Under the pieces are notes generated by a model. The model was not told where the DNA came from. It worked only from the letters and a program-made list of their open reading frames with translations, and did not search any database. Shown one piece after another: positions 1 through 64,000 of a DNA stretch of 64,000 nucleotides. How positions within the stretch are numbered: the stretch's first letter is position 1; each line of letters starts with the position of its first letter. The stretch covers positions 127,817 to 191,816 of the forward strand of contig CAVZHP010000005.1 in the NCBI GenBank assembly GCA_963775115.1, read 5' to 3'. A program made the translations under genes and the position numbers. The stretch is from an uncultured Alphaproteobacteria bacterium (lineage in GTDB: Bacteria; Pseudomonadota; Alphaproteobacteria; Sphingomonadales; Sphingomonadaceae).

Positions 1-629
1 ATGCCGCCAGCAAGCAGAGCTGCGACGCGCTGTCTTCGCTCAACAAGACCTGGGAGCCGATTTTCCAGCAGTCGAACATCGCCTTCGCGCGGCCCAAGCT
101 GGTGTTCTATACGCAGCAGGGCAGTTCAGGCTGCGGCTCGGCGCAGAGCGCCATGGGGCCGTTCTATTGCCCCGAGGACCGAGGCATCTATCTCGATACC
201 GACTTCTTCCGCCAGATGGACCAGGAAATCGGCGCCCGGGGCGCCTTTGCTCGCGATTATGTCATCGCCCACGAATACGGCCACCATATCCAGCGGATGA
301 CCGGCATGTCCGATCAGGTGCGCAGCCTGCAGAGCCAGAACCCCAGCCGCGCCAATCAGCTGTCGGTGCGGCTCGAACTGCAGGCGGATTGTTATGCCGG
401 GGTCTGGGCAGCGCGCAACCGCGACCGGCTGGAGCCCGGCGACATGGAGAGCGGCCTCAACGCCGCCCATGCCATCGGCGACGATTCTCTGATGAAAGCC
501 GCCGGTCGCCGCCCGGTCGAAGCCTCGTTCACCCACGGCACCAGCGCTCAGCGCATGGAATGGCTGCGCAAGGGGCTGGAGACCGGCAACGAGGATTCAT
601 GCGACACCTTTGCCGATCTCAGGCGATAG
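1..629 (+). CDS. Neutral zinc metallopeptidase (YpfJ-like), 5'-truncated by the window edge
   Basis: HEYGHHIQ zincin motif plus GPFYCP, ELQADCYAG and HGTSAQR motifs; the frame is open back to position 3. Confidence 0.85.
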   Translation, partial: AASKQSCDALSSLNKTWEPIFQQSNIAFARPKLVFYTQQGSSGCGSAQSAMGPFYCPEDRGIYLDTDFFRQMDQEIGARGAFARDYVIAHEYGHHIQRMTGMSDQVRSLQSQNPSRANQLSVRLELQADCYAGVWAARNRDRLEPGDMESGLNAAHAIGDDSLMKAAGRRPVEASFTHGTSAQRMEWLRKGLETGNEDSCDTFADLRR

Positions 630-688
630 TGTATTTACTTCGCCGGCGGCAGGGGAAAGCGGCAACGGGGGGCAAACCGGTGACATGA

Positions 689-1285
689 ATGAAACGAATT
701 GTCCTGCGCCTGTCCATCGCCGCCAGCCTATTGCTGGCTCCACCGGCCTTTGCGCGCGAGCCCACCAAGCCGGTCTCCGATAAGGACCCGACCGCGGCCG
801 ATATAGCCACGACACCGATTGACGATCTGAACCTCAAGAAGGGCCATGTGCCCCCGGTTCTCGTGTCGGCCGTGCAGCGCCCTTACGGCCTGCAAGACCT
901 GGGCAATTGCGCTCGGCTCTCTGCCGCCATCGGCGAACTGGACACCGTGCTGGGCGACGATGTCGATCTTCCGCAGGCCGGCGGCGGCCACACCTCGGCG
1001 GGGCGCGTGGCGCAGTCGGTCGCGACGTCCTTCATTCCGTTTCGCGGGGTTATCCGCGAGGTAACCGGGGCCAGCGCCCGCAAGCGGGAACTGGAGGAAG
1101 CGGTGTATGCCGGCGCCGCGCGCCGGGCTTTCCTCAAGGGCGTGGGCGAGGCGCGCGGCTGCGCCTATCCGGCGCGATCGGTCACCCCCAGGGTGTTTGC
1201 CGAGCGGATGGCAACGATCGCACCCCGGGAGGAAGTGAAGGAGACGAAGACCCAATCCGCCAGCCCGGATCCCAAGCGCCATTGA
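689..1285 (+). CDS. Exported hypothetical protein
   Basis: N-terminal signal peptide (MKRIVLRLSIAASLLLAPPAFA); GC-typical codon usage. Confidence 0.7.
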   Translation: MKRIVLRLSIAASLLLAPPAFAREPTKPVSDKDPTAADIATTPIDDLNLKKGHVPPVLVSAVQRPYGLQDLGNCARLSAAIGELDTVLGDDVDLPQAGGGHTSAGRVAQSVATSFIPFRGVIREVTGASARKRELEEAVYAGAARRAFLKGVGEARGCAYPARSVTPRVFAERMATIAPREEVKETKTQSASPDPKRH

Positions 1286-1316
1286 GTTCGCCTTCCGGCT
1301 TCGCTAGCCCTGCACC

Positions 1317-2465
1317 ATGCGCCTTGCCGACTGCCACAACATCGACGACTTTCGCCGCCTTGCGAAGCAGCGCCTGCCGTGGCCCGTATTCGACTATATC
1401 GACGGCGCTGCCGACGACGAACTGACCAAGGCGCGCAACACCGCCGCATATGCCGACTGCGACCTGGTTCCCGATGTGCTGGCCGGTGTCGAGGATATCG
1501 ACACCTCAATCATCATTCTCGGCCGCAAGAGCGCGCTGCCCCTGATCCTCTCTCCCACCGCCCTCCAGCGCGTGTTCCACTGGCAGGGCGAGCGCGCCGT
1601 CGCCCGGGCGGCGGAGAAGTTCGGTCTGTGGTTCGGCATCTCGAGCCTGGCCACAGTCAGTATCGAGGAAGTGGCGGCGATGGTTTCCACCCCCAAGCTG
1701 TTCCAGCTCTATGTGCACAAGGACCAGGGCCTCAACCGCTCGATGATCGAGCGCTGCCAGGCGGCGAAATTCGACGCCATCGCGCTGACTGTCGATACCA
1801 TCGTCGGCGGCAAGCGCGAACGCTGCGCCCGCAGCGGCTTTTCCTCGCCGCCGCGTTTCACCCCGTCCTCACTGCTGAGCTACGTAACGAAACCGGCATG
1901 GGCGATGAACTATGTCTTCCGCGAGAAATTCGCCCTGCCCCAGCTCGACAACCATGTTCGCGAAGGCACTTCGGAATCGATCTCGATCCAGGGCTATTTC
2001 GAAACCATGCTCGACCAGTCCCTGACCTGGAAGACGGCCGACAAGATCCGCAACGACTGGGGCGGCACCTTCTGCCTCAAGGGCGTGATGAGCGTCGCCG
2101 ATGCCAGGCGCGCGGTCGAAATCGGCGCCGATGCGATCATGATCTCCAATCACGGCGGCCGCCAGCTCGATGGTAGCCGCGCGCCGTTCGACCAGCTGAC
2201 CGAGATCGTCGACGCTGTCGGCGGCCAGATCGAAATCATCTGCGACGGCGGCGTGCGGCGGGGAACTCATGTGCTGAAGGCGCTGGCGGCCGGAGCCAAT
2301 TGCGCCTCGGGCGGACGGCTCTACCTCTACGCGCTGGCGGCAGCCGGACAAGCCGGGGTCGAGCGGGCGATCGCCCTGTTCAAGGACGAGATCGAGCGGG
2401 GAATGAAGCTGATGGGCGTGACCCGCGTCGATCAGTTGAACCGCGACCGGCTGAGGTGGCGATGA
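1317..2465 (+). CDS. lldD: FMN-dependent alpha-hydroxy acid oxidase / L-lactate dehydrogenase
   Basis: FDYIDGAA, LKG and SNHGGRQLD motifs, DGGVRRG. Confidence 0.85.
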   Translation: MRLADCHNIDDFRRLAKQRLPWPVFDYIDGAADDELTKARNTAAYADCDLVPDVLAGVEDIDTSIIILGRKSALPLILSPTALQRVFHWQGERAVARAAEKFGLWFGISSLATVSIEEVAAMVSTPKLFQLYVHKDQGLNRSMIERCQAAKFDAIALTVDTIVGGKRERCARSGFSSPPRFTPSSLLSYVTKPAWAMNYVFREKFALPQLDNHVREGTSESISIQGYFETMLDQSLTWKTADKIRNDWGGTFCLKGVMSVADARRAVEIGADAIMISNHGGRQLDGSRAPFDQLTEIVDAVGGQIEIICDGGVRRGTHVLKALAAGANCASGGRLYLYALAAAGQAGVERAIALFKDEIERGMKLMGVTRVDQLNRDRLRWR

Positions 2466-3154
2466 CATACAAGCTGGTTTACCTCGCGCGCCGTGCCACA
2501 AACGTCTCCCGCGAAGACTGGCCGCGCACCTGGCGCAGCCATGCGGTGTTTGCCAGCCAGTTCCCTGTCCTTGAAACGGAGATCGCCTGGATGCGCTATT
2601 GCAACCGGGCCGATACCAGCCTTCCCGGGATATCGGCAGCGCACGACGGCGTCGCGGTGGCGGCCAGCTCTTCGCTCAAAGGCTTGAACGGCGCGGGATT
2701 TTCGGACGCGGACCGGGCCCTGATCGATCAGGACGAATTGCGCGTCTTCGACATGCTGACGCCGAATTTCACCTATTATTGCGAAGAGAACCCCATCCTT
2801 GAAGGTGCCCCCGGCGAAGCGGCGGTCTTTTCCTTTCTCGCCCGCAAACCGGAGATGTCGCACGCTGAATTCGACGCGCGGTGGAACGGCAAACACGCGG
2901 AGATCGCGGATGGAGCAGTTGCCGCTCTCGGCACGATGACCCGCTACATCCACAACCGCCCGGTCCACGACCCACTGCCTCTGTTCCCCTTCGACGGCAT
3001 TGCCGAAGGCTGGTTCGCCAGCGTGGCGGATGCGGAAGCCGCGTTCCGGGGCGATGCGCTCGACCCGCTGCGGCGCGATCTGGCCGGGTTCTGCGATTTC
3101 GGACAAAGCGTGGTCATGTTGACCAGCGTGTGCCATCGCTGGCCCAAGAACTGA
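2462..3154 (+). CDS. EthD-domain protein
   Basis: YKLVYLARR...WRSHA and RYIHN...FDGIAEGWF patterns; ATGA overlap with lldD. Confidence 0.7.
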   Translation: MTYKLVYLARRATNVSREDWPRTWRSHAVFASQFPVLETEIAWMRYCNRADTSLPGISAAHDGVAVAASSSLKGLNGAGFSDADRALIDQDELRVFDMLTPNFTYYCEENPILEGAPGEAAVFSFLARKPEMSHAEFDARWNGKHAEIADGAVAALGTMTRYIHNRPVHDPLPLFPFDGIAEGWFASVADAEAAFRGDALDPLRRDLAGFCDFGQSVVMLTSVCHRWPKN

Positions 3155-3172
3155 GAATCAGGAGAGTTGCCG

Positions 3173-4093
3173 ATGAGCGAATTGCGTTTCGATGGCCGCG
3201 TCGCGGTTATCACCGGAGCCGGCCGGGGCCTGGGCCGCAGCTATGCGCTGCTGCTGGCATCGCGCGGAGCCAAGGTAGTGGTCAACGATATCGGCGTCAC
3301 CCGCTATGGCGGCGATCCCGACAGCGGCCCGGCCCAGGAGGTCGTCGAGGAAATCCGCGCGGCGGGCGGCCAGGCGGTGGCAAACACCGATTCGGTTTCT
3401 ACTGCCGAGGGCGGCAAGGCGATTATCCAGACCGCAGTCGACAGTTTCGGGCGGATCGACGTGCTCATCGCCAATGCCGGGTTCAACCGACCCAAGCCGA
3501 TCAGGGAACTCAGTCTCGAAGACTTCGAAGCCATCCTCGGCGTGCATCTGATGGGCGGCTATCATGTAGCGCGCGCCGCCTTCCCGCTGATGTGCGATCA
3601 GAAATACGGGCGCATCGTGCTGACATCGTCGATTGCCGGAGCCTATAGCGAGAAGATGCTGGCGGGCTATGCGGTCAGCAAGGCCGGGCTGGTCGGCCTC
3701 TCGAATGTGCTGGCGCATGAAGGCGCGGCGGATGGTGTCCAGAGCAACGCCATCCTGCCCTCGGCCGAAACCCGCCTGTCCGAAGGCCGCGACACCTCGA
3801 TGTTCCCCGACATGCGTGCCGAACTGGTCGCGCCGATGGTAGCCTGGCTGTGCCACGAAGATTGCAAGATAAGCGGCGAGATGCTGGTTGCGTTGGCTGG
3901 CCGCATTGCCCGAGCCTATATTTCGGAGACCGTTGGCATCTATCAGCCTGAATGGAGCATCGAACAGGTCGCAGAACGCTGGGGCGAGATCGCCGACACC
4001 AAGGATGCGGTGACTTTCCCGTCCCTTCCCAGCGGCTTCAACGATCACCTGGGCTACAGCTTCGCCATGGCGAGGGCCGGCGGGGCGAAGTAG
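3173..4093 (+). CDS. SDR family oxidoreductase (MFE-2/hydroxysteroid-dehydrogenase-like)
   Basis: TGAGRGLG, ANAG and YAVSK motifs. Confidence 0.9.
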   Translation: MSELRFDGRVAVITGAGRGLGRSYALLLASRGAKVVVNDIGVTRYGGDPDSGPAQEVVEEIRAAGGQAVANTDSVSTAEGGKAIIQTAVDSFGRIDVLIANAGFNRPKPIRELSLEDFEAILGVHLMGGYHVARAAFPLMCDQKYGRIVLTSSIAGAYSEKMLAGYAVSKAGLVGLSNVLAHEGAADGVQSNAILPSAETRLSEGRDTSMFPDMRAELVAPMVAWLCHEDCKISGEMLVALAGRIARAYISETVGIYQPEWSIEQVAERWGEIADTKDAVTFPSLPSGFNDHLGYSFAMARAGGAK

Positions 4094-4134
4094 CGCGGGA
4101 CTTGAGTCCCTCTGATAGCTTGGAGAGAATTGCC

Positions 4135-5436
4135 ATGGCCGAAGCAGGCGCCACGGTTGAGCCCGATTTCTTCAGCGATCCGGCGGTGATCGCCGATCCC
4201 TTCCCGTATCTTGACCTGATGCGCTCCAGATGCCCGGTGGCGAAGGAGCGGCGCCAGGGGGCCTTCATGGTCACCGGTTACGACGAGCTGGGCGAGCTAC
4301 TCACCGCCAAGGGCGATACTTTCTCTTCCTGCGTGTCGGTGCTGGGCCCGCTGCCGCCGCTGCCGTTCACGCCCGAGGGCAGCGACATCCACGCCCAGCT
4401 TGAGGAAGTGCGCGACAGCCTGCCATGGTCGGCCCATCTCGCCTGCATGGACGGGCAGAAGCACGCTCACAATCGCGCGATCCTCACCGCCCTGCTGACC
4501 TACAAGCGGCTCAAGCAGAACGAGGCGTACCTCGGCGGCCTCGCCGACCGGATGATCGACCGCTTCATCGCCGACGGGCGCTGCAATGTCGTGCCGCAAT
4601 ACGGCCATGCCATCACCACTTATGCGATTTCCGATTTGCTCGGCATTCCCGAGGAGCACCGCGCCCTGCTGCTCGAGCAGATCGGCGCGCCGCCAAGCCA
4701 GCTCACCGGCGAATCCGAGATGAAGGCCGGGCCCGATCCGCTGATCGGCATGAAGGAGCTGTTCGACAGTTATTTCACCGAACGGCTGGATCGCCCGCAC
4801 GACGATCTGATGACCGAACTGTCGCAATCGAAATACCCCGATGGCTCGCCGATCCCGTTCGAGGCGATGTCGCTGCTCGCCCGCTTCCTGTTCGGCGCCG
4901 GGCAGGACACCACCTCGCACCTGATTTCCATGGCGACCCGCATTCTGGCCGAGCGGCCCGAACTGCAACAGCACCTTCGCGCAAATCCGGACCGGATTCC
5001 CGACTTCATCGAGGAAGTGCTGCGCTTCGATGCGCCGGTCAAGGTCGGGTACCGGCTGGCACTGAGCGACACCGAGGTTGCCGGAGTGCCGGTGCCCGCC
5101 GGCAGCGTGCTCACTGCCTGCCTCACTGGCGCCAACCGCGATCCCCGGCATTTCGACGATCCCGATGAGTTCGATATCGACCGCCCCAACAAGCGCGACC
5201 ACATGGCCTTCAGCCGCGGCGTCCACGCCTGCCCCGGCGCGCCGCTCGCCCGCATGGAATCGCGCATCGCCATCGAGCGGATTCTCGCGCGCACCAGCGA
5301 GTTCCACCCGGCGGAGGAACACCACGGCCCGGCGGACAACCGCCACTACCGCTTCGTGCCGACCTACAGCTTCCGCAGCCTGGCGGACCTGCACATCGAA
5401 TTCACCCCGGCCGGAATGCAGGAGCACCAACTATGA
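4135..5436 (+). CDS. Cytochrome P450
   Basis: AGQDTT I-helix, EVLR (ExxR) and FSRGVHACPG heme-ligand motif. Confidence 0.95.
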   Translation: MAEAGATVEPDFFSDPAVIADPFPYLDLMRSRCPVAKERRQGAFMVTGYDELGELLTAKGDTFSSCVSVLGPLPPLPFTPEGSDIHAQLEEVRDSLPWSAHLACMDGQKHAHNRAILTALLTYKRLKQNEAYLGGLADRMIDRFIADGRCNVVPQYGHAITTYAISDLLGIPEEHRALLLEQIGAPPSQLTGESEMKAGPDPLIGMKELFDSYFTERLDRPHDDLMTELSQSKYPDGSPIPFEAMSLLARFLFGAGQDTTSHLISMATRILAERPELQQHLRANPDRIPDFIEEVLRFDAPVKVGYRLALSDTEVAGVPVPAGSVLTACLTGANRDPRHFDDPDEFDIDRPNKRDHMAFSRGVHACPGAPLARMESRIAIERILARTSEFHPAEEHHGPADNRHYRFVPTYSFRSLADLHIEFTPAGMQEHQL

Positions 5437-5927
5437 GCGACGGCAAAGTTACCATGACCGAAGTTGAACGGGCGACGCTCGAATTCGTCACACGCCACCG
5501 CGATTCCTACCTTTCCTCGGGCGGACGCGAGGGCCATGTGCTGGACTACCGCCATCTCGGCGGCCACCGCTTCACCACCACGCTGCTGGTCGAGAACTTC
5601 GGCCGCAAGACCGGCGAGCGGCGGATCACTCCGCTGATCTATGGCGACACCAATGGCGAAGTCGCGATCGTCGCGTCCAAGGGCGGGGCGGATGTCCATC
5701 CCGGCTGGTATCACAATGTGCTGGCCTCACAGGAAGTGACGATCCAGATCGCCGGGCAGGCCTTCCGTTGCAGCTGGCGCGAACTGCTCGGCGCGGAGCG
5801 GGAAGCGGTCTGGGAATTCATGGCCCAGCTCTACCCGCCCTATCGCGATTATCAGGCGGCGACCGAACGGCAAATCCCGATCGTGGTGTTCCAGCCGGGC
5901 GACGAGGTTGAGGCATTGAAAGCCTGA
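5433..5927 (+). CDS. Deazaflavin-dependent nitroreductase family (DDN/FDOR-like) protein
   Basis: GRKTGERRITPL, VASKGG..HPGWYHN, YRDYQ..TERQIP; ATGA overlap with the P450. Confidence 0.85.
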   Translation: MSDGKVTMTEVERATLEFVTRHRDSYLSSGGREGHVLDYRHLGGHRFTTTLLVENFGRKTGERRITPLIYGDTNGEVAIVASKGGADVHPGWYHNVLASQEVTIQIAGQAFRCSWRELLGAEREAVWEFMAQLYPPYRDYQAATERQIPIVVFQPGDEVEALKA

Positions 5928-5928
5928 G

Positions 5929-6702
5929 TTACCACCCCCGCATCGGTGAATCCGCTTCCTCGACGCAGAACACCGGATTGTCGTGGCTGGCGAACAGCTG
6001 TTCCTCGTCCTCGTAAATCAGCTTGTCCATGCCGGTCTCGCCGAGCCGCACAAGCGCTGCATCCCATTCGGCGCGGGAGTTCCACCAGATTTCGGTGACG
6101 ACATCGAACGGCAGTTCGATCGCCTCAAGCGTGATCGGATTGCGTTCGGGCTGGACATAGCGGCGGACATAGCGCCGCGCTCCGGTCAGGGCCTTCTCGC
6201 CGAGCACGCGGTGATTGCTTTCGTAGTAGTCGCGGAACGCCTCCACGCTCATGCCGGGTTTGCGCTTGAGCAGGAACACCAGCTTGAGCATGTCCCCATC
6301 GCCCGTCGCCTTGCGGATGCCGCCTGCCGCGGGCGGATCGGTGAAGCCGGCCATCGCGGATTCGCATTCATCGACCGAGAATACCGGATTGTCATGGCTG
6401 GCGAAGATCTTCTCCTCGTCCGCGTAAATACGCTGAAAGGCGTCGCCCTCGCCCAGCGAGGCCATCACCGCCTCGAAGGCCTCGCGCGAATCCCACCACA
6501 ATTCCATCAGGCAATCGAACGGGACGCTGTAGGCCTCGCCCATCATCGGATTGATCTCGGGCTGCACGAAACGCCGGACATAGCGCCGCGCCTGCGGCAT
6601 CATCCCCGCGAGCAATGGCGCATGCGCGTTCTCGTAATAGAGCTTGAACTCGTCCATCGACATGCCGGGCCGGCGGGTGAGCAAGCAGACCTGTTTGAAC
6701 AT
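5929..6702 (-). CDS. Tandem two-domain EthD protein
   Basis: Two similar halves (LLTRRPGMSMDEFKLYYE / LLKRKPGMSVEAFRDYYE; DEEKIFASHDNPVF / DEEQLFASHDNPVF). Confidence 0.8.
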   Translation of the reverse strand: MFKQVCLLTRRPGMSMDEFKLYYENAHAPLLAGMMPQARRYVRRFVQPEINPMMGEAYSVPFDCLMELWWDSREAFEAVMASLGEGDAFQRIYADEEKIFASHDNPVFSVDECESAMAGFTDPPAAGGIRKATGDGDMLKLVFLLKRKPGMSVEAFRDYYESNHRVLGEKALTGARRYVRRYVQPERNPITLEAIELPFDVVTEIWWNSRAEWDAALVRLGETGMDKLIYEDEEQLFASHDNPVFCVEEADSPMRGW

Positions 6703-6817
6703 GGGTTCCCTCCTCGATCCTCTCCGGCAAGGCTAACCGCCCGGACCGCTCTTGGAAACGGCAAGATTTGTTGCGCCAGCCCTTAAATTCCGCGTCAAGT
6801 CGACGTTAACCATGGTC

Positions 6818-7966
6818 ATGACCGCACACGATCCCAATCTCGCCCGTGAACAGCGAGGCATTCTGCGCTGGCTCGGCTTCGGCGGTCAGGCGCAAATGGA
6901 CACCGCTGGCCAGAGCGACAGCGCCGAGAGCGATGCGCAGCTCGATCCGCGCGAGCGGCGGCGGCGGCAGCTCCTGAGCGATGTCGGCAGCTTCCTTCTG
7001 ACGCACCGGCTGGAGGTCAATCCCTATACCTTGGCTATCGCTCACGACGTCATCACCGGCGCGGACCAGCGGCTGGCCCGGCTGATCGAGGCGCGGGTGG
7101 CATCGCGCCAGCCGGTCAGCCTCGAATGGCTGGAAGAGTCCGGGCGCAACACCGGTTCGGACGGCTCGACGCAGCTCAATGCGCTGATGACCAGGCTCGA
7201 TACCAGCCTCGAGGAATTCGCCAGGACCGCCATGAGCGCACGGTCGGCGACCAGCGAATACAACTCTGCCCTCGAAGCCCATGTCGACGAACTGACCCAG
7301 GTCAGCAAGGCCGGCGTGGTCATTTCCGAGCTGGCGACCATCGCCAAGGTCATGCTCGAGCGCACCCGTGAGATCGAGCAGGAGATGAGCCGCAGCGAAA
7401 TGCAGACCCGAACGCTGCAATCCAGTCTCGATGAAGCCCGCCGCAAGGCCGAGATCGACCACCTGACTGGACTTCCGAACCGCCAGGCCTTCGAAAGTGT
7501 CCTGGAAAAAGAGCTGAAGATCGCCAAGGAATCCGGCGAACCGCTGTGCGTCGCCTTTGTCGACATCGATCATTTCAAGAAGATCAACGACACCCATGGC
7601 CACGATGCCGGCGACCGGGTGCTCAAGGTGGTGGCCCAGACACTGGCGAAAATCTCAGGGGACACCTGCCATGTCGCCCGTCACGGCGGCGAGGAATTCG
7701 TTGCGCTGCTGCGCGGCAAGTCGCTGGAAGAGGCTTGGAAGGTGCTCGACGGCGCCCGCGAGTCGCTTGGCGAACGCCGCCTGGTCAACCGCGCCACCGA
7801 CATCCCCTTCGGCAAGATCACCTTTTCCGGCGGCATCGCCGATGTCTTCGCCTACCCCGATCAACGTAGGGCGTTGAAAGCAGCGGACGAGGCGCTCTAT
7901 GCCGCCAAGGCGGCCGGCCGGGATCGCATCGGATTTGCGGGCGGAAAATCGGCAGCTGCGGCCTGA
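6818..7966 (+). CDS. Diguanylate cyclase (GGDEF)
   Basis: DHLTGLPNR, DIDHFKKINDTHGH and RHGGEEF motifs; start codon uncertain (6812 or 6818). Confidence 0.9.
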   Translation: MTAHDPNLAREQRGILRWLGFGGQAQMDTAGQSDSAESDAQLDPRERRRRQLLSDVGSFLLTHRLEVNPYTLAIAHDVITGADQRLARLIEARVASRQPVSLEWLEESGRNTGSDGSTQLNALMTRLDTSLEEFARTAMSARSATSEYNSALEAHVDELTQVSKAGVVISELATIAKVMLERTREIEQEMSRSEMQTRTLQSSLDEARRKAEIDHLTGLPNRQAFESVLEKELKIAKESGEPLCVAFVDIDHFKKINDTHGHDAGDRVLKVVAQTLAKISGDTCHVARHGGEEFVALLRGKSLEEAWKVLDGARESLGERRLVNRATDIPFGKITFSGGIADVFAYPDQRRALKAADEALYAAKAAGRDRIGFAGGKSAAAA

Positions 7967-8031
7967 TCCGCTACCATTTGCAGTCGCATTGCCCTACCCT
8001 CTTCAGGCAACACGTTCCGGGAGAGTTCGAC

Positions 8032-8553
8032 ATGCCTTTTTCACTCTATCACGCCTCGGTCGGGGCCTATCTGCAAATCCTGCCCGCGATAGCCGGCCTG
8101 ATCGACAAGGCCGAAGCCCATTGCCGGGAAAACAGCCTTGCCGCCGAGGTGCTGACCGGCGCTAGCCTCGCGCCCGATATGTGGCCCTTTGCCAAGCAGG
8201 TCTTCGAATGTGCACACCATTCCTCGCGGGCGATCGAAGGCCTGCGTGCCGGGACCTTTGGTCCCGAAATGGCTCCGGCACCGCTCGATTTTGCCTCGCT
8301 GAAAGCGGAAATCGCTCAGGCCATCGCCATGCTCGGCGACGTCGATCCCGCCGAGATCGACGGCATGATCGGCCGCGACATGCGCTTCGAATTCGGCGAG
8401 ATGCGGATGGATTTCACCGTCGAGGACTTTCTCCTCACATTCTCGCTGCCCAATTTCTTCTTCCACGCAACCTCGGCCTACGGAGTGCTGCGTAACCAGG
8501 GCCTTAAGGTCGGCAAACTCGATTATCTGGGGAAGTTGCGGCTGAAGAAGTAG
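8032..8553 (+). CDS. DUF1993 family protein
   Basis: LAPDMWPF..QV and LPNFFFHAT.AYGVLR..G..VGK.DYLG. Confidence 0.85.
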   Translation: MPFSLYHASVGAYLQILPAIAGLIDKAEAHCRENSLAAEVLTGASLAPDMWPFAKQVFECAHHSSRAIEGLRAGTFGPEMAPAPLDFASLKAEIAQAIAMLGDVDPAEIDGMIGRDMRFEFGEMRMDFTVEDFLLTFSLPNFFFHATSAYGVLRNQGLKVGKLDYLGKLRLKK

Positions 8554-8560
8554 CCGGAAT

Positions 8561-8854
8561 TCACGTTGCGACCACAGTTACCTTCCGGCGCTCGGCAATG
8601 TCGCCTTCGCCCCATGGCCGGCGCAACTCGCAGGTAAACCGGTGGGTGCCCGGTTTGTGCACGGCCAGCCGGTATGCCAGAACCGCCCCGCCGCCGACGC
8701 CTGCGTCCAGGTGCTGTTCCGGCTCACCGAGCAGGTCCAGCGCCGGGGGCAGTTGGCCAATCGACCAGACATAACCTCCGACGCCCTGGCGCTCGAGCCG
8801 CAGGGAGACCGTCGCGCCGGCAGCGGCTGCAAGCTCTGCAGTGCTTTCGATCAT
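8561..8854 (-). CDS. Chagasin-like protease inhibitor (family I42)
   Basis: GGY.W, GVGG and RRPW loop motifs; 97 aa; directly downstream of a C1 protease. Confidence 0.7.
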   Translation of the reverse strand: MIESTAELAAAAGATVSLRLERQGVGGYVWSIGQLPPALDLLGEPEQHLDAGVGGGAVLAYRLAVHKPGTHRFTCELRRPWGEGDIAERRKVTVVAT

Positions 8855-8878
8855 GACGGTCTCCCTTTGGTTACGGCG

Positions 8879-10561
8879 TCAGGCGAACCACTTGTGGTAC
8901 ATGTGGCTATCGGCGCCCATCACGAATGTGTCGAGCCGCTTGGGCGCCCATGACGAAACGCCGACGCCCGATCCCAGCACCCCGCCAAGATCTTCCTCGC
9001 CGCTCCAGTTGGAGCCGTCCCACCATTTGTGCCACATATGGTAGTTCTGACCCGGATAGAAAACATCGATCCGGTTCGGACCCCAGCTTTCCGCTGCCGG
9101 TGCATCGGTCAACACGCCGCCAAGCGCTTCCCAGCTGCTCCAGGCGCTGCCATTCCACCATTTGTGCCACAACTGACTGTCGAGCCCGCGGGCAAAGCAG
9201 TCCAGCCGGTTGGCGCTCCATGAGCAAACTGCGGGAGCCGAGGATATCGAGCCGCCGAGGCTTTCCCAACCGCGCCAGGCCGACCCGTCCCACCACAGGT
9301 GCCACATCGCGTTGTCGCCACCGCGGGCGAACACGTCGATCCGGTTGGGACCCCAGGACACCGCCGCCGGCTCCGACGTGAGGAAGCCGCCCAGGCTCTC
9401 CCAGCCGGACCAGCCGCCCTGGAACCATTTATGGAACAGCCGGTGATCGAGCCCGATACCGAACAGGTCGAGCCTGCCGCTGCCCCACGACGAGACCGCC
9501 GGCGCGCCGTGGATCAGTCCGCCGAGACTCTCCCACCCGCGCCACGCCGATCCGTCCCACCAGCGGTGCCACACCGCCGAATCGAGACCCCGGGCAAAGG
9601 CGTCGATGCGGTTGGAGCCCCATGAGGTCGCCGTCGGACGCGAAGTGATGATGCCGCCAAGATCTTCCCAGCCCGACCAGTTCCCGCTTGGCAGCTTGAC
9701 TCCGGTGGCCCAATGGAAGGGATAGGTCGTATCGATCCCGCATTGGCCATAGGCGATGCGGAAATAGCCGCCATCGCCCCAGCCGGGGCCCCAGCTGTTC
9801 TTGCATATCCAGCACTGGTCGGCCTCGGAGTAACCGATCACCAGCACACAATGCAGTCCGGCGAGAGCGCCGCTGACATGGCGATAGATGCCGCTGCCAT
9901 AGGCAAAGAAGTCGTTGTAAACCTCAAGCACCGCCGAACAGGGGCCAACATTGGTGAGGTGGTTCTTGCGGTCGGCCGCGCTGGACAGCGCTCCGAAGCT
10001 GGTGATCTTCACCGCTATCGCATTGCGATTGGGAACATTCTTGCAGACCGGCGCGCCGCCCGCGCCGGTGAAGGCCGACGCATAGGGGAACGAAGCCTCG
10101 TCAATGATGCCCCGGCTCTGCAATTGGCCAAGCGCATCCGCCGGCCACCAGCCGTTGCAGTTGGCGCCGTGATTGGAGCAGAAATGCAGATCGGCTTCTG
10201 ACAGATCGAGCCGCTGGCCCTTCTCGATCGAAGCCATCGATTCCGTCAGGCCCGACGCGCAGAAGCTCACGCAGGATCCGCATCCGCCCTGATCCTTGGG
10301 CGGAGTGACATGGTTGCCATTGCGATTGCGCCAATCGACCGCAAGAGCAAAACCCGGCGCTGCCGGGGCCGCGCCCGGAGCCAGCACCGCGGGCTTTGCC
10401 GCGGCGATTTCCTGGGCCAGCCTTGCGCTGTCCACCGCCACGCCAAGCATGCGCTTTCGCGCATTGTCGTCGAGCTGGGTAATGGCGTTGGCCCGGGCGC
10501 GCCAGCCCGCCTGATTTGACGTGATCTTGGCCTGGACGTCGGCAATATCGAACTGGGGCAT
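8879..10561 (-). CDS. Papain-family (C1) cysteine peptidase fused to a six-repeat Trp-rich lectin-like beta-propeller
   Basis: DWR..., [26 protein letters not shown]; six W.GWE.LGG...P.(A)VSW...R.D.F repeats. Confidence 0.85.
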
Positions 10562-10940
10562 GATCTGATCCTTTTCTTGCGAACTGCCGGGCAAAGCCCT
10601 TCCGCCGCCCGAATCGCATGCGATCCGGGCCCTGATCCGGCAGCCATGGCGTCGGCCCCGAGATCGGGGCGCAACCTCTCACCGCGCGGAATACGAATAT
10701 TCAGCGCGCATTTGCTGCGACCATCGGTTTCTTGATTGATCCGGATCGACAGGACCCGAATAAGGACCAGTATACGCCGATCAATTGGCGGCGCAATTCT
10801 CTATCGCGTTATTCAATATTCAATCTGCCGCAAATATATTTGCGTTCACCCCTTGGTTAACACATATAAACTCCGACTCATCCCGTAATAGTTAAATTAT
10901 TAGTTAATTTTTGTTTACCACGATCACGCAATACAGAAAG

Positions 10941-11687
10941 TCAGCGTTTCAGAAGAAACACGACATAGCCCTTGAACCGCCGATCCCGCACCAACTCCCG
11001 GTGTGGCCGCCATTCCCCGCCCTCGACCAGTCCGATGCGGTAGGACAAAGGCAGGCGCGCGAGCGAGCCCAGATAGCGTTCGTAACCGGGAATGGTCCTG
11101 CGTCCCTGATAGGTCTGGATCACCGCCTCATCGACGATCCCGCCCAGTTTCGCCAGCGCCGCCGGGTCGCCGTTGGCGCTCCAGTCCATCAGTCCGGTGA
11201 CCGACAGGCGATAGTGAGCAGGCAAGCGGCGGCGGAGGCCGGTCAGAAATGCCGCGTAGCCATCGAGGCCCCGGGTTGCCGCGTCGAAATCGATTTGCAG
11301 CCCGGCAAAGCGGGGATTCGCCACCTGCCAGCGTGCCAGCTCGCGGTCGAGCTGGCGATAGACGCCCTCCTTCCAATCGAGCCGTTCGACGCGCAGGGTC
11401 AGCCAGACTTCGGCATGGTGGACATGCGGCACTGCGGGGCGCAGCGGGACGAAGCGGCTGTTGTCGTCGCCGCGCACTTCTCCTGCAAGGATGTAGATGG
11501 TCTTCGCCTGTTTCAATACGTCGGGCGGGCGCACACCAGGCCACAGGAAAAAGGCATCGAAATTGCGAGGATCGAACGATCCGGTAGGTTCGCTCCCGCA
11601 CGAACCCAGCAGCAATAACGCAGCCGCAAGGCCTGCGCAGCGAAACAACCCGCTCGCTACCAAAAGTATCGCTGCTTCGTGGCCCAC
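10941..11687 (-). CDS. DUF3142 domain protein (probable lipoprotein)
   Basis: GLQIDFDAATRGL..Y..FL..LR, LSVTGLMDW, QTYQGR; LLGSC lipobox-like; GTG start inferred. Confidence 0.75.
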   Translation of the reverse strand: MGHEAAILLVASGLFRCAGLAAALLLLGSCGSEPTGSFDPRNFDAFFLWPGVRPPDVLKQAKTIYILAGEVRGDDNSRFVPLRPAVPHVHHAEVWLTLRVERLDWKEGVYRQLDRELARWQVANPRFAGLQIDFDAATRGLDGYAAFLTGLRRRLPAHYRLSVTGLMDWSANGDPAALAKLGGIVDEAVIQTYQGRRTIPGYERYLGSLARLPLSYRIGLVEGGEWRPHRELVRDRRFKGYVVFLLKR

Positions 11688-13819
11688 TGGCTGCCGGGAT
11701 AGTCGCGCTTGAGCCGCTGGAACCAGGCGCGCCGCTGGGACCGCTCGACGTCGGGGCCGCCGCACGAGTTGGACCCGCTTGGGCCATAACAATTGACCGC
11801 GCGGTAAAGCGCATATGCCTTGTCGCCGGCCGATGCAGTCTGGTCATCCATGATCGCGGCATAGATCGGCCCCCGCATGAGCGGCTTGCCGGGGAAGGCG
11901 TTAAGCGCGCCGCCCAGCTCATCCTTGGGCGGCGAGACCGACTGCCCATCACCCATGTAAAAGTCATTGAGCCGCCAGAAGTCGCCGAGGCACAGGCGTG
12001 CGGGAACGCTTTGCGGATTTGCCGCCAGGGTCCGGGCGGTCTGGACCACGGCAGGGCAAGGATAACCATCGGTCCAGCGCCCCTTGCCGAAACTGGGAAG
12101 TTGTCGGGAGCTATTCCACGCCAGCCCGGCGCCTTCGCCCTCCATGGCCGGAACGGCAATCCTCAGACTGGCAACGAAGCCCGCGTAGTCGCCCCTGCTC
12201 AATTGCTTGTCGAGCAGGGTGAAAAGCGCGACAGTGCGTTCGGCCAAGGGCCGCGACCGGTCCAGCGCCTGGGCGCGAAGCAGGTCGGGGCCGCCGGAAT
12301 TCGCCAGCAGGATCTCGCGGATGCCGCTTTCCGTGACCGGCAAATCCTTGGCAAAGACCGAAGCCAGCTTGCCATGCCGTTCGTAATGCATCGCCAGCGC
12401 CAGTTCCACGGTAGGGCGCTGCCACAGGCCGTTGGCGCCGTTCAGCATTTCGATCCAGAACCCGGCCTCGTTACGGTCGTTCAGCCGTGACAGCGCCATG
12501 CCGCGCAGCATCTGACGGCTGAAGGCAAGCGGCGCATAGGATGGCCGGCGGGCATCGTCGGGGATCAGTTGCAGCACCCGCTTCGGATCGTTGGCGACAT
12601 GAAGAGCGTGACTGGCCTGCAAGAACGCAAAGAGCTCCGGATGCCCAGCGAAAGTAGCCTGCTGCGCCTCCAGCGCCGCTGCGGTGAGCTTCGGCCCGTC
12701 GCCTTCCCCTGAGTCCGGCCGCTCGTCGCGCATGCGGGCAAAGTCTTGCGCGGCCAGCAACCACGGGCCCTGCGCCAATGCATCGCTCTCCTCGCCGTAG
12801 GGGAACAACAGCTTGTTATCGATCTCCTCGACGAGTTCGGAGGCTGCCTCGCCGTCTCCTCTTGCTGCGCCGAACAGCCGGGCATACTCAGTCGCCAAGC
12901 CAGTGCGATCTCCGGCCAGCCACAGCACGCGCCGCCGCAGACCCTGCGCGGACATAGCATAGCGCCCCTGCGGGAAGGCCTTGAGATAGGCGGTCAGCGC
13001 TGCCCCGGCGCGCTGCACAGCGAGCCGGTCTATAGAATCGGTCCCCTGAAAATAGCCGTATTCGTCGAAGGCTTTGACAATGGCGGCGTTCAGATCGACC
13101 CGAGCCAGCATATAGGCAGCGGCCTCCGCCACCCACGGCTCCTTCGCCCGGCCAAGTGAGGCAAAGCCGCTCCGGGCCTCGTCCCAGCGTTCGCTATAGA
13201 AGGCATCGGAAGCCTGGAGATAGGCGAGAAAGGCCTTGCCCGGCGTGCTGCCGATCCCGGACGGCCATTCCGGCAAGGTCGGCAGGGCCGGAGGACGAGA
13301 TCCATCGCTCGAAAAGCGGCCCCGCCTAGCCGCCATCGCCAACTCGACGCCATTCTCGCACACCTTGTCCAGTCGACCCCGCGCCGCCTGGAGCAATTGG
13401 CGCTCTGCGGCAGGCAGGCTGCGACTAGCGGCGAGAGCGGCGAGAAAAGTCGGCGCCCCGGTGACCACGCTGGCGCAGCGCGATCCTGCATAATTCGTCT
13501 CGCTATCCGAGCTTTCTGAAATGAGACTGGCACGCAGCAGGCCCCAGTCCAGGAAAATGTGGCCGTAGCCCTCGTCGTCCCAGCCCTGCTTGGGATAGGC
13601 GAACCCGGTCATGCCCAGCCCGGCGCGATCGCGCAGCAAGAACAGCATGTTGACCCGGGTGTCGTTTCCCGGCGCCAGCATCGCCCGGCTGGCGCATTCG
13701 CGCCCCTTGGCGAAGAGTTTCCAGCGGGCGTAGCAGCCCCCGTCGCCGCTGGCCCAGGCTGCACCCGATAGCGCCCAAAGACCAAGCGCCGATGCCGCCA
13801 TCATGAGTTTTCGTGCCAT
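11657..13819 (-). CDS. Large exported helical-repeat protein, partner of DUF3142
   Basis: Signal peptide, Cys-containing N- and C-termini, C-terminal YALYRAVNCY..SG.N.CGG..V..SQR.AWF..LK..YP.S.WA. Confidence 0.65.
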   Translation of the reverse strand: MARKLMMAASALGLWALSGAAWASGDGGCYARWKLFAKGRECASRAMLAPGNDTRVNMLFLLRDRAGLGMTGFAYPKQGWDDEGYGHIFLDWGLLRASLISESSDSETNYAGSRCASVVTGAPTFLAALAASRSLPAAERQLLQAARGRLDKVCENGVELAMAARRGRFSSDGSRPPALPTLPEWPSGIGSTPGKAFLAYLQASDAFYSERWDEARSGFASLGRAKEPWVAEAAAYMLARVDLNAAIVKAFDEYGYFQGTDSIDRLAVQRAGAALTAYLKAFPQGRYAMSAQGLRRRVLWLAGDRTGLATEYARLFGAARGDGEAASELVEEIDNKLLFPYGEESDALAQGPWLLAAQDFARMRDERPDSGEGDGPKLTAAALEAQQATFAGHPELFAFLQASHALHVANDPKRVLQLIPDDARRPSYAPLAFSRQMLRGMALSRLNDRNEAGFWIEMLNGANGLWQRPTVELALAMHYERHGKLASVFAKDLPVTESGIREILLANSGGPDLLRAQALDRSRPLAERTVALFTLLDKQLSRGDYAGFVASLRIAVPAMEGEGAGLAWNSSRQLPSFGKGRWTDGYPCPAVVQTARTLAANPQSVPARLCLGDFWRLNDFYMGDGQSVSPPKDELGGALNAFPGKPLMRGPIYAAIMDDQTASAGDKAYALYRAVNCYGPSGSNSCGGPDVERSQRRAWFQRLKRDYPGSQWATKQRYFW

Positions 13820-13877
13820 TGCCGTCCCCAATTGCAAGGTGCGTGAAGAGTTCCACATCCAGCCGAGTCCCGACAAG

Positions 13878-13910
13878 CAAAAAGGGGGCCGCCAATGGCA
13901 GCCCCCTTTG
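13878..13910 (-). terminator. Intrinsic terminator after pnp
   Basis: Hairpin AAAGGGGGCCGCC-AAT-GGCAGCCCCCTTT with an A-run that reads as a U-tract on the minus strand. Confidence 0.75.
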
Positions 13911-13934
13911 TAGTTTCGCACCTGTGACGAGACG

Positions 13935-16271
13935 TCAGTCGTCGCCCTTGAGGAATGCGGGAATGTGGTCGGGGTTGCCGCCTTCCGAACGCTCAGGACG
14001 GGGACCGCGATCACGATCGCCACCCTCTCTACGGGGTCCACGGTCGCCGCCGCCACCTTCACGGCGCGGACCCCGGTCACGGTCGCCGCCGCGCGGACGG
14101 CGGTCGCCCCGGTCGCCGCCCGGACGATCACCGCCCGGACGATCGCCACGTGGTTCGCGAGGCGGACGGGAGTCTTCCAGCTCTGCGCCGGTTTCCTGGT
14201 CGACCAGCCGCATCGACAGGCGCACCTTGCCGCGCTGGTCGATTTCGAGCACTTTCACCTTCACTTCCATGCCTTCGGAAACGACGTCGCCCGGGCGCTC
14301 GACCCGCTCGTTCTTCATTTCGGAAACGTGGACCAGGCCGTCCTTGCCGCCCATGAAGTTCACGAAAGCGCCAAAGTCGACGATGTTGACGACCTTGCCG
14401 TTGTAAACCTTGCCGACTTCGGCTTCCTCGACAATGCCGAGGATCCAGGCCCGCGCAGCTTCGATCTGCGCCGGGTCGGAGCTCGACAGCTTGATCAGGC
14501 CCTCGTCGTCGATATCGACCTTGGCGCCGGTTTCGGCGACGATTTCTCGGATAACCTTGCCGCCGGTGCCGATGACTTCACGGATCTTCGCCTTGTCGAT
14601 CTGCATGGTCTCGATACGCGGGGCGTAGTCGGACAGCTCGGTGCGGGCAGAACCCAGCGCCTTGGTCATCTCGCCCAGGATATGCGCCCGGCCTTCCTTG
14701 GCCTGATGCAGAGCGGCCTCGAAGATCTCGCGGGTGATGCCCGCCACCTTGATGTCCATCTGCATCGTCGTGATGCCTTCGGAAGTGCCGGCCACCTTGA
14801 AGTCCATATCGCCGAGGTGATCTTCATCACCCAGGATGTCGGACAGCACGGTGAAATCCTTGCCTTCCAGGATCAGGCCCATCGCTATGCCCGAAACCGG
14901 ACGCGTTATCGGCACGCCCGCATCCATCATCGACAGCGATCCGCCGCAGACTGTGGCCATCGAGCTGGAGCCGTTGGACTCGGTAATGTCCGAGACCACG
15001 CGGACCGTGTAGGGGAAATCTTCCTTGGTCGGCAGCACCGCGCGCAGCGCACGCCATGCCAGCTTGCCATGTCCCGTGTCGCGGCGCGAGGGAGCCCCGA
15101 AACGGCCAACTTCGCCCACCGAATAGGGCGGGAAGTTATAGTGCAGCATGAAGTTCGAATAGGTCAGCCCTTCGAGCCCGTCGATCATCTGCTCCGATTC
15201 ACGCGTTCCCAGCGTGGTGGTGCAGATCGCCTGCGTCTCGCCGCGCGTGAACAGCGACGAACCATGGGTGCGCGGCAGGAAGCCGACCATCGCTTCGATG
15301 GGCCGAACCTGCGTATTGGTGCGACCGTCGATGCGCTTCTCGCCCTTTATGATCGCGCCGCGAACGATGTCGGCCTCGACCTTCTTGACCGACTTGATCG
15401 CGGCCATCTGGGTCTGGCCATCTTCACCGGCGAAGGCTTCCTTGGCCTTGGCACGCGCGGCGTTCAGCGCGTTGGAGCGCTCGGACTTGTCGGTCAGCTT
15501 GTAGGCGGAGGCAATATCCTTGCCGATCAGCTTCTTGAGCTGATCCTTGATCGCCGTATTGTCGCTGACGGCAACGTCCCAGGGATCCTTGGCGGCCTTT
15601 TCGGCGAGATCGATGATCAGATTGACCACCTTCTTGATCTCGTCATGCGCGAAAATCACCGCGCCAAGCATGATTTCCTCGGAAAGCTCCTTGGCTTCCA
15701 ATTCGACCATCATCACCGCATTGCCAGTGGCGGCAACAACCAGGTCGAGCGCGCCATTGGCGGCTTCTTCCTGCTTGGGGTTGAGCGTGTATTCGCCATC
15801 GACATAACCGACGCGCGCGGCGCCGATCGGGCCCATGAACGGCAGGCCCGAGATGGTCAGCGCAGCCGAAGCGGCGATCATCGCCAGAACGTCGGGCTCG
15901 ATCTCGCCGTCATAGCTCAGCACGTGAGCGATGACATTGATCTCGTTGTAGAAGCCTTCTGGGAACAGCGGGCGGACCGGACGATCGATCAGGCGGGAGA
16001 CCAGCGTCTCCTTTTCCGTCGCGCCGCGCTCGCGCTTGAAGAAGCCGCCCGGGATGCGCCCGGCGGCGAAGAATTTTTCCTGGTAGTGGACGGTGAGCGG
16101 GAAGAAATCCTGCCCTTCCTTGACGCTCTTGGCGGCAGTCACCGCGCAGAGCACAACAGTCTCGCCCAGTGTGGCGAGGACCGCGCCGTCAGCCTGACGG
16201 GCAATGCGGCCGGTTTCCAGCGTGAGGGTCTTTCCGCCCCACTCCATGGATACGGTTTTAACGTCGAACAT
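13935..16271 (-). CDS. pnp: Polyribonucleotide nucleotidyltransferase
   Basis: [33 protein letters not shown] and S1 domains. Confidence 0.98.
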
Positions 16272-16417
16272 GTATATTTCCTCAGTCCCGCAGGGCCAGA
16301 TTGCCCAAAAAATTCTGTGCGGGGTTAGCTGCCGGGTGTTCCGTCCCGGTCCGGTGCGGGGCTATTTTTGCCCCAATGGCTAGGGATGCCGAAATGCGAT
16401 CCCATCGCCCCAATGCG

Positions 16418-16450
16418 AAAAAGCGGCCCGCCTTTATGGCGGGCCGCTTT
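16418..16450 (-). terminator. Intrinsic terminator after rpsO
   Basis: 13-bp perfect stem AAAGCGGCCCGCC / GGCGGGCCGCTTT, 5-nt loop, U-tract on the minus strand. Confidence 0.8.
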
Positions 16451-16457
16451 CGCGAAA

Positions 16458-16727
16458 TTATTTCCGAAGTCCGAGCTTGGCGATCAGCGCATTGTAACGC
16501 GCGACATCGCGGCTCTTGAGATAATCCAGCAGCGAGCGCCGCTTGTTGACCATGGTCAGCAGCCCGCGCCGCGAATGGTTGTCCTTGGCGTGCTGCTTGA
16601 AGTGACCCTGCAGCGTGTTGATACGGCTGGTCAGGATCGCGACCTGAACTTCCGGCGAACCTGTATCGCCCTTGCCGCGGCCGTTATCGGCAATGATTTC
16701 CTGCTTCTTCTCGGCTGTTACCGACAT
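16458..16727 (-). CDS. rpsO: 30S ribosomal protein S15
   Basis: [25 protein letters not shown]. Confidence 0.98.
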
Positions 16728-16732
16728 GTATT

Positions 16733-17770
16733 CTACTCCGCGACATCGGGAAGGTTGAATCCCCTGACCACCCGGGCGTCACCGCCCGAAAGCTCGACGA
16801 GTGCGAGAGGAACATGCCCGCTTCGCGCCCAATATAGCCCGTCGTGTTGGGGCAGCCCGGTCAGAACCCGGCCCTGGCGGACCATGCTTGCCTGTTCCGG
16901 ACCGAGGTCTAGAGCCGGGATGTCGTCCAGCCCTGCCTCCAGCGGCAAGATTACGTTCTCAAGCGCCGCGCCCTTGCCGATATCGTTCAATTTGTCCAGC
17001 GAAATCGCGTGAGCAAGATCGAACGGCCCTGCCCGCGTGCGGCGCAGCATGGTGACATGGCCGACGGTGCCCAGCGCGCGGGCAATGTCGCGGGCGAGAG
17101 AGCGAATGTAGGTGCCTTTGGAGACGTGAGCGTGGAGGGTGATATCATCAACCAAATCTACTTCGTCACCCTGAACTTGTTTCAGGGCCCATTTCTCATC
17201 TACCACCGAAGCGCTGTTTGGCAGCGCAACTGCCCCGCTTTCGTTTCTATCGATCGACAGTGCCTGACGCACGATGGGTCCTGAAACAAGTTCAGGATGA
17301 CGAAGTGAAAGAGAGAAAACCGTCACCCCCCGCGCCTTCAGCTCCACCTCTTCCCCTGCCCGCGCGCGATCATAGGCCCGCTCCCCATCGACCATCAGCG
17401 CGGAAAAGGCTGGCGGCACCTGCTCGATCGCACCGGTGAAGCGCGGTAGCACCGCTTCGACCTCCGCCACCATCGGACGGTGATCGCTTTGCGCCGCCAC
17501 CTTCCCCTCAAGGTCCAGCGTATCGGTCTCAGCCCCGAACTTCACCGTGAAGGCATATTCCTTGCTCGCATCGAGCATCCGTCCGGCCAGCTTGGTCGCC
17601 TCGCCGAGAGCAATCGGGAGAACCCCGGTGGCAAGCGGATCGAGCGTGCCGCCGTGGCCGACCTTGACCTTGCCGTATCCCGCCTCGCGCAAATTGCGCT
17701 TGACCGCGCCGACAGCCTGGGTCGAGCCTAGGCCGAGCGGTTTGTCGAGGATGATCCAGCCGTGCGGCAT
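16733..17770 (-). CDS. truB: tRNA pseudouridine(55) synthase with an in-frame palindromic insertion
   Basis: [34 protein letters not shown]. Confidence 0.95.
17161..17305. repeat. RPE/REP-like palindromic element inside truB
   Basis: 32-bp terminal inverted repeats (17161-17192 and 17274-17305, 2 mismatches), each with an internal CCTGAA...TTCAGG dyad; translated [10 protein letters not shown]...[10 protein letters not shown]. Confidence 0.85.
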
Positions 17771-17783
17771 TTGGCAAACAGGG

Positions 17784-18455
17784 TCAGGCAAGGCCGACAA
17801 ATTGCAGAATATTTGTATAAATCCAGGCGAATGGGGGCACGACCAGCCGTCTGATAATGTCGAACTGCGGGCCAAGCTGCGGCAGCACCACCAGCATCGC
17901 GATCATGATCATCAGCGCATAGCGGTCCAACTCCTGAAACCGTTCGCGCAGTCCGTCCGGCAGGAAGCCCGCCAGGACGCGCGAACCGTCGAATGGCGGA
18001 ACCGGGATCATGTTGAACACCGCGAGAAACAGGTTGATCTGGATGAAGTTGATCAGGTTGAGCCCGAGAAATGCCAGCGGCGCACTGCCCTGCACCTGGG
18101 GTAGCAGCAGCTTTGCCAGGAAAGCAGCGAGCAATGCCAGGACGATGTTGGTGCCCGGCCCGGCCAGAGCCACCAGCACCATATGCCAGCGCGGATTGCG
18201 CAGCCGCATGTAGTTGACCGGCACCGGCTTGGCCCAGCCGAACACCGGCGCGCCGATCAGCTTGAGCATGCCCGGCAAGATGATCGTGCCGAACAGATCG
18301 ACGTGGCGCAGCGGATTGAGGCTCAGCCGCCCCAGTTGCGCTGCCGTGGGGTCGCCCAGTGCCCGCGCGGTCCAGCCATGGGCGACTTCATGGAAGACGA
18401 TAGCAAGGATCAGCGGGACGATAAGCGCAGCGGCCTCAAGCAGAGTCTCGTTCAT
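17784..18455 (-). CDS. Site-2 protease family (M50) membrane metalloprotease
   Basis: HEVAH, NPLRHVD, GWAKPVPVN, ALAGP, NMIPVPPFDG. Confidence 0.9.
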   Translation of the reverse strand: MNETLLEAAALIVPLILAIVFHEVAHGWTARALGDPTAAQLGRLSLNPLRHVDLFGTIILPGMLKLIGAPVFGWAKPVPVNYMRLRNPRWHMVLVALAGPGTNIVLALLAAFLAKLLLPQVQGSAPLAFLGLNLINFIQINLFLAVFNMIPVPPFDGSRVLAGFLPDGLRERFQELDRYALMIMIAMLVVLPQLGPQFDIIRRLVVPPFAWIYTNILQFVGLA

Positions 18456-19193
18456 CCGGCTACTGCTTCCGCCAGCAAGATCTCCGCCAGACCCTGCGGA
18501 CGGGTATTCATCGCCTGATGCCCTGCGTCGAGCCGCACGATGCGGTCCGCCAGGAAGCGAGCGGCAAACTGTTCCTGCCAGGGCGGCGGCAGGCTCATGT
18601 CCTTCAGGCACAGAATGAAAGTGGAAGGGATCGCGGCAAGGTGGTCGTAGTGCCACTCACGCTGGCTGTAGGTGCTCATGGGCCACATGTCGCTGCCAAG
18701 CTTCGCCACGAAGGCATTGGCGTCGGCATCGCTCATATCGTTGCAGAACATCGCGAGAAAACGCTGTGCGATGGTATGGGTGGAGGGATCGACCGGCCAG
18801 CCGACTTCGGTCTCGCTCTGCCCGTGCAGGCCCTCGCCCATCAGCTCGGTGGAAGTGCGGCCCGGATCGGGCGAAGTGCAGGTCAGGTAGATCAGCCTGG
18901 CGAAACAGGCCGGGGCGATGCTTGATCATTTGCGGCAAGGTGCTGCCAGCCTGCGAATGGCCGACCAGCACGACATCGCGCATCCCCGCCGCCTCGATAT
19001 CGGCGACGAGTTCGGGCGCGATCTCGTCGAAAGCGATGGTGCCGGTATCGCGACCCCGCTTCGTCCCGCAGCCCGGCACATCGAGCGCAAGATAGCGGTT
19101 CGCACCGCCAGATTGCTGTTTCAGCGCAGCAATCGTTTCTTCCCAAACCCAGCTGCCCTGCCCGCCGCCGTGGAGGAATGCGAAGTCAGTCAT
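18452..19193 (-). pseudogene. Alpha/beta hydrolase split by a +1 frameshift near 18895-18905 (or sequencing error)
   Basis: HGGGQGSW and GHSQAG in one frame; the continuation LIYLTCTSP...LDAGHQAM is in the adjacent frame. Confidence 0.75.
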
Positions 19194-19590
19194 CGTGTTG
19201 CTCCCCCAAGTCGCGCGCTACTTTGGGATCGGCGAGCAGTGCATCGATCTTGCCTGCTACATCGAAGCTCTCATCGGCGACGAATTTCAGCTTCGGGGCA
19301 TATTTGAGCTTAAGCCGTCCGGCCACTTCGCGCTGGAACCAGGCGGTGTTGGTGCGCAGCGCCTTGAGCACTTCGTCCTCGTCCGCGCCCAGTAGCGATT
19401 TCACGAATACATGCGCGTGTCGCAGATCGGGCGACATGCGTGCTTCGGTGACCGAGACCGAATGCGCCGCCAGCACATCGTCGTGCACCTCGCCGCGCGT
19501 CAGCAGTTCGGACAGGATATGGCGCACCTGTTCGCCCACCTTGAGGAGACGGACCGAGCGGGTCTCGGGGGTTGCGGGAGTGCGGGCCAT
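19186..19590 (-). CDS. rbfA: Ribosome-binding factor A
   Basis: [25 protein letters not shown]. Confidence 0.95.
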
Positions 19591-19595
19591 TATCG

Positions 19596-20132
19596 TCAAA
19601 TCTCGTCCATCTTGGCCAGTATCCGCTTCATCGACCGCAGATTCCGCGCCGTTCCCTTGCGGCCCAGCCGCCGTTCGATGAAGGAACCGACCAGCTTGCT
19701 CTCGCCTGCTCCGGCGACATAGTCGATATGGAGCGCGCGGTCACCAGCGGCAAGGCGTTCGGGCCCAGTGCGGTCGGCCTCGAGGCGAGCGAAGCCGGCG
19801 GGATCGACCGGCCCATCGAGAAACAGCGTGTGGACGAAATTCTCCTGCCCATCTGCGGCAAAGGGGTTCTCCATAATCGCGGCGGCCAGCGCATCGCGCG
19901 AACGCACCAGCGCCACACTGCTGAAACCGAAGCGCTCACGCATCATCAGGGCAAGCTTTTCCTCCAGCCCTTCGTCGGGGCGCTCGGGATGATCGAACAG
20001 CACATTGCCGCTGGCGACGACGGTTTCGACATTGGCAAAACCCTCCGCTTCGAAGGCCGAACGCAGCTCCGCCATGGTCAGCCGGTTACCGCCAACATTT
20101 ACGGAGCCGAACAGGGCGAGGTAGCGGGGCAT
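19596..20132 (-). CDS. DUF1697 family protein
   Basis: [27 protein letters not shown]. Confidence 0.85.
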
Positions 20133-20172
20133 GGCCTGGCTCCATACTCCCGATTGCGGGACGCGTTGAACC

Positions 20173-22725
20173 TTACAAAGTCCGCTCGCGCATCTCGACC
20201 TCGAAGGTCTCCAGAACGTCACCCGGCTTGATGTCGTTGGTATCTTTCAACACCACGCCGCATTCCAGACCAGCGCGCACTTCCGCCACATCGTCCTTGA
20301 ACCTGCGCAGCGAGGCGACGGTGGTTTTCGAGACGATAACATCGTCGCGGGTGATGCGGGCGTGGATGCCCGGTTTGATATAGCCGTCGGTGACCAGCAG
20401 ACCCGCCGCCTTGTCGTGCTTGCCGGCCGGGAAGATTTCCTTGATTTCGGCGCGGCCGACAACAGTCTCGATGCGTTCCGGCCCCCAGATGCCGGCCATT
20501 TCCTTGGCGACATCCTCGGTCAGCTGATAGATGACGTCGAAATACTTCATCCGCACCTTGTGGCGCTCGACCATCTCGCGCGCCTTGGCGTTGGGGCGGA
20601 CATTGAAGCCGATCACCGGCGCGCCGGACGAGAAGGCGAGATTGACATCGCTCTCGGTGATCGCGCCGACGCCCGAACTCAGCACCCGCACCTTGATTTC
20701 GTCGTTCGAAATCTTGTTGAGCGCATTGACGATGGCCTCGGTCGAGCCCTGCACGTCGGCCTTGATGACCACCGGATATTCCAGCACCGTTTGCTTGTCC
20801 TGAAGCGCCGAGAACATGTTCTCGAGGCTGACCGGTGCCGAAGTGGTGCGCTTGGCGGTTGCCTGTTCGTGGCGGAAAGCGGCAACTTCGCGGGCGCGGG
20901 ATTCGCTTTCGACCACGGTAAGCGTATCGCCCGCCATAGGCACACCGCCAAGGCCGAGCACTTCGACCGGCAGCGCCGGCGGCGCTTCCTTGATCTGGCG
21001 GCCCTTATCGTCATGCAGCGCGCGCACACGGCCCGACTGGGTGCCGACGACGAAGATATCGCCGACTTTCAGCGTGCCGCGGTTGATCAGCACGGTCGCC
21101 AGCGGGCCCTTACCCTTGTCGAGCTTGGCCTCGACGACTGTCGCCTCGGCAGCGCGGTCCGGATTGGCTGTGAGTTCGAGCAATTCGGATTGCAGCAGGA
21201 TCTTCTCGATAAGTTCATCCATACCCGCGCCGGTCTTGGCCGAAACCTCGACGTCCTGAACATCGCCCGACATCGCCTCGACGACGATCTCGTGCTCGAG
21301 CAGACGTTCGCGGATCTTCTGCGCGTTGAATTCGGGCTTGTCGCACTTGGTGATCGCCACGATCATCGGAACACCCGCAGCCTTGGTGTGGGCGATCGCC
21401 TCGATCGTCTGCGGCATCAGACCGTCGTCGCCCGCAACCACCAGGATGACGATGTCGGTGACGTTGGCCCCGCGCATGCGCATTTCGGTGAAGGCTTCGT
21501 GGCCCGGCGTATCGAGAAAAGTGACGAGGTCGCCGCCCTTGGTCTTGATCTGATAGGCACCGATATGCTGGGTGATGCCTCCGGCCTCGCCCTTCACCAC
21601 ATCGGTGCCGCGCAAGGCATCGAGCAGCGAAGTCTTGCCGTGATCGACATGGCCCATGATCGTGACAACCGGCGGGCGGGTCTTCATCGTGTCATCGGCA
21701 TCGACGTCGGCCTGATGGTCGATATCGACATCGCTTTCGGAAACGCGCTGGATGTTGTGACCGAAATCGGTGACGAGCAGCTCGGCGGTATCCTGGTCGA
21801 TCACTTCGTTAATGGTGACCGGCACGCCCATCTTGAACAGCGCCTTGACCAGATCCGCGCCCTTCTCGGCCATGCGGTTGGCCAGTTCCTGCACTGTGAT
21901 CGCCTCGGGGACGACGACATCGCGGACCTGCTTCTCGCGCGTCTGCTGCTGCCCAGCGAAATGCGCACGCTTTTCCTTCTCGCGGGCGCGCTTCAGCGCC
22001 GCAAGGCTGCGGGCGCGGGCACCCTCGTCCTCGTTCAGCGCCTTGCTGACCGTGAGCTTGCCCGACTGGCGGCGATGTTCGCCCTGCTTGTCGCGCGGAT
22101 GAACGATCTTCTTGGCCGGCTCGGGCCGCTTGGGCTGGGCAACCGGCGAGAAACGGCGTGGTTGCGGTGTCGCATCGCGCTTCTCGGTTTGCTCGCCAGC
22201 GCTTTCGGAACCGGTTTCATCGCCGCTTTCGACCACGGCATCGGGTGCAGCTTCAGGTTCGGGCACTGCGGGTGCCGCCAGCTCGACCGGCGCAGCCTCT
22301 GGCTCCTGCTTCGGTTCAACGTCGCCCCGCAGCTTTGCCTCGGCCTGCTGGCGCTCCAGCTCGGCGGCGCGGGCTTTCTCATCCTGTTCGCGGCGGGTAG
22401 CAGCCTCCACGGTGGCGAGCCGCGACTCTTCGGCCTCGCGCAGCAGGCGGGCCTGCATCTCCTGGCGGGATTCCGCAGCAGCGGCGGGCTTGGGCGGAGC
22501 GACCGGCCTGGGCGCTTCGGCAACCGCCACCGGAGCGGGTGCGGGCTCGGGTACAGGCGCGGCGGCCTCGCCGGGCTTGCCGATCAGCTTGCGGCGCTTG
22601 ACCTCGACCACGACCTTGTTGGTGCGGCCGTGGCTGAAGGTCTGCTTGACCTCGCCCGCTTCGACCGAGCGCTTGAGCCCCAGCGGCTTGCGGCCAAGTG
22701 TCGGTTTGGTGTCGGTGTCGCTCAT
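20173..22725 (-). CDS. infB: Translation initiation factor IF-2
   Basis: [31 protein letters not shown]. Confidence 0.98.
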
Positions 22726-22747
22726 GATCTCACTTTGCCCTTCGGTC

Positions 22748-23500
22748 TCAATTCGTCGCGGCGAGCGGTGCGGCAGTGTCTGCCGTCCGCTTGCTCCCAT
22801 CGGTTTCAATCGTTTCGGCCTGCCCCAGGAAATGCAGCAGACGCCGCAGCGGGACGGATATTCTTTCGGACGCCGCTGAATCGGTCAGCGCCAGATGGAC
22901 GACGTTGTCGCGGCCCAATGCCACAGACAGCGCCGCCCGGTCCAGTGGCAAGGCAATGCCGCGCATGCCGCTGCCTTCCGCGTCCTGGCCGACGCGCCAG
23001 GCCTGATCGAGCTTGCGCGATCCGTCTTCGCTGGCGTCGGATGCATGGGCGAGCCAGGCGACCTTGCCCATCCGCGCCTTTTCGGCGATGCGGTCCGATC
23101 CGATCAGCAGCTTGCCGCTGCGCATTTCCAGCCCCAGCCGGTCGAGCAGTGAGCGGGTCAATGCCGCCTCGATCTTGCCGCCAAGGTCCGCCGGAATGGA
23201 GAGCGCCGCGCCCTTGAAGCCCCTGGCCAGCGCGCCCTTGAGCTTGCCTTTTGCCAGCGCCGTTTCCAGTTCGCCGCGCGATATTCCGATCCACGCCCCC
23301 CGCCCCGGCGCGCGCGCCAGCACATCGGGGAGCACCTGACACGACCCGTCGGGGCCTTCGGGGGAAATGGCAAGCCGGATCAACTCATCCCGGGCGCCAT
23401 TACGCCCGGTGAGGATGCAGCGTCTTTCCGGCGGTTCCTTGCCCGCCGGATGCGCCTCAAGACTGCCGGAACCTAGCGGCTCATTGTGAGGAATCCGCAT
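22748..23500 (-). CDS. DUF448 (YlxR-like) RNA-binding protein with an L7Ae-like C-terminal part
   Basis: PERRCILT...LIRL...RAPGRGAWI; located between nusA and infB. Confidence 0.85.
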   Translation of the reverse strand: MRIPHNEPLGSGSLEAHPAGKEPPERRCILTGRNGARDELIRLAISPEGPDGSCQVLPDVLARAPGRGAWIGISRGELETALAKGKLKGALARGFKGAALSIPADLGGKIEAALTRSLLDRLGLEMRSGKLLIGSDRIAEKARMGKVAWLAHASDASEDGSRKLDQAWRVGQDAEGSGMRGIALPLDRAALSVALGRDNVVHLALTDSAASERISVPLRRLLHFLGQAETIETDGSKRTADTAAPLAATN

Positions 23501-25106
23501 CGGCGGCCTCCTCAGCTGCTGGTTCGTCGTCGAACCAGTGGGCCCGCGCGGCCATGATTATTTCGTTGCCCTGCTCTTCGCTGAGGCCATAGTCACCTAG
23601 CACCCCGCCCTTGTCTTCCTCGCGCTTGTCGCGGCGCGGGGGAGCGGAACCGTCACGGCGGCGCTGTTCGACCCGTTTCCTGGCGATCAGCTCATCTGTT
23701 GCGAGATCGGCGAGATCGTCGAGCGTCTTGATCCCGGCCTTGCCGAGCGTGACCAGCATCGCCTCGTTAAGATGCGGCATTTCCGCCAGCGCATCCTCGA
23801 CGCCAAGCGAACGGCGCAGCTCGCGGTTCGCCTCCTCGCGGCGTTCGAGCGCCTCGGCAGCCCGGCTTTGCAGTTCCTCGCCAAGCTCTTCGTCAAAACC
23901 CTCGATCGCGGCCAGTTCGGCGATGTCGATATAGGCGACTTCCTCAAGCTCGCTGAAGCCCTCGGCAACCAGCAGCTGCGACAGGGTTTCGTCAACGTCG
24001 AGTTCTTCCTCGAACATCTTCGAGCGCTCGGCGAATTCGCGCTGGCGCTTCTCGGAGCTCTCCGCCTCGGTCAGGATGTCGATCTGGCTGCCGGTCAGCT
24101 GGCTGGCAAGCCGCACGTTCTGCCCGCGACGGCCGATGGCAAGGCTGAGCTGATCGTCGGGCACGACGACTTCGATGCGGCTTTCCTCCTCGTCGATGAC
24201 GACGCGGCTGACGGTCGCGGGCTGGAGCGCATTGACCACGAAGGTCGCGGTGTCCTCGCTCCAGGGGATGATGTCGATCTTCTCGCCCTGAAGTTCCTGC
24301 ACCACCGCCTGTACCCGGCTGCCCTTCATGCCGACGCAGGCGCCGACCGGATCGATGCTGGAATCGCGGCTGATCACGCCGATCTTGGCGCGGCTGCCCG
24401 GATCGCGGGCGGCAGCCTTGATCTCGATGATGTTGTCGTAAATCTCGGGAACTTCCTGCGCGAACAGCATCTTCATGAATTCGGGATGGGCACGGCTGAG
24501 GAAAATTTGCGGGCCGCGGTTCTGCCGTTCGACCTTCGAAATATAGGCGCGGACCCGCTCGCCAACGCGGGCGGCCTCGCGCGGGATCTGCTGGTCGCGG
24601 CGGATGACGCCCTCGGCGCGACCGAGATTGACGATGACATGGCCGAATTCGACCGACTTGATCACCCCGGTGATGATCTCGCCGGCGCGGTCTTTGAATT
24701 CCTCGTACTGGCGCTCGCGCTCGGCATCGCGGACCTTCTGGAAAATCACCTGCTTGGCCGACTGGGCGTCGATCCGGCCGAGTTCGACCGCCGGCAGCGG
24801 ATCGACAATGAAGTCGCCGATCGCGGCGCCGGGCTGAAGCTTCTCGGCCTGCTTGAGATCGACTTGCTTGAAGTAGTCCTCAACCTCCTCGACCACTTCG
24901 ACGACGCGCCACAGGCGCAGATCGCCGGTGCGCGGATCGAGCTTGGCTCGGATATCGTTCTCCGCGCCATAGCGGCTGCGCGCAGACTTCTGGATCGCTT
25001 CTTCCATCGCCTCGATGACGATCGACTTGTCGATCATCTTTTCGGTGGCCACCGAGGTGGCGATTGCGAGCAGTTCGGCGCGGTTGGCGGAAATCGGACT
25101 GGCCAT
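23481..25106 (-). CDS. nusA: Transcription termination/antitermination factor NusA
   Basis: ARDPGSRAKI, GACVGMKGSRV, LSLAIGRRGQNVRLAS. Confidence 0.98.
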   Translation of the reverse strand: MASPISANRAELLAIATSVATEKMIDKSIVIEAMEEAIQKSARSRYGAENDIRAKLDPRTGDLRLWRVVEVVEEVEDYFKQVDLKQAEKLQPGAAIGDFIVDPLPAVELGRIDAQSAKQVIFQKVRDAERERQYEEFKDRAGEIITGVIKSVEFGHVIVNLGRAEGVIRRDQQIPREAARVGERVRAYISKVERQNRGPQIFLSRAHPEFMKMLFAQEVPEIYDNIIEIKAAARDPGSRAKIGVISRDSSIDPVGACVGMKGSRVQAVVQELQGEKIDIIPWSEDTATFVVNALQPATVSRVVIDEEESRIEVVVPDDQLSLAIGRRGQNVRLASQLTGSQIDILTEAESSEKRQREFAERSKMFEEELDVDETLSQLLVAEGFSELEEVAYIDIAELAAIEGFDEELGEELQSRAAEALERREEANRELRRSLGVEDALAEMPHLNEAMLVTLGKAGIKTLDDLADLATDELIARKRVEQRRRDGSAPPRRDKREEDKGGVLGDYGLSEEQGNEIIMAARAHWFDDEPAAEEAADADSSQ

Positions 25107-25148
25107 ATTCAGTCATCCTGTTGGCGATTAAATAGGGACTGTCCCTAT

Positions 25149-25739
25149 TTAATCGGTTTCTTCGAGTAGTTCGTCGGCGCCGCTAACGTCGAGCGGGCGC
25201 GTGGCGGCAATCAGCCGGTCGGTCAAGACCAGTTTGGCGGAAATGATATCGGCAAGCGCGAATTGCACCGTGCCGGACTTCTTGTCTTCAAGCGTGACGG
25301 TCTCTGCCCCAGCATCACCGGCAATCCCGGTGAGATCGCCCTGGAGCGTCTTGCGATTGCCCTCAACCGGGGTGGCCAGCTGCACGCGGGCCTCATGCCC
25401 TGCCCAGTTGGCAAAATCCTTGGGCCGGGTCAGCGGCCGGTCGATGCCGGGCGAGCTGACTTCGAGGCGGTAAGCCCCATCGATCAGCACGATACCCTGG
25501 TCTTCCAACGCGTCGATACGGTCGGAAATGCGGCGTGACAGCGCGGCGCAATCGTCGATGATCAGTTGGCCGGTCTCGGGTCGCTCGGCCATGATCTGCA
25601 GCGCGCGCTCTTCATCACCCAACTCGCTGATCCCGCCGCCGGCTTCGCTCTTGCCGAAAATCTTGACGCGCACGAGATCGAAACCGAGGGCCTGGGCCTC
25701 CGGTTCGACTACTTCGATAATGCGCGCGATATCCGCCAT
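25149..25739 (-). CDS. rimP: Ribosome maturation factor RimP
   Basis: LEVSSPGIDRPL motif; first gene of the nusA-infB operon. Confidence 0.95.
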   Translation of the reverse strand: MADIARIIEVVEPEAQALGFDLVRVKIFGKSEAGGGISELGDEERALQIMAERPETGQLIIDDCAALSRRISDRIDALEDQGIVLIDGAYRLEVSSPGIDRPLTRPKDFANWAGHEARVQLATPVEGNRKTLQGDLTGIAGDAGAETVTLEDKKSGTVQFALADIISAKLVLTDRLIAATRPLDVSGADELLEETD

Positions 25740-25902
25740 GCAAACTCCAGTTTCCGCAACATGCCACAACGGAGTTTCGCGCCGGCCCCTTTCGGCGCCA
25801 GCCCGGACGTTGCTAACAATGTCTGGATGAAGGTTATTTAGTCTCATGCCGCGCAAAACGCAAGGCCCTTGCGCGACTTGACGCTTCGCCTAAATGCGCG
25901 CC

Positions 25903-26307
25903 ATGCGCAGCCTTGATGACATTCGCGAAGAATACGAGTTCCTCGATGGCGACGAGCGCTATCGGCTGCTGATCGAACTGGGCCGCGAGCTGGATGAAAT
26001 GCCCGCCGCGCTCAAGACCGACGCGACGCTGGTGCGCGGCTGTTCGGCGAGCGTCTGGGTCTATCCCATGCAGCAGGACGGCCAATTGCACTTCCTCGCC
26101 GACAGCAATGCGGCGATCACCAAGGGCATCGTCTCGCTGGTGATATCTGCCGTGCAGGACCGCTCCCCCGCCGATGTCGCCGCCACCGATATCGCCGCGC
26201 TGCTCGCCCCCTTTGACCTTAAAAACCAGCTGTCGTCCAACCGCACCCAGGGCGTGCCCAACATGATCGCTCTGATCCGCGAGACCGCAGCGCGGCTGGC
26301 GGCCTGA
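25903..26307 (+). CDS. SufE family Fe-S metabolism protein
   Basis: RYRLLIELG, VRGC.ASVW, FLADS, LSSNRTQG. Confidence 0.9.
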   Translation: MRSLDDIREEYEFLDGDERYRLLIELGRELDEMPAALKTDATLVRGCSASVWVYPMQQDGQLHFLADSNAAITKGIVSLVISAVQDRSPADVAATDIAALLAPFDLKNQLSSNRTQGVPNMIALIRETAARLAA

Positions 26308-26311
26308 GCGT

Positions 26312-26662
26312 ATGGTCCGGCCGCTTTACATGGCTGGCGGCATCGTCTCGATGGGCCTCGGCATAATCGGAATTGCCCTGCCGATCTTGCCGACAGTGCC
26401 ATTCCTGCTGCTCGCCGCCTTCTGTTTTGCTCGCAGCCAGCCCGAATGGGAGCGCCGCCTGCTCGATCATCCGCGCTACGGCCCCTCGCTTCGCGACTGG
26501 CGCGAACGCGGAGCGATTGGCAGGAAGGCCAAGATCTCCGCACTGCTCGCAATGTCGGCGGGGGTGGTGTTCACCGGGCTGACGGTCGGCTGGCCGTGGG
26601 TGCTCATTTCCATCGCAATTCTGGCGATATGTGGCACATGGATATGGACCCGGGCTGAATAG
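26312..26662 (+). CDS. YbaN (DUF454) family membrane protein
   Basis: GIIGIALPILPTVPFLLLAA.CF.RS, HP.YGP.L.DW. Confidence 0.9.
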   Translation: MVRPLYMAGGIVSMGLGIIGIALPILPTVPFLLLAAFCFARSQPEWERRLLDHPRYGPSLRDWRERGAIGRKAKISALLAMSAGVVFTGLTVGWPWVLISIAILAICGTWIWTRAE

Positions 26663-26702
26663 CGCGCCTTGAAAATGGCGCAGCGAAGCCTATTGGCAAG
26701 CC

Positions 26703-28151
26703 ATGGCCAGCAAACCCCGTACACTCTACGAAAAGATCTGGGACGCCCACGTCGTCTCGCGCCGCGATGACGACACCTGCCTGATCTATATCGACCGGCA
26801 CCTTGTCCACGAAGTCACCAGCCCGCAGGCCTTCGAGGCCCTGCGCGTCGCGGGCCGCACGGTGCGCCGTCCTGACCTGACGCTGGCGGTGCCCGATCAC
26901 AACCTGCCGACGACGGCCAGGCGCGATAGCGCCGGCGCGCGCATCCCGATTGCCGATGCGGAGAGCGCACAGCAGCTCGCCGCGCTGGAGCAGAACGCTC
27001 CGGCCTTCGGCATCCGCTATATCGGCGCGACCGATGCCGAGCAGGGGATTGTCCATGTCGTCGGCCCCGAACAGGGCTTCTCGCTCCCCGGCGCCACGAT
27101 CGTTTGCGGCGACAGCCATACGAGCTGCCACGGCGGCCTTGGTGCGCTGGCCTTCGGCATCGGCACATCCGAAGTCGAGCATGTGCTGGCAACGCAAACT
27201 CTGCTGCTCAAGCAGTCGAAGTCGATGGAAGTGCGGGTCGAGGGCGAGCTTGCCCCGGGCATCACCGCCAAGGATCTGGTGCTCCACATCATCGGCGTGG
27301 TCGGCACGGCGGGCGGCACCGGCCATGTCATCGAATTCCGCGGCAAGGTGTTTGAGCAAATGAGCATCGAGGGCCGGCTGACCGTCTGCAACATGAGCAT
27401 CGAGGCGGGCGCGCGTGCCGGCCTGGTCGCGGCGGACGAGACCACCTTCGCCTACCTCAAGGGCCGCCCTTATGCGCCCACCGGCGCTGAGTGGGACGAG
27501 GCCCTTGCCTGGTGGAAGAGCCTGACGACCGATCCGGGCGCGCAGTTCGACAAGTCGGTGGTCATCCAGGCCAGCGACGTCCAGCCGACCGTTACCTGGG
27601 GAACCTCGCCCGAAGATACGGTAGCCATCGGCGGCGTAGTCCCGGCGCCGGAAAGCTTCGCCGACCCCAGCAAACAGGAAGCCGCGAAGGTCAGCCTCGA
27701 CTACATGGGCCTGACCCCGGGCACGCGGATGCAGGACATCGAAGTGCAGAACGTGTTCATCGGCAGCTGCACCAACAGCCGCATCGAAGACCTGCGCGCG
27801 GCGGCGGCAGTGCTGCGCGGGCGCCACAAGGCGGCAAACGTGAAATGGGCCATCGTTGTCCCCGGCTCGGGACTGGTGAAAGCCCAGGCCGAGGCCGAGG
27901 GGCTGGACAAGGTGTTCACCGAAGCTGGCCTGGAATGGCGCGAACCGGGCTGCTCGGCCTGCCTCGGCATGAACCCCGACAAAGTCCCCCCGGGCGAACG
28001 GTGCGCCTCGACCAGCAACAGGAACTTCACCGGCACGGCAGGGACCTGGGGCGCGGACGCATCTGGTGAGCCCCGCGATGGCAGCGGCGGCGGCGGTGAC
28101 CGGGCGGTTGACCGATGTGCGGGAGCTGGTTTGACCCTCGCCGCCGATTGA
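26703..28151 (+). CDS. leuC: 3-isopropylmalate dehydratase large subunit; apparent +1 frameshift at about 28035 (the canonical C-terminus ends at 28134 in the shifted frame)
   Basis: [35 protein letters not shown]; [20 protein letters not shown] lies in the shifted frame. Confidence 0.95.
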
Positions 28152-28199
28152 CGTCGCCACCCATTCGCGCAAGTCTCCCTAACTCAGGGGGAAGCGATC

Positions 28200-29084
28200 A
28201 TGGACAATAGCGCCTATTCCGGCGAACTCGCCGAATTCCGCACATTCACGCAGAGCCGAAAATGGTTCTCGGACAACGACGACCGCGCCTGGGCGGAGAA
28301 GTTCTTTCTCACTTACATCCCCGTTTTCTTCCTCATCAGCGGGATCACCTCGCGCACCGGGCTGAGCCTCGAAGGCAACTGGCAGAATCTCCTCGCCGGC
28401 CTGCTCGTCTGGCTGCCGTATTGCGTAATCCTGCCCCTGATCCTGCGGCGCAACCACCCGCTCCCGTTCTGGAAGCAGTGGTGGTTCAAGTTCCAGCTCT
28501 ACCTCGTGGTGGTGATTTTCTTCCTCACCTATTTCGGCACCGAATATTTCTTCGACGTGCTGGGCATGCGCTACAACTACCCAAACGTAAGCTGGTATTT
28601 CAATTCCGTCCTGCTTGGCCCGGATCAGGCGACGGCGTTGGCCGACCATAAACGCGTGCCCATCGGCATGTATCCGATCTCGGTCGGTTTTTTCACGGTT
28701 TATCATATCGGCGCGATTGTCATGATCCGCCGGCTCTATCGTCTGGGCACTGCAATGGGCGTCACCGCCGGTCGCGCGGCCTTTGCCTTGGGCGTCGTGC
28801 TCACCGCGCTGTTCTGGGCATGGCTGGAAACCATGTTGTTCGTCAGCCAGCCCAAGGGCTCCTTTGCCTGCTATGAAGACCTCGAGCGCCAGCTTGGCAT
28901 CGGCAGCTTCTTCTATGCGATGGGCTTCCTGTTCACTTTCGCCAATGTCTATTGGCTCGACGAACGGGCGAGCCACCGGCCGTGGAGCAACTACCGCGTG
29001 GCCGTCGAGGCGACGGCAATGTGCATCCTCGTACTGCTCGCGGGAGACTTGTGGGCACAGGCCCTCGGCGTGCAATTCGGCTAA
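28200..29084 (+). CDS. Multi-pass membrane protein resembling cycloeucalenol cycloisomerase (cyclopropylsterol isomerase, CPI1 family)
   Basis: RAWAEKFFLTYIP, TYFGTEYFFDVLG..Y.YP, YH....IRRL, AWLET, GSFFYA, LDE...W...RVAVEA, DLW...LG match the order and spacing of CPI1 motifs as recalled. Confidence 0.7.
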   Translation: MDNSAYSGELAEFRTFTQSRKWFSDNDDRAWAEKFFLTYIPVFFLISGITSRTGLSLEGNWQNLLAGLLVWLPYCVILPLILRRNHPLPFWKQWWFKFQLYLVVVIFFLTYFGTEYFFDVLGMRYNYPNVSWYFNSVLLGPDQATALADHKRVPIGMYPISVGFFTVYHIGAIVMIRRLYRLGTAMGVTAGRAAFALGVVLTALFWAWLETMLFVSQPKGSFACYEDLERQLGIGSFFYAMGFLFTFANVYWLDERASHRPWSNYRVAVEATAMCILVLLAGDLWAQALGVQFG

Positions 29085-29147
29085 GCTTTACACCACCCCG
29101 CCCCCGCCCTAGCCTCCACCCCGGAATTGCGAGGGAGGTGATCGACC

Positions 29148-30218
29148 ATGGCCAAAGGCGTGCGCGTACCCGAGCGGGCCTTCGGGATCGCCATGTGGGT
29201 GGTCTCGATCGTCCTCGCCGCTTTCATTATCGGTCTCGGCAATCTGGTGATTGGCGATCTGCCGCAAGTCGAACAGACGATTTCGCAGGAGCAATTCACC
29301 GAATCCGGGGCGACCAAGAAAATCCGCGACGAGCTGAAAGCGATCGAGGCCCGGCGCGGCGCGATCGACGACAGGCTCGAGATCGCCCGGCTCCAGCTCG
29401 AACAGGCGCAGAAAGCCTCGACCACCGGCACCGAAACCTTCCAGGCCTGGATCCAGACCCGCACCGCCACCACCAATCCGCAGCAGGATCCCGAGGTCAT
29501 CGCCCGCACCCGCGCGCTCGAACAGCTCAAGGGCAATGAGCGCGCCGTTCAGGCTTCGATCGACGCGCTGGACAATGAGCGGGTTCCGCTGGACCAGCGC
29601 GTATCCGAGCTGAACGAGCAGCAATCGCGCCTCCAGGCCAGTGCCTGGCCAGCCTATGAAAAGGCTATGTTCGCGCAGGAACTGCGGATATTCGGCCTGC
29701 GTCTGCTGATCACCCTGCCGATGCTGCTGCTGGGCGGCTGGCTGGTGGTGAAGAAGCGCAAGAGCGACCACTGGCCGATGATGCGCGGCTTCGTGCTGGC
29801 AGCGGTGTTCGTCTTTTTCGTCGAGCTGGTGCCCTATCTGCCCAGCTATGGCGGCTATATCCGCTATGCCGTCGGCATTGGCCTGACCATCGTCGCCGGT
29901 CATTATCTGATCAAGAACATGCGCGCTTACCTCGCCCGGCGGCAGGAAGCGGAACAACAAGGCGAGGAAGAACGCCGCAAGCTGGTTTCCCATGACGAGG
30001 CGTTCAAGAAGATGGCTGCCAAAGTCTGCCCCGGCTGCGACCGGCCGATCGCCGCGATGGAAGGTGCCGAAAGCAATTTCTGCGTTCACTGCGGCATGAC
30101 GCTCTATAACCATTGCGGCCAGTGCAAGACGCGCAAGATGGCGTTCTTCCGCTTCTGCCTGTCCTGCGGAACCCCTGCGGAAGTGGCCGCACCAGCAACT
30201 GGGTCAGCAACCGATTAG
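29148..30218 (+). CDS. Membrane protein with a coiled coil and C-terminal double zinc ribbon
   Basis: CPGC, CVHC, CGQC and CLSC pairs; transmembrane segments flank the coiled coil. Confidence 0.75.
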   Translation: MAKGVRVPERAFGIAMWVVSIVLAAFIIGLGNLVIGDLPQVEQTISQEQFTESGATKKIRDELKAIEARRGAIDDRLEIARLQLEQAQKASTTGTETFQAWIQTRTATTNPQQDPEVIARTRALEQLKGNERAVQASIDALDNERVPLDQRVSELNEQQSRLQASAWPAYEKAMFAQELRIFGLRLLITLPMLLLGGWLVVKKRKSDHWPMMRGFVLAAVFVFFVELVPYLPSYGGYIRYAVGIGLTIVAGHYLIKNMRAYLARRQEAEQQGEEERRKLVSHDEAFKKMAAKVCPGCDRPIAAMEGAESNFCVHCGMTLYNHCGQCKTRKMAFFRFCLSCGTPAEVAAPATGSATD

Positions 30219-30287
30219 TGGCTGGCGGATGTCGATTTCCACGCACTTGCCCTTGAAACCCGGCCATGCCATCGACATAGGGGAAGC

Positions 30288-30455
30288 ATGACCCGCAAGA
30301 TGCCAGAATTCCCCGACTGGGCCGGCAAGGCCGCCATCGCCGGTGCCGCCGCAATCGGCTCGGCCGCGATCGCCGCCGCCCTGCTTTACGCCAACCGCCG
30401 CAGGGCAAAAGCTCCCGAGCCAATCCGTCCCGAAGACGCACCGGAGACCGACTGA
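30288..30455 (+). CDS. Small single-TM protein (55 aa) coupled to leuD; not in the ORF track
   Basis: [39 protein letters not shown]...; RBS-like GGGGAAG upstream; TGATG overlap with leuD. Confidence 0.65.
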
Positions 30456-31057
30456 TGGAGCCGCTGCGCCATGTTGCGGGGCGGGCGATTCCGTTCGGTC
30501 GCAAGAATGTCGATACCGACGTTGTCATTCCGGCGCACTGGCTCAAGACGATCAGCCGCGAAGGGCTCGGTAAGGGCGCCTTCGAGGCGGTGAAAAAAGA
30601 GCCGGGCAATGTCTTTTGCGACCCGCAGTTCGACCGCGCGCCGGTGCTGATCGCGGGTGACAATTTCGGCTGCGGCTCCAGCCGCGAGCATGCCGCCTGG
30701 GCCTTGCTCGACATGGGTGTGACCTGTGTGATCGCGCCGAGCTTTTCCGACATCTTCTCGGGCAATGCCTTCAAGAACGGCATCCTGACAGTCGCGCTAC
30801 CGCAAGAGGCGGTCGACCGGCTGCTGGAAGTGGCGAAGAGCGATCCGATCGACATCGACCTCGAGACCCAGACCGTCACCACGCCGTTCCAGGACCGTTT
30901 CAGCTTCGAGATCGATCCCTTCCGCAAGCATTGCCTGCTGGACGGGCTTGACGAGGTCGGCCTGACCCTGGCGCAGGACGCGGAGATTTCCGCGCATGAG
31001 GCGAAGATCGGCCAGTCGCTGCCATTCCTTTCGCACGCCGAGAGGCGCGCGGCATGA
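30455..31057 (+). CDS. leuD: 3-isopropylmalate dehydratase small subunit
   Basis: [35 protein letters not shown]. Confidence 0.97.
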
Positions 31058-32049
31058 AGGCGCTGCGCTCCCACGCATCCGGCGGGCCCGAAACTCTGAC
31101 GCTCGACGAATTGCCCGATCCTGTCCCCGGCGCGAACGAAGTGCTGGTCGCGGTCAAGGCCTGCGGGATCAACTTCCCCGACACCCTGATCGTCGCCGAC
31201 CTCTACCAATACAAGCCCGAGCGGCCATTCTCGCCCGGTGCGGAAATTGCAGGTGTGGTGGAAGCGGTGGGTTCAAGCGTCACCCGCTGGAAAGCAGGCG
31301 ACCGGGTCTCGGCGGTGTTGATGTGGGGCGGCCTGACCGAGAAAATGGTGCTGGGCGAAGACAAGCTGTTCGCCCTGCCTGAAGGCGTCGATTTCGAACA
31401 CGGCGCAGCGATGCTGCTGACCTATGCAACCACGCTCTATGCACTGCGCAATCGCGCCCAGCTGCAGGCCGGAGACACCTTGCTGGTGCTCGGCGCGGCG
31501 GGAGGCACCGGGCTATCGGCAGTCGAACTGGGCAAGGCGCTCGGCGCGAGAGTGGTCGCCGCCGTGTCGAGCGAGGAAAAGGCGGCGATCGCGCGCAAGG
31601 CGGGTGCCGATGAAACCGTCATCTACAGCCGCCCACCGTTCGACCGCGAGCAATCGCGCGCATTGGCGGGGCAGTTCAAGGCGGCCTGCGGGGCAAACGG
31701 CGCGCAGGTGATCTACGATCCGGTCGGCGGGGCCTATGCCGAGCCGGCGCTCCGCACGATCGGCTGGGAGGGCCGCTATCTGGTGATCGGCTTCACCGCC
31801 GGCATTCCCTCGCTCCCGCTCAACCTGGCGCTGATCAAGAGTTGCGACATCCGCGGCGTGTTCTACGGCGCATTCACCGAACGCGATCCGGCGGCCAATT
31901 CGGCGCTGGTCGGCGAGCTTTACGCGATGATGGAGCAAGGCCAAATCAAGCCGCTGATCTCCGCCACCTTCCCGCTGGCACGCGGCGGCGAGGCGATCGC
32001 CATGCTTTCGGACCGCAAGGCACTCGGCAAAGTCGTCGTGCGCATGTAG
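31054..32049 (+). CDS. NADPH:quinone oxidoreductase family (MDR) protein
   Basis: [30 protein letters not shown]. Confidence 0.9.
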
Positions 32050-32120
32050 AATGGCGATGAGGGATTGAATGCACCAACGCCCCGCCCTATCGCGAGTCCA
32101 GTGATTACGAGGTTCCAGAC

Positions 32121-32444
32121 ATGACCGATTTCAAAGACCGCGAGCGTGGCGAAGAAGCCCATTTTGCCCACGACCAGGACATGATGTTCCGCATCACCGC
32201 CCGCCGCAACCGCTTGCTGGGCGCCTGGGCGGCCGAACGCATGGGGCTCTCGGCGGCCGAGACCGAAGCCTATGCCAAGGCCGTGGTCCAGGCCGATTTC
32301 GAGGAAGCGGGCGACGAGGACGTCATCCGCAAGCTGATCGGCGATCTGACCTCCGCCGGGATCGAAACCGACGAGGGCGAGGTGCGCGCCGCGCTCGAAG
32401 CGAAAATGATCGAAGCCAAGCGCATGATTATGGGTAAGTCCTGA
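32121..32444 (+). CDS. DUF1476 / alphaproteobacterial ATP synthase inhibitor zeta subunit family
   Basis: FKDRERGEE..FAHD....F...ARRNRLLG.WAA. Confidence 0.85.
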   Translation: MTDFKDRERGEEAHFAHDQDMMFRITARRNRLLGAWAAERMGLSAAETEAYAKAVVQADFEEAGDEDVIRKLIGDLTSAGIETDEGEVRAALEAKMIEAKRMIMGKS

Positions 32445-32445
32445 C

Positions 32446-32679
32446 ATGCCGATGGCGGCGAGCGATATCGAAGCTTTGATTCAGGCTGCTCTGCCCGACG
32501 CCGAGGTGACGATCACCGATCTCGCCGGCGACGGCGATCACTATGCCGCGCATGTCGTCTCCGCCCTGTTCAAGGGCAAGATGCGCGTCGCCCAGCACAA
32601 GCTGGTCTACGAAGCGCTGGGCGGGCGCATGGGCGGCGAGCTGCATGCCTTGCAACTGACTACCGCTGTCCCCAATTGA
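32446..32679 (+). CDS. bolA: BolA family protein
   Basis: GDGDHY...VVS..F.G..RV.QH..VY, LHAL.L.T. Confidence 0.9.
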   Translation: MPMAASDIEALIQAALPDAEVTITDLAGDGDHYAAHVVSALFKGKMRVAQHKLVYEALGGRMGGELHALQLTTAVPN

Positions 32680-32707
32680 GCGGTAACCACTCGAGGATTT
32701 CGAAGCT

Positions 32708-33037
32708 ATGACCGACGCCCACAGCCGCATTGCCGGTATCGTCAATTCAAACGATGTAGTGCTGTTTATGAAAGGCACGCCGCTGTTTCCGCAGTGCGGC
32801 TTTTCCAGCAAGGCGATCGCCATCCTCGACCACCTCGGCGTCGGCTATGAAAGCGTCGATGTGCTGCAGGACATGGATGTCCGCCAGGGCATCAAGAGCT
32901 TCTCGGACTGGCCGACTATCCCGCAGCTGTATGTAAAGGGCGAATTTGTTGGCGGCAGCGACATCATGATGGAGATGTTCGAGGCGGGTGAGCTGCACCA
33001 GTTGATGGCCGACGCGGGAGTCGCTGCGGCGAGCTGA
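32708..33037 (+). CDS. grxD: Monothiol glutaredoxin Grx4
   Basis: [28 protein letters not shown]. Confidence 0.95.
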
Positions 33038-33409
33038 ACTGTCCCAAAACGGGGAATTCACGCATTCCGTTAGCTAACGAGTGGCGGTCTAACTGTGCTG
33101 GCGCGGGCTACCGGCCCGGCCTGGATTTCATAATTGCACGCGGACTGCCAGCCGAAAATTAGCGCGTATGGCCGGGTATCCCGCCAGCGCGCGAGGCCCT
33201 GTGCATCTGCTTGACGTGCAAACCGAAACTGCCCTGCGGGACTTATCCCCTTGGAAATTTGGGGCCGCATGACAATTCTCAATTACACTCCGCCCCCCTC
33301 CAAATACCCTTCGAATCGTTCGCAGTCGTGCGGACAGATGCGGCGATCTCGTGCCCTGCCGTGGGGTGTGGCTGTGCTTTCGCCATCGAATTAGCAACAG
33401 GAGTTAGAC

Positions 33410-34552
33410 ATGAAACTCAAGGCCATTCTCACCGCTACGGTATGCGCCGCTGGACTGACAGTCTCGGCTGCCGCGTTCGCCCAAGGGTCGAACGGAAACG
33501 ACAAGAACGACGACAACGAGGGCACCGTCATCGGCAGCCAGGGCACCAACAACATTGACGACGGCAATCAGTCCACCTCCGGCGCCATCAGCACCATCGA
33601 CGACGGCAACCTGACCGGCACCGGCGACATTGCCACCAGTGACGACGATATCAAGAACGACGACGGCAACCAGACCGGCACCGGCGACATCGCCACCAGT
33701 GACGACGACATCAAGAACGACGACGGCAACCAGACCGGCACAGGCGACATCGCCACCGCCTCTTACAAAAACGATGACGGCAATCAGGCCGGCGGCGACA
33801 TCGCCACCACTGACGACGATACCACCATCAAGAATGACGATGGCAACCAGGCCGCTGGCGACCTCGCGGTCAACGACGACGGCAATCAGGCCGGAGACGA
33901 CGTCACCACCATCAAGAATGACGACGGCAATGCGGCCGGCGACGACGTCAACACCTACAAGAACGACGACGGCAACCAGGCTGCCGGCAACATCAGCACC
34001 GCCAAGAACGGCGACGGCAACCAGGCTGGCGGCGACATCAGCACCGCCTCTTACAAGAACGACGACGGCAACCAGGCTGGCAACGACATCACCACCAGTG
34101 ACGACGACATCAAGAACGATGACGGCAATCTCGCCACTGGCGGCAGCATCACCACCAGTGACGACGACATCAAGAACGATGACGGCAATCTCGCCACCGG
34201 CGGCAGCATCACCACCACCGAGAACAAGAACGGCAGCGGCAACCTCGCCACTGGCGGCAGCATCACGGACGACGATGTTATTGCCACGCAGACTCTCAAG
34301 GCAGTGATCACCAACGGTGCCGCAGTCGGGACCTTCGCAGGCTTGGGTGCCTATAACAGCGGTAGCAACTCGGTCGAAGGCAATGCCTTCTCCGCCTATG
34401 CCGGCATCCTGACGCAGGCCTGGAACACCGGCATCAATGCCAATGTCCAGGCTGGCACCAACATCGCCGCGACCGGTGCGGTCAACTTCAACGGCGTCAA
34501 CAATCCGGCGCCTGCTGCGCCTGCTGCGCCTGCTGCGCCTGCCGCTCAGTAA
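33410..34552 (+). CDS. Secreted acidic DDGN-repeat protein with a C-terminal Fap-type repeat; putative amyloid/fibre major subunit
   Basis: Signal peptide; 12 exact DDGN plus 2 variant repeats; C-terminal GNAFSAYAGILTQAWNTGINANVQAGTNIAA. Confidence 0.7.
   Translation: MKLKAILTATVCAAGLTVSAAAFAQGSNGNDKNDDNEGTVIGSQGTNNIDDGNQSTSGAISTIDDGNLTGTGDIATSDDDIKNDDGNQTGTGDIATSDDDIKNDDGNQTGTGDIATASYKNDDGNQAGGDIATTDDDTTIKNDDGNQAAGDLAVNDDGNQAGDDVTTIKNDDGNAAGDDVNTYKNDDGNQAAGNISTAKNGDGNQAGGDISTASYKNDDGNQAGNDITTSDDDIKNDDGNLATGGSITTSDDDIKNDDGNLATGGSITTTENKNGSGNLATGGSITDDDVIATQTLKAVITNGAAVGTFAGLGAYNSGSNSVEGNAFSAYAGILTQAWNTGINANVQAGTNIAATGAVNFNGVNNPAPAAPAAPAAPAAQ
33617..34260 (+). repeat. Intragenic tandem repeats, including near-identical 60-bp units
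   Basis: GGCACCGGCGACAT..CCACCAGTGACGACGA.ATCAAGAACGACGACGGCAACCAGACC repeated; ACCACCAGTGACGACGACATCAAGAACGATGACGGCAATCTCGCCAC.GGCGGCAGCATC repeated. Confidence 0.9.
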
Positions 34553-34571
34553 TCCGCAGCGGCAAATGCCA

Positions 34572-34606
34572 TTGCTCCGGACCGGAACCGCTCCGGTCCG
34601 GAGCAA
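34572..34606 (+). terminator. Perfect 15-bp stem-loop after the repeat-protein gene (attenuator or mRNA stabiliser)
   Basis: TTGCTCCGGACCGGA-ACCGC-TCCGGTCCGGAGCAA; no strong U-tract. Confidence 0.7.
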
Positions 34607-34652
34607 CCTTTCCCAAGATTTCCTCATCAATAGCGGTCCCGGAGCGGGTAAC

Positions 34653-35090
34653 ATGTCTGCTTTCAACACTTCCCTGTCGATAGTCCTGGCGTGTGGCTGC
34701 ATGACCATTGCGGACTTGGCCATGGCCGTTGAACTGACGCCTCCCGAGGTGCCAGTCACCGAAGCGCCCGCCGAAGTGTCGGCCTCACCGGCAGCCTCGC
34801 AAGATCCGGCGCCAAAGCTCGAACCTGCGCTCGATTCTCCTGATGGAGCAGTGGTTCCGGATACGGAGCTTGTTCTGAACAGGGGCCGCGAAAAGCTTGT
34901 CGTGGCCAACCAGAGCATGACGGCAGTCACCGCCGGCAACGAACTCACCGGCGGCTACACCGCCGGGAATGTCGAAATTTCCGATAACGCGCTCGCGAAC
35001 TTCACCGGGTTCGGCAACATTCTCATCAATACCGGCGCGCAGGTGAGCTTGCAGTCCGGGATGAATGTGACGCTGAATCTCGGCGAATAA
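34653..35090 (+). CDS. Secreted FapB-like minor subunit / nucleator candidate
   Basis: Signal-like N-terminus; C-terminal GNVEISDNALANFTGFGNILINTGAQVSLQ resembles the Fap repeat. Confidence 0.6.
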   Translation: MSAFNTSLSIVLACGCMTIADLAMAVELTPPEVPVTEAPAEVSASPAASQDPAPKLEPALDSPDGAVVPDTELVLNRGREKLVVANQSMTAVTAGNELTGGYTAGNVEISDNALANFTGFGNILINTGAQVSLQSGMNVTLNLGE

Positions 35091-35099
35091 GATCGCACA

Positions 35100-35873
35100 A
35101 TGGCTTCCACACCCCGCCCGATCCAGCACCGCATGCCGCGAATTGCAGCAATTCTCGCAGGTGCTCTCGGCACCTTGGCGGCCCTTACCGCTCCGGCATC
35201 CGCCGAAGTTCGCATCGGCGGCGATCCGGGCGGTTATTACAGCGTGCCGGTGATGACTTGGTGGGACATTCCCTTCCGCAGCATCGTTCGCCAGCGTTAC
35301 GATTTCAGCTGCGGATCGGCGGCGGTCGCCACCCTATTGACCTTCCACTACGGCCAACGCACCGCCGAGAGCAATGCCTTCACGGCAATGTGGGAAAAGG
35401 GCGAACAGGCGACAATCCAGCAATTCGGCTTTTCCATGTTCGACATGAAGACCTACCTGAATGACATCGGCTATCGTGCAGAAGGTTTCAGGATGTCGAT
35501 CGCCCAGCTGCGCCAGTCGAAGCGGCCGGTAATCGCCATGATCGAGGTGCGCGGTTACAAGCATTTCGTGGTGGTGAAAGGCGTGCGCGACGACAAAGTC
35601 CTGACCGGCGATCCGGCACTCGGCCTCAAGGAATATGACATCGCGGATTTTGCCAAGGCGTGGAACGGCATTGGGCTGGCCATCCTCGACAGCCCTGGCA
35701 AGGTTGAGCCGCTATACAATCTCGCCAGTGACTGGGGCCCATGGTCGCGCGCACCGGTTGAGGAACAGAGCGGGCTTCAAGGTGCCGTTGGCGACCTCAC
35801 CACTTACCTGCCACCGGCCTATCAGATTACGCCGCAGCTCCTGCTCGATGTCCGGGTGGGGACGGTGAATTGA
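35100..35873 (+). CDS. C39 family peptidase, FapD-like
   Basis: RQRYDFSCGSAAVATLL, GFSMFDMK, YKHFVVVKG, DPALG; signal peptide; no ABC domain. Confidence 0.9.
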   Translation: MASTPRPIQHRMPRIAAILAGALGTLAALTAPASAEVRIGGDPGGYYSVPVMTWWDIPFRSIVRQRYDFSCGSAAVATLLTFHYGQRTAESNAFTAMWEKGEQATIQQFGFSMFDMKTYLNDIGYRAEGFRMSIAQLRQSKRPVIAMIEVRGYKHFVVVKGVRDDKVLTGDPALGLKEYDIADFAKAWNGIGLAILDSPGKVEPLYNLASDWGPWSRAPVEEQSGLQGAVGDLTTYLPPAYQITPQLLLDVRVGTVN

Positions 35874-35874
35874 C

Positions 35875-37242
35875 GTGGCGGCGCTGACATCATCGCTGGG
35901 ATTTGCCCTGGCGGCGGCGATTTCACCCAATTCCGCACTGTCCGAAGCCGATCGCCCGCCAAACGTCGAATCGACGGCAGCGATGGCCCGCCTTGAAGAC
36001 ATGCCTGAAGCCGAATTTGGCCAGGCTGCCTCCTCAGATGCGCCGGTGTCGCTGTTGGCGGATGCCGGCCTGCCCGATACACTTTACGCATCCGTCGATA
36101 CAGCGCCGAGCCTGGAGGGCGAACTCGCCGCACCAGTATCCCTGCTGGCGGATGCGGGGCTGCCCGAAGCGCTTTATGCCTCTGCGGATACAGAGGCTGA
36201 ACTGGCGCGCGAGGCTACCGCGCCAATATCGCTGCTTGCGGATGCCGGCCTGCCCGAAGCTCAGTATAGCTCCGCTGGCACAGAACCGGAGCTGGTGGTT
36301 GAAGCCACCGCGCCAATATCGCTGCTTGCGGATGCCGGCCTGCCCGAAGCTCAGTATAGCTCCGCTGGCACAGAACCGGAGCTGGTGGTTGAAGCCACCG
36401 CACCGGTCTCGCTGCTGGCGGATGCGGGGCTGCCCGAAGTGCAAATTGCCTCCACCGATAAATGGCGGGAGCAGGAGGACGAGACTGCCGCGTCGGCTTT
36501 GTCGCTGAGAGATTCCGGTCCGGTCGCATTCCGCGATGTTCGCGCGGAAGCGATACCGGTCCCGGCATTCGGCGCCGCTCCGCCGCCATTGCCCTGGAAC
36601 GACGACAGGTCGGACCGATCGCCGGTTGCCATTCCGCAAGTCGCCTTTGGTCGCAGGAACGAAACTCCGGCTCCCGAGCGTTCCGAGCCGGAAGCAAAGG
36701 CATCGGGCCCAGCCAGGCCAAAGGAATTGGCAGCATTCGTGCAGGACGACGAACAGTTCGGAGAACTCGTCGCGGTCGGAGACGAGGAACTGTCGGGCCA
36801 ACGCGGCGGTTTTGCTCTGGCGGGGATGAACATAAATTTCGGCGCTGAGCTGCGCAGCTATATCGACGGCGAAATGGTGCTGATGACGCGGCTCAGCTGG
36901 ATGGATGATTCGGTTACCAAGACCCAGCTGGTCTCGCCCGGTCTGACTCCGGCCATGGCATTGAACGGTGTGGTGTCGAGCGGCCAGATTCGCCTGCCCG
37001 CCGGGAATCTCGACACATTTCAGGCCAACAATGGCGGCACAGTGATCGCGCATGGAGTCGAACAGGGGCTGCGCAGCGTAATCATCAACACAGCTAACGG
37101 AGTACAACTGGCAACCGAAGCCGACGTCTCGCTGGACGTGGCGGGCTATTCCGCCTTCCGCGAACAGGTTATGCAGATGCGTATCAACGACGTCCTGGGC
37201 ACTGCGGTATCGAATGCGACGCGCGACGCACTTGGGACCTGA
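35875..37242 (+). CDS. FapE-like protein with five 30-aa N-terminal repeats
   Basis: VGDEELSGQRGGF motif; AP(V/I)SLLADAGLP repeats. Confidence 0.6.
   Translation: MAALTSSLGFALAAAISPNSALSEADRPPNVESTAAMARLEDMPEAEFGQAASSDAPVSLLADAGLPDTLYASVDTAPSLEGELAAPVSLLADAGLPEALYASADTEAELAREATAPISLLADAGLPEAQYSSAGTEPELVVEATAPISLLADAGLPEAQYSSAGTEPELVVEATAPVSLLADAGLPEVQIASTDKWREQEDETAASALSLRDSGPVAFRDVRAEAIPVPAFGAAPPPLPWNDDRSDRSPVAIPQVAFGRRNETPAPERSEPEAKASGPARPKELAAFVQDDEQFGELVAVGDEELSGQRGGFALAGMNINFGAELRSYIDGEMVLMTRLSWMDDSVTKTQLVSPGLTPAMALNGVVSSGQIRLPAGNLDTFQANNGGTVIAHGVEQGLRSVIINTANGVQLATEADVSLDVAGYSAFREQVMQMRINDVLGTAVSNATRDALGT
36217..36401 (+). repeat. Perfect 90-bp tandem duplication within the FapE-like gene
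   Basis: 36217-36306 is identical to 36307-36396. Confidence 0.9.
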
Positions 37243-37659
37243 AGTTCCGGTTAGCTAATTTTTCTGGACACAAGTCTCTGTATTTGCGCCAAAAATCCTG
37301 CTTCACCCGAGGTTTCGGATCAGTCCGGGACGCCTATCGAACGATAATCTTGTTGCAATCCTTAGTTGGATGGCATTGGATGGCACCGGTCGTCAATAAA
37401 GCGATTCGTCTGAGCAGCCCATGATTCCGGCCTGCCTGCGAATCCGAATTAACTTACAAGTTCAGAGCGAGTGGCTCAGTGGATTCACAACATCCGCTAA
37501 GCTATTGCTTGTGTTTGAGATTTTTATTACCACAAGCAGCGCTCAAAAGTTACTTCAAGACATCCAACATAAGGGTGCAGGTCGTCTATAATACTTTGTG
37601 GTTCGCAATTATTATTACAATGTGATGCCATTTTTAAGACAACCAGGGGTGAAGTGACA

Positions 37660-38382
37660 ATGTCGATGGTGTTCCCACATGAGCAGATCGTAAGAGGCTC
37701 GGGCGGATCGATGGTGCAGCTTGAGAAGGGCGCCTTGCTCTACGATCAGGACACTCCGGCCAATTGCTGGTACGAAATCGTGTCCGGCATCGTCAGGACC
37801 TGCCGCATACTAAGAGATGGACGACGTCAGGTCACCGGCTTCCATTTTCCTGGCGATGTCTTCGGATTCGATGGTCCCAACCACAAGACTTCGGCCGAAG
37901 CCGTCACCGATGGCGCCACGGTCCTCGACTATTCAGGCGGCGGAACGGCCGCGCAGCCTGCAATACGTGAAAGCGCCATTGTCGGCCTGCAGCGCGCGCT
38001 GGATTGCGCGGAGGGCAGCATCAGGCTGCTGGGACATCGCTCGGCGCCCGAACGGCTGGCTGCATTTCTGCTCATGCTGCGGTCGAAACTGGAACTGGGT
38101 TCGCATTTCGTAATGCCTATGCCGCGTACCGATATCGCCGACTTCCTGGGTCTGACCGTAGAAACCGTAAGCCGTACCCTGACAGATTTCGCCCGCAAGC
38201 GACTGATCGTATTCGAAACGCCCCAACAGCTGCTTGTCGAGGATTGGGCCAGATTGCGCGATGTTGCCGGCGACGATGAGGATAGCCTGGTGACCGCATC
38301 GTGCTATTCCCGGCGGCTTGAGTTGCTGTCACCTGACGGGAACAGGGCCGGACAGAAGATTCAATTAGAGCTGCAAGGCTAA
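37660..38382 (+). CDS. Crp/Fnr (FixK-like) transcriptional regulator
   Basis: GRRQVTGFHFPGD.FG, ERLAAFLL, MPRTDIADFLGLTVETVSR HTH; no N-terminal Cys cluster. Confidence 0.9.
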   Translation: MSMVFPHEQIVRGSGGSMVQLEKGALLYDQDTPANCWYEIVSGIVRTCRILRDGRRQVTGFHFPGDVFGFDGPNHKTSAEAVTDGATVLDYSGGGTAAQPAIRESAIVGLQRALDCAEGSIRLLGHRSAPERLAAFLLMLRSKLELGSHFVMPMPRTDIADFLGLTVETVSRTLTDFARKRLIVFETPQQLLVEDWARLRDVAGDDEDSLVTASCYSRRLELLSPDGNRAGQKIQLELQG

Positions 38383-38400
38383 GCACCGGGAGGATAGGCC

Positions 38401-40491
38401 ATGGTCAGCACTCAGGATGGCGGCATCGCCGCCTTCATAGCTTGTGCCTCGGCAATCGCAGGGCAGGCAACGCCGAACGACGAGTTGATCCACAAATTCG
38501 GGCTCGACTCGCCGGTCCCGCCGTTCGCGGATTCGGACCTGACCGCAGCTCCTTATGTGCTGCCGGAAGTCGAGATCGGACAAGGCTATGCATCCGCCAT
38601 GCCGGTTCCGATGTTTGCCGCTGCCGGCACGAAAAATACGCACTATCTGCCATCTGCGGCCGGAACGGACCTGGCGCCAGATTTCGCGCCTTTAGCCAAG
38701 CCGCTGACGCACCAGAGTCAGGCGAAAGCCCAGGCTTCGCAACCGGAAATCGAACCCAGCCTGAACTACGCCCCTGCCATTCCGGCCCCGCAGTTTGCCG
38801 ATTCCGGGCTGCTGGATCCGCTGGACGCACTTGTAGCAGACGTGCCAAGCCCGCTTTACGCTCCGGTGACGCCGGTTTTGCCGGTCATGGCAACCGGAAC
38901 GCCAGGCCCGATGGCGGCACTGCCCGATGCTCCCGAGCGCCAGGATTATGCGCCAGGCAAGCCTGTCTCGCTGTTTGCCGATGCCGGCTTGTCCGATATG
39001 CTTTATGCCCCCGCCGAAGCCACGGCGGGTTCCGGTGCCGAACCGGTATCTCCTCTCATGCCGCATGCGTCCGGCAACCTGATCGATGTTCGCGAAGCCA
39101 TTCCGGCACCAGCGCAGGGCAGCAGCTTCAAACTGCCCCTCCCCGTCCCGGCCCAGGCAGACGTCGGCATGGCCGAGCCTTCGGAGGACCAGGCAGCGGC
39201 ATCGCCAGGTCAGACCATGCCGCGAACAGATCCCGGACAGCAGGCGATCCTGGACCGGCTGAACCGGCTTGAGGAGCAACTGCAATCGCAAAGAGTGCAG
39301 TTGTCCGAGCAGGCCGGGATCATTTCCAGTCAGCAGAAAGAAATCGAGGCGTTGCGCCAGCAGGGGGCAAACGATGCCGCGCTTGCTGTTCGCGCCCGGG
39401 GCACCGGCAATATGGTTCAGCCGCTTTTTGGCATGCAGGCTGCGACAGCGCCCGCAACCTCCGCAGCACCTGCAGCGCTTGCGCCGGTAACCGCTTCAGG
39501 CAGGCCCGCAATGCCCCCGCAACCTGTTGGCGAAGCGCCGGCGGAAGCCGAGCCCAGGGTTGAGCGAGTTGTTACCGCCGTGCCCGAAGGCCTGGGCGTG
39601 CTGACGCCAAAAGGCCGCTTTGTCTACGATCCTTCATTCGAATACTCGCGGTCCTCGACCAACCGGCTGGTATTCCGGGGCTTCGAGCTGATCCCGGGCA
39701 TTCAGATCGGCGTAATCGAAGCAACCGATGCGGATCGCGACACGCTCGCGCACACGTCCACGCTGCGCTACGGACTGACCAACAGGCTGGAAATCGAAGC
39801 CAGAGTGCCGGTGTTGTACCGGCATGACAGGATCGAGGTTGTGCAACAGCGCGATCAGGGCATTGTCCGTTCGATCGAACTGAGCGAAGGCAACATAGGC
39901 GATGCTGAATTTGCCATCCGCTATCAACTTAACCGGCCAAAGGGCGCGCAACAGCCGATTTTCGTCGGCAGTGTCAGAGTCAAGAGCGACACCGGAAAAG
40001 GGCCCTTCGATGTCGGCTACGATACATTCGGGGTGGCCACAGGTCTGGCGACCGGTTCCGGATTCTGGGCGGTGCAGCCCGGACTGAACTTCCTGCTGCC
40101 TAGCGATCCTGCGGTGATCTATGGATCCGCGTCCTATGTCTATCATATCCCGCGGAACGTGAACCGCATCATTGGCGGCGCTTTCGTTGGCAGGGTCGAT
40201 CCGGGCGATGCGGTCAGCGCCAGTCTCGGTTTCGGTTTTGCCCTCAACCCCCGCTTCTCATTTTCGCTCGGCTACGGACACACTTATATTTTCCCGAGCA
40301 AACAAGAGATCGGCGGAACCTTGCAGCGCTCGAAGTCGCTTCAGGTCGGCAGTTTCAACTTCGGAATGTCCTATCGGCTCAGTCAGAAGCAGACGATGAA
40401 TGCCTCGTTCGAACTCGGGGCGACGTCGGATGCGCCGGACATGAGTTTTACACTTCGCTTCCCGTTCTCGTTTGGCGGCGGCGGCCGCTAG
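38401..40491 (+). CDS. FapF-like outer-membrane beta-barrel secretion channel with a long Pro/Ala-rich N-extension and coiled coil
   Basis: VPVLYR, IGDAEFAIRY, VRVKSDTGKGPF, TGSGFWAVQPG, DPAVIYGS, FALN, G.TSDAPD..F.L.FP follow the FapF motif order as recalled; coiled coil LDRLNRLEEQLQSQ. Confidence 0.85.
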   Translation: MVSTQDGGIAAFIACASAIAGQATPNDELIHKFGLDSPVPPFADSDLTAAPYVLPEVEIGQGYASAMPVPMFAAAGTKNTHYLPSAAGTDLAPDFAPLAKPLTHQSQAKAQASQPEIEPSLNYAPAIPAPQFADSGLLDPLDALVADVPSPLYAPVTPVLPVMATGTPGPMAALPDAPERQDYAPGKPVSLFADAGLSDMLYAPAEATAGSGAEPVSPLMPHASGNLIDVREAIPAPAQGSSFKLPLPVPAQADVGMAEPSEDQAAASPGQTMPRTDPGQQAILDRLNRLEEQLQSQRVQLSEQAGIISSQQKEIEALRQQGANDAALAVRARGTGNMVQPLFGMQAATAPATSAAPAALAPVTASGRPAMPPQPVGEAPAEAEPRVERVVTAVPEGLGVLTPKGRFVYDPSFEYSRSSTNRLVFRGFELIPGIQIGVIEATDADRDTLAHTSTLRYGLTNRLEIEARVPVLYRHDRIEVVQQRDQGIVRSIELSEGNIGDAEFAIRYQLNRPKGAQQPIFVGSVRVKSDTGKGPFDVGYDTFGVATGLATGSGFWAVQPGLNFLLPSDPAVIYGSASYVYHIPRNVNRIIGGAFVGRVDPGDAVSASLGFGFALNPRFSFSLGYGHTYIFPSKQEIGGTLQRSKSLQVGSFNFGMSYRLSQKQTMNASFELGATSDAPDMSFTLRFPFSFGGGGR

Positions 40492-40519
40492 AACCTGGGC
40501 ATGCCGTCAAACATCACGA

Positions 40520-41797
40520 TTACAGGCGGAAGGAAACGCCGGCGCTGAAGACCCAGGGATCGAGCTTGACCTTAGCTTCGACCGGAGCGCCACCGAAGGT
40601 GCCGCGGGTAGCGGGGCGCAGGAAGGCTTTCTTGACGTCGAAGAACAGCCCCCAGTTCTTGCCAACCATGACATCCGTTCCGGCTTCGAAGGCCAGTGCC
40701 AGGTCATTACTGACGCGCAAATTCTGGAACGCGCCATCCTTGGTGCTGAACACGATCATGTAGCTGGCGCCTGCGCCCACATAGGGACGAAAGCGGCCGG
40801 AAACCTTGGGATGATACTGTAGCGTGAACGCGGTCGGACCATAGCGGACGTCGCCCAGCTTCGGCAGCGCGCCAATGCTGCCGGCACCATAGACGCCGAT
40901 CTTGGGCGGCAAGCCGACGGTCGCGTTGACGGCAATGGTTTCTGTCAGGAAATAGCCGACCTGGAGAGTCGGGGTATGGTGCTCGAAGGTTGAAATGCCT
41001 TCGCCGGTCAGCGGCGCGCCTCCGACGACCATTTGCGCTTCGTCGCGCAGACGCAGGCTCGCCATGCCGAGCTTGACCGACCAGCGCTTGGTCGAATCGA
41101 GCTCGACGGATTCCGCTTCGTCGCTATCCTTGCCGAAATGCGCGGTCAGGCCCAGCTGAACAGTCAGCGGGTCGAGCACGGCGCGCGCGCGGACGTCGGC
41201 GAAACTGGTATAGGTGGCGTCGAGCGGAAGCTTGCCAGAAGCGCCGGTGTGATACCAAGCCTTGCGCACATCGGCGAAGATGCCCCAGCGCTTGTTGACC
41301 TTGTAATCGACGCCGGCGTGAACGTAGGGGCCATGCGCATTGGGGATGTTGAGCCCCACTGCGAGGCCATCGCGCTCCTGCGTCGTCAGCTGCAACTGGA
41401 TGCCACCGCCGACATAGGGCGAAAACTTGCCCTTGACCGGGTGAAAGCTGGCGCCAAGCGAGGCGAGCACGAATTCGTCGTCGCCAAGATTGGGCGTACC
41501 GGCCAACGATCCAGCGGGAATGTTGTTGGTTGTCGCCGGCGTAGAGAGCGATCCCTCGATGGCGAATTTATCGACCAGGTAATGACCCACCGTCACGACC
41601 TGGTGATAGGTCTCGCGGGTCTTGTAGGCAGCGGCAGGATCCTGAACGCTGTTGACGAACACTTCGCCCTTGTCGACCAGCTTGGTCCGGGCGGCAGCGA
41701 GGCGCACGAACGTGTCGCCTGCCTCTTGGGCTATGGCCGGGGTGCAAATCGAGGCACCAAGGCAAACGGCCAGAGCGTACAAGATGGTCTTCTGCAT
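40520..41797 (-). CDS. Tandem two-domain OmpW/AlkL-family outer-membrane protein
   Basis: Signal peptide; two OmpW units (KFSPYVGGG...WGIFADVRK...LDPLTVQLG and RFRPYVGAG...WGLFFDVKK...LDPWVFSAGVSFRL). Confidence 0.85.
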   Translation of the reverse strand: MQKTILYALAVCLGASICTPAIAQEAGDTFVRLAAARTKLVDKGEVFVNSVQDPAAAYKTRETYHQVVTVGHYLVDKFAIEGSLSTPATTNNIPAGSLAGTPNLGDDEFVLASLGASFHPVKGKFSPYVGGGIQLQLTTQERDGLAVGLNIPNAHGPYVHAGVDYKVNKRWGIFADVRKAWYHTGASGKLPLDATYTSFADVRARAVLDPLTVQLGLTAHFGKDSDEAESVELDSTKRWSVKLGMASLRLRDEAQMVVGGAPLTGEGISTFEHHTPTLQVGYFLTETIAVNATVGLPPKIGVYGAGSIGALPKLGDVRYGPTAFTLQYHPKVSGRFRPYVGAGASYMIVFSTKDGAFQNLRVSNDLALAFEAGTDVMVGKNWGLFFDVKKAFLRPATRGTFGGAPVEAKVKLDPWVFSAGVSFRL

Positions 41798-41847
41798 GGA
41801 TGCGTCCTTTCGACCCGTAGCTTAACCGGGAATGGTAAAGTTTGGGT

Positions 41848-43302
41848 TTACCCTACCCGGCTAGCCCGGCCGCTGGGCCAGTAGGCTTGTTTGGTTGCCG
41901 GTGCTGGCAGCACATCGGCCGGAGCGATTTCAGCGACATCCTCGATAGTTACCGGATAATCGCGGTTGAGTGTTTCCAGTGTCGTCGTGCCGTCGAGCAG
42001 TGCCTGCTCCTCGATGCGCGCGGCATCGACCGAAGCCTGCAGGCGGCGGACGGCGTCGAACACATCGTGGGGGCTGTGCTTGGCCATGACCTGCAGACGG
42101 AAGCGCGCCTGGCCTTTGGGAACGGCTGGAAACTCGACGAGATTGGCGAGCAGGCCCATCGACGGAAGCCGGCGGCTGGCGAGGCGGGCGAGCGCCTCGG
42201 TGCCCATCTTGACGCAGACAATCGCGGAAGGATCGCCATATGTCTCAAGACCGCATTCGGTGAGCAGCGTACGCAGCATGTTGATGTTGGTCATCAGCTT
42301 CTTGCGCAGACCGGCACCTTCATCGCTCTCGACAATTTCAAATGCTTTGCAGACGATTGCAGCATTAACCGGAGACATGGCATTGGAAAACGTGTTCGGT
42401 GAGCTGTAATAGCGCAGATATTCCTTGATCGAGCGTCTGTTGCTGGCAACGAAGCCGCCGTTCGAGGCGAAGGTCTTGGAAAAGCTGCCCATCACCAGGT
42501 CAACCTTGCCGAGCATGCCCTGGGCCTCGATGAAGCCGCGGCCGGTGGGGCCAAGGTTGCCGAGATCGTGCGCGACATCGACAACCAGCGTGGCGTCGTA
42601 TTCATGGCACAGCGCCTGCAGTGCGGCGATGTCCGGCGTGTCCGAATCCATCGAGAACAGGCTCTCGGTGACGACGAGGATGCCGTTCTCGCGGTCGGTT
42701 TCGCGGATCTTCGCCAGCTTGGCGCGCGCGCCTTCGATCTGGTTGTGGCGGAACAGGTGGATGTTGCGGGTCGCAGCCTGCGCGCCTTCCTGCAGGCAGG
42801 CGTGGCTCAGCGCGTCCATGACGATATGGTCATTGGGGCGGACCAGCCCCTTGATCACGCCGAAGCCGGCCGCCCAGCCGGTCGGAAACAGGGCGACGTG
42901 CGTGGCCCCGAGGAAATTGGCGATCTTTTCCTCGAGCGCGATCGACATCGAGGTGTTGCCGACGAGCGCCGGAGAGCCAGCGCTGTGCACGCCGAAGTGA
43001 CGCATTACCTGCATGGCGGTATCGACGACGTCGGGATGCGAGGAAAGGCTCAGGTAATCCTGGCTGGCGAAATTGACGCCCTCGAACATGGCGCCTTCAT
43101 CGGTGCGGGCATTGCAGCGGGTGTGCGCACCAGTTTCGGTCGAGCGGCCCAGCGGCCAGGCACCAATCGCACGGCGGCGCTCCTGCCAGTCGAAGAAGCT
43201 TTCGACCCGATCGAGGATGTTCGAGCCCGGAATATACCGGAAATCGCGCATGCTGCCTTCGAGGGCATTGGCTGTTTCCGACTGAAATTGTGTGTTATTC
43301 AC
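41848..43302 (-). CDS. PLP-dependent alpha-oxoamine synthase family enzyme (BioF/Kbl/SPT/CqsA superfamily), substrate unknown
   Basis: NFASQDYLSL, D.LSHACL, ESLFSMDSD, DVAHDLG, GSFSKT (PLP lysine). Confidence 0.85.
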   Translation of the reverse strand: MNNTQFQSETANALEGSMRDFRYIPGSNILDRVESFFDWQERRRAIGAWPLGRSTETGAHTRCNARTDEGAMFEGVNFASQDYLSLSSHPDVVDTAMQVMRHFGVHSAGSPALVGNTSMSIALEEKIANFLGATHVALFPTGWAAGFGVIKGLVRPNDHIVMDALSHACLQEGAQAATRNIHLFRHNQIEGARAKLAKIRETDRENGILVVTESLFSMDSDTPDIAALQALCHEYDATLVVDVAHDLGNLGPTGRGFIEAQGMLGKVDLVMGSFSKTFASNGGFVASNRRSIKEYLRYYSSPNTFSNAMSPVNAAIVCKAFEIVESDEGAGLRKKLMTNINMLRTLLTECGLETYGDPSAIVCVKMGTEALARLASRRLPSMGLLANLVEFPAVPKGQARFRLQVMAKHSPHDVFDAVRRLQASVDAARIEEQALLDGTTTLETLNRDYPVTIEDVAEIAPADVLPAPATKQAYWPSGRASRVG

Positions 43303-43400
43303 CGCAGACCCAATCTCGACTGTATGTGGTTGTCAGCATCATAAGGCCACGGTATTTGCCTCATGCCTTACGTTCGTGCTTAATTTTCGACTAATTTCAG

Positions 43401-43769
43401 TTAACTATTGGCCGTGTGCTTCTCGATTTTCTCGATAAGATCGGGAAGCGAAACCGGCTTGGTTTCAAAGTCGACGCAGCCGACTTCGATGCTCCTCTGG
43501 CGGTCGCTTTCCAGAGCGTGCGCAGTCAGGGCAATCACAGGCAGATGAGCGGTCGCGGGATTGGCATGGATCAGCTTGGTTGCTTCCCAGCCGTCCATCG
43601 CACCGAGCGCCACGTCCATCAGCACGATCGCCGGCATCTCGCTCGCCGCCATGGCGACGCCTTCGGGTCCATCGACTGCGCAGACAACCGCGTAGTTGTT
43701 GCGCTCCAGCCGACGCTTCAGCATGTCGCGGTTCATTTCGTTGTCTTCGACGATCAGTATCTTTTTCAT
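43401..43769 (-). CDS. Single-domain response regulator
   Basis: ILIVEDN, LMD, ALTA, KP. Confidence 0.9.
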   Translation of the reverse strand: MKKILIVEDNEMNRDMLKRRLERNNYAVVCAVDGPEGVAMAASEMPAIVLMDVALGAMDGWEATKLIHANPATAHLPVIALTAHALESDRQRSIEVGCVDFETKPVSLPDLIEKIEKHTANS

Positions 43770-43793
43770 GGTTCTCTCTGCGACTAAAAGCGT

Positions 43794-45200
43794 TCAGGCG
43801 GCTTCGGCGAGCTTGACGTCGTCGCTGCAAATGGCCGGGATGATCAGCAGGTTGGCCGGACGCGCGCCTGACGGCGACGTCTCGATCCGGCCGCCGAGCA
43901 GCTGTACGAATTTCTGGGCCAGCACCATCTCGATACCAGTGCCGCCATATTTGGACGCAGAGTCGTCGTCTTCGTGCTCGAAACTGTCGAGTATGGCCTG
44001 CGGCTCGCGGATGCCACCGTCCTCGTCGAAGTCCACAACGGCAAATGCGAATTCGCGGGAGGCATGCTTGCTGATCTCCAGCTCGATGCGCCCGCCCGAT
44101 CGGCGGCCTGCGGTAGCAGCGCATATGTGCTGCAGCGCCTGGCCCATGATCTTCCAGTCGGTCTTGCCGGCGAGCTCTCCGGTCGCGGGAAGCTTGAAGT
44201 CCACCGCACATTGCGATGCAGCCAGCGCCTTTTCGATCGGCGTGCGCCATTCCCCTACATGGGTCGCGATCGACCCATAGGTCGGGTTGAGCGGCATCTT
44301 GCCTGCTTCGATCCGCGAATAGTCGAGAATGTCGTCGATCAGGCGGAGCAGGTTGGAGCCGGATTCATGCACATTGCGCAGGTCCTGCAGCAATTCGTCG
44401 TCCTGCTCGTCGGCGGCTTCCTCCATCAACAGATGGCTGTAGCCGATAATCGCATTAAGCGGCGTGCGCAGCTCGTGGCTCATGCTGGCGACAAAGTTGG
44501 CTTTCGCGGCGCTGGCCTGCTGCGCCGACAGAGTCAGGTTCTGAACGTTGTCGGAAATCGAATCCAGACTGCGAAGTTCTTTGGTGAATGCCCTCTGTTC
44601 ATTGAACATTCTAGCAAAATACAGCGCCATCATGGCGAAGTAGACGGCGACGCTGCCCATCGAGATCATGCCAATGGTCTGCATCGTCTTGAGATCGATG
44701 TAGGGCGTCTGATGGCCCGATAGCATCAGCGCAATGAACCCGCCGGCGCTGCCGAATATCTGCAACAGCAGGACGTTTCGCAGCCAGCCATCCTGCGGCA
44801 GGTAGAGGAAGGCCAGCAGCGGAAAGATCAGGATCCACGGCAGGAACGGTGAGCTCAGGCCGCCGAAGGCATAGCACGCCCACAGACCGCAGAAGATCAG
44901 GTTCTGAACCGAAATGACCGCCAGCGTGCTGTACAGCTTGGTCCACCGCAGCGCGAAGGGATAGGCCCAGAAGGCCAGAATCGAGAAGAAGAACACGAAC
45001 ACGCGGTAGTCGCGGCAGATGTCCATGATATAGAGGTAGGCGGGCAGCGAATTGCCGAGAAACGGCCCGAACACGTGGCTGATCATGAACATTCGCGCAC
45101 GCCGGTGCGAGGCCGGATCGGCAAGCAGTTCGGCCGGGATGAAATGATCGAGGAAACCGCTCAGGGTCCATCGTTTCGATTTTTCGGCCCATGATTGCAT
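43794..45200 (-). CDS. Membrane sensor histidine kinase with a degenerate ATPase domain
   Basis: About 6 TM segments; SHELRTPLNA H-box intact; N-box and G1 box altered. Confidence 0.85.
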   Translation of the reverse strand: MQSWAEKSKRWTLSGFLDHFIPAELLADPASHRRARMFMISHVFGPFLGNSLPAYLYIMDICRDYRVFVFFFSILAFWAYPFALRWTKLYSTLAVISVQNLIFCGLWACYAFGGLSSPFLPWILIFPLLAFLYLPQDGWLRNVLLLQIFGSAGGFIALMLSGHQTPYIDLKTMQTIGMISMGSVAVYFAMMALYFARMFNEQRAFTKELRSLDSISDNVQNLTLSAQQASAAKANFVASMSHELRTPLNAIIGYSHLLMEEAADEQDDELLQDLRNVHESGSNLLRLIDDILDYSRIEAGKMPLNPTYGSIATHVGEWRTPIEKALAASQCAVDFKLPATGELAGKTDWKIMGQALQHICAATAGRRSGGRIELEISKHASREFAFAVVDFDEDGGIREPQAILDSFEHEDDDSASKYGGTGIEMVLAQKFVQLLGGRIETSPSGARPANLLIIPAICSDDVKLAEAA

Positions 45201-45343
45201 CGAACATTCCTCCACGCGTCACGCCGGACCGACTTCATGTCGCAGCACGATACGATGACTGGTGGTTTACAGGATCAGGCGTTAAGTCCGCGTAAATCGC
45301 GACCCAGGTTAATTGTAATCGTTCAGTTCTACGGGCTTTGACG

Positions 45344-46942
45344 TCACTGGCCCGCCGACATCCGGCCAGGCAGGATTTCACTGTCCGGAAGCTGTATTCC
45401 GAGCTGCTTGAGCTGCAACAGTTCCGAACTGGCCTTAGCATCGGGCGCCAGCGGCTCGATTTGCTGTTTACCGCGATACTTTATCAAATCCTCGATCGGC
45501 ATCGGCGCGCCAATCTCGTAACCTTGGAGCAAATCGCAGCCGAGCAATTGCAGCAGGCGGACATGGTATTCATTTTCAACACCTTCGACCACAACCTTCA
45601 TGTCAAGGCTGTGACCGAAATTGATCATCGTGCGAATGATCTGCGTCGCCTGGCGCTTTTCGCCGACATTGCGCAGGAACGGCTTGTCGAGCTTGAGCGC
45701 ATCGAGCGAGAAGTGTTGCAGATAACTCAGCGAAGAATAGCCGGTTCCAAAATCGTCGAGGAACACCTGCACCCCGATGTCGCGCAGCCGGCTTATCGCG
45801 ATATGCGCCCGCTCCAGGTTTGAGATCAGCACGCCTTCGGTGATCTCGAGGATCAGCAGCTCGGGCGCGATCCGCGCGGCGAACAGGCGGTCAAACAGGC
45901 GGTGGACGAATTCGGGATGCTTGAAGTAGACCGGCGAGATGTTCACCGCCACGCCAACGTCGCCGAGCAGCTTGATAGTGTCGAACGCGCAGTCGAGCGT
46001 CCATTCGGTGAGGTCCTCGATGTGCCCGCTTTCTTCGGCAATCGGGATCAGCGTCGACGGCGAAATGTCGCCAAGGTCGGTCGACTTCCAGCGCAGCAGC
46101 AATTCAATGCTTGACATCTTGCCGCTGCGGGCATCGACAAGCGGCTGATAAACCAATGCAAGTTCGCTCTTCAAGGCCGACTGGCCAAGCGCCACGCGGA
46201 TCGAGCTTTCCATTGTCTGCCGGCCATCGAGTTGGTCGTCGAAGATCTGGAAGGCACCGCGCTGCGAGCCCTTGGCGGCATACATGGCGAAGTCCGCGCG
46301 GCGAAGCAGCACGTCCGCGCCGTCGATCCGCGGACTGCCGAGCGCAATGCCTACCGAAGCGCCGACATTGACCAGCTTGTCCTCGATCTGCAGCGGATCG
46401 CTCAACGCCTCAACGATTTCCTGGCCGATCGTCTCCAGCGTGCGCTGCGGATCGATCGGCAGGATCGCGGCAAACTCGTCACCGCCGAGGCGGGCGAAGG
46501 CAATCGCGTCTCCGATCACCGGCGCACATCGGCGTGCGACTTCGATCAGCACCTGGTCCCCGGCACGGTGACCCATGGTGTCGTTGATGTCCTTGAACTT
46601 GTCGAGATCGAAAAACAGCACCGCGATCTGCTCGATATCTTCCTCGACGACCTTGGCGAAGGCATGGTTGAAGGCGATGCGGTTGAGCAGGCCGGTCAGG
46701 GGATCGATATTCGCCTGGCGGTGAAGTTCCTTACGGACGAATTGCAGCTCGACATGCTCGAGCGTCATGCGGCGGTGCTGGTTGACCGCGAAGGACATTG
46801 CCAGCAGGCTGACCAGGCCCGCCGCCGCCGCCGCGCCCGGCGTGAGCGGTAACAGGCCCACACCCGCCGCACCAAGATAGGCCGGAGCGGTTGAGGCAGC
46901 AGCACCCTGAATCCAGGGCGTAAGGCTTGAGCGCAGGGTCAC
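45344..46942 (-). CDS. Membrane-anchored GGDEF-EAL protein
   Basis: RLGGDEF; IELLLRW (EAL variant); DDFGTGYSSL; GTG start overlaps the upstream TGA. Confidence 0.9.
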   Translation of the reverse strand: MTLRSSLTPWIQGAAASTAPAYLGAAGVGLLPLTPGAAAAAGLVSLLAMSFAVNQHRRMTLEHVELQFVRKELHRQANIDPLTGLLNRIAFNHAFAKVVEEDIEQIAVLFFDLDKFKDINDTMGHRAGDQVLIEVARRCAPVIGDAIAFARLGGDEFAAILPIDPQRTLETIGQEIVEALSDPLQIEDKLVNVGASVGIALGSPRIDGADVLLRRADFAMYAAKGSQRGAFQIFDDQLDGRQTMESSIRVALGQSALKSELALVYQPLVDARSGKMSSIELLLRWKSTDLGDISPSTLIPIAEESGHIEDLTEWTLDCAFDTIKLLGDVGVAVNISPVYFKHPEFVHRLFDRLFAARIAPELLILEITEGVLISNLERAHIAISRLRDIGVQVFLDDFGTGYSSLSYLQHFSLDALKLDKPFLRNVGEKRQATQIIRTMINFGHSLDMKVVVEGVENEYHVRLLQLLGCDLLQGYEIGAPMPIEDLIKYRGKQQIEPLAPDAKASSELLQLKQLGIQLPDSEILPGRMSAGQ

Positions 46943-47442
46943 TTGCCTATCCGATCCCTGGCCAGGAGCGCCCGCGCCTGATCGTGGAGCCGCTGCTCGA
47001 CCGTAGCCATCTCGCCGTCGATCGATCCGACGATTGCCTGCTGCTTGAGGTGCAGCGCCATACGCGCCTTGAGGATCGGCAGGTTGATCGGTTTGACGAT
47101 ATAGTCGTTCGCGCCAGCCTGCAGCGCCTGGATGACCGAGCTGTCCTCGCCGAGCGCGGTGCACATGATCACCGGCAGGCGAACGCTGTCATAGATCTCG
47201 CGGATCGCGACCAGGGTTTCGAGCCCGGTCAGTTCGGGCATCATCCAGTCGAGCAGCACCAGATCGGGCTTGCTGACAGAGATGATCGAGAGCGCCTTGC
47301 GGCCACTTTCGGCGACTACGGGTACATAGCCGCCGCTGGTCAGCGCGCGCTGGAGCAGAACGCAGTTGTCCTCGATATCGTCGACGATAAGGATCGTGCG
47401 GCGGCTGTCGGCCGGGCGAAGCGGGAGGATCGGCGCGTTCAT
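46939..47442 (-). CDS. Response regulator (REC plus short helical tail)
   Basis: ILIVDD, LLDWMMP, GANDYIVKP. Confidence 0.9.
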   Translation of the reverse strand: MNAPILPLRPADSRRTILIVDDIEDNCVLLQRALTSGGYVPVVAESGRKALSIISVSKPDLVLLDWMMPELTGLETLVAIREIYDSVRLPVIMCTALGEDSSVIQALQAGANDYIVKPINLPILKARMALHLKQQAIVGSIDGEMATVEQRLHDQARALLARDRIGK

Positions 47443-49418
47443 GCCGCCATCTCCTTCAGATGCGCGGCAATTTCGCGCGGCGACAGCGTCCCCTTGCTGC
47501 AGAACTTGTAGCCGGCATTGATGATCCGCTGGTGATCTTGCATGGTCAGGTCGCGCGCGCTGAGCACGATCGCCGGAACATTAGCCAGATCCTTGTCCGC
47601 AAGCAGTTCTTCCATCAGGCTGAAACCGTCGGAATTTGGCATGGCGAGATCGAGTACCAGCGCGCTCGGCCGCTTTTCGCGGGCCATGCGCAGGCCTTCC
47701 TCGCCGTCCCGCGCCCGGCGACCGGCAAAACCTACCTGGGCGGCGCAGCGCAGGACCAGTTCGGCGGCATCGTCATCGTCCTCGACGACGAGAATGTCAC
47801 CCTTGGCCGGACTTTGATAGACCTCCAGCATCGAGCGCAACTGCTGCTCAGCGATCGGTTTGCGGACATATTCGGTGGCACCCAGATTGAGCCCACGCGC
47901 GCGGTCGTCCTCGACAGTGACGAGGATGATCGGCGTCTCGGCGGTCCTGGGATTGCTGCGAAGTTGCTCGAGGACATCGTAGCCCGAGCGCCCGGGCATC
48001 AGCACGTCGAGCAGGATCAGGTCGAAATTCTGTTCGAAGGCCTTGGCCAGACCCGTATCGCCGTCGATTGCGGTGATCACCGCATAGTTGAGCCTGCCGA
48101 GCCAGCGGCGCATCAGGTCGAGCGAAGCCTCGTTGTCATCGATGACCAGCACCTTGCGTTTCTGCCCGTCCGCAGCCTCGTCCGACGTTCCCGCTTCGGC
48201 AGGTGTTTCGCCCTGATCGGACCGCTGGGCGGCGTAGGCCTTGCCGCGGGCCAATGGATTCACCGGGAGAACGAGCGTGAAAGTCGATCCCTTGCCAGGT
48301 GTGCTTTCCGCGCGAATGTCGCCGCCCATCAGGCGGGCCAGCCGGCGGCTTATCGCGAGACCAAGTCCGGCGCCACCCTTCTTGCGGGTCGAGGACGCAT
48401 CCGCCTGGCTGAAGGTCTCGAACTGTTCTTCGAGCTTGTCCGGCTCAATTCCCATGCCCGAATCGGTGACGGCAAAGGTCACGATTGTCGGAATGCGCCT
48501 TTCGTATTCAACCTGGACATCGAGAACGACGCTGCCGGCTTCGGTGAATTTGAACGCATTGCCGAGCAGATTGTGCAGACATTGACGGATCTTCAACTCA
48601 TCGCCGATCATCACACCGATATCGTCCTGAACGGCGACACCGAAGTTGCAGCCATTGCGCCCTTCCCCCTCGGCGTATTCACCGGCGATCGTAGCGACCA
48701 ACGCCGCGACATCGACGACAGTGCGCTCGACCAGCGCCTTGCCGGTCTCCAGCTTCGACAAGTCGAGCAGGTCGTTGATCAGCGTCAGAAGGTGCCGCCC
48801 GGCAAGCTGGATGCGCTCGAGATCGGCGACGGCGGCTGCATTGCCGGCCGCGGCGGCGTCCTCGTGGAGCAACATGGCGTAGCCCAGCACTGCGTTGAGC
48901 GGGGTGCGAAGTTCATGGCTCATGTTGGCAAGGAATTGCGATTTGGCGACATTCTGCAGATTGGCCTGCTCGCGCGCCTGTTCCAGCTTCACCAGAGCAT
49001 CGCGGCTGCGCGCTTCGGCAAGGCCGTAGCGCTGGCGCAGCAGCTCGATGTCGGCAGCCAGCTGCGAAGCAGAACCCGATTGCGGCCCGGCCAGCTGGAG
49101 CTGCTCGAACACCCTGTCGCCCGAAAGCTCGAGATGCGCGGTGATCATGTCGATCGGCTCGGCCAGCACCGGCGCCAGCCGCGCTGCGAGGCGGCCAGCG
49201 GCGAGCCACACCGCGGCGAGGCCCGCTGCTGCACCCATCGCCAGACCCGCTGCGGGGTGAAGCTGCGGCGCCAGAAACAAGCTGCCACCCGCAACCAGCG
49301 ACGTCACCACCGGCGCCAGCGCTGTCGCGCCGAGCGCCTGACGGCGAACGACATTGGCAACGCCGCCTGCCAGGCTGGCAGGCTTCACATCATCGAGCGG
49401 GAATTGCTCATTTTTCAT
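47439..49418 (-). CDS. Hybrid histidine kinase with two receiver domains
   Basis: SHELRTPLNA, NLLGNAFKFT, DSGMG, GAGLGL; REC LLDVLMP and VLDLAMP. Confidence 0.9.
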   Translation of the reverse strand: MKNEQFPLDDVKPASLAGGVANVVRRQALGATALAPVVTSLVAGGSLFLAPQLHPAAGLAMGAAAGLAAVWLAAGRLAARLAPVLAEPIDMITAHLELSGDRVFEQLQLAGPQSGSASQLAADIELLRQRYGLAEARSRDALVKLEQAREQANLQNVAKSQFLANMSHELRTPLNAVLGYAMLLHEDAAAAGNAAAVADLERIQLAGRHLLTLINDLLDLSKLETGKALVERTVVDVAALVATIAGEYAEGEGRNGCNFGVAVQDDIGVMIGDELKIRQCLHNLLGNAFKFTEAGSVVLDVQVEYERRIPTIVTFAVTDSGMGIEPDKLEEQFETFSQADASSTRKKGGAGLGLAISRRLARLMGGDIRAESTPGKGSTFTLVLPVNPLARGKAYAAQRSDQGETPAEAGTSDEAADGQKRKVLVIDDNEASLDLMRRWLGRLNYAVITAIDGDTGLAKAFEQNFDLILLDVLMPGRSGYDVLEQLRSNPRTAETPIILVTVEDDRARGLNLGATEYVRKPIAEQQLRSMLEVYQSPAKGDILVVEDDDDAAELVLRCAAQVGFAGRRARDGEEGLRMAREKRPSALVLDLAMPNSDGFSLMEELLADKDLANVPAIVLSARDLTMQDHQRIINAGYKFCSKGTLSPREIAAHLKEMAA

Positions 49419-49442
49419 GGATGCGGTTTCCTAAGGACTTAA

Positions 49443-50843
49443 TTACGCAGCAAGGTCTTGCGGCTGTTCGGCGGGTTGGCCGCGAGTCATCGGCAGCTTG
49501 ATGGTGAAGGTCGACCCGATGCCGCGCTCGGAACTGACGGCAATCGAGCCGCCCATCATCGTGCAGAAGCGCCGCGTCAGGGCGAGGCCAAGGCCGGTCC
49601 CGCCGAATTTCTCGGAAGTGTCGTTTTCTGCCTGGCTGAAATCGGAGAACAGGCGGCTCAGCCCATCCCTGGTCATACCGATGCCGTTGTCGGCTACTTC
49701 GATGCGCAGCACTTCGCTGCCATCGTCGTCGTTGCGGATGCAGTTGACCGACAGCATGACGACGCCCTTTGTCGTGAATTTAGCGGCGTTGCTCAGCAGG
49801 TTGAGCACCGACTGACGCAATTTGAGCGCATCGAGCTGCAGTACGCCGAGATCCTCGGGCATATCGACGATAAGGCGATTCTCGCGGCGCTTCACCAGCG
49901 GCGCGGCGGTGGCGACGACGTCATCGACCAGCGAAGTCAGCCGGATCGGCTTCGCCAGCACTTCCAGTCGGTTGGCCTCGATCGAGGACAGGTCGATCAC
50001 GTCATCGACCAGCGCGAGCAAGTGACGGGCGGCGGCGCTGATCCGGTCGAGATCCGACATCTTGCGCTCGTCGCTGCCCTTGTCCTCGTAGGTTTCACGC
50101 AGCATTTCGGTGTAGCCGATCACCGCGTTGAGGGGCGTGCGCAGTTCGTGGCTCATCTTGGCGAGGAAGATCGATTTGCGCTTGCTGGCCAGTTCCGCCG
50201 CTTCCATCGCCTCGCGCAGCGACTGCAGCTTCATGCGCTGCGCATCGGTCTCAAGCTCGGCCTGGGCGCTGTTGCGCATAACCTTTTCGTAATAGAGCGA
50301 CAGGATCGTCATGTAGACCAGCGCCGCGCAAATCGAGAGAAGATTGGCGAATTTCAGGCTTTCCTGGGTCAGGATGTCGGGAAAATCACCGAGCAGCGCT
50401 CGCGCCGTGAAGAACAGGGCGAGCTGGGTGCCGACACCGGCAAGAATATAGGCGACTTTGTCCGCGAGGAAGAAGAAGCCGAGCCCCATGGCGATCAGGA
50501 ACCAGGGCAGGAACGGCGAGCTGATGCCGCCGAAGAAGAACGATCCGAACAGGCTGAGGCAGACCAGCATCTGCGCGCTCAGCATCGCCGGCGTCACCAG
50601 ATTTCCGGCCACCCGCAAGATCAGCGGGATGGCGAAGAAGCTGACCACCAGCGCCTCAGTCACCCAGAATTGCCAGGTCGAAACTGCGGTTGTGCGCGCG
50701 AGAAAATAGGTAACCGAGTGCCCCATCAGCGGCCCGATGAAGTGCAGCGCCACGAAGGTGCGCGCCATCAGCCGGTCTAAATCGCTCTCGCCGATCTGGT
50801 CTGGAATGAACCAGTCCACAAAATCCAGCAGCTTCTGAAACAT
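49443..50843 (-). CDS. Membrane sensor histidine kinase
   Basis: About 6 TM segments; SHELRTPLNA, NLLSNAAKFT, DNGIG, GTGLGL all intact. Confidence 0.9.
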   Translation of the reverse strand: MFQKLLDFVDWFIPDQIGESDLDRLMARTFVALHFIGPLMGHSVTYFLARTTAVSTWQFWVTEALVVSFFAIPLILRVAGNLVTPAMLSAQMLVCLSLFGSFFFGGISSPFLPWFLIAMGLGFFFLADKVAYILAGVGTQLALFFTARALLGDFPDILTQESLKFANLLSICAALVYMTILSLYYEKVMRNSAQAELETDAQRMKLQSLREAMEAAELASKRKSIFLAKMSHELRTPLNAVIGYTEMLRETYEDKGSDERKMSDLDRISAAARHLLALVDDVIDLSSIEANRLEVLAKPIRLTSLVDDVVATAAPLVKRRENRLIVDMPEDLGVLQLDALKLRQSVLNLLSNAAKFTTKGVVMLSVNCIRNDDDGSEVLRIEVADNGIGMTRDGLSRLFSDFSQAENDTSEKFGGTGLGLALTRRFCTMMGGSIAVSSERGIGSTFTIKLPMTRGQPAEQPQDLAA

Positions 50844-50956
50844 CGATATGCCCCCGTTCAGATCGGGAAGCCTAGCTAACAACGATTAAGGATGTGCAAA
50901 CTCGCCTGCTTTTCTCGACGGTTATTCGACGGCCGCCAGGCCCGCGCGCTACCCGA

Positions 50957-51247
50957 TCAACAGGAAACGATTTTCGCGCCGAAACGCCAGCCCACGGCCC
51001 AGCGGACTTCCGCCCGGACTGGGCCGCGATCGGGTATGATGACCTCGACCATGCTGCCAAGCCGGACCTTGCGTTCGCACTCGGCCATGAAACCGCCATC
51101 GGAAATGTTGGCCAGGCGGCCGATCAGCTCGCTGTCATTCTCGTCGGTGATGCGCACGGAGAAATCGCAGGCCCAGCGCGGTGCACGTTGCACGTGGCAA
51201 GCGGGAGCCCGGGCAGGCGTTTTGTCGACCGGATTGGCGGCTAGCAT
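50957..51247 (-). CDS. Stand-alone PilZ domain protein
   Basis: RAPR followed by NISDGG; 96 aa. Confidence 0.75.
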   Translation of the reverse strand: MLAANPVDKTPARAPACHVQRAPRWACDFSVRITDENDSELIGRLANISDGGFMAECERKVRLGSMVEVIIPDRGPVRAEVRWAVGWRFGAKIVSC

Positions 51248-51438
51248 TGGCAGAACTCCAGATTGCCGCCAAGGATCGGCTCAAATAGTTAATATTCTAA
51301 GACCCCGAAAAGTCCCCTCGCGATTACGAGCAATTGGCAAGCAGGCCGTTGGAAACCAACTGACTGGCCCGCACGGAATGCCTGGCGCCCGAGGCTGCTC
51401 TGTAGCGGCTTTGGCGCAGCTTGATTCCACCGCCAATA

Positions 51439-51453
51439 GAACATAATAAGAAC
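51439..51453 (+). promoter_or_regulatory. Alphaproteobacterial LexA (SOS) box
   Basis: GAAC-ATAATAA-GAAC (GAAC-N7-GAAC), 2 bp before the imuA ATG. Confidence 0.85.
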
Positions 51454-51455
51454 AC

Positions 51456-52232
51456 ATGGGAATCGCTTCATCTCTTGTAGCCAGGCATACGACGCCCGTT
51501 GGCGCTGTTCGCTGGCCCAGCGGCATTGCCTCGCTTGATGCGGCGCTTGCTGGCGGGCTCGCCTATGGTCGGGTGCATGAAATCCATGCGGTAGAGGCCG
51601 AAGACGCAGCGGCCGCCGCCGGTTTCACCATGGCATTGACAACTGCAATGGGGAAAGATGGTCAGACCGGCTTTTGGCTGCGCTCGCGCCACGACATTGC
51701 GCAAAGCGGTGTAATCCAGGCAAATGGCTGGACGGAGCTTGGCGGCCAGCCCGCAGACGGGATTTTCGGTATCGTTCCCGATAACATGGCGCTGCTGCGC
51801 GCTGCCGTGGATGCCTTGCGCCATTCTGCTCTTGGTGCCGTGGTCATCGAAAGCTGGGGGCGAATGCGTGAGTTCGACCTGACCGCCAGCCGCCGCCTTG
51901 CGCTTGCCGCCGAACGGTCAGGTGTGCCGCTATTCTTGCTGCGGATCGGTGCTGCACCGGTGCCCAGCGCAGCGCAGACCCGCTGGCAGGTGGCTGCCGC
52001 CCCTTCCCGGGCCTTGCCCGGCAACGCGCCGGGGCAGCCCTGTTTCGATGTGACCTTGTTGCGCCAGCGATCTGGCCCTTGTGGGCATTCCTGGCGTCTG
52101 GAGTGGGACCGTGACCGATGCCAATTTAGTGAAGCGCCGTTATCTGGCGCTGTGGTTCCCGTTCCTGCCAACCGACCGGTTACAGATCGAAGCCGGAGAT
52201 TACCGGGACAGAACGGCAGATACGTCGGCTGA
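51456..52232 (+). CDS. imuA: Translesion synthesis protein ImuA
   Basis: LD.AL.GGL..GRVHEI, ASRRL.LAAE, SAA.TRW; first gene of the cassette. Confidence 0.85.
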   Translation: MGIASSLVARHTTPVGAVRWPSGIASLDAALAGGLAYGRVHEIHAVEAEDAAAAAGFTMALTTAMGKDGQTGFWLRSRHDIAQSGVIQANGWTELGGQPADGIFGIVPDNMALLRAAVDALRHSALGAVVIESWGRMREFDLTASRRLALAAERSGVPLFLLRIGAAPVPSAAQTRWQVAAAPSRALPGNAPGQPCFDVTLLRQRSGPCGHSWRLEWDRDRCQFSEAPLSGAVVPVPANRPVTDRSRRLPGQNGRYVG

Positions 52233-53688
52233 CGCGCCGTTGGCCCTTGTCGTCAGGGTCCGGGGTGCATTACGTTTGGGAGCAGTCGATGCCCGGGCGC
52301 TGGCCTTGGGAATCCTTCCAGGCCTGACGCTGGCGGACGCGCGGGCCATGCAGCCCGATCTTCTCTTGGCCGAAATGGACAAGGCGGCGGACCGCCACTG
52401 CCTGCAGCGGTTGGCGCGGCATTGCATCAACTGGTCTCCGCTTGTCACTGCCGTCCCGCCCGGCGGGATCACTCTGGACATTGCCGGAGTGGACCATCTC
52501 TTCGGCGGCGAAGCCGGACTGGCCGCGCAGATCGAGGAAGCGATGCGCGTAATGGGCATGACGGCGCAGCTGGCCGTGGCCTCCACGCCTGAGGCCGCGC
52601 AAGCACTCGCTCGTCACACCCCGCTGCCAGCGGAGGATGAACGCCAAGCCATCCGCGCGCTGCCGGTCATCGCACTGGGGCTGGACGCGGACGCGGCCCT
52701 TGCACTGCGCCGGGCAGGGCTGAAGACCGTGGGCGATGTCGCGGCGCGTCCGATGGCGAGCATCGCCGCACGCTTCGGCGCGGCAACCGTAACCGCGCTG
52801 CGTCGGCTGACAGGCGAAGAGCAGATCCCGATCACGCCGCTGCCACAACCGCTGCCGCTCCATTTCGAGCGTCGTTTTGCTGAACCGATCGGCCATCGGA
52901 CGGCCATCGCCCAGTGCTTCGCAGACCTGTTGCGCGAAGCCGCTGACACATTGGCAGAGCGTGATCTGGGGGGGCGACGTTTTGCCCTCACCCTGTTCCG
53001 CAGCGATGGCGCGCGCCATCGGCTGGACATTGAAACCGGCCAACCCACGCGTGATCCCGCACTGGTTCTGCGCCTGTTCGATGAACGGATCGCAGCGCTC
53101 GCCGATCCGCTTGATCCCGGCTTCGGTTATGACAGCATCACCCTGTTCCTGCCGATCACGGAGCCGCTGGCCGCCAGCCAGCCCGAATTGGATGGGGCGC
53201 AGCAGGATGCCACGCAGTTGGCTGAACTGATTGACCGGCTGAGCACGCGGCTTGGCCCCGACAGCCTGCGCCGGCTTGTCCCTAATGCCAGCCATATCCC
53301 CGAACAGGCACAATTGGCCCTGCCCGCCGTGGAATGGCGCACTCCCATCCACTGGCCTACCCCGCCACAAGGCGAACCGCCGGTGCGGCCCCTGTTCCTG
53401 TTCGATCCGCCCCAGCCGGTCGAGGTTATCGCCGAAGTACCGGATGGCCCGCCACACCGTTTCCGCTGGCGGCGAAAACTGCATGAGGTGCGGCTTTACG
53501 AAGGGCCGGAGCGGATCGCTTCCGAATGGTGGCGGCACAAAGAGGGCGAACATCCCGGCAAGGGCGGGCTAACGCGCGATTATTACCGGATCGAGGATGC
53601 ATGCGGCCGACGTTACTGGATATTCCGCCACGGCTTGTATGAGGAAAAACCCGATCCGCGTTGGTATCTGCATGGTCTGTTCGCATGA
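52129..53688 (+). CDS. imuB: Y-family polymerase-like ImuB
   Basis: RYLALWFPFLPTDRL; C-terminal GPERI..EWW, RDYY.IED..G.RYW.FR.GLY; GTG start inferred. Confidence 0.9.
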   Translation: MKRRYLALWFPFLPTDRLQIEAGDYRDRTADTSADAPLALVVRVRGALRLGAVDARALALGILPGLTLADARAMQPDLLLAEMDKAADRHCLQRLARHCINWSPLVTAVPPGGITLDIAGVDHLFGGEAGLAAQIEEAMRVMGMTAQLAVASTPEAAQALARHTPLPAEDERQAIRALPVIALGLDADAALALRRAGLKTVGDVAARPMASIAARFGAATVTALRRLTGEEQIPITPLPQPLPLHFERRFAEPIGHRTAIAQCFADLLREAADTLAERDLGGRRFALTLFRSDGARHRLDIETGQPTRDPALVLRLFDERIAALADPLDPGFGYDSITLFLPITEPLAASQPELDGAQQDATQLAELIDRLSTRLGPDSLRRLVPNASHIPEQAQLALPAVEWRTPIHWPTPPQGEPPVRPLFLFDPPQPVEVIAEVPDGPPHRFRWRRKLHEVRLYEGPERIASEWWRHKEGEHPGKGGLTRDYYRIEDACGRRYWIFRHGLYEEKPDPRWYLHGLFA

Positions 53689-56600
53689 TTACGCCGCCTG
53701 CTTTCGCCGAACTTGCCTCCGCGACCAGCTACAGCTTCCTGCGCGGCGCATCGCATCCGGCGGAGATGGTCCATCAGGCGCGCGCGTTGGGCATGGCGGG
53801 TATCGGCATCGCCGACCGCAACAGTGTGGCGGGCGTGGTGCGCGCGCATATGGCCTGGCGCGAACTTGGCGGGGCGGACAGTGGGTTCCGCCTGGTGGTC
53901 GGCGCGCGGCTGGTCTTTGCCGACCAGACTCCGGATGTGATCGCCTATCCCGCCACCCGCCATGGCTGGGGGCGGCTGACCCGGTTGTTGACACTAGGCA
54001 ATCGCCGCGCGGAAAAGGGCGATTGCATCCTCAACCTGCCCGATCTGCTCGACCATGCGGAAGATCTCCTGCTGATCGTGACGGGCAACGACAGGACGGT
54101 GCTGGACCAGCTTGCCGAAGCGCGTCCCGGCGCGGTCTGGCTCGCTGCCACCATGCAGCGTGCGGGCGCGGATGCGCGGCGGCTGGCGGAATTGCAAGCG
54201 CTGGGCGCGGCCAGTGGTGTCCCCCTGATTGCCATCAACGATGCGCTCTATGCCCGGCCGGAGGCGCGGGTGCTGCACGACATCCTTACCTGCATCCGCA
54301 AAGGGGTGACCATCCACGACGCGGGCAAGCGCCTGCTCACCAATGCCGAGCGTCATCTGAAGGCGCCCGCCGAAATGACCCGCCTGTTCACCGCTTGCCC
54401 CGATGCCATCGCCGCCATCAGTGACATCCTCTCGCGTATCGTCTTCACGCTGGACGATCTACGCTACGAATATCCGCATGAGCCGGTGCCCGATGGCTGG
54501 AGCCCGCAGGGCTGGCTGGAGCATATGGTTCTGGAGGAGGCGCAGCACCGTTTCCCCGATGGCCTGCCCGATATCTGGCACCGCACAATCGAGGAAGAAT
54601 TCCGCCTCATCCGCGCCAAGCAATACGCACCCTATTTCCTGACCGTGCATGACATCGTGCGCCATGCACGCAGCCTCGATCCGCCGATCCTGTGTCAGGG
54701 GCGCGGCAGTGCGGCCAATTCGGTGGTGTGCTATCTGCTGGGCATCACTTCGGTCGATCCGGTGACGAACAAGCTGCTGTTTTCGCGCTTCCTTTCCGAA
54801 GAACGTGACGAGCCGCCCGATATCGACGTGGATTTCGAGCACGAGCGCCGTGAGGAAATCATGCAGTATATCTACGCCCGCTATGGCCGCGAACGGGCAG
54901 GGATCGCCGCAACCGTGATCCACTACCGCCCGCGCAGCACGATCCGCGAAGTCGGCAAGGCGCTGGGTCTGACCGAGGACGTGACGGCGCGGCTGTCTTC
55001 CACCATCTGGGGCAGTTGGGGCAGCGATGTTCCCGAAGTGCGCATGGCGGAGGCCGGTTTCGACATTGCCAATCCCGAAATCGCCCGGCTGAAGACGCTG
55101 GTCGATCGACTGCTCACTTTCCCCCGGCACCTGTCGCAGCATGTCGGCGGCTTCGTGCTCACCGAAGGGCGGCTCGACGAACTCGTGCCGATCCACAATG
55201 CCGTCATGCCGGACCGCACCTTCATCGAATGGGACAAGGATGACATCGACGCGCTGGGCCTGATGAAGGTCGATGTGCTGGCGCTGGGAATGCTCACCTG
55301 CATCCGCAAGAGTTTCGACCTGCTGCGCGCCCATAATCTTGGCGACCATGATCTGCAAAACGTGCCGCTGGAAGACCCGGAAGTTTACCGGATGCTTCAG
55401 CGCGGCGACAGTATCGGCACATTCCAGGTCGAGAGCCGGGCACAGATCGCCATGCTGCCACGAATGAAGCCCGCCTGCCTGTACGACCTCGTCATTCAAG
55501 TCGCGATCGTCCGCCCCGGCCCTATCCAGGGCGGGATGGTCCACCCTTATCTGCGCCGACGCAACGGAGAGGAAGTTACAATCTTCCCAAGCCCCGCTCC
55601 GCCGCACGACCCGGATGAACTGCGCGATGTGCTGGGCAAGACGCTGGGCGTGCCGCTGTTCCAGGAACAAGCGATGAAGCTGGCCATCGTGGCGGCGGGC
55701 TTCACCCCCGCACAGGCCGATGGCTTGCGCCGCGCTATGGCGACGTTCCGCAACCATGGCACCATCCATCGTTATCGGGAACTGATGTTGGGCGGCATGG
55801 TGGCGCGCGGCTACGATGCGGATTTTGCCGAGCGGTGCTTCGAGCAGATCAAGGGGTTCGGTGAATATGGTTTTCCTGAAAGCCATGCCCAGGCCTTCGG
55901 CTGGCTGGCTTATGTCTCCTCATGGCTGAAGTGTCGCCATCCAGCCGTATTCACCTGCGCACTGCTCAATTCGCAGCCGATGGGCTTTTATGCCCCCGCG
56001 CAACTGGTTCGCGACGCACAGGAACATGGTGTCGAAGTCCACGCGGCGGATGTAAACACCAGCGATTGGGATTGCACGCTGGAGGCGCGCGAGGGTGGTA
56101 TGCTTGCCCTGCGTCTGGGCCTGTCGCGCATAGGCGGCTTTCGCGAGGGTTGGGCAAAAACCATAACAGCGGCACGCACCAATGGCCGCTTTACCTCGTT
56201 GGAGGGGTTAGCGCGCCGCGCCGGTCTGCCCTCCGCCGCACTACGCAAGCTGGCCGATGCCGACGCCCTAGGATCGCTGAGCAAGAACCGCCGCGATGCC
56301 TTCTGGGAGGCAGGACGCACGCCATCCACGCAATTGCCGCTGTTTACCTTCGCGGATGCGCCGGAACTGGGGCATGAACCCGATGCCACATTGCCCGTCA
56401 TGCCGCTGGCCGAGGAAGTGGTCGCCGATTACCAGACCACTCGCCTGTCGCTGAAAGGGCATCCCATGCAATTCCTGCGCGCCGCTCTGGCGAAGGAAGA
56501 CGTCCTGTCCTGTGCCGAAGCAAATGCCCTGCCCGATGGTCGCAAGGCACGGGTGGCGGGCGTGGTTCTCATCCGCCAGCGCCCCGGCAAGGGCAACGCG

Positions 56601-56921
56601 GTGTTCATCACGATCGAGGACGAAACCGGCATCGTCAACGCTCTGCTCTGGGCACGCGACATGGAACGCCAGCGCCGCGCCGTGATGTCCGCGCGACTCA
56701 TGCTGATCGAGGGCGAAATCCAGCACAGCAAGGAAGGCGTGGTTCACCTGATAGTGGGCCGCGTCATCGACCGTACGGCGATGCTCGACGATCTTTCCGA
56801 ACAGGATCGCCACGCTCCTGCGCATTCCCATGGCGACGAAGTCCTGCACCCCCAACACCCCCGTGCACACAGACACCCCCGCGACGCCCGGATCATGCCG
56901 CGCTCGCGTGATTTTCACTGA
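53685..56921 (+). CDS. dnaE2: Error-prone DNA polymerase DnaE2 (ImuC)
   Basis: SYSFLRGASHP, GRGSAANS, PPDIDVDFEH, GFPESHA, C-terminal SRDFH. Confidence 0.97.
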   Translation: MITPPAFAELASATSYSFLRGASHPAEMVHQARALGMAGIGIADRNSVAGVVRAHMAWRELGGADSGFRLVVGARLVFADQTPDVIAYPATRHGWGRLTRLLTLGNRRAEKGDCILNLPDLLDHAEDLLLIVTGNDRTVLDQLAEARPGAVWLAATMQRAGADARRLAELQALGAASGVPLIAINDALYARPEARVLHDILTCIRKGVTIHDAGKRLLTNAERHLKAPAEMTRLFTACPDAIAAISDILSRIVFTLDDLRYEYPHEPVPDGWSPQGWLEHMVLEEAQHRFPDGLPDIWHRTIEEEFRLIRAKQYAPYFLTVHDIVRHARSLDPPILCQGRGSAANSVVCYLLGITSVDPVTNKLLFSRFLSEERDEPPDIDVDFEHERREEIMQYIYARYGRERAGIAATVIHYRPRSTIREVGKALGLTEDVTARLSSTIWGSWGSDVPEVRMAEAGFDIANPEIARLKTLVDRLLTFPRHLSQHVGGFVLTEGRLDELVPIHNAVMPDRTFIEWDKDDIDALGLMKVDVLALGMLTCIRKSFDLLRAHNLGDHDLQNVPLEDPEVYRMLQRGDSIGTFQVESRAQIAMLPRMKPACLYDLVIQVAIVRPGPIQGGMVHPYLRRRNGEEVTIFPSPAPPHDPDELRDVLGKTLGVPLFQEQAMKLAIVAAGFTPAQADGLRRAMATFRNHGTIHRYRELMLGGMVARGYDADFAERCFEQIKGFGEYGFPESHAQAFGWLAYVSSWLKCRHPAVFTCALLNSQPMGFYAPAQLVRDAQEHGVEVHAADVNTSDWDCTLEAREGGMLALRLGLSRIGGFREGWAKTITAARTNGRFTSLEGLARRAGLPSAALRKLADADALGSLSKNRRDAFWEAGRTPSTQLPLFTFADAPELGHEPDATLPVMPLAEEVVADYQTTRLSLKGHPMQFLRAALAKEDVLSCAEANALPDGRKARVAGVVLIRQRPGKGNAVFITIEDETGIVNALLWARDMERQRRAVMSARLMLIEGEIQHSKEGVVHLIVGRVIDRTAMLDDLSEQDRHAPAHSHGDEVLHPQHPRAHRHPRDARIMPRSRDFH

Positions 56922-57041
56922 CGAAACCCATGCAAACCGCGGCTCACGCCATTCACAATTGCAGCAAAGTTTGGAGAGATTGCGCGAGAGAGGCCAAGTC
57001 AGTATGACTTATTATCATATATCAATGGCTTATGTGAAATT

Positions 57042-57059
57042 TGGCGGAGAGGGTGGGAT
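57042..57059 (-). repeat. att-site duplication of the tRNA-Ser 3' end
   Basis: Identical to 60519-60536. Confidence 0.9.
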
Positions 57060-58439
57060 ACTGCATCGTCTGTATAATATTTCGTAACATCAGTTAGTTA
57101 TACAGACGTGCCTTTGGCATTTTGTAGCACACTTTGTAGCAAATTCGTGCGGGCCAAATCTCAGCCATGCGTTACAGCACGCTTTGGTAGGAGCGCCCTG
57201 CGCGCGTCCACAAACCCGCCAAGTTCGAATGCCAAGTCGTCCGCCATGCTCCGATGATTTGCGATCTGCAGTGGCCGGCTGCGATGACTGAAATTGGCAG
57301 TGTCCCGACCGAAAGCTTCCAAGTAACGCCGAGGGTTGGCTGCCTTCGCTCATTGCTGCGAGCGATGGCGGTTTCCGACCAATCCCGGCCATAGAATGAC
57401 TGGAAAGCGCCACTCATAAGCAGCCGTTCGGGGGCACCTCCGTCTTGGCTGCTTCGCGCCCACTTTCAGTCATAGCCGGCGCCGATTTGGACGCCTGGTA
57501 GCTGACGGTCCGCTTTGGGCGTCACACCCATGCGGCGGTGGCTTTCACTGGGTGGGATTGACTGTCCGGAACTGATTGGAAACTTGAAATGCGACCATCA
57601 GCCGAGTGACATGACTGAGCCCGCGTCCGGTTAATTTAGTTTCGGTTAGCGATGCTCATTCGGCCTAGGAAAAGTAAAAAAACCCCCGCGGCTGGCGGGG
57701 GCAAGTTTATCGTCCGATGGGAGAACCTTGTTCAGACAATGAAATTTCCTGTTCGCGATGCCGCCAGACTACCAGATGTCAGCGAGAGTCTCGGCAACCC
57801 CGTTCATGGTCGCCAGCATGGAATGCACATATCCACAACTGGCTGGACACTACGGGGATGCACGAGCTACGCTGTGGGTTGCGCTGGCAGGGCGTCAAAG
57901 CTTCGGTAAGCAAGGCACCGGCAATCGAGGTGCGGGAGGTCAACTTTTCTGCGATACGCAACGATCTACCAAGAGGTGTTCGGATGATCTCGACCAGGCA
58001 GCGAGAACGCCAAATTTCCGATCGACAGCGAAGCTACGATCTTCGCTTTCTCGAATTTTAAACGCGGCGGCGTACAGGCCTGGATGAATCGACATCATCT
58101 TACCTTGTGATATTCCGGCCTTGAAGTGCCTTAGCGTGCCAACCGCCTCGTTGTTCGGCAAACCGCCGCTCAACCCAGCGAGGCGGCGCGCATGCTGCTC
58201 CTGCCGCGCCGGACGCAAGACCACCGACGTTCAACGCACCGACTTCGTCGAAAGGCGCGATCAGCACGTATCGGGCGGACCGAAGCGGCTGGCAAGAGCT
58301 CGATCCGGTGAGGTATCAACTTGGATACCGGGCGGATCATCGGTCGAGCGAAACCGAACGCCTGGTGCACCGTGAATCTCTCAAATAGCTCTCGCTCTCC
58401 GCGGATTCTTCATTTCGGTAGGTTCGGAGGATTAGAACC

Positions 58440-59792
58440 ATGACGCCAATCAACGACATCCCTGACACTGCAGTTGAAATCCCAGTGACCGCATATGTAT
58501 CGCCGGAATACGCGCGAGCCGAGGGCGAAAGGCTCTGGCAGAAAGTTTGGCAGATCGCATGCCGGGAAGAGGACATCCCGGAGGCGGGGAGCTACTATAC
58601 CTACGACATTCTCGACAATTCCGCCATCGTCGTTCGGTCCGGAGAGGATCAAATTTCCGCCTTCTATAACACCTGCAGGCATCGTGGCCGTCGTCTCACT
58701 AACGGATGCGGTGTGGCTGATCGCTTTCGCTGTCAATATCACGCATGGCAATGGCATCTGAACGGGGACAATGCGCACATTCCCCGTCGGGAAAATTGGG
58801 GAAATCAGCTTAGCGAGCAGGACACTCGGCTTGGCCAGGTTCAGGTCGGGCGGTGGGGTGGGTTCGTCTGGGTCAACTTCGACCCTGATTGTGAACCTTT
58901 GGAATCCTATCTCGGCACCATGCCGCACTGGATTGACCCATTCAAAATGGAAGAGATGCGTTACAAGTGGCGACGCTGGACCCATCTTGACTGCAATTGG
59001 AAGGTGATCCTGGAAGCTTTTCTTGAAACCTATCACGCACCGATCATACACCCGCAGAACCGAGAATTCAGCAGAGGTCTGGGTTGGACGCGTGGCGAAG
59101 GCCTGCACAGCTGCATGGGCACGCTCGGCCGAGAAGGCAGTGGAAGCGTCGGGATGAGCGTGGATGGCACGGTGGCGAAGGATTATCGCAAGACAGCGAT
59201 CTACACAGTCAACCTCTTCAACGACACTATGGGCGCTTTGACTACAGACCGGCAGATCGCTGCTGCCGCTCAGCTCCTAGACGTTTTGCCAGAAACGGCG
59301 ACACCCGCCGAGGTCAGCGAGACGCTGTCGGAACTTGCCCGTCAAATGGACGCCGAGCGGGGAGTGGCATGGCCCGACGTACCGGCTGATCATGTGAGGG
59401 AAACTGGCTTCAACTGGCACGCCTTTCCCAATTCGCTGATTCAACCTGGCTTCGACTGCGGCCTCTTCATCCGTGCACGCCCGAACGGGTGGGACCCCGA
59501 CACATGCATATTTGAAGTGTTCGCGCTCGAGCGCTTCCCGGAAGCCGAGGAGCCCGCCAACGACTATGTCTTCGAACCAGAACTGACGGAGGAGAAGTGG
59601 GGGCTCCTGTTCGTTCAGGACTTCGACAACCTGCCGGATGTTCAGCGGGGGATGAAGTGTTCAGGCGGACAGATGGTACGGCCAAACCCAGTAATGGAAA
59701 AAACCATTATCAACTTTCACCGAAACTTGGCTGGCTACATGCGCAACGGGAATCCGGAGCCGATTTCACACGCGGAGACGCTTGCAGGCTAA
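58440..59792 (+). CDS. Rieske non-heme iron aromatic ring-hydroxylating oxygenase, alpha subunit
   Basis: CRHRG...CQYHAW Rieske motif; NWK...E.FLETYH...IH; QDFDN. Confidence 0.92.
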   Translation: MTPINDIPDTAVEIPVTAYVSPEYARAEGERLWQKVWQIACREEDIPEAGSYYTYDILDNSAIVVRSGEDQISAFYNTCRHRGRRLTNGCGVADRFRCQYHAWQWHLNGDNAHIPRRENWGNQLSEQDTRLGQVQVGRWGGFVWVNFDPDCEPLESYLGTMPHWIDPFKMEEMRYKWRRWTHLDCNWKVILEAFLETYHAPIIHPQNREFSRGLGWTRGEGLHSCMGTLGREGSGSVGMSVDGTVAKDYRKTAIYTVNLFNDTMGALTTDRQIAAAAQLLDVLPETATPAEVSETLSELARQMDAERGVAWPDVPADHVRETGFNWHAFPNSLIQPGFDCGLFIRARPNGWDPDTCIFEVFALERFPEAEEPANDYVFEPELTEEKWGLLFVQDFDNLPDVQRGMKCSGGQMVRPNPVMEKTIINFHRNLAGYMRNGNPEPISHAETLAG

Positions 59793-59998
59793 TTCAGCAA
59801 TGGTGAATGCCTCATCATTGGCATTTTGGCCCGTGCGCCGCTAGGTCCGCTCCGATAACCTTGGGCAGGGGCTGGTTTGCTTCAGCCACTGAGGCCGCGT
59901 CACAATTCGGCCTGGAGCGGCTGGAACCGGGCGGGCGCGTGATCGGCAAGCGTTGCGGCACCTCTCAAAACATCGGCGCGAAGGCGCGCGAAGCGAAG

Positions 59999-60338
59999 TG
60001 ACCTGACCCCCAACTTTCATCCAGTTGCGATTAGAGCCTCGGCGTTGTTTTCGCCCGCATAGGCAGGTGAAGCAAGGGGCTGCGTAGCGTAGCCTCCGGC
60101 TATGCGGAGCGAAGCAGCCCCTTGCTTCTTCAGTTCAGCGGCGAACGCCGCCGGGGTGGCATATCCGAGCGACGAGTGCGGCCGCCCCGTGTTGTAGTCA
60201 TCGACCCACGCGGCGATCTTCTCGCGGACATGGGCAAGGCTGGTGAACAGAGTCTCGTTGAGCAGATCGTCACGCATCCGTCCGTTGAAGCTCTCGACGA
60301 ACGCATTTTGCGTGGGTTTGCCTGGCGTCGTGTACCAA
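59999..60338 (-). mobile_element. IS3-family (IS407-like) remnant: transposase C-terminus plus one terminal IR
   Basis: PGKPTQNAFVESFNGRMRD, YN..RPHSSLGY.TP; terminal TGACCTGACCCCC at 59999. Confidence 0.85.
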
Positions 60339-60411
60339 CCGGAACGGAACGGCGGAACACCCATGCCGATCCGCGCCGGTAGAGATAACGATGGTCTTTG
60401 ACGCGCTGCAT
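60339..60411 (-). pseudogene. N-terminal fragment of a DUF6538-like / integrase-associated gene, truncated at the IS remnant
   Basis: MQRVKDHRYLYRRGSAWVFRRSVP, next to the tRNA att site. Confidence 0.55.
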
Positions 60412-60518
60412 TGGGCCCTCTGCCACAGACCGTTTTTGTAGCAAATTTTGTAGCAAAGTGCACGATGAAATGCCTGATTTGCAACCAGTTGCACCATATC
60501 AAAGGCTTAGGGAGAGAC

Positions 60519-60608
60519 TGGCGGAGAGGGTGGGATTCGAACCCACGTTACGGTTGCCCGTAAACCGCATTTCGAGTGCGGCGCATTCGACCTCTCTGCC
60601 ACCTCTCC
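60519..60608 (-). tRNA. tRNA-Ser (anticodon CGA)
   Basis: GGAGAGGTGGCAGAG...CTCGAAA...long variable arm...GGTTCGAATCC...CTCTCCGCCA; 90 nt with encoded CCA. Confidence 0.95.
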
Positions 60609-60764
60609 GCGAAGCGCAATCGGGGGGCTGTGGCCCCACCAGGTCGGCGAAGCGGCGCGGTTAGCCCAACCATTGGCCCTTGCCAACCCCCGTTCGTTAC
60701 ACCGTGGGGGATGGGCAAAAGCCACCGCTTGTTTCGCAAGTGCACAAAACCTATATGGATTCGC

Positions 60765-61145
60765 ATGGAACGCGCCAGCTTCTTCTCTCCGCAGGCCGGC
60801 AGGCTGATCGATGCACCGCTGCGCACCAAGGCGCGCTTTGCGATTGGCGATGTCGTGAAGCACCGGCTTTACGACTTTCGCGGCGTCGTTTTCGATATCG
60901 ATCCGGTCTTCGCCAACAGCGAAGAATGGTATCAGTCGATCCCGCAGGATGTCCGGCCGGAACGCGAACAACCCTATTACCATCTGCTCGCCGAAAACGG
61001 GGAATCGAGCTATGTTGCCTATGTCAGCCAGCAGAACCTGCTGGGTGACGGCGACGGCGGCCCGGTGGATCATCCCTCGCTCGACCAGTTGTTCGATGAT
61101 TTCGACGGCGGGCGTTACCGGCTGAGGCACGGCCTTACCCACTAG
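60765..61145 (+). CDS. hspQ: Heat shock protein HspQ
   Basis: F.IGDVVKHRLYDFRGVVFDIDP.FANSEEWY, QPYYHLLAEN, YVSQQNL. Confidence 0.9.
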   Translation: MERASFFSPQAGRLIDAPLRTKARFAIGDVVKHRLYDFRGVVFDIDPVFANSEEWYQSIPQDVRPEREQPYYHLLAENGESSYVAYVSQQNLLGDGDGGPVDHPSLDQLFDDFDGGRYRLRHGLTH

Positions 61146-61636
61146 AGACAGCTTACCGAATATCACCGGGACTGCGCTTTGCACTCGCAGCGAGAAAAAC
61201 TGCGTTCTGCGCAGAGAAGATCCAGTCGGGCGAAAAAGCCCAAGTTCATTGCCATGGCGCCAGGTGATCACCGGGCGGTCAAGCGCGCCATCCGTGCGCC
61301 CGTTTCAGGTTTGAAACCCGCCCCGCCGCAGTGAACATATCGCAAGATACCGGACTAAATAATTAGCCGATCGCTCTGTCGAATGGGTAAATTCCGCCAT
61401 TTCGCGATGACCGCCACCTCCATCTGACGCGCCTATTGCACGCCCTGTCATCGCTTTCATACCCGAGTCACAAGTCATCCCGACTTAGCCACGTGTCGCC
61501 CCTGCTGCGGGTGGAGCATTAACCAGTCGATGGATACTAAGCGCTTAACCAAACGTCTCGCGGCAATCTTAACCCCGATTGCCTCACCCTGATTTTCGCG
61601 CATCTAACAATCCAAGAATATTTAGGAGAATACTGC

Positions 61637-63028
61637 ATGGCTCGATCCGGAATGTACGTCTTGCAAGGCGTCGTACCCACCGAAGTTGCAGCGGCACCTT
61701 ACGACGTCAAAATCGTCGATATTTACGATGACAACATGAATCTCCACACACCCGCAGAAGTAGCCCTCATGGGCGGCGGACCGGGCAAGGCACTTCTGCT
61801 TGGATATTTCAGCATCGGCGAGGCCGAAACTTACCGGCCCTATTTCAGCTCGATCCCTGCTGCCGCGCTGGGTCCTGAGAACCCGCAATGGAAGGGCAAC
61901 TTCGAGGTTGCCTACTGGACACCGGAGTGGCGCGCTGTCGCCACGGCCTACATCGACCGGATGATAACCGCTGGATACGACGGGGTCATGTTCGATGTTG
62001 TCGATGAATACCAACTCGCCTGGGCCAAGGCCAATGCGCCCGGCGGCGCGGCGGGTGCTGCACAGGCCATGGCCGACCTTGTCGCCTACCTGGCCGACTA
62101 TGCCCATGCGAGAGTGCCGCATTTCCGCATCTGGGCCAACAATGCCGAGGAACTGCTGTCGAACAACACCTATTTCAGCCACCTTGATGGCATGATCAAG
62201 GAGAACCTCTACTATAGTGACTCCGGTTCCAAACAGTCGTTCTCCGAAACACAATGGAGCCTCGATCTGCTTGAGCGGATGATCGCGGCTGGCAAAGACG
62301 TCATTGCCATCGAATATGTTTCCACTGCCGCCAAGATTGCCGATGTGCAGGCTCAGGCAGCGCGTGACGGACTTGGCTATTACACGGCGGATATCAACCT
62401 GGAGGGCGTCAGCCTGAGCGGCGTCCTGCCGGGCCAGGTAATTCACGACGACTGGAGCGGCTTGAACGCAGCTCCTCCTCCGCCAACGGTAATTACGCCC
62501 CCGCCTCCGCCAATGGAAATTACTCCCCTACCGGCAGTTGTGCCCCCGCCCGCTGTCGATCTGGTCCTCAACGGCAATAGCAATTCCAACACCCTCACCG
62601 GGCAGGGCGGTAACGACACGCTCTATGGCAAGAGCGGTAACGACACGCTGACGGGCAACGCCGGCAATGACTGGCTCTATGGCGGCAAAGGCAACGACAA
62701 GCTTGCCGGAGGAGCCGGCGCCGACACCTTCGCCTTTGCCGAAAGCGGCAACAAGAACTCCGACACGATTTCCGATTTCCAGATCGGTGTCGACCGGATT
62801 GCGCTGGACGATGCCGTGTTCACGAACGCCGGACCCGCCGGCAGCCTGGCCAATGCCGCCTACTGGGAAGGCAGCAAGGCGCATGACGCCAGCGACCGTG
62901 TCATCTACAACCCAGCGACCGGCGCTATTTTCTACGATCCCGATGGCACCGGCAGCCTGGCTCAGGTCAAGGTCGCGACAGTCACGGTCGGGACCGATCT
63001 GTCGGCGACGGACTTCTTTATCATGTGA
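61637..63028 (+). CDS. GH114/TM1410-like endo-alpha-1,4-polygalactosaminidase-type domain, Pro-rich linker and RTX Ca-binding repeats
   Basis: GYFSIGEAE.YR, NPQW.GNF.V.YW..EW, GYDGV.FDVVD; GGNDTLYG-type nonapeptides; no Sec signal. Confidence 0.75.
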   Translation: MARSGMYVLQGVVPTEVAAAPYDVKIVDIYDDNMNLHTPAEVALMGGGPGKALLLGYFSIGEAETYRPYFSSIPAAALGPENPQWKGNFEVAYWTPEWRAVATAYIDRMITAGYDGVMFDVVDEYQLAWAKANAPGGAAGAAQAMADLVAYLADYAHARVPHFRIWANNAEELLSNNTYFSHLDGMIKENLYYSDSGSKQSFSETQWSLDLLERMIAAGKDVIAIEYVSTAAKIADVQAQAARDGLGYYTADINLEGVSLSGVLPGQVIHDDWSGLNAAPPPPTVITPPPPPMEITPLPAVVPPPAVDLVLNGNSNSNTLTGQGGNDTLYGKSGNDTLTGNAGNDWLYGGKGNDKLAGGAGADTFAFAESGNKNSDTISDFQIGVDRIALDDAVFTNAGPAGSLANAAYWEGSKAHDASDRVIYNPATGAIFYDPDGTGSLAQVKVATVTVGTDLSATDFFIM

Positions 63029-63036
63029 AATCCTGG

Positions 63037-63060
63037 GGGGGCACCCGATCGGGTGCCCCC
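63037..63060. terminator. Perfect 24-bp palindrome between convergent genes (probable bidirectional terminator)
   Basis: GGGGGCACCCGATCGGGTGCCCCC. Confidence 0.7.
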
Positions 63061-63076
63061 TTACCCGGCGTCTCCC

Positions 63077-63958
63077 TCAGCTCTTCAGCTTCCAGCCGCT
63101 GCGCAGGATCAGATAGGTTGCGACTGCCAGCACGGCGTTCAGCACGCCCAGTCCCAGCGCGCCGTGCAGCACCGCCGTGTTCGTGCTCCCGATATCGCTT
63201 TGCCCGAGAAATCCGAAGCGGAATCCCGAGATAACATAGAAGAACGGATTCGCCCGGCTGATCGACTGGAAAAACGGCGCGAGATTGTCGATCACGTAGA
63301 ACGTGCCCGAGAGCAGTGTCAGCGGAAAGACGATGAAATTGGTGATCGCCGAGTTGTGATCGAATTTGTCTGCCCAGATCGACGACAGGAAGCCAATCAG
63401 CGACAACAGAACCGCGCCCATCAGGCCGAACCACACCACGGCCCATGGATGCGCCACTGCAAGGCCGACACCGGGATAGAACATCATCAGGATTGCCAGC
63501 GCCAGCCCGACAAGCACCGCGCGCGTCACCGAGGCGGATATCATTGCCAGCATCAGCTCGGCCTCGGACAATGGCGGCATCAGGAAATCGACAATCGTTC
63601 CCTGCATCTTGCCCGAGAGGAACGAGAAGCTGGCATTGGCAAATCCGGCCTGCATCATCCCCATGACAATCAGCCCAGGCGCAACGAAAGTGGCGAAATT
63701 CACGCCCAGCACTTCGCGCCCGCCCCGTCCCATCGCCACGGTGAAAATCACCAGATTGAGCAGGATGGTGATCGCCGGTGCCCAGATCGTCTGGGTCTGC
63801 ACCTTGAAGAAGCGGCGCACCTCCTTCATATAGAGGGTCTTGAGCCCGATCCAGTTGACCCGGTGGATCAGCGGCTCTCCCTGAGCCGGAAAGCTGCGCC
63901 GCCCTGCTTTGGCTGGGGAGGCTGCGGCTGTCGCGGTGACTGGGGGTTGCTCGGTCAT
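63077..63958 (-). CDS. ABC-2 type transporter permease (YadH-like)
   Basis: KEVRRFFKV..QTI.AP, F..PGLI.M, PLT.LSGTFY, NPFFY.I.GFR.GF. Confidence 0.9.
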   Translation of the reverse strand: MTEQPPVTATAAASPAKAGRRSFPAQGEPLIHRVNWIGLKTLYMKEVRRFFKVQTQTIWAPAITILLNLVIFTVAMGRGGREVLGVNFATFVAPGLIVMGMMQAGFANASFSFLSGKMQGTIVDFLMPPLSEAELMLAMISASVTRAVLVGLALAILMMFYPGVGLAVAHPWAVVWFGLMGAVLLSLIGFLSSIWADKFDHNSAITNFIVFPLTLLSGTFYVIDNLAPFFQSISRANPFFYVISGFRFGFLGQSDIGSTNTAVLHGALGLGVLNAVLAVATYLILRSGWKLKS

Positions 63959-64000
63959 GACTGGGCGACTATCGGGTGGCCCGGCCCGTTGCAAGCGGGC

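Follow-up and report, generated by a model that had tools for sequence, protein, structure and literature searches.

The gene examined here lies on the forward strand of a 64,000-nt stretch of DNA (the window) from an uncultured member of the Sphingomonadaceae and heads a cluster of Fap-like genes (Table 1), as the original prediction had proposed. Re-reading of the ORF recovered each element described there, namely a signal peptide, 12 DDGN repeats with two variants, a C-terminal motif (GNAFSAYAGILTQAWNTGINANVQAG) and a PAA tail, the last detected by Tandem Repeats Finder as 3.9 copies of GCGCCTGCT. By inspection, the N-terminus (MKLKAILTATVCAAGLTVSAAAFA|QG) reads like a Sec signal peptide. 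The protein is dominated by D (15.0%), G (14.5%), A (14.2%), N (12.6%) and T (11.6%), and the mature form has a computed net charge of about -47 and a pI of about 4.05, in agreement with its earlier description as strongly acidic and secreted. The most Asp-rich 100-aa stretch of the whole genome falls within this protein, and no other ORF in the genome contains more than one DDGN.

Table 1. Features of the large-subunit gene and its downstream cluster (positions within the window)
Feature	Position	Strand	Evidence or remark
Shine-Dalgarno sequence AGGAG	33399..33403	+	6 nt 5' of ATG; read from sequence
Large-subunit ORF	33410..34552	+	380 aa
Sec-type signal peptide, residues 1-24, predicted cleavage AFA|QG	33410..33481	+	by sequence inspection
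Short D/N/G-rich non-repeat stretch at mature N-terminus, residues 25-48	33482..33553	+	
Polyanionic variable region: 14 tandem units of 13-21 aa (12 DDGN, GDGN, GSGN)	33554..34273	+	
Family-defining C-terminal module, residues about 289-360	34274..34489	+	HMM, alignments A2/A4, predicted hairpin
Low-complexity tail NGVNNPAPAAPAAPAAPAAQ and stop	34490..34552	+	Gly-rich acidic tails at same position in relatives
GC-rich 15-bp hairpin just 3' of stop	34572..34606	+	region -45.8 kcal/mol, z -4.8
Small paralogous subunit, 145 aa, module at extreme C-terminus	34653..35090	+	own HMM E=1.6e-21
FapD-like periplasmic C39 cysteine peptidase	35100..35873	+	PF03412 6e-19; NF058616 (FapD) 3.4e-44
FapE-like protein, 455 aa, five SLLADAGLP-type 30-aa repeats, motif DEELSGQRGGF	35875..37242	+	Tandem Repeats Finder, period 90 x4.3
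Crp/FNR (FixK-like) regulator, within cluster	37654..38382	+	
FapF-like outer-membrane channel, 696 aa: long N-terminal extension, coiled-coil segment, C-terminal barrel	38401..40491	+	NF058560 (FapF) 2.5e-43

The repeat array spans residues 49-288. The exact tetrapeptide DDGN occurs in it 12 times, where the amino-acid composition of the protein would predict about 0.16, and the two variant units carry GDGN (residue 201) and GSGN (residue 275). The units are built on a core, NDDGNQxGGDIxT, and a variable spacer, SDDDIK, ASYK or TIK. At the DNA level, two blocks of 60-bp units were detected by Tandem Repeats Finder, one at 33598-33757 (96%) and one at 34087-34266 (88%); units 2 and 3 are identical at 56 of 60 bases, and the longest exact direct repeat, of 51 bp, occurs at 34087 and 34147. 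These duplications bear out the earlier suggestion and indicate that the array expanded recently. In a metagenome scan for near-identical relatives of the repeats, no match spanned the DDGN array; most began only at residue 290 or 315, and the one extending furthest towards the N-terminus started at residue 252 (60% identity).

The conserved part of the protein is a C-terminal segment of about 65 aa, termed here the module, for which an HMM was built in this analysis. This HMM finds one full-length domain in the large subunit (residues 290-354, E=8.4e-19), so that the distinction drawn earlier between a single C-terminal conserved segment and the three repeats of FapC holds. The conserved pattern Q...G...G...NTG...Q is present in it, and AlphaFold predicts a hairpin (332-339/345-352). 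In an alignment of 17 sequences (A2), Q294, G318, G332, T340, G341 and Q347 are invariant and N339 is nearly so; G318, G332 and G341 are still invariant among 62 sequences (A4), and the motif G-x6-[NS]-x-G-x5-Q is present in 141 of 148 family members.

Within its own genome the module is confined to the large and small subunits. It is present in 76 of 81 related loci from Sphingomonadales and Caulobacterales, once per protein and at the C-terminus, and the loci that bear it almost always contain one large and one small gene. A library of 1.84 billion proteins yielded 609 clusters (50% identity) matching the module HMM at E<=1e-3, with a single matched stretch in 149 of the top 150. Pfam and NCBIfam gave nothing meaningful, even at E<=10, for the large subunit, its C-terminus or the 17 module sequences, and neither matched the small subunit. 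The subunits form a sizeable family lacking a Pfam or NCBIfam model, represented by the 609 clusters and by 332 genome loci with a FapF-like gene. A word-based homologue search with the full-length protein returned no match, since most words in such a query are of low complexity; the same search restricted to residues 288-372 returned one relative, P0001.

The acidic region had been described as unusual, which applies to its length but not to its composition. The subunit is among the three longest expansions of the family, but large subunits of the family typically begin with a D/N-rich acidic region, and the medians for these variable regions are 18.8% D, 18.5% N, 0% E and 0% K+R, with a net charge of -0.19 per residue. 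In small subunits D is 5.9% and N 2.1%. The repeat units themselves vary by lineage, with DNS, DGSANNGS, DDSYNTK and ADQDNDT among them, and SGxGSANNGGTS in a genome of the same genus (G015). Only one of 24 other same-genus genomes has the system, which is therefore regarded as accessory.

The C-terminal segment had also been read as a Fap repeat, an assignment that the comparisons did not establish. The minimal Fap repeat is X15-G-X4-N-X3-G-X6-N-X7, and subunits carry two or more imperfect copies (Dueholm 2013, PMC3792158). The published regular expression has no match in the large or small subunit and two among 148 family sequences; as a positive control, a relaxed form ([NQ] at the first N) recovered 10 genuine repeats and one spurious match in true FapB and FapC. 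The NCBIfam models NF058558 (FapC) and NF058557 (FapB) gave no match to the subunit at E<=10, whereas they score Pseudomonas FapC and FapB at 403 and 276 bits and sphingomonad FapC and FapB at 74 and 59 bits. Profile alignment of A2 with Fap repeats (A3) by hhalign gave P=0.069 and a probability of 0.8%, with 27 aligned columns over AFSAYAG...NTG, and a PDB profile search with the module gave no match at E<=10. By inspection, the module resembles FapB repeat 2 in its GNAFS and G-x8-G spacing, and that repeat (ARITGNAFSNGSGALGVNQAAG...) aligns gap-free with the module's VEGNAFSAYAGILTQAWNTG; FapB, which is the minor or nucleator subunit in Fap, differs in having two to three repeats and no acidic repeat region. 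As judged from these comparisons, the module shows no statistically significant similarity to Fap repeats. A FapC orthologue was ruled out, since the FapC model and regular-expression tests failed.

The FapD-, FapE- and FapF-like proteins of the cluster are, on sequence similarity, distant homologues of their namesakes. The FapD-like peptidase scores 150.8 bits against an NCBIfam equivalog cut-off of 330, and the FapF-like channel 148.4 bits against a cut-off of 700; because these scores are so far under the cut-offs, the machine may handle its substrates differently. The FapE-like protein is not matched by the FapE model and aligns with Pseudomonas FapE (BLASTP E=0.008) over the DEELSGQRGGF motif. 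Relatives of the FapF-like protein, 39-66% identical, occur in the 332 genome loci. FapF scores across 401 genomes of the phylum fall into three tiers, at about 765, about 370 and 100-180 bits, with the window in the lowest; FapF was absent from control genomes. True fap operons for comparison were taken from the phylum-wide search. Among them, locus L102, from the same bacterial family, is a canonical three-repeat operon with FapB, C, D, E and F, whose FapC ends in a Gly-rich acidic tail, as do many large subunits of the new family. The models recognize its FapC (1.6e-20), FapB (6e-16), FapE (1.5e-22) and FapF (372 bits), whereas in the window FapF scores 148 bits and the subunits give nothing. 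Since its model scores lie far under those of L102, the window system is placed in a separate, more distant clade.

The order large subunit, then small, is found in 67 of 67 loci, and a strong hairpin lies 3' of the large gene in 65 of the 67 (median -30.1 kcal/mol); in random control windows the median was -18.8 kcal/mol, with 1.5% at or below -30. The window shares this family architecture of D/N-rich large subunit, hairpin, small subunit, C39 peptidase and FapE-like gene. The hairpin is a candidate attenuator, terminator or mRNA stabilizer between the large-subunit gene and the genes downstream. Gene order and hairpin fit major-subunit status for the large protein, and simple stabilization of the mRNA would also be consistent with the hairpin. 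A scan for sigma-70 promoters upstream of the large-subunit gene found none. A search for FNR/FixK boxes gave one site with one mismatch at 33269-33282; the window-wide count of 21 is not clearly above the 13.8 +/- 3.2 expected by chance. The locus of the closest relative, L118, likewise holds a Crp-family gene.

Comparison with FapC, which is the main amyloid subunit in Pseudomonas (fapABCDEF), reveals several common features. Both proteins are exported by Sec (here predicted) and are encoded beside genes for a C39 peptidase, FapE and FapF, and both combine an N/Q/G-rich conserved beta segment with highly variable, lineage-specific regions, which in FapC are thought to be surface-exposed (PMC3792158). 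In Pseudomonas, FapE is processed and FapC is not (PMC5557850); a double-glycine site is present in 42 of 63 small subunits of the new family and absent from the large subunits, which parallels this division. The substrate of FapD itself is still not established (PMC5557850, PMC6173800). The differences are equally clear: FapC has at least three repeats fitting G-x4-N-x3-G-x6-N, whereas the large subunit has one module that fails both the regular expression and the FapC model, and the variable part is N-terminal to the module here but forms the linkers between repeats in FapC. A CxxC tail and a fapA gene are both missing here, and the large gene precedes the small.

The C39 peptidase matches FilB (7.1e-33) and the outer-membrane protein FilC (6.5e-19) of the putative Acinetobacter Fil pilus system, but less strongly than the two proteins match FapD and FapF. 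The subunits showed no similarity, and Fil is itself uncharacterized. The Ser-Asp stalks of staphylococcal Sdr/Clf proteins are likewise Asp-containing, low-complexity hydrophilic spacers of highly variable copy number, and relatives of the large subunit carry (DNS)n. The organisms, the sortase anchoring and the repeat chemistry differ, and the comparison is an analogy only.

Taken with the conserved gene order and hairpin, the conserved module and the Fap-like neighbouring genes make it reasonably probable that the alphaproteobacterial system is a divergent relative of Fap and that the gene encodes its large exported subunit, which is probably also the major one. Following Sec export and removal of the signal peptide, the large subunit would be unfolded and would pass the outer membrane by way of the FapF-like channel, whose gene lies 4 kb downstream. 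The C-terminal module, N/Q/G-rich, predicted to form a beta-hairpin and common to the small subunit, would be the working part, recognized by the machinery and/or stacking into a cross-beta fibre at one layer per subunit. The 240-residue Asp/Asn/Gly/Thr region would be a lineage-specific, fast-evolving polyanionic appendage, its array enlarged by recent slippage or unequal recombination. It may coat the fibre or the cell surface, setting surface charge and hydration; it would probably bind cations, and may help to hold the subunit unfolded and soluble before export. We know of no characterized functional amyloid with a single module per subunit, and for this reason fibre formation is advanced only as a proposal.

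A more specific form of this model is tentative and, on balance, doubtful. The protein would be the major subunit of a third, undescribed class of Fap-type fibre. Each copy would add a single cross-beta layer by way of its C-terminal module and a hypervariable, polyanionic brush of Asp/Asn repeats, which would fold or condense only once it encountered Ca2+ outside the cell. The subunit would thereby stay competent for export while in the periplasm, and the matrix would gain tunable cation or mineral binding; the double-glycine sites of the small and FapE-like partners would then point to these proteins as the long-sought substrates of FapD-type peptidases.

Two other readings of the protein differ over which part of it matters. 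One, that of the original prediction, makes the DDGN repeats a regular Ca2+- or metal-binding beta-solenoid, with one coil per unit, on an amyloid scaffold and possibly nucleating mineral; we regard it as unlikely. The RTX beta-roll and the 19-aa-repeat beta-solenoid of the Marinomonas ice-binding protein are secreted, Ca2+-dependent structures built from Gly/Asp/Asn-rich tandem repeats, and the acidic character of such extracellular repeats would keep them unfolded before export. The large subunit shows the same extreme D/N skew with E almost absent, together with two hydrophobic positions per unit and plentiful DG/NG turn-formers. In the AlphaFold model, residues 63-141 and 200-273 (pLDDT 60-73) contain a 3-residue strand every 6-7 residues, and the top, non-significant Foldseek rows are an RTX lipase and a Ca2+-dependent beta-helical antifreeze protein. 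Those strands, however, are confined to the 18-21-aa units, and the central units of 13-15 aa are predicted to be disordered, an unevenness of length (13-21 aa) that argues against regular coils. Confidence is low across the repeat region (pLDDT 43-73) and in the whole model (mean pLDDT 58.5, pTM 0.32), which has no Foldseek match in the PDB (all rows E>5, probabilities 0.01-0.03). The longest expanded homologue sampled, from Croceibacterium soli (L058), is predicted to be unstructured in a single-sequence run (pLDDT 35.5), an outcome either uninformative or negative for the solenoid, and the 3-aa DNS repeats of relatives are incapable of forming such coils. Five canonical Ca2+-motif patterns, relaxed forms included (DxDxDG, [DN]x[DN]x[DN]G, EF-hand loop and RTX nonapeptide among them), had no match in the large subunit, and neither GGxGxDxUx nor another Ca2+ motif is present; an RTX or EF-hand-type protein was ruled out on this basis. 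The short, regular strands predicted in part of the array are what survives of the solenoid claim, and they suggest such a fold weakly. Binding of Ca2+, metal or mineral by the repeats we infer purely from charge.

The other reading denies that the protein is a fibre subunit, and appears improbable. It would be a soluble or surface-retained acidic protein, such as an adhesin, cation scavenger or matrix protein, with the module acting only as a secretion signal for the FapF-like/C39 machine. The occurrence of one module per protein, always C-terminal, is consistent with this, as C-terminal signals are used in other pathways, and so is the non-significant similarity of the module to amyloid repeats. 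The FapE-like proteins hold only a short, sub-threshold module core, NGVQNMLINT, and co-located fapD and fapF homologues lacking a recognizable FapB or FapC are reported from other phyla (PMC6173800). On the other hand, the module is N/Q/G-rich and hairpin-like, as amyloid repeats are, the large and small paralogues mirror FapC/FapB and CsgA/CsgB, and 65 conserved residues are long for a pure targeting tag. The DNA is also repetitive and carries several long overlapping ORFs in other frames, as would be seen if low-complexity DNA had been misread as a gene. The good ribosome-binding site and signal peptide, the module and synteny conserved across 76 loci, the 609 library clusters, and the conserved gene order followed by a hairpin make such a spurious ORF extremely improbable.

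Published surveys place Fap amyloids in the Beta-, Gamma- and Deltaproteobacteria only (PMC3792158). The family described here is alphaproteobacterial, outside that range, and its subunits combine one conserved module with a polyanionic, fast-evolving extension. If these subunits do not polymerize, the FapD/FapF machine would be a general exporter and not specific to amyloid. If they do, no simpler design would be known for a dedicated bacterial functional amyloid, and the canonical double-glycine sites of the partner proteins would offer a direct handle on cleavage by FapD-type peptidases. The fibres would then be naturally charge-decorated, and relevant both to engineered amyloid materials and to the biofilm matrices of the environmentally abundant sphingomonads and caulobacters.

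The acidic repeat ORF encodes a genuine, strongly acidic and recently expanded repeat protein, with AGGAG 6 nt upstream of the ATG and an N-terminus (MKLKAILTATVCAAGLTVSAAAFA, followed by QG) that reads as a typical Sec signal peptide. As the original prediction had it, 12 DDGN motifs and two variants (GDGN at residue 201 and GSGN at residue 275) follow, in 14 units of 13–21 aa between residues 49 and 288; approximately 0.16 DDGN is the expectation for a protein of this composition (15 % D, 14.5 % G, 14.2 % A, 12.6 % N, 11.6 % T). This is the sole ORF of the whole genome with more than one DDGN, and it contains the genome's most Asp-rich 100-aa stretch. The acidity claimed for it is borne out in the mature protein (pI approximately 4.05, net charge approximately −47), as is expansion through near-identical 60-bp duplications. 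Tandem Repeats Finder detected 60-bp units at 96 % and 88 % identity. Units 2 and 3 agree at 56 of 60 bases, and an exact 51-bp duplication lies at 34087 and 34147, so part of the array is of recent origin. The PAA tail is a 9-bp repeat (3.9 copies; Tandem Repeats Finder).

Features of the Fap-like cluster in the window
Feature	Position	Strand	Evidence
Large subunit, acidic repeat protein	33410..34552	+	380 aa
Hairpin	34572-34606		15-bp stem; region −45.8 kcal/mol, z −4.8
Small subunit, 145-aa protein	34653..35090	+	Downstream of the large subunit gene
C39 peptidase, FapD-like	35100..35873	+	PF03412 6e-19; NF058616 FapD 3.4e-44, 151 bits vs 330-bit cut-off
455-aa repeat protein, FapE-like	35875..37242	+	Motif match to Pseudomonas FapE
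Crp/FNR (FixK-like) regulator	37654..38382	+	Inside cluster
696-aa outer-membrane protein, FapF-like	38401..40491	+	NF058560 FapF 2.5e-43, 148 bits vs 700-bit cut-off

On balance, a divergent Fap-like system, typical of Sphingomonadales and Caulobacterales, probably exports this protein as its large, and probably its major, subunit. The protein's conserved single C-terminal module would serve in assembly or export, and its repeat region would form a fast-evolving polyanionic appendage. The anticipated Fap-like gene context is present as a distant cluster, the FapD and FapF matches both falling below their cut-offs. FapF relatives in 401 genomes of the phylum form three score tiers, at approximately 765 bits (true FapF), 355–392 and 100–181, the window's protein belonging to the lowest. 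The likeness of the 455-aa protein to Pseudomonas FapE is limited to D-E/Q-E-L-x3-R-G-x-F/Y...I-x-F-G (BLASTP E=0.008). The curated FapC, FapB and FapE models scored 403, 276 and 348 bits on a true Pseudomonas-type fap operon (control L101) and 74, 59 and 80 bits on a middle-tier canonical operon from another genome of the window's bacterial family (control L102), but found no match at E≤10 in the window's three putative substrates. This indicates that the machine is homologous to Fap, while none of the subunits can be assigned to FapB, FapC or FapE. L102 (G180:C1:1419000-1431000) carries, at 4610–10500, a FapA-like gene, three-repeat FapB and FapC, FapD, FapE, an extra gene and FapF (372 bits).

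The window's FapE-like gene contains 4.3 copies of a 90-bp repeat (36049–36439; AP[VI]SLLADAGLPE...), and SLFADAGL and QFADSGL segments akin to it occur in the FapF-like channel, within a long extension at its N-terminus (38401–39300) that the relatives' FapF-like proteins (424–464 aa) lack. The regulator adjoining the cluster varies, with a sigma-54 activator in L006 and L007 and a LuxR-type gene in L009.

Four relatives have, upstream of or beside FapF-like genes, pairs of secreted proteins with C-termini resembling that of the target. A FapF-like alignment used to scan genome contigs gave 332 loci; nearly all of the best 80 are labelled Sphingomonadales or Caulobacterales (a few only to phylum), with genera including Sphingopyxis, Parasphingorhabdus, Sphingomonas, Croceibacterium, Novosphingobium, Asticcacaulis, Brevundimonas and Phenylobacterium. 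Our own HMM, seeded with nine C-termini and iterated over all ORFs of related loci, detected the module at 76 of 81 loci. Nearly all of these have a pair of such genes and no more, a large and a small one, and each protein has one module, at its C-terminus. A 17-sequence alignment shows target residues Q294, G318, G332, T340, G341 and Q347 to be invariant and N339 nearly so; amongst 62 sequences, G318, G332 and G341 still do not vary. Against 1.84 billion representative proteins, the profile matched 609 clusters at E≤1e-3 (295 at E≤1e-10), with a single matched stretch in 149 of the best 150 and most such proteins of 110–290 aa. FapE-like ORFs of related loci (e.g. L038 16298–16891) give a consistent sub-threshold match of NGVQNMLINTAxG to HMM positions 37–49, the module core, so a single short beta segment may be common to the three putative substrates. 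Some metagenome or MAG contigs (amongst L107, L108, L110 and L111) have two tandem large-type paralogues ahead of the small subunit, and in Sphingopyxis the C-terminus of the large subunit is often a Gly-rich acidic tail, in some cases with a CC pair (GECC...).

The single conserved C-terminal segment of the original prediction thus stands, though not demonstrably as a Fap repeat. No copy of the minimal Fap repeat, G-x4-N-x3-G-x6-N (PMC3792158), occurs in the target, and only two of 148 family members have one, whereas 141 of the 148 carry a shifted pattern, G-x6-[NS]-x-G-x5-Q; the module matched no Pfam, NCBIfam or PDB entry. FapB repeat 2 can be lined up with it by eye without gaps (GNAFS, G-x8-G), but profile–profile comparison with 11 true Fap repeats gave P=0.069, so common ancestry is plausible, no more. 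With neither the repeat nor a FapC model match, the target is not demonstrably a member of the FapC family.

Wherever the two subunit genes are co-oriented (67 loci), the large one precedes the small. The 90 nt after the large gene's stop contain a strong GC-rich hairpin in 65 of these loci, in many cases with a T-run behind it. The best 50-nt folding energy after the large gene has a median of −30.1 kcal/mol, compared with −18.8 in random windows of the same loci, only 1.5 % of which reach −30 kcal/mol. Where a major fibre subunit is over-produced relative to its assembly genes, the usual means is a conserved intercistronic attenuator or stabiliser behind the first gene. We infer that the conserved hairpin would act in this way, tied to over-production of the large subunit as major subunit.

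Acidity is a family trait, of which the target is an expanded case: its length is exceptional, but the Asp/Asn-rich make-up once considered unusual is typical of large subunits. Between signal peptide and module, these (n=83) have medians of 18.8 % D, 18.5 % N, 0 % E and 0 % K+R, with a net charge of −0.19 per residue, compared with an Ala/Glu-rich region (5.9 % D, 2.1 % N) in small subunits (n=62). In large subunits this region has a median length of 56 aa and is longer than 100 aa in only 18 of the 83; at 264 aa the target ranks third, exceeded by a Caulobacteraceae MAG (266 aa) and by Croceibacterium soli (351 aa), whose units are of the DGSANNGS type. Repeat units are unrelated between lineages, e.g. 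(DNS)n, DDSYNTK, ADQDNDT, DLLSNNGNGDNRDN and DDNSDDDGxD, and G015, the only other genome of the genus with the system, has SGxGSANNGGTS units. Selection thus appears to act on composition, rich in Asp and Asn and free of Glu and of basic residues, not on sequence, which argues for a role in charge, hydration or cation binding.

It also argues against a specific fold common to the family. The proposal that the DDGN repeats form a Ca2+-binding solenoid is, in our view, possible but unlikely. AlphaFold2 (62-row alignment, coverage limited to the module) did predict three-residue strands every 6–7 residues in the 18–21-aa units (residues 63–141 and 200–273; pLDDT 60–73), as well as a hairpin in the module (332–339/345–352). 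However, pLDDT falls to 43–57 in the 13–15-aa units (142–199), the whole model has a mean pLDDT of 58.5 and pTM of 0.32, Foldseek found nothing in the PDB (E>5), and the C. soli homologue, folded from its single sequence, is predicted to be unstructured (pLDDT 35.5). The beta-solenoid expected of the monomer is thus a weak possibility confined to part of the array. Scans of the target for DxDxDG, [DN]x[DN]x[DN]G, EF-hand loop, RTX nonapeptide and relaxed RTX patterns found none of the five; from charge and Asp/Asn bias only, Ca2+ binding is possible.

The Fap-like system is accessory: a FapF-like gene is present in only one of the genus's 24 other genomes and in five of 41 relatives. The target's closest relative, P0001 (58 % identity over the module), lies in a locus with the same gene set, including the Crp-family regulator, but different repeats; there the Crp-family gene adjoins the FapF-like gene (L118 11998–12693). 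G+C is 0.535–0.56 at 37000–38500 (regulator gene and preceding intergenic region), compared with 0.60–0.66 elsewhere, which, with the absence of the whole cluster from 23 of the 24 other genomes of the genus, suggests horizontal acquisition. A 2013 survey confined Fap to Beta-, Gamma- and Deltaproteobacteria (PMC3792158), and no paper that treats FapF and FapC together with Alphaproteobacteria came up in full-text literature searches. A 2018 review (PMC6173800) notes that other phyla have fapD and fapF homologues lying together, with substrates undescribed.

The canonical double-glycine-leader pattern, [LIVMF]x3[EDQ][LIVMF]x2[LIVMF]xG[GSA], occurs in 42 of 63 small subunits (e.g. MLNDNELETLRGG, followed by QS), ending 3–5 residues ahead of the module, and the FapE-like proteins of 28 loci have sites of the type VSDEELNELRGG followed by F. 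In both kinds of protein the pattern comes immediately ahead of the conserved part; L018, L029 and L033 are examples of such loci. In the window, the FapE-like protein has DEELSGQRGG followed by F (residues 303–312; 36781–36810) and the small subunit a degenerate version (TELVLNRGR). The canonical sites of the family are likely to be cut by the periplasmic FapD-like C39 peptidase. Only two of 85 large subunits match the pattern, and the target does not. In Pseudomonas, FapB and FapC are unprocessed and FapE loses its N-terminus (PMC5557850, PMC6173800); large subunits without a site mirror FapC, and the FapE-like sites mirror FapE. The target would thus probably be exported with no cut other than the removal of its signal peptide, and the double-glycine sites of its partners bear on the substrate of FapD, still unknown in Pseudomonas.

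Follow-up and report, generated by a model that had tools for sequence, protein, structure and literature searches.

To our knowledge, autoinducers made by an alpha-oxoamine synthase (AOS), CAI-1 and LAI-1, have been described from the CqsA/LqsA clade alone, whose members operate with the receptors CqsS and LqsS. Gammaproteobacteria and Betaproteobacteria account for most of these systems. The hybrid kinase CqsS feeds LuxU/LuxO and transcription, and Lqs signalling is connected to c-di-GMP metabolism. The Lqs system of Legionella includes the synthase LqsA, the paralogous six-TM kinases LqsS and LqsT, and the response regulator LqsR (PMC3376566).

We analysed a stretch of 64,000 nucleotides (the window) from an uncultured member of the Sphingomonadaceae, in which an AOS gene has kinase and receiver genes as neighbours. 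An earlier note on this DNA had reported these neighbours from the sequence alone, and Pfam annotation confirmed them. We found that the AOS belongs to a conserved eight-gene module, made up of a histidine kinase (HK1), a hybrid histidine kinase, a receiver, a GGDEF-EAL protein, a second kinase (HK2, a predicted pseudokinase), another receiver, the AOS and a double OmpW. A literature search, in which subscription journals were thinly covered, returned no published description of such an AOS-kinase module. The genes, with the PilZ gene beside them, are as follows.

40520..41797, minus strand: double-OmpW outer-membrane protein, 425 aa, tandem, with a signal peptide; 50 bp 3' of the AOS gene
41848..43302, minus strand: AOS of the kinase-linked subclade, 484 aa, catalytic residues intact
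43401..43769, minus strand: RR120, a stand-alone receiver of 122 aa, between HK2 and the AOS
43794..45200, minus strand: HK2, six-helix DWFIP/GGxSSPFLPW sensor and HisKA, H-box intact
45344..46942, minus strand: membrane-anchored GGDEF-EAL protein, likely start GTG at 46942
46939..47442, minus strand: RR160 receiver, 167 aa; its start overlaps the hybrid kinase stop codon
47439..49418, minus strand: hybrid histidine kinase, 659 aa, HisKA-HATPase-REC-REC
49443..50843, minus strand: HK1, six-helix sensor as in HK2 and a complete HisKA-HATPase core
50957..51247, minus strand: small PilZ-domain protein, upstream of HK1

The likely GTG start of the GGDEF-EAL gene overlaps the RR160 stop codon as GTGA, and a scan of the module for promoters and terminators performed no better than on shuffled sequence. 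The AOS gene had been described as the end of an operon; this did not hold, as the double-OmpW gene comes 50 bp downstream of it. The sole output domains of the module are GGDEF and EAL, and none of its genes encodes a DNA-binding output. The lack of a DNA-binding regulator fits a position of the AOS upstream of the relay, rather than as its transcriptional target. RR120, which has no output domain, is better conserved across lineages (63-82% identity) than any other component of the module. The hybrid kinase lacks the DWFIP sensor domain; its presumed role is that of an intermediate in the phosphorelay. As judged from its complete catalytic core, HK1 is the predicted active kinase paralogue; the N and G1 boxes of the HK2 ATPase domain are degenerate in all orthologues, and HK2 is predicted to be a pseudokinase or a partner of phosphatase type, conserved as such. 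In loci L013 and L014 the module also has PilZ genes at its flanks, and the PilZ protein is a possible c-di-GMP effector of the circuit. The double OmpW is kept beside the AOS in Sphingomonadales modules; outside them one OMP_b-brl or OmpW barrel takes its place, and small outer-membrane barrels of these kinds recur beside the AOS in separate lineages.

The AOS gene is an intact open reading frame with a GTG start, which is supported by an 88%-identical homologue that starts at the aligned position. Pfam matched the protein to Aminotran_1_2 (PF00155, 8e-39), and its AlphaFold model (pLDDT 78.5) aligned with Kbl and SPT structures at TM 0.73-0.75; a fold search with this model returned generic AOS matches only (Kbl, SPT, BioF and ALAS), with no more closely related solved structure. 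An alignment to BioF and Kbl of E. coli revealed that the catalytic histidine (H167), the PLP-N1 aspartate (D242), the second histidine (H245), the PLP lysine (K276, in an SFSK motif) and the carboxylate-binding arginine (R400/R402) are all retained. Fold and active-site residues place the protein in the alpha-oxoamine synthase superfamily (PLP fold type I, PF00155), and its intact active site predicts a catalytically competent enzyme. The motifs by which the earlier note had recognized a PLP fold-I enzyme, DVAHDLG (residues 242-248) and SAGSPALVG (within HSAGSPALVG, residues 106-115), are both in this reading frame. The comparison motifs that it gave also matched real sequences: DDAH in E. 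coli BioF, DDSH in E. coli Kbl, DEAH in the SPT of this genome and DESH in CqsA-type synthases. The signatures of the AOS clade are an N-terminal extension (about residues 12-75), TGWAAG in place of the canonical SG(F/Y)xAN, and DVAHDLG. The DVAH signature is thus present as described, but it is not peculiar to this enzyme: a non-acidic residue after the PLP aspartate (V, A or I) marks a whole large AOS clade, including FAAL-ACP-AOS fusions. Because the motif also occurs in these biosynthetic fusions, which do not look like signalling proteins, it is by itself no sign of an autoinducer synthase.

To assign the AOS to a family, we used the curated NCBIfam equivalog cut-offs for BioF, Kbl, SPT, ALAS and CqsA as thresholds, and found that it falls under all of them. 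It scored 276 bits against the bioF model (TIGR00858, cut-off 426), 238 and 214 bits against the Kbl models (NF005394 and TIGR01822, cut-offs 460 and 493), 181, 242 and 230 bits against the SPT models NF047603, NF047599 and NF047600 (cut-offs 670, 500 and 640), and 172 bits against the ALAS model (TIGR01821, cut-off about 338-339). Against the CqsA-type model (NF005526) it reached 185.7 bits, whereas the cut-off is 428 and true members score 469-684 bits. In our tree, a branch with 100/100 support splits the AOS clade from BioF, Kbl, ALAS, SPT and CqsA; the CqsA clade (11 rows) is monophyletic at 100/100 with a long stem, and the AOS lies in another 100/100 clade. The tree thus groups the enzyme with none of these families, and the earlier note's description of its clade as atypical was borne out by both scores and tree. 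The genome carries four other AOS-family genes: two true ALAS genes (654 and 659 bits), a separate SPT gene that looks truncated (643 bits) and a separate BioF-like gene (at G000:C3). None of the four lies in the window, and the genes on either side of the AOS are signalling and OmpW genes, with no tdh; the claim that bio, tdh and sphingolipid neighbours are lacking therefore stood for AOS-family paralogues and for an adjacent tdh. These results bear on the idea that the enzyme is a spare BioF, Kbl, SPT or ALAS isozyme that lies by chance among signalling genes. Its best NCBIfam score is indeed that against bioF and its best PDB sequence match is Kbl; however, every score is far under the family cut-off, the 100/100 branch sets it apart, the genome has dedicated ALAS, SPT and BioF-like genes, and the AOS is present in 31 of 33 loci found through the sensor domain. 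We regard this explanation as highly improbable.

The closest relatives of the AOS outside the module are C-terminal domains of FAAL-ACP-AOS and FAAL-ACAD-ACP-AOS proteins, represented here by the uncharacterised P0138, P0151, P0161 and P0164, at 42-53% identity. Among these fusion domains the kinase-linked AOSs group in a single nested subclade (98/87), which argues for a fatty-acyl substrate. The AOS in the window is free-standing, and so must draw its acyl group from the CoA or ACP pool of the cell. As a counterpoint, these nearest non-module relatives resemble ordinary biosynthetic domains, not signal synthases.

The sensor shared by HK1 and HK2 lies wholly within the membrane; it has about six hydrophobic segments and lacks a periplasmic domain. 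Pfam searches with full-length HK1 and HK2 gave no match in the sensor region, and NCBIfam searches with the isolated sensor domains gave noise only (E 0.01-0.07). We considered whether the domain is a CqsS/LqsS homologue and rejected this: hhalign returned a probability of 0.2-0.3% against a profile of eight CqsS/LqsS sensors, a value on which three profile-profile comparisons agreed, one of them including CqsA-paired 'bridge' sequences, and FPQPYENL, one of the motifs by which the first TM helices of CqsS/LqsS are marked, is absent. We found, however, that members of this sensor family adjoin true CqsA-type synthases, which pass the CqsA-type model (469-489 bits, cut-off 428), in three further genomes of Alphaproteobacteria, and that these CqsA-paired sensors are homologous to those of HK1 and HK2 (hhalign 99.9%, E 4e-37). 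The pairing of this sensor family with CqsA-type synthases provides independent support for a relationship of synthase and receptor.

We defined the module as an AOS of the 98/87 subclade with at least one DWFIP/GGxSSPFLPW six-helix kinase, a stand-alone receiver and a GGDEF/EAL output. All of these components are present in the window, and the module is also found in L006, L007, L009, L012-L014 and L011, as well as in 31 of the 33 long metagenomic loci described below. It recurs in at least seven Sphingomonadales loci, and its flanks differ in every genome; carriers with unrelated flanks include Erythrobacter alti, Sphingomonas longa, Sphingobium, Allosphingosinicella and Pontixanthobacter MAGs, among others. 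A Stellaceae MAG has a rearranged module (AOS, receiver, hybrid kinase, kinase) with the same sensor domain in both kinases, and a second metagenomic lineage (lineage 2) carries the module with the GGDEF-EAL function fused to a receiver as REC-GGDEF-EAL. The link of the AOS to signalling genes, as the earlier note had drawn it, thus extends well past one locus, given the differing flanks and the rearranged order in Stellaceae. Within Sphingomonadales the AOS is 72-88% identical, a high conservation without diversification of synthase and receptor; such diversification is typical of many autoinducer systems, and its absence here counts against a signalling role.

When metagenomic loci were instead found via the sensor domain (at least 5 kb of flank, n=33), the AOS clade was present in 31 of them, at 59-77% identity. 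Two long loci, L061 and L114, lacked it; a neighbouring AOS in L114, considered as a non-orthologous replacement of the synthase, turned out to be simply hemA. Among 201 Sphingomonadales genomes, neither the AOS nor a convincing sensor match occurred outside this genome; one other had a marginal sensor match (E 3.3e-4). Among 401 alphaproteobacterial genomes, all three that carry the AOS also carry the sensor, and the remaining three with a strong sensor match are those in which it adjoins a CqsA-type synthase. The module is split in genome G827, where the AOS and the kinase are 786 kb apart and RR120 stays with the kinase. Both this split and the two long loci without the AOS weigh against the reading of the AOS as a signal synthase for these kinases. 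An exact-pattern AOS scan of species genomes found three loci only, as its patterns were too strict, and we therefore estimated the distribution from the sampled genomes: the module is present in about 0.5% of sampled Sphingomonadales and alphaproteobacterial genomes. This rare but widely scattered occurrence suggests that it is a mobile signalling cassette.

We think it reasonably probable that the AOS makes a hydrophobic, aminoketone-derived signal that is sensed by the kinases of the module, with c-di-GMP as the output; such a circuit would be an analogue of Cqs/Lqs assembled from other parts. The enzyme would condense an amino acid with a fatty acyl thioester, either acyl-CoA or acyl-ACP, to yield a hydrophobic alpha-aminoketone or one of its hydroxyketone or pyrazine-type derivatives. 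The double OmpW barrel may let this molecule cross the outer membrane, and the released product would be the cognate signal of the two paralogous six-helix kinases, with HK1 as the putative active kinase and HK2 as a partner with its phospho-histidine retained and its ATP-binding boxes missing. Via the stand-alone receivers and the hybrid kinase, the ligand state would then reach the GGDEF-EAL protein, if phosphate flows in this direction, and the resulting change in c-di-GMP turnover may be read by the adjacent PilZ protein.

If it is instead the kinases that regulate the AOS, synthase and kinase genes would be just as likely to be inherited together. On such an account, the kinases would sense another membrane or environmental cue and control AOS activity through protein-protein contact with RR120; the AOS product, perhaps a secondary metabolite, a volatile pyrazine or a surface lipid, would be an effector and not the ligand. 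RR120 is suited to this role in that it lacks an output domain and adjoins the AOS, directly upstream in Sphingomonadales and directly downstream in Stellaceae; its rank as the most conserved module protein is expected of a protein with several docking partners, and the closest non-module relatives of the AOS are biosynthetic fusion domains. Yet in the split module RR120 remains with the kinase while the AOS stands alone, the sensor family adjoins true CqsA-type autoinducer synthases in three genomes, and the GGDEF-EAL protein is already a clear enzymatic output of the pathway. Moreover, the synthase product is the kinase ligand in every studied Cqs/Lqs system (PMC3376566). We consider regulation of the AOS by the kinases unlikely, though it deserves to be kept in view.

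The intramembrane sensor also invites an explanation in which the product of the AOS is an unusual long-chain base or aminolipid, kept in the cell's own membranes. The kinases would monitor such lipids in cis and adjust c-di-GMP, and OmpW would help to place the lipid in the outer membrane, so that the circuit is a private feedback loop and not cell-cell signalling. The wholly intramembrane sensor of about six hydrophobic segments is consistent with this, as is the fact that SPT and Kbl account for the structural matches and for several of the top profile scores; in addition, the host order makes sphingolipids, and the canonical SPT gene of this genome looks truncated. However, reductase, N-acyltransferase or other lipid-tailoring genes travel with the module in no locus examined, the module also occurs outside Sphingomonadales (in Stellaceae and lineage 2), and presence in about 0.5% of sampled Sphingomonadales and alphaproteobacterial genomes would be odd for a structural lipid. 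An envelope-lipid role thus appears quite improbable.

Returning to the reading in which the AOS product is sensed by the module kinases, the earlier proposal of a new autoinducer synthase fares well in part: the atypical clade, the recurring link to signalling genes and the pairing of the sensor with CqsA-type synthases speak for it, but the module is not a member of the Cqs/Lqs family. A broader and more tentative hypothesis, to which we give slightly less than an even chance, is that AOS-made lipid signals have a second family of receptors in the DWFIP/GGxSSPFLPW domain, of separate evolutionary origin from CqsS/LqsS. This domain may belong to a hidden family of aminoketone/hydroxyketone circuits, with CqsA-type partners in some Alphaproteobacteria and FAAL-ACP-AOS-related synthases in Sphingomonadales, Stellaceae and a soil lineage. 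In such circuits, an active kinase and a pseudokinase receptor, derived from an ancient duplication, would act through a phosphorelay on c-di-GMP turnover, possibly with ClpXP-type turnover of the synthase and kinases via their shared C-terminal Ala-Ala tails; an AOS orthologue has such an -AA end. Should the module act in the way proposed above for the AOS product and the kinases, it would add a synthase clade and an unrelated intramembrane receptor family, both of them new, would link lipid-type signals in environmental Alphaproteobacteria straight to c-di-GMP and thereby to decisions on biofilm and motility, and would account for a set of 'orphan' CqsA-type synthases that have no CqsS neighbour. 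Cultured carriers exist (Sphingomonas longa BT552 and Erythrobacter alti), which opens the hypothesis to routine genetics and LC-MS.

How, then, does the module compare with known systems? Like Lqs, it clusters an AOS-family PLP synthase with a receiver and a histidine kinase whose sensor is purely transmembrane, it has one synthase for two paralogous receptors (a role that is proposed here), and it lacks a DNA-binding domain. Unlike Lqs, its synthase lies outside the CqsA/LqsA clade (186 bits versus 428; 100/100 separation), its sensor is non-homologous and without FPQPYENL, and one of its two putative receptors is a predicted conserved pseudokinase; it also adds a hybrid kinase, a second receiver, a GGDEF-EAL protein, a PilZ protein and an OmpW barrel. 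Whereas LqsR combines a receiver with a unique C-terminal domain, the 122-aa RR120 is receiver-only, and BLASTP gave no alignment between it and a 317-aa LqsR-type homologue whose gene adjoins that of an LqsA-type synthase. Membership of the Cqs/Lqs family was rejected, as synthase clade, sensor domain and response regulator all differ.

The AOS shares with Vibrio CqsA, the partner of CqsS in CAI-1 signalling, its superfamily and, by prediction, a PLP-dependent Claisen condensation that joins an amino donor to an acyl thioester; both systems have a single synthase gene without dedicated tailoring enzymes in the cluster, and a six-helix membrane kinase as partner. The module differs from CqsA/CqsS in that its output is c-di-GMP enzymes, and in that its synthase belongs to another clade and its sensor to another fold family. 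As far as sequence homology can tell, however, one receptor family appears to be common to the module and CqsA-type systems over part of the tree.

FAAL-ACP-AOS proteins have the N-terminal extension, TGW(A/M)AG and D(V/I)(A/S)HDL in common with the AOS; in these proteins the AOS domain comes joined to acyl-activating and carrier domains of its own, and they have no known kinase link. Finally, the AOS shares its fold and catalytic residues with BioF, Kbl, SPT and ALAS, and departs from these housekeeping enzymes in its longer N-terminus, in the replacement of the canonical Asn of SG(F/Y)xAN by Gly and of the acidic residue after the PLP Asp by Val, and in standing apart from pathway neighbours.

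We examined the alpha-oxoamine synthase (AOS) encoded by the following gene:

41848-43302, minus strand: AOS, an ORF of 484 amino acids

Both motifs quoted in the earlier note, SAGSPALVG and DVAHDLG, are present in the translated protein (HSAGSPALVG at residues 106-115; DVAHDLG at residues 242-248), as is an SFSK PLP-lysine motif (K276). Pfam assigned the protein to Aminotran_1_2 (8e-39), and its AlphaFold model (mean pLDDT 78.5) matched Kbl and SPT structures with TM 0.73-0.75. When aligned with E. coli BioF and Kbl, the SPT and ALAS of its own genome (G000) and CqsA-type enzymes, the AOS carries H167, D242, H245, K276 and R400/R402 at the conserved positions of the BioF/Kbl catalytic residues; the comparison motifs listed in the note (BioF DDAH, Kbl DDSH, SPT DEAH, CqsA-type DESH) likewise agree with the real sequences. 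An 88%-identical homologue starts at the aligned position, which supports the GTG start, and conservation is visible from about residue 12 onward.

We found that the AOS scores below every curated NCBIfam cut-off.

Scores of the AOS against NCBIfam models
bioF: 276 bits (cut-off 426 bits)
SPT-beta: 242 bits (cut-off 500 bits)
Kbl: 238 bits (cut-off 460 bits)
CqsA-type (NF005526): 186 bits (cut-off 428 bits)
SPT-alpha: 181 bits (cut-off 670 bits)
ALAS: 172 bits (cut-off 339 bits)

The housekeeping roles of the family are covered in G000, because two ALAS, one alphaproteobacterial SPT and one BioF-like paralogue (n=4) are encoded outside the window. That the AOS is simply a spare housekeeping enzyme is effectively excluded, as these scores, its phylogeny and its gene context all speak against it. 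The canonical SPT gene of G000 (L003, G000:C9:465319-466086) is itself unusual: its SPT-alpha match ends at position 327 of 399 and reaches 643 bits against the cut-off of 670, with the C-terminus out of frame. It represents a frameshift, pseudogene or assembly error, in an order that makes sphingolipids.

When 1.8 billion representative proteins were searched exhaustively with HMMER, the nearest relatives had 42-63% identity over query residues ~12-430, unusual N-terminal extension included. Many of these are C-terminal domains within larger proteins, arranged as FAAL-ACP-AOS or FAAL-acyl-CoA-dehydrogenase-ACP-AOS. The same large clade contains a cNMP-binding (cyclic-nucleotide-binding) domain joined to an AOS (P0137) and a flavin (FAD-dependent) monooxygenase-AOS (P0142), fusions whose domain content hints that sister lineages have second-messenger control or on-enzyme tailoring. 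In the main tree (IQ-TREE, 61 rows, LG+C20), this clade is set off by a 100/100 branch; BioF, Kbl, ALAS and SPT fall outside it, and a long stem leads to a separate 100/100 clade of CqsA-type enzymes. A quick tree of 122 rows gave the same picture. The clade is recognizable by its N-terminal extension, by TGW(A/M)AG in place of the canonical SG(F/Y)xAN, and by a non-acidic residue following the PLP-binding Asp. Because this last feature characterizes the entire clade, the DVAH signature proposed earlier is real in the alignment but does not specifically mark signalling enzymes. A PDB sequence search returned no entry from the clade, the best match being Kbl (185 bits).

The minus-strand gene order is PilZ, HK1, hybrid HK, RR160, GGDEF-EAL, HK2, RR120, AOS and double OmpW, with overlaps or short gaps between genes; HK1 and HK2 are paralogous kinases, and RR120 and RR160 are receiver proteins. 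Thus the AOS gene, which had been described as the last of its operon, is followed 50 bp downstream by the tandem double-OmpW gene. The 98-bp spacer between RR120 and AOS (43303-43400) is strikingly AT-rich relative to the 62% GC genome, and may provide AOS and OmpW with a promoter or operator of their own; a consensus promoter scan found no match within it. A gene at 38401-40491 (plus strand) is convergent with OmpW, the ORF ends being 28 bp apart; it encodes a putatively FapF-like 696-aa protein with a Pro/Ala-rich repeat N-terminus and a beta-barrel-looking C-terminal region, whose sole Pfam match is a weak one to the DUF3450 coiled-coil. Eight core genes recur with wholly different flanks at other loci:

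L006, Erythrobacter alti: eight-gene module
L009, Sphingomonas longa: eight-gene module
L013, Sphingobium MAG: eight-gene module
L014, Allosphingosinicella MAG: eight-gene module
L010, Pontixanthobacter MAG: eight-gene module
L007 and L012, two further contigs: eight-gene module

The two four-gene halves of the module are co-directional in the window and divergent at each of these loci. In a Stellaceae MAG, a receiver, a hybrid kinase and a kinase come after a 60%-identical AOS (DAAHDLG).

The N-terminal ~200 amino acids of HK1 and HK2 form a common domain (the DWFIP-type sensor) with roughly six hydrophobic segments and the invariant motifs D-x-F-x-P, R, H-x-x-G-P and GG-x-x-SP-x-x-PW. The domain, also present in both Stellaceae kinases, had no match among Pfam or NCBIfam models. 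In the sensor-domain tree, HK1-type and HK2-type sequences form two paralogue groups (99 SH-aLRT). Since each group holds members from Sphingomonadales, Stellaceae and lineage 2 (a second, more divergent module lineage from metagenome contigs), the split is ancient and the two-receptor design has been maintained. In HK2 orthologues the H-box is kept and the N and G1 boxes are gone; they are conserved pseudokinases, likely acting as phosphatases or hetero-dimer partners.

We also compared C-terminal tails across window 41848-50843 and loci L006, L007 and L012-L014. Nearly all HK1, HK2, hybrid kinase and AOS orthologues end in -AA, -VA or -VG: HK2 ends in AA at 6/6 loci, HK1 in AA at 5/6, and the hybrid kinase in VA at 5/6 (AA in the window), while 94 of 120 AOS homologues end in AA and the window AOS in RVG. 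Such tails were not seen on receivers, GGDEF-EAL or OmpW. ClpXP-type C-terminal degrons occur in Caulobacter CtrA and McpA, and the shared tails look like such a degron; if they are, the synthase and kinases would be under coordinated proteolytic turnover.

A metagenome contig search with the sensor-domain alignment as bait returned 80 loci. In 33 of them the relevant side extends for 5 kb or more, and 31 of these 33 have an AOS of this clade (59-77% identity); L061 and L114 do not. At L061 (OJBY01000037.1), an S1/P1 nuclease gene replaces AOS and OmpW, and HK1, HK2, RR120, hybrid HK, RR160 and GGDEF-EAL are retained; this receptor-only module is possibly a 'solo' listener. The AOS neighbouring the sensor at L114 was rejected as a clade member, being hemA. 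Lineage 2, which is among these loci, has sensors 33-40% and AOS 63-67% identical; one side comprises HK2, a receiver, an outer-membrane beta-barrel and AOS, and the other HK1, REC-GGDEF-EAL and GGDEF. Its relay is a shortened one, presumably passing from kinase to receiver-fused c-di-GMP enzymes, and it clarifies the output.

Among 201 sampled Sphingomonadales genomes, only G000 has this AOS clade and convincing sensor matches; one other genome gave a marginal sensor match (E 3.3e-4). The AOS occurs in 3 of 401 sampled alphaproteobacterial genomes, the sensor accompanying it in 3/3, so that the module is rare in these sparse samples of species genomes. A rival possibility is that the module serves a private membrane-lipid homeostasis loop; however, lipid-tailoring genes do not travel with it, and it also occurs outside the sphingolipid-making orders.

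Three further alphaproteobacterial genomes have strong sensor matches and lack this AOS clade:

L141, genome G756: CqsA-type synthase and DWFIP-type sensor kinase
L142, genome G881: CqsA-type synthase and DWFIP-type sensor kinase
L143, genome G586: CqsA-type synthase and DWFIP-type sensor kinase

In each, the kinase directly adjoins a synthase that passes NF005526 (469-489 bits; cut-off 428). Their sensor domains are homologous to those of HK1/HK2 (hhalign 99.9%, E 4e-37), and hhalign against canonical CqsS/LqsS sensors from eight recovered CqsA-type loci gave 0.2-0.3%, no homology. Thus the AOS-type synthases found repeatedly with this sensor family come from two different clades. The kinase next to a Cqs/Lqs synthase has the product of that synthase as its ligand (PMC3376566). 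By analogy, this pairing makes the best case for HK1 and HK2 as sensors of the AOS product, and in Alphaproteobacteria the DWFIP-type sensor looks like an alternative receptor, so far unreported, for alpha-hydroxyketone-type synthases. Alternatively, the kinases may regulate the AOS enzyme through RR120, which adjoins it and is extremely conserved (63-82% identity). Yet in G827 the module is split, with 786 kb of the same chromosome between AOS (L137) and sensor kinase (L138), and RR120 is found with the kinase; in the congeneric G939 (L139), AOS and the sensor kinase plus RR120 are adjacent. In addition, the pairing with CqsA-type synthases speaks for a ligand relationship.

From comparative genomics, the basis of all our readings of the module, we infer AOS substrates, product release, ligand binding and the direction of phosphotransfer as follows. 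The AOS would condense a fatty acyl thioester, suggested by its kinship with FAAL-ACP-fused domains, with an amino acid. The hydrophobic aminoketone, or a derivative, would partition into membranes, pass the outer membrane via the OmpW-type barrel and be sensed inside the bilayer by HK1 and HK2. Phosphate would then flow via RR120, the hybrid kinase and RR160 to tune the GGDEF-EAL balance, and the c-di-GMP outcome may be read by PilZ. Two features support such an output: the module contains no DNA-binding regulator, and lineage 2 has a REC-GGDEF-EAL fusion.

No published description of the module was found in literature of limited coverage. Its closest counterparts in function and architecture are Legionella Lqs and Vibrio Cqs; Lqs, similarly, comprises one synthase, two paralogous six-TM kinases and a receiver protein. 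The module nevertheless falls outside the Cqs/Lqs family, because its AOS fails NF005526 and sits in another clade, its HK1/HK2 sensor is not homologous to CqsS/LqsS, RR120 lacks similarity to an LqsR-type homologue, and its output consists of c-di-GMP enzymes. Together, these comparisons suggest AOS-synthase/membrane-kinase signalling assembled largely from non-homologous parts.
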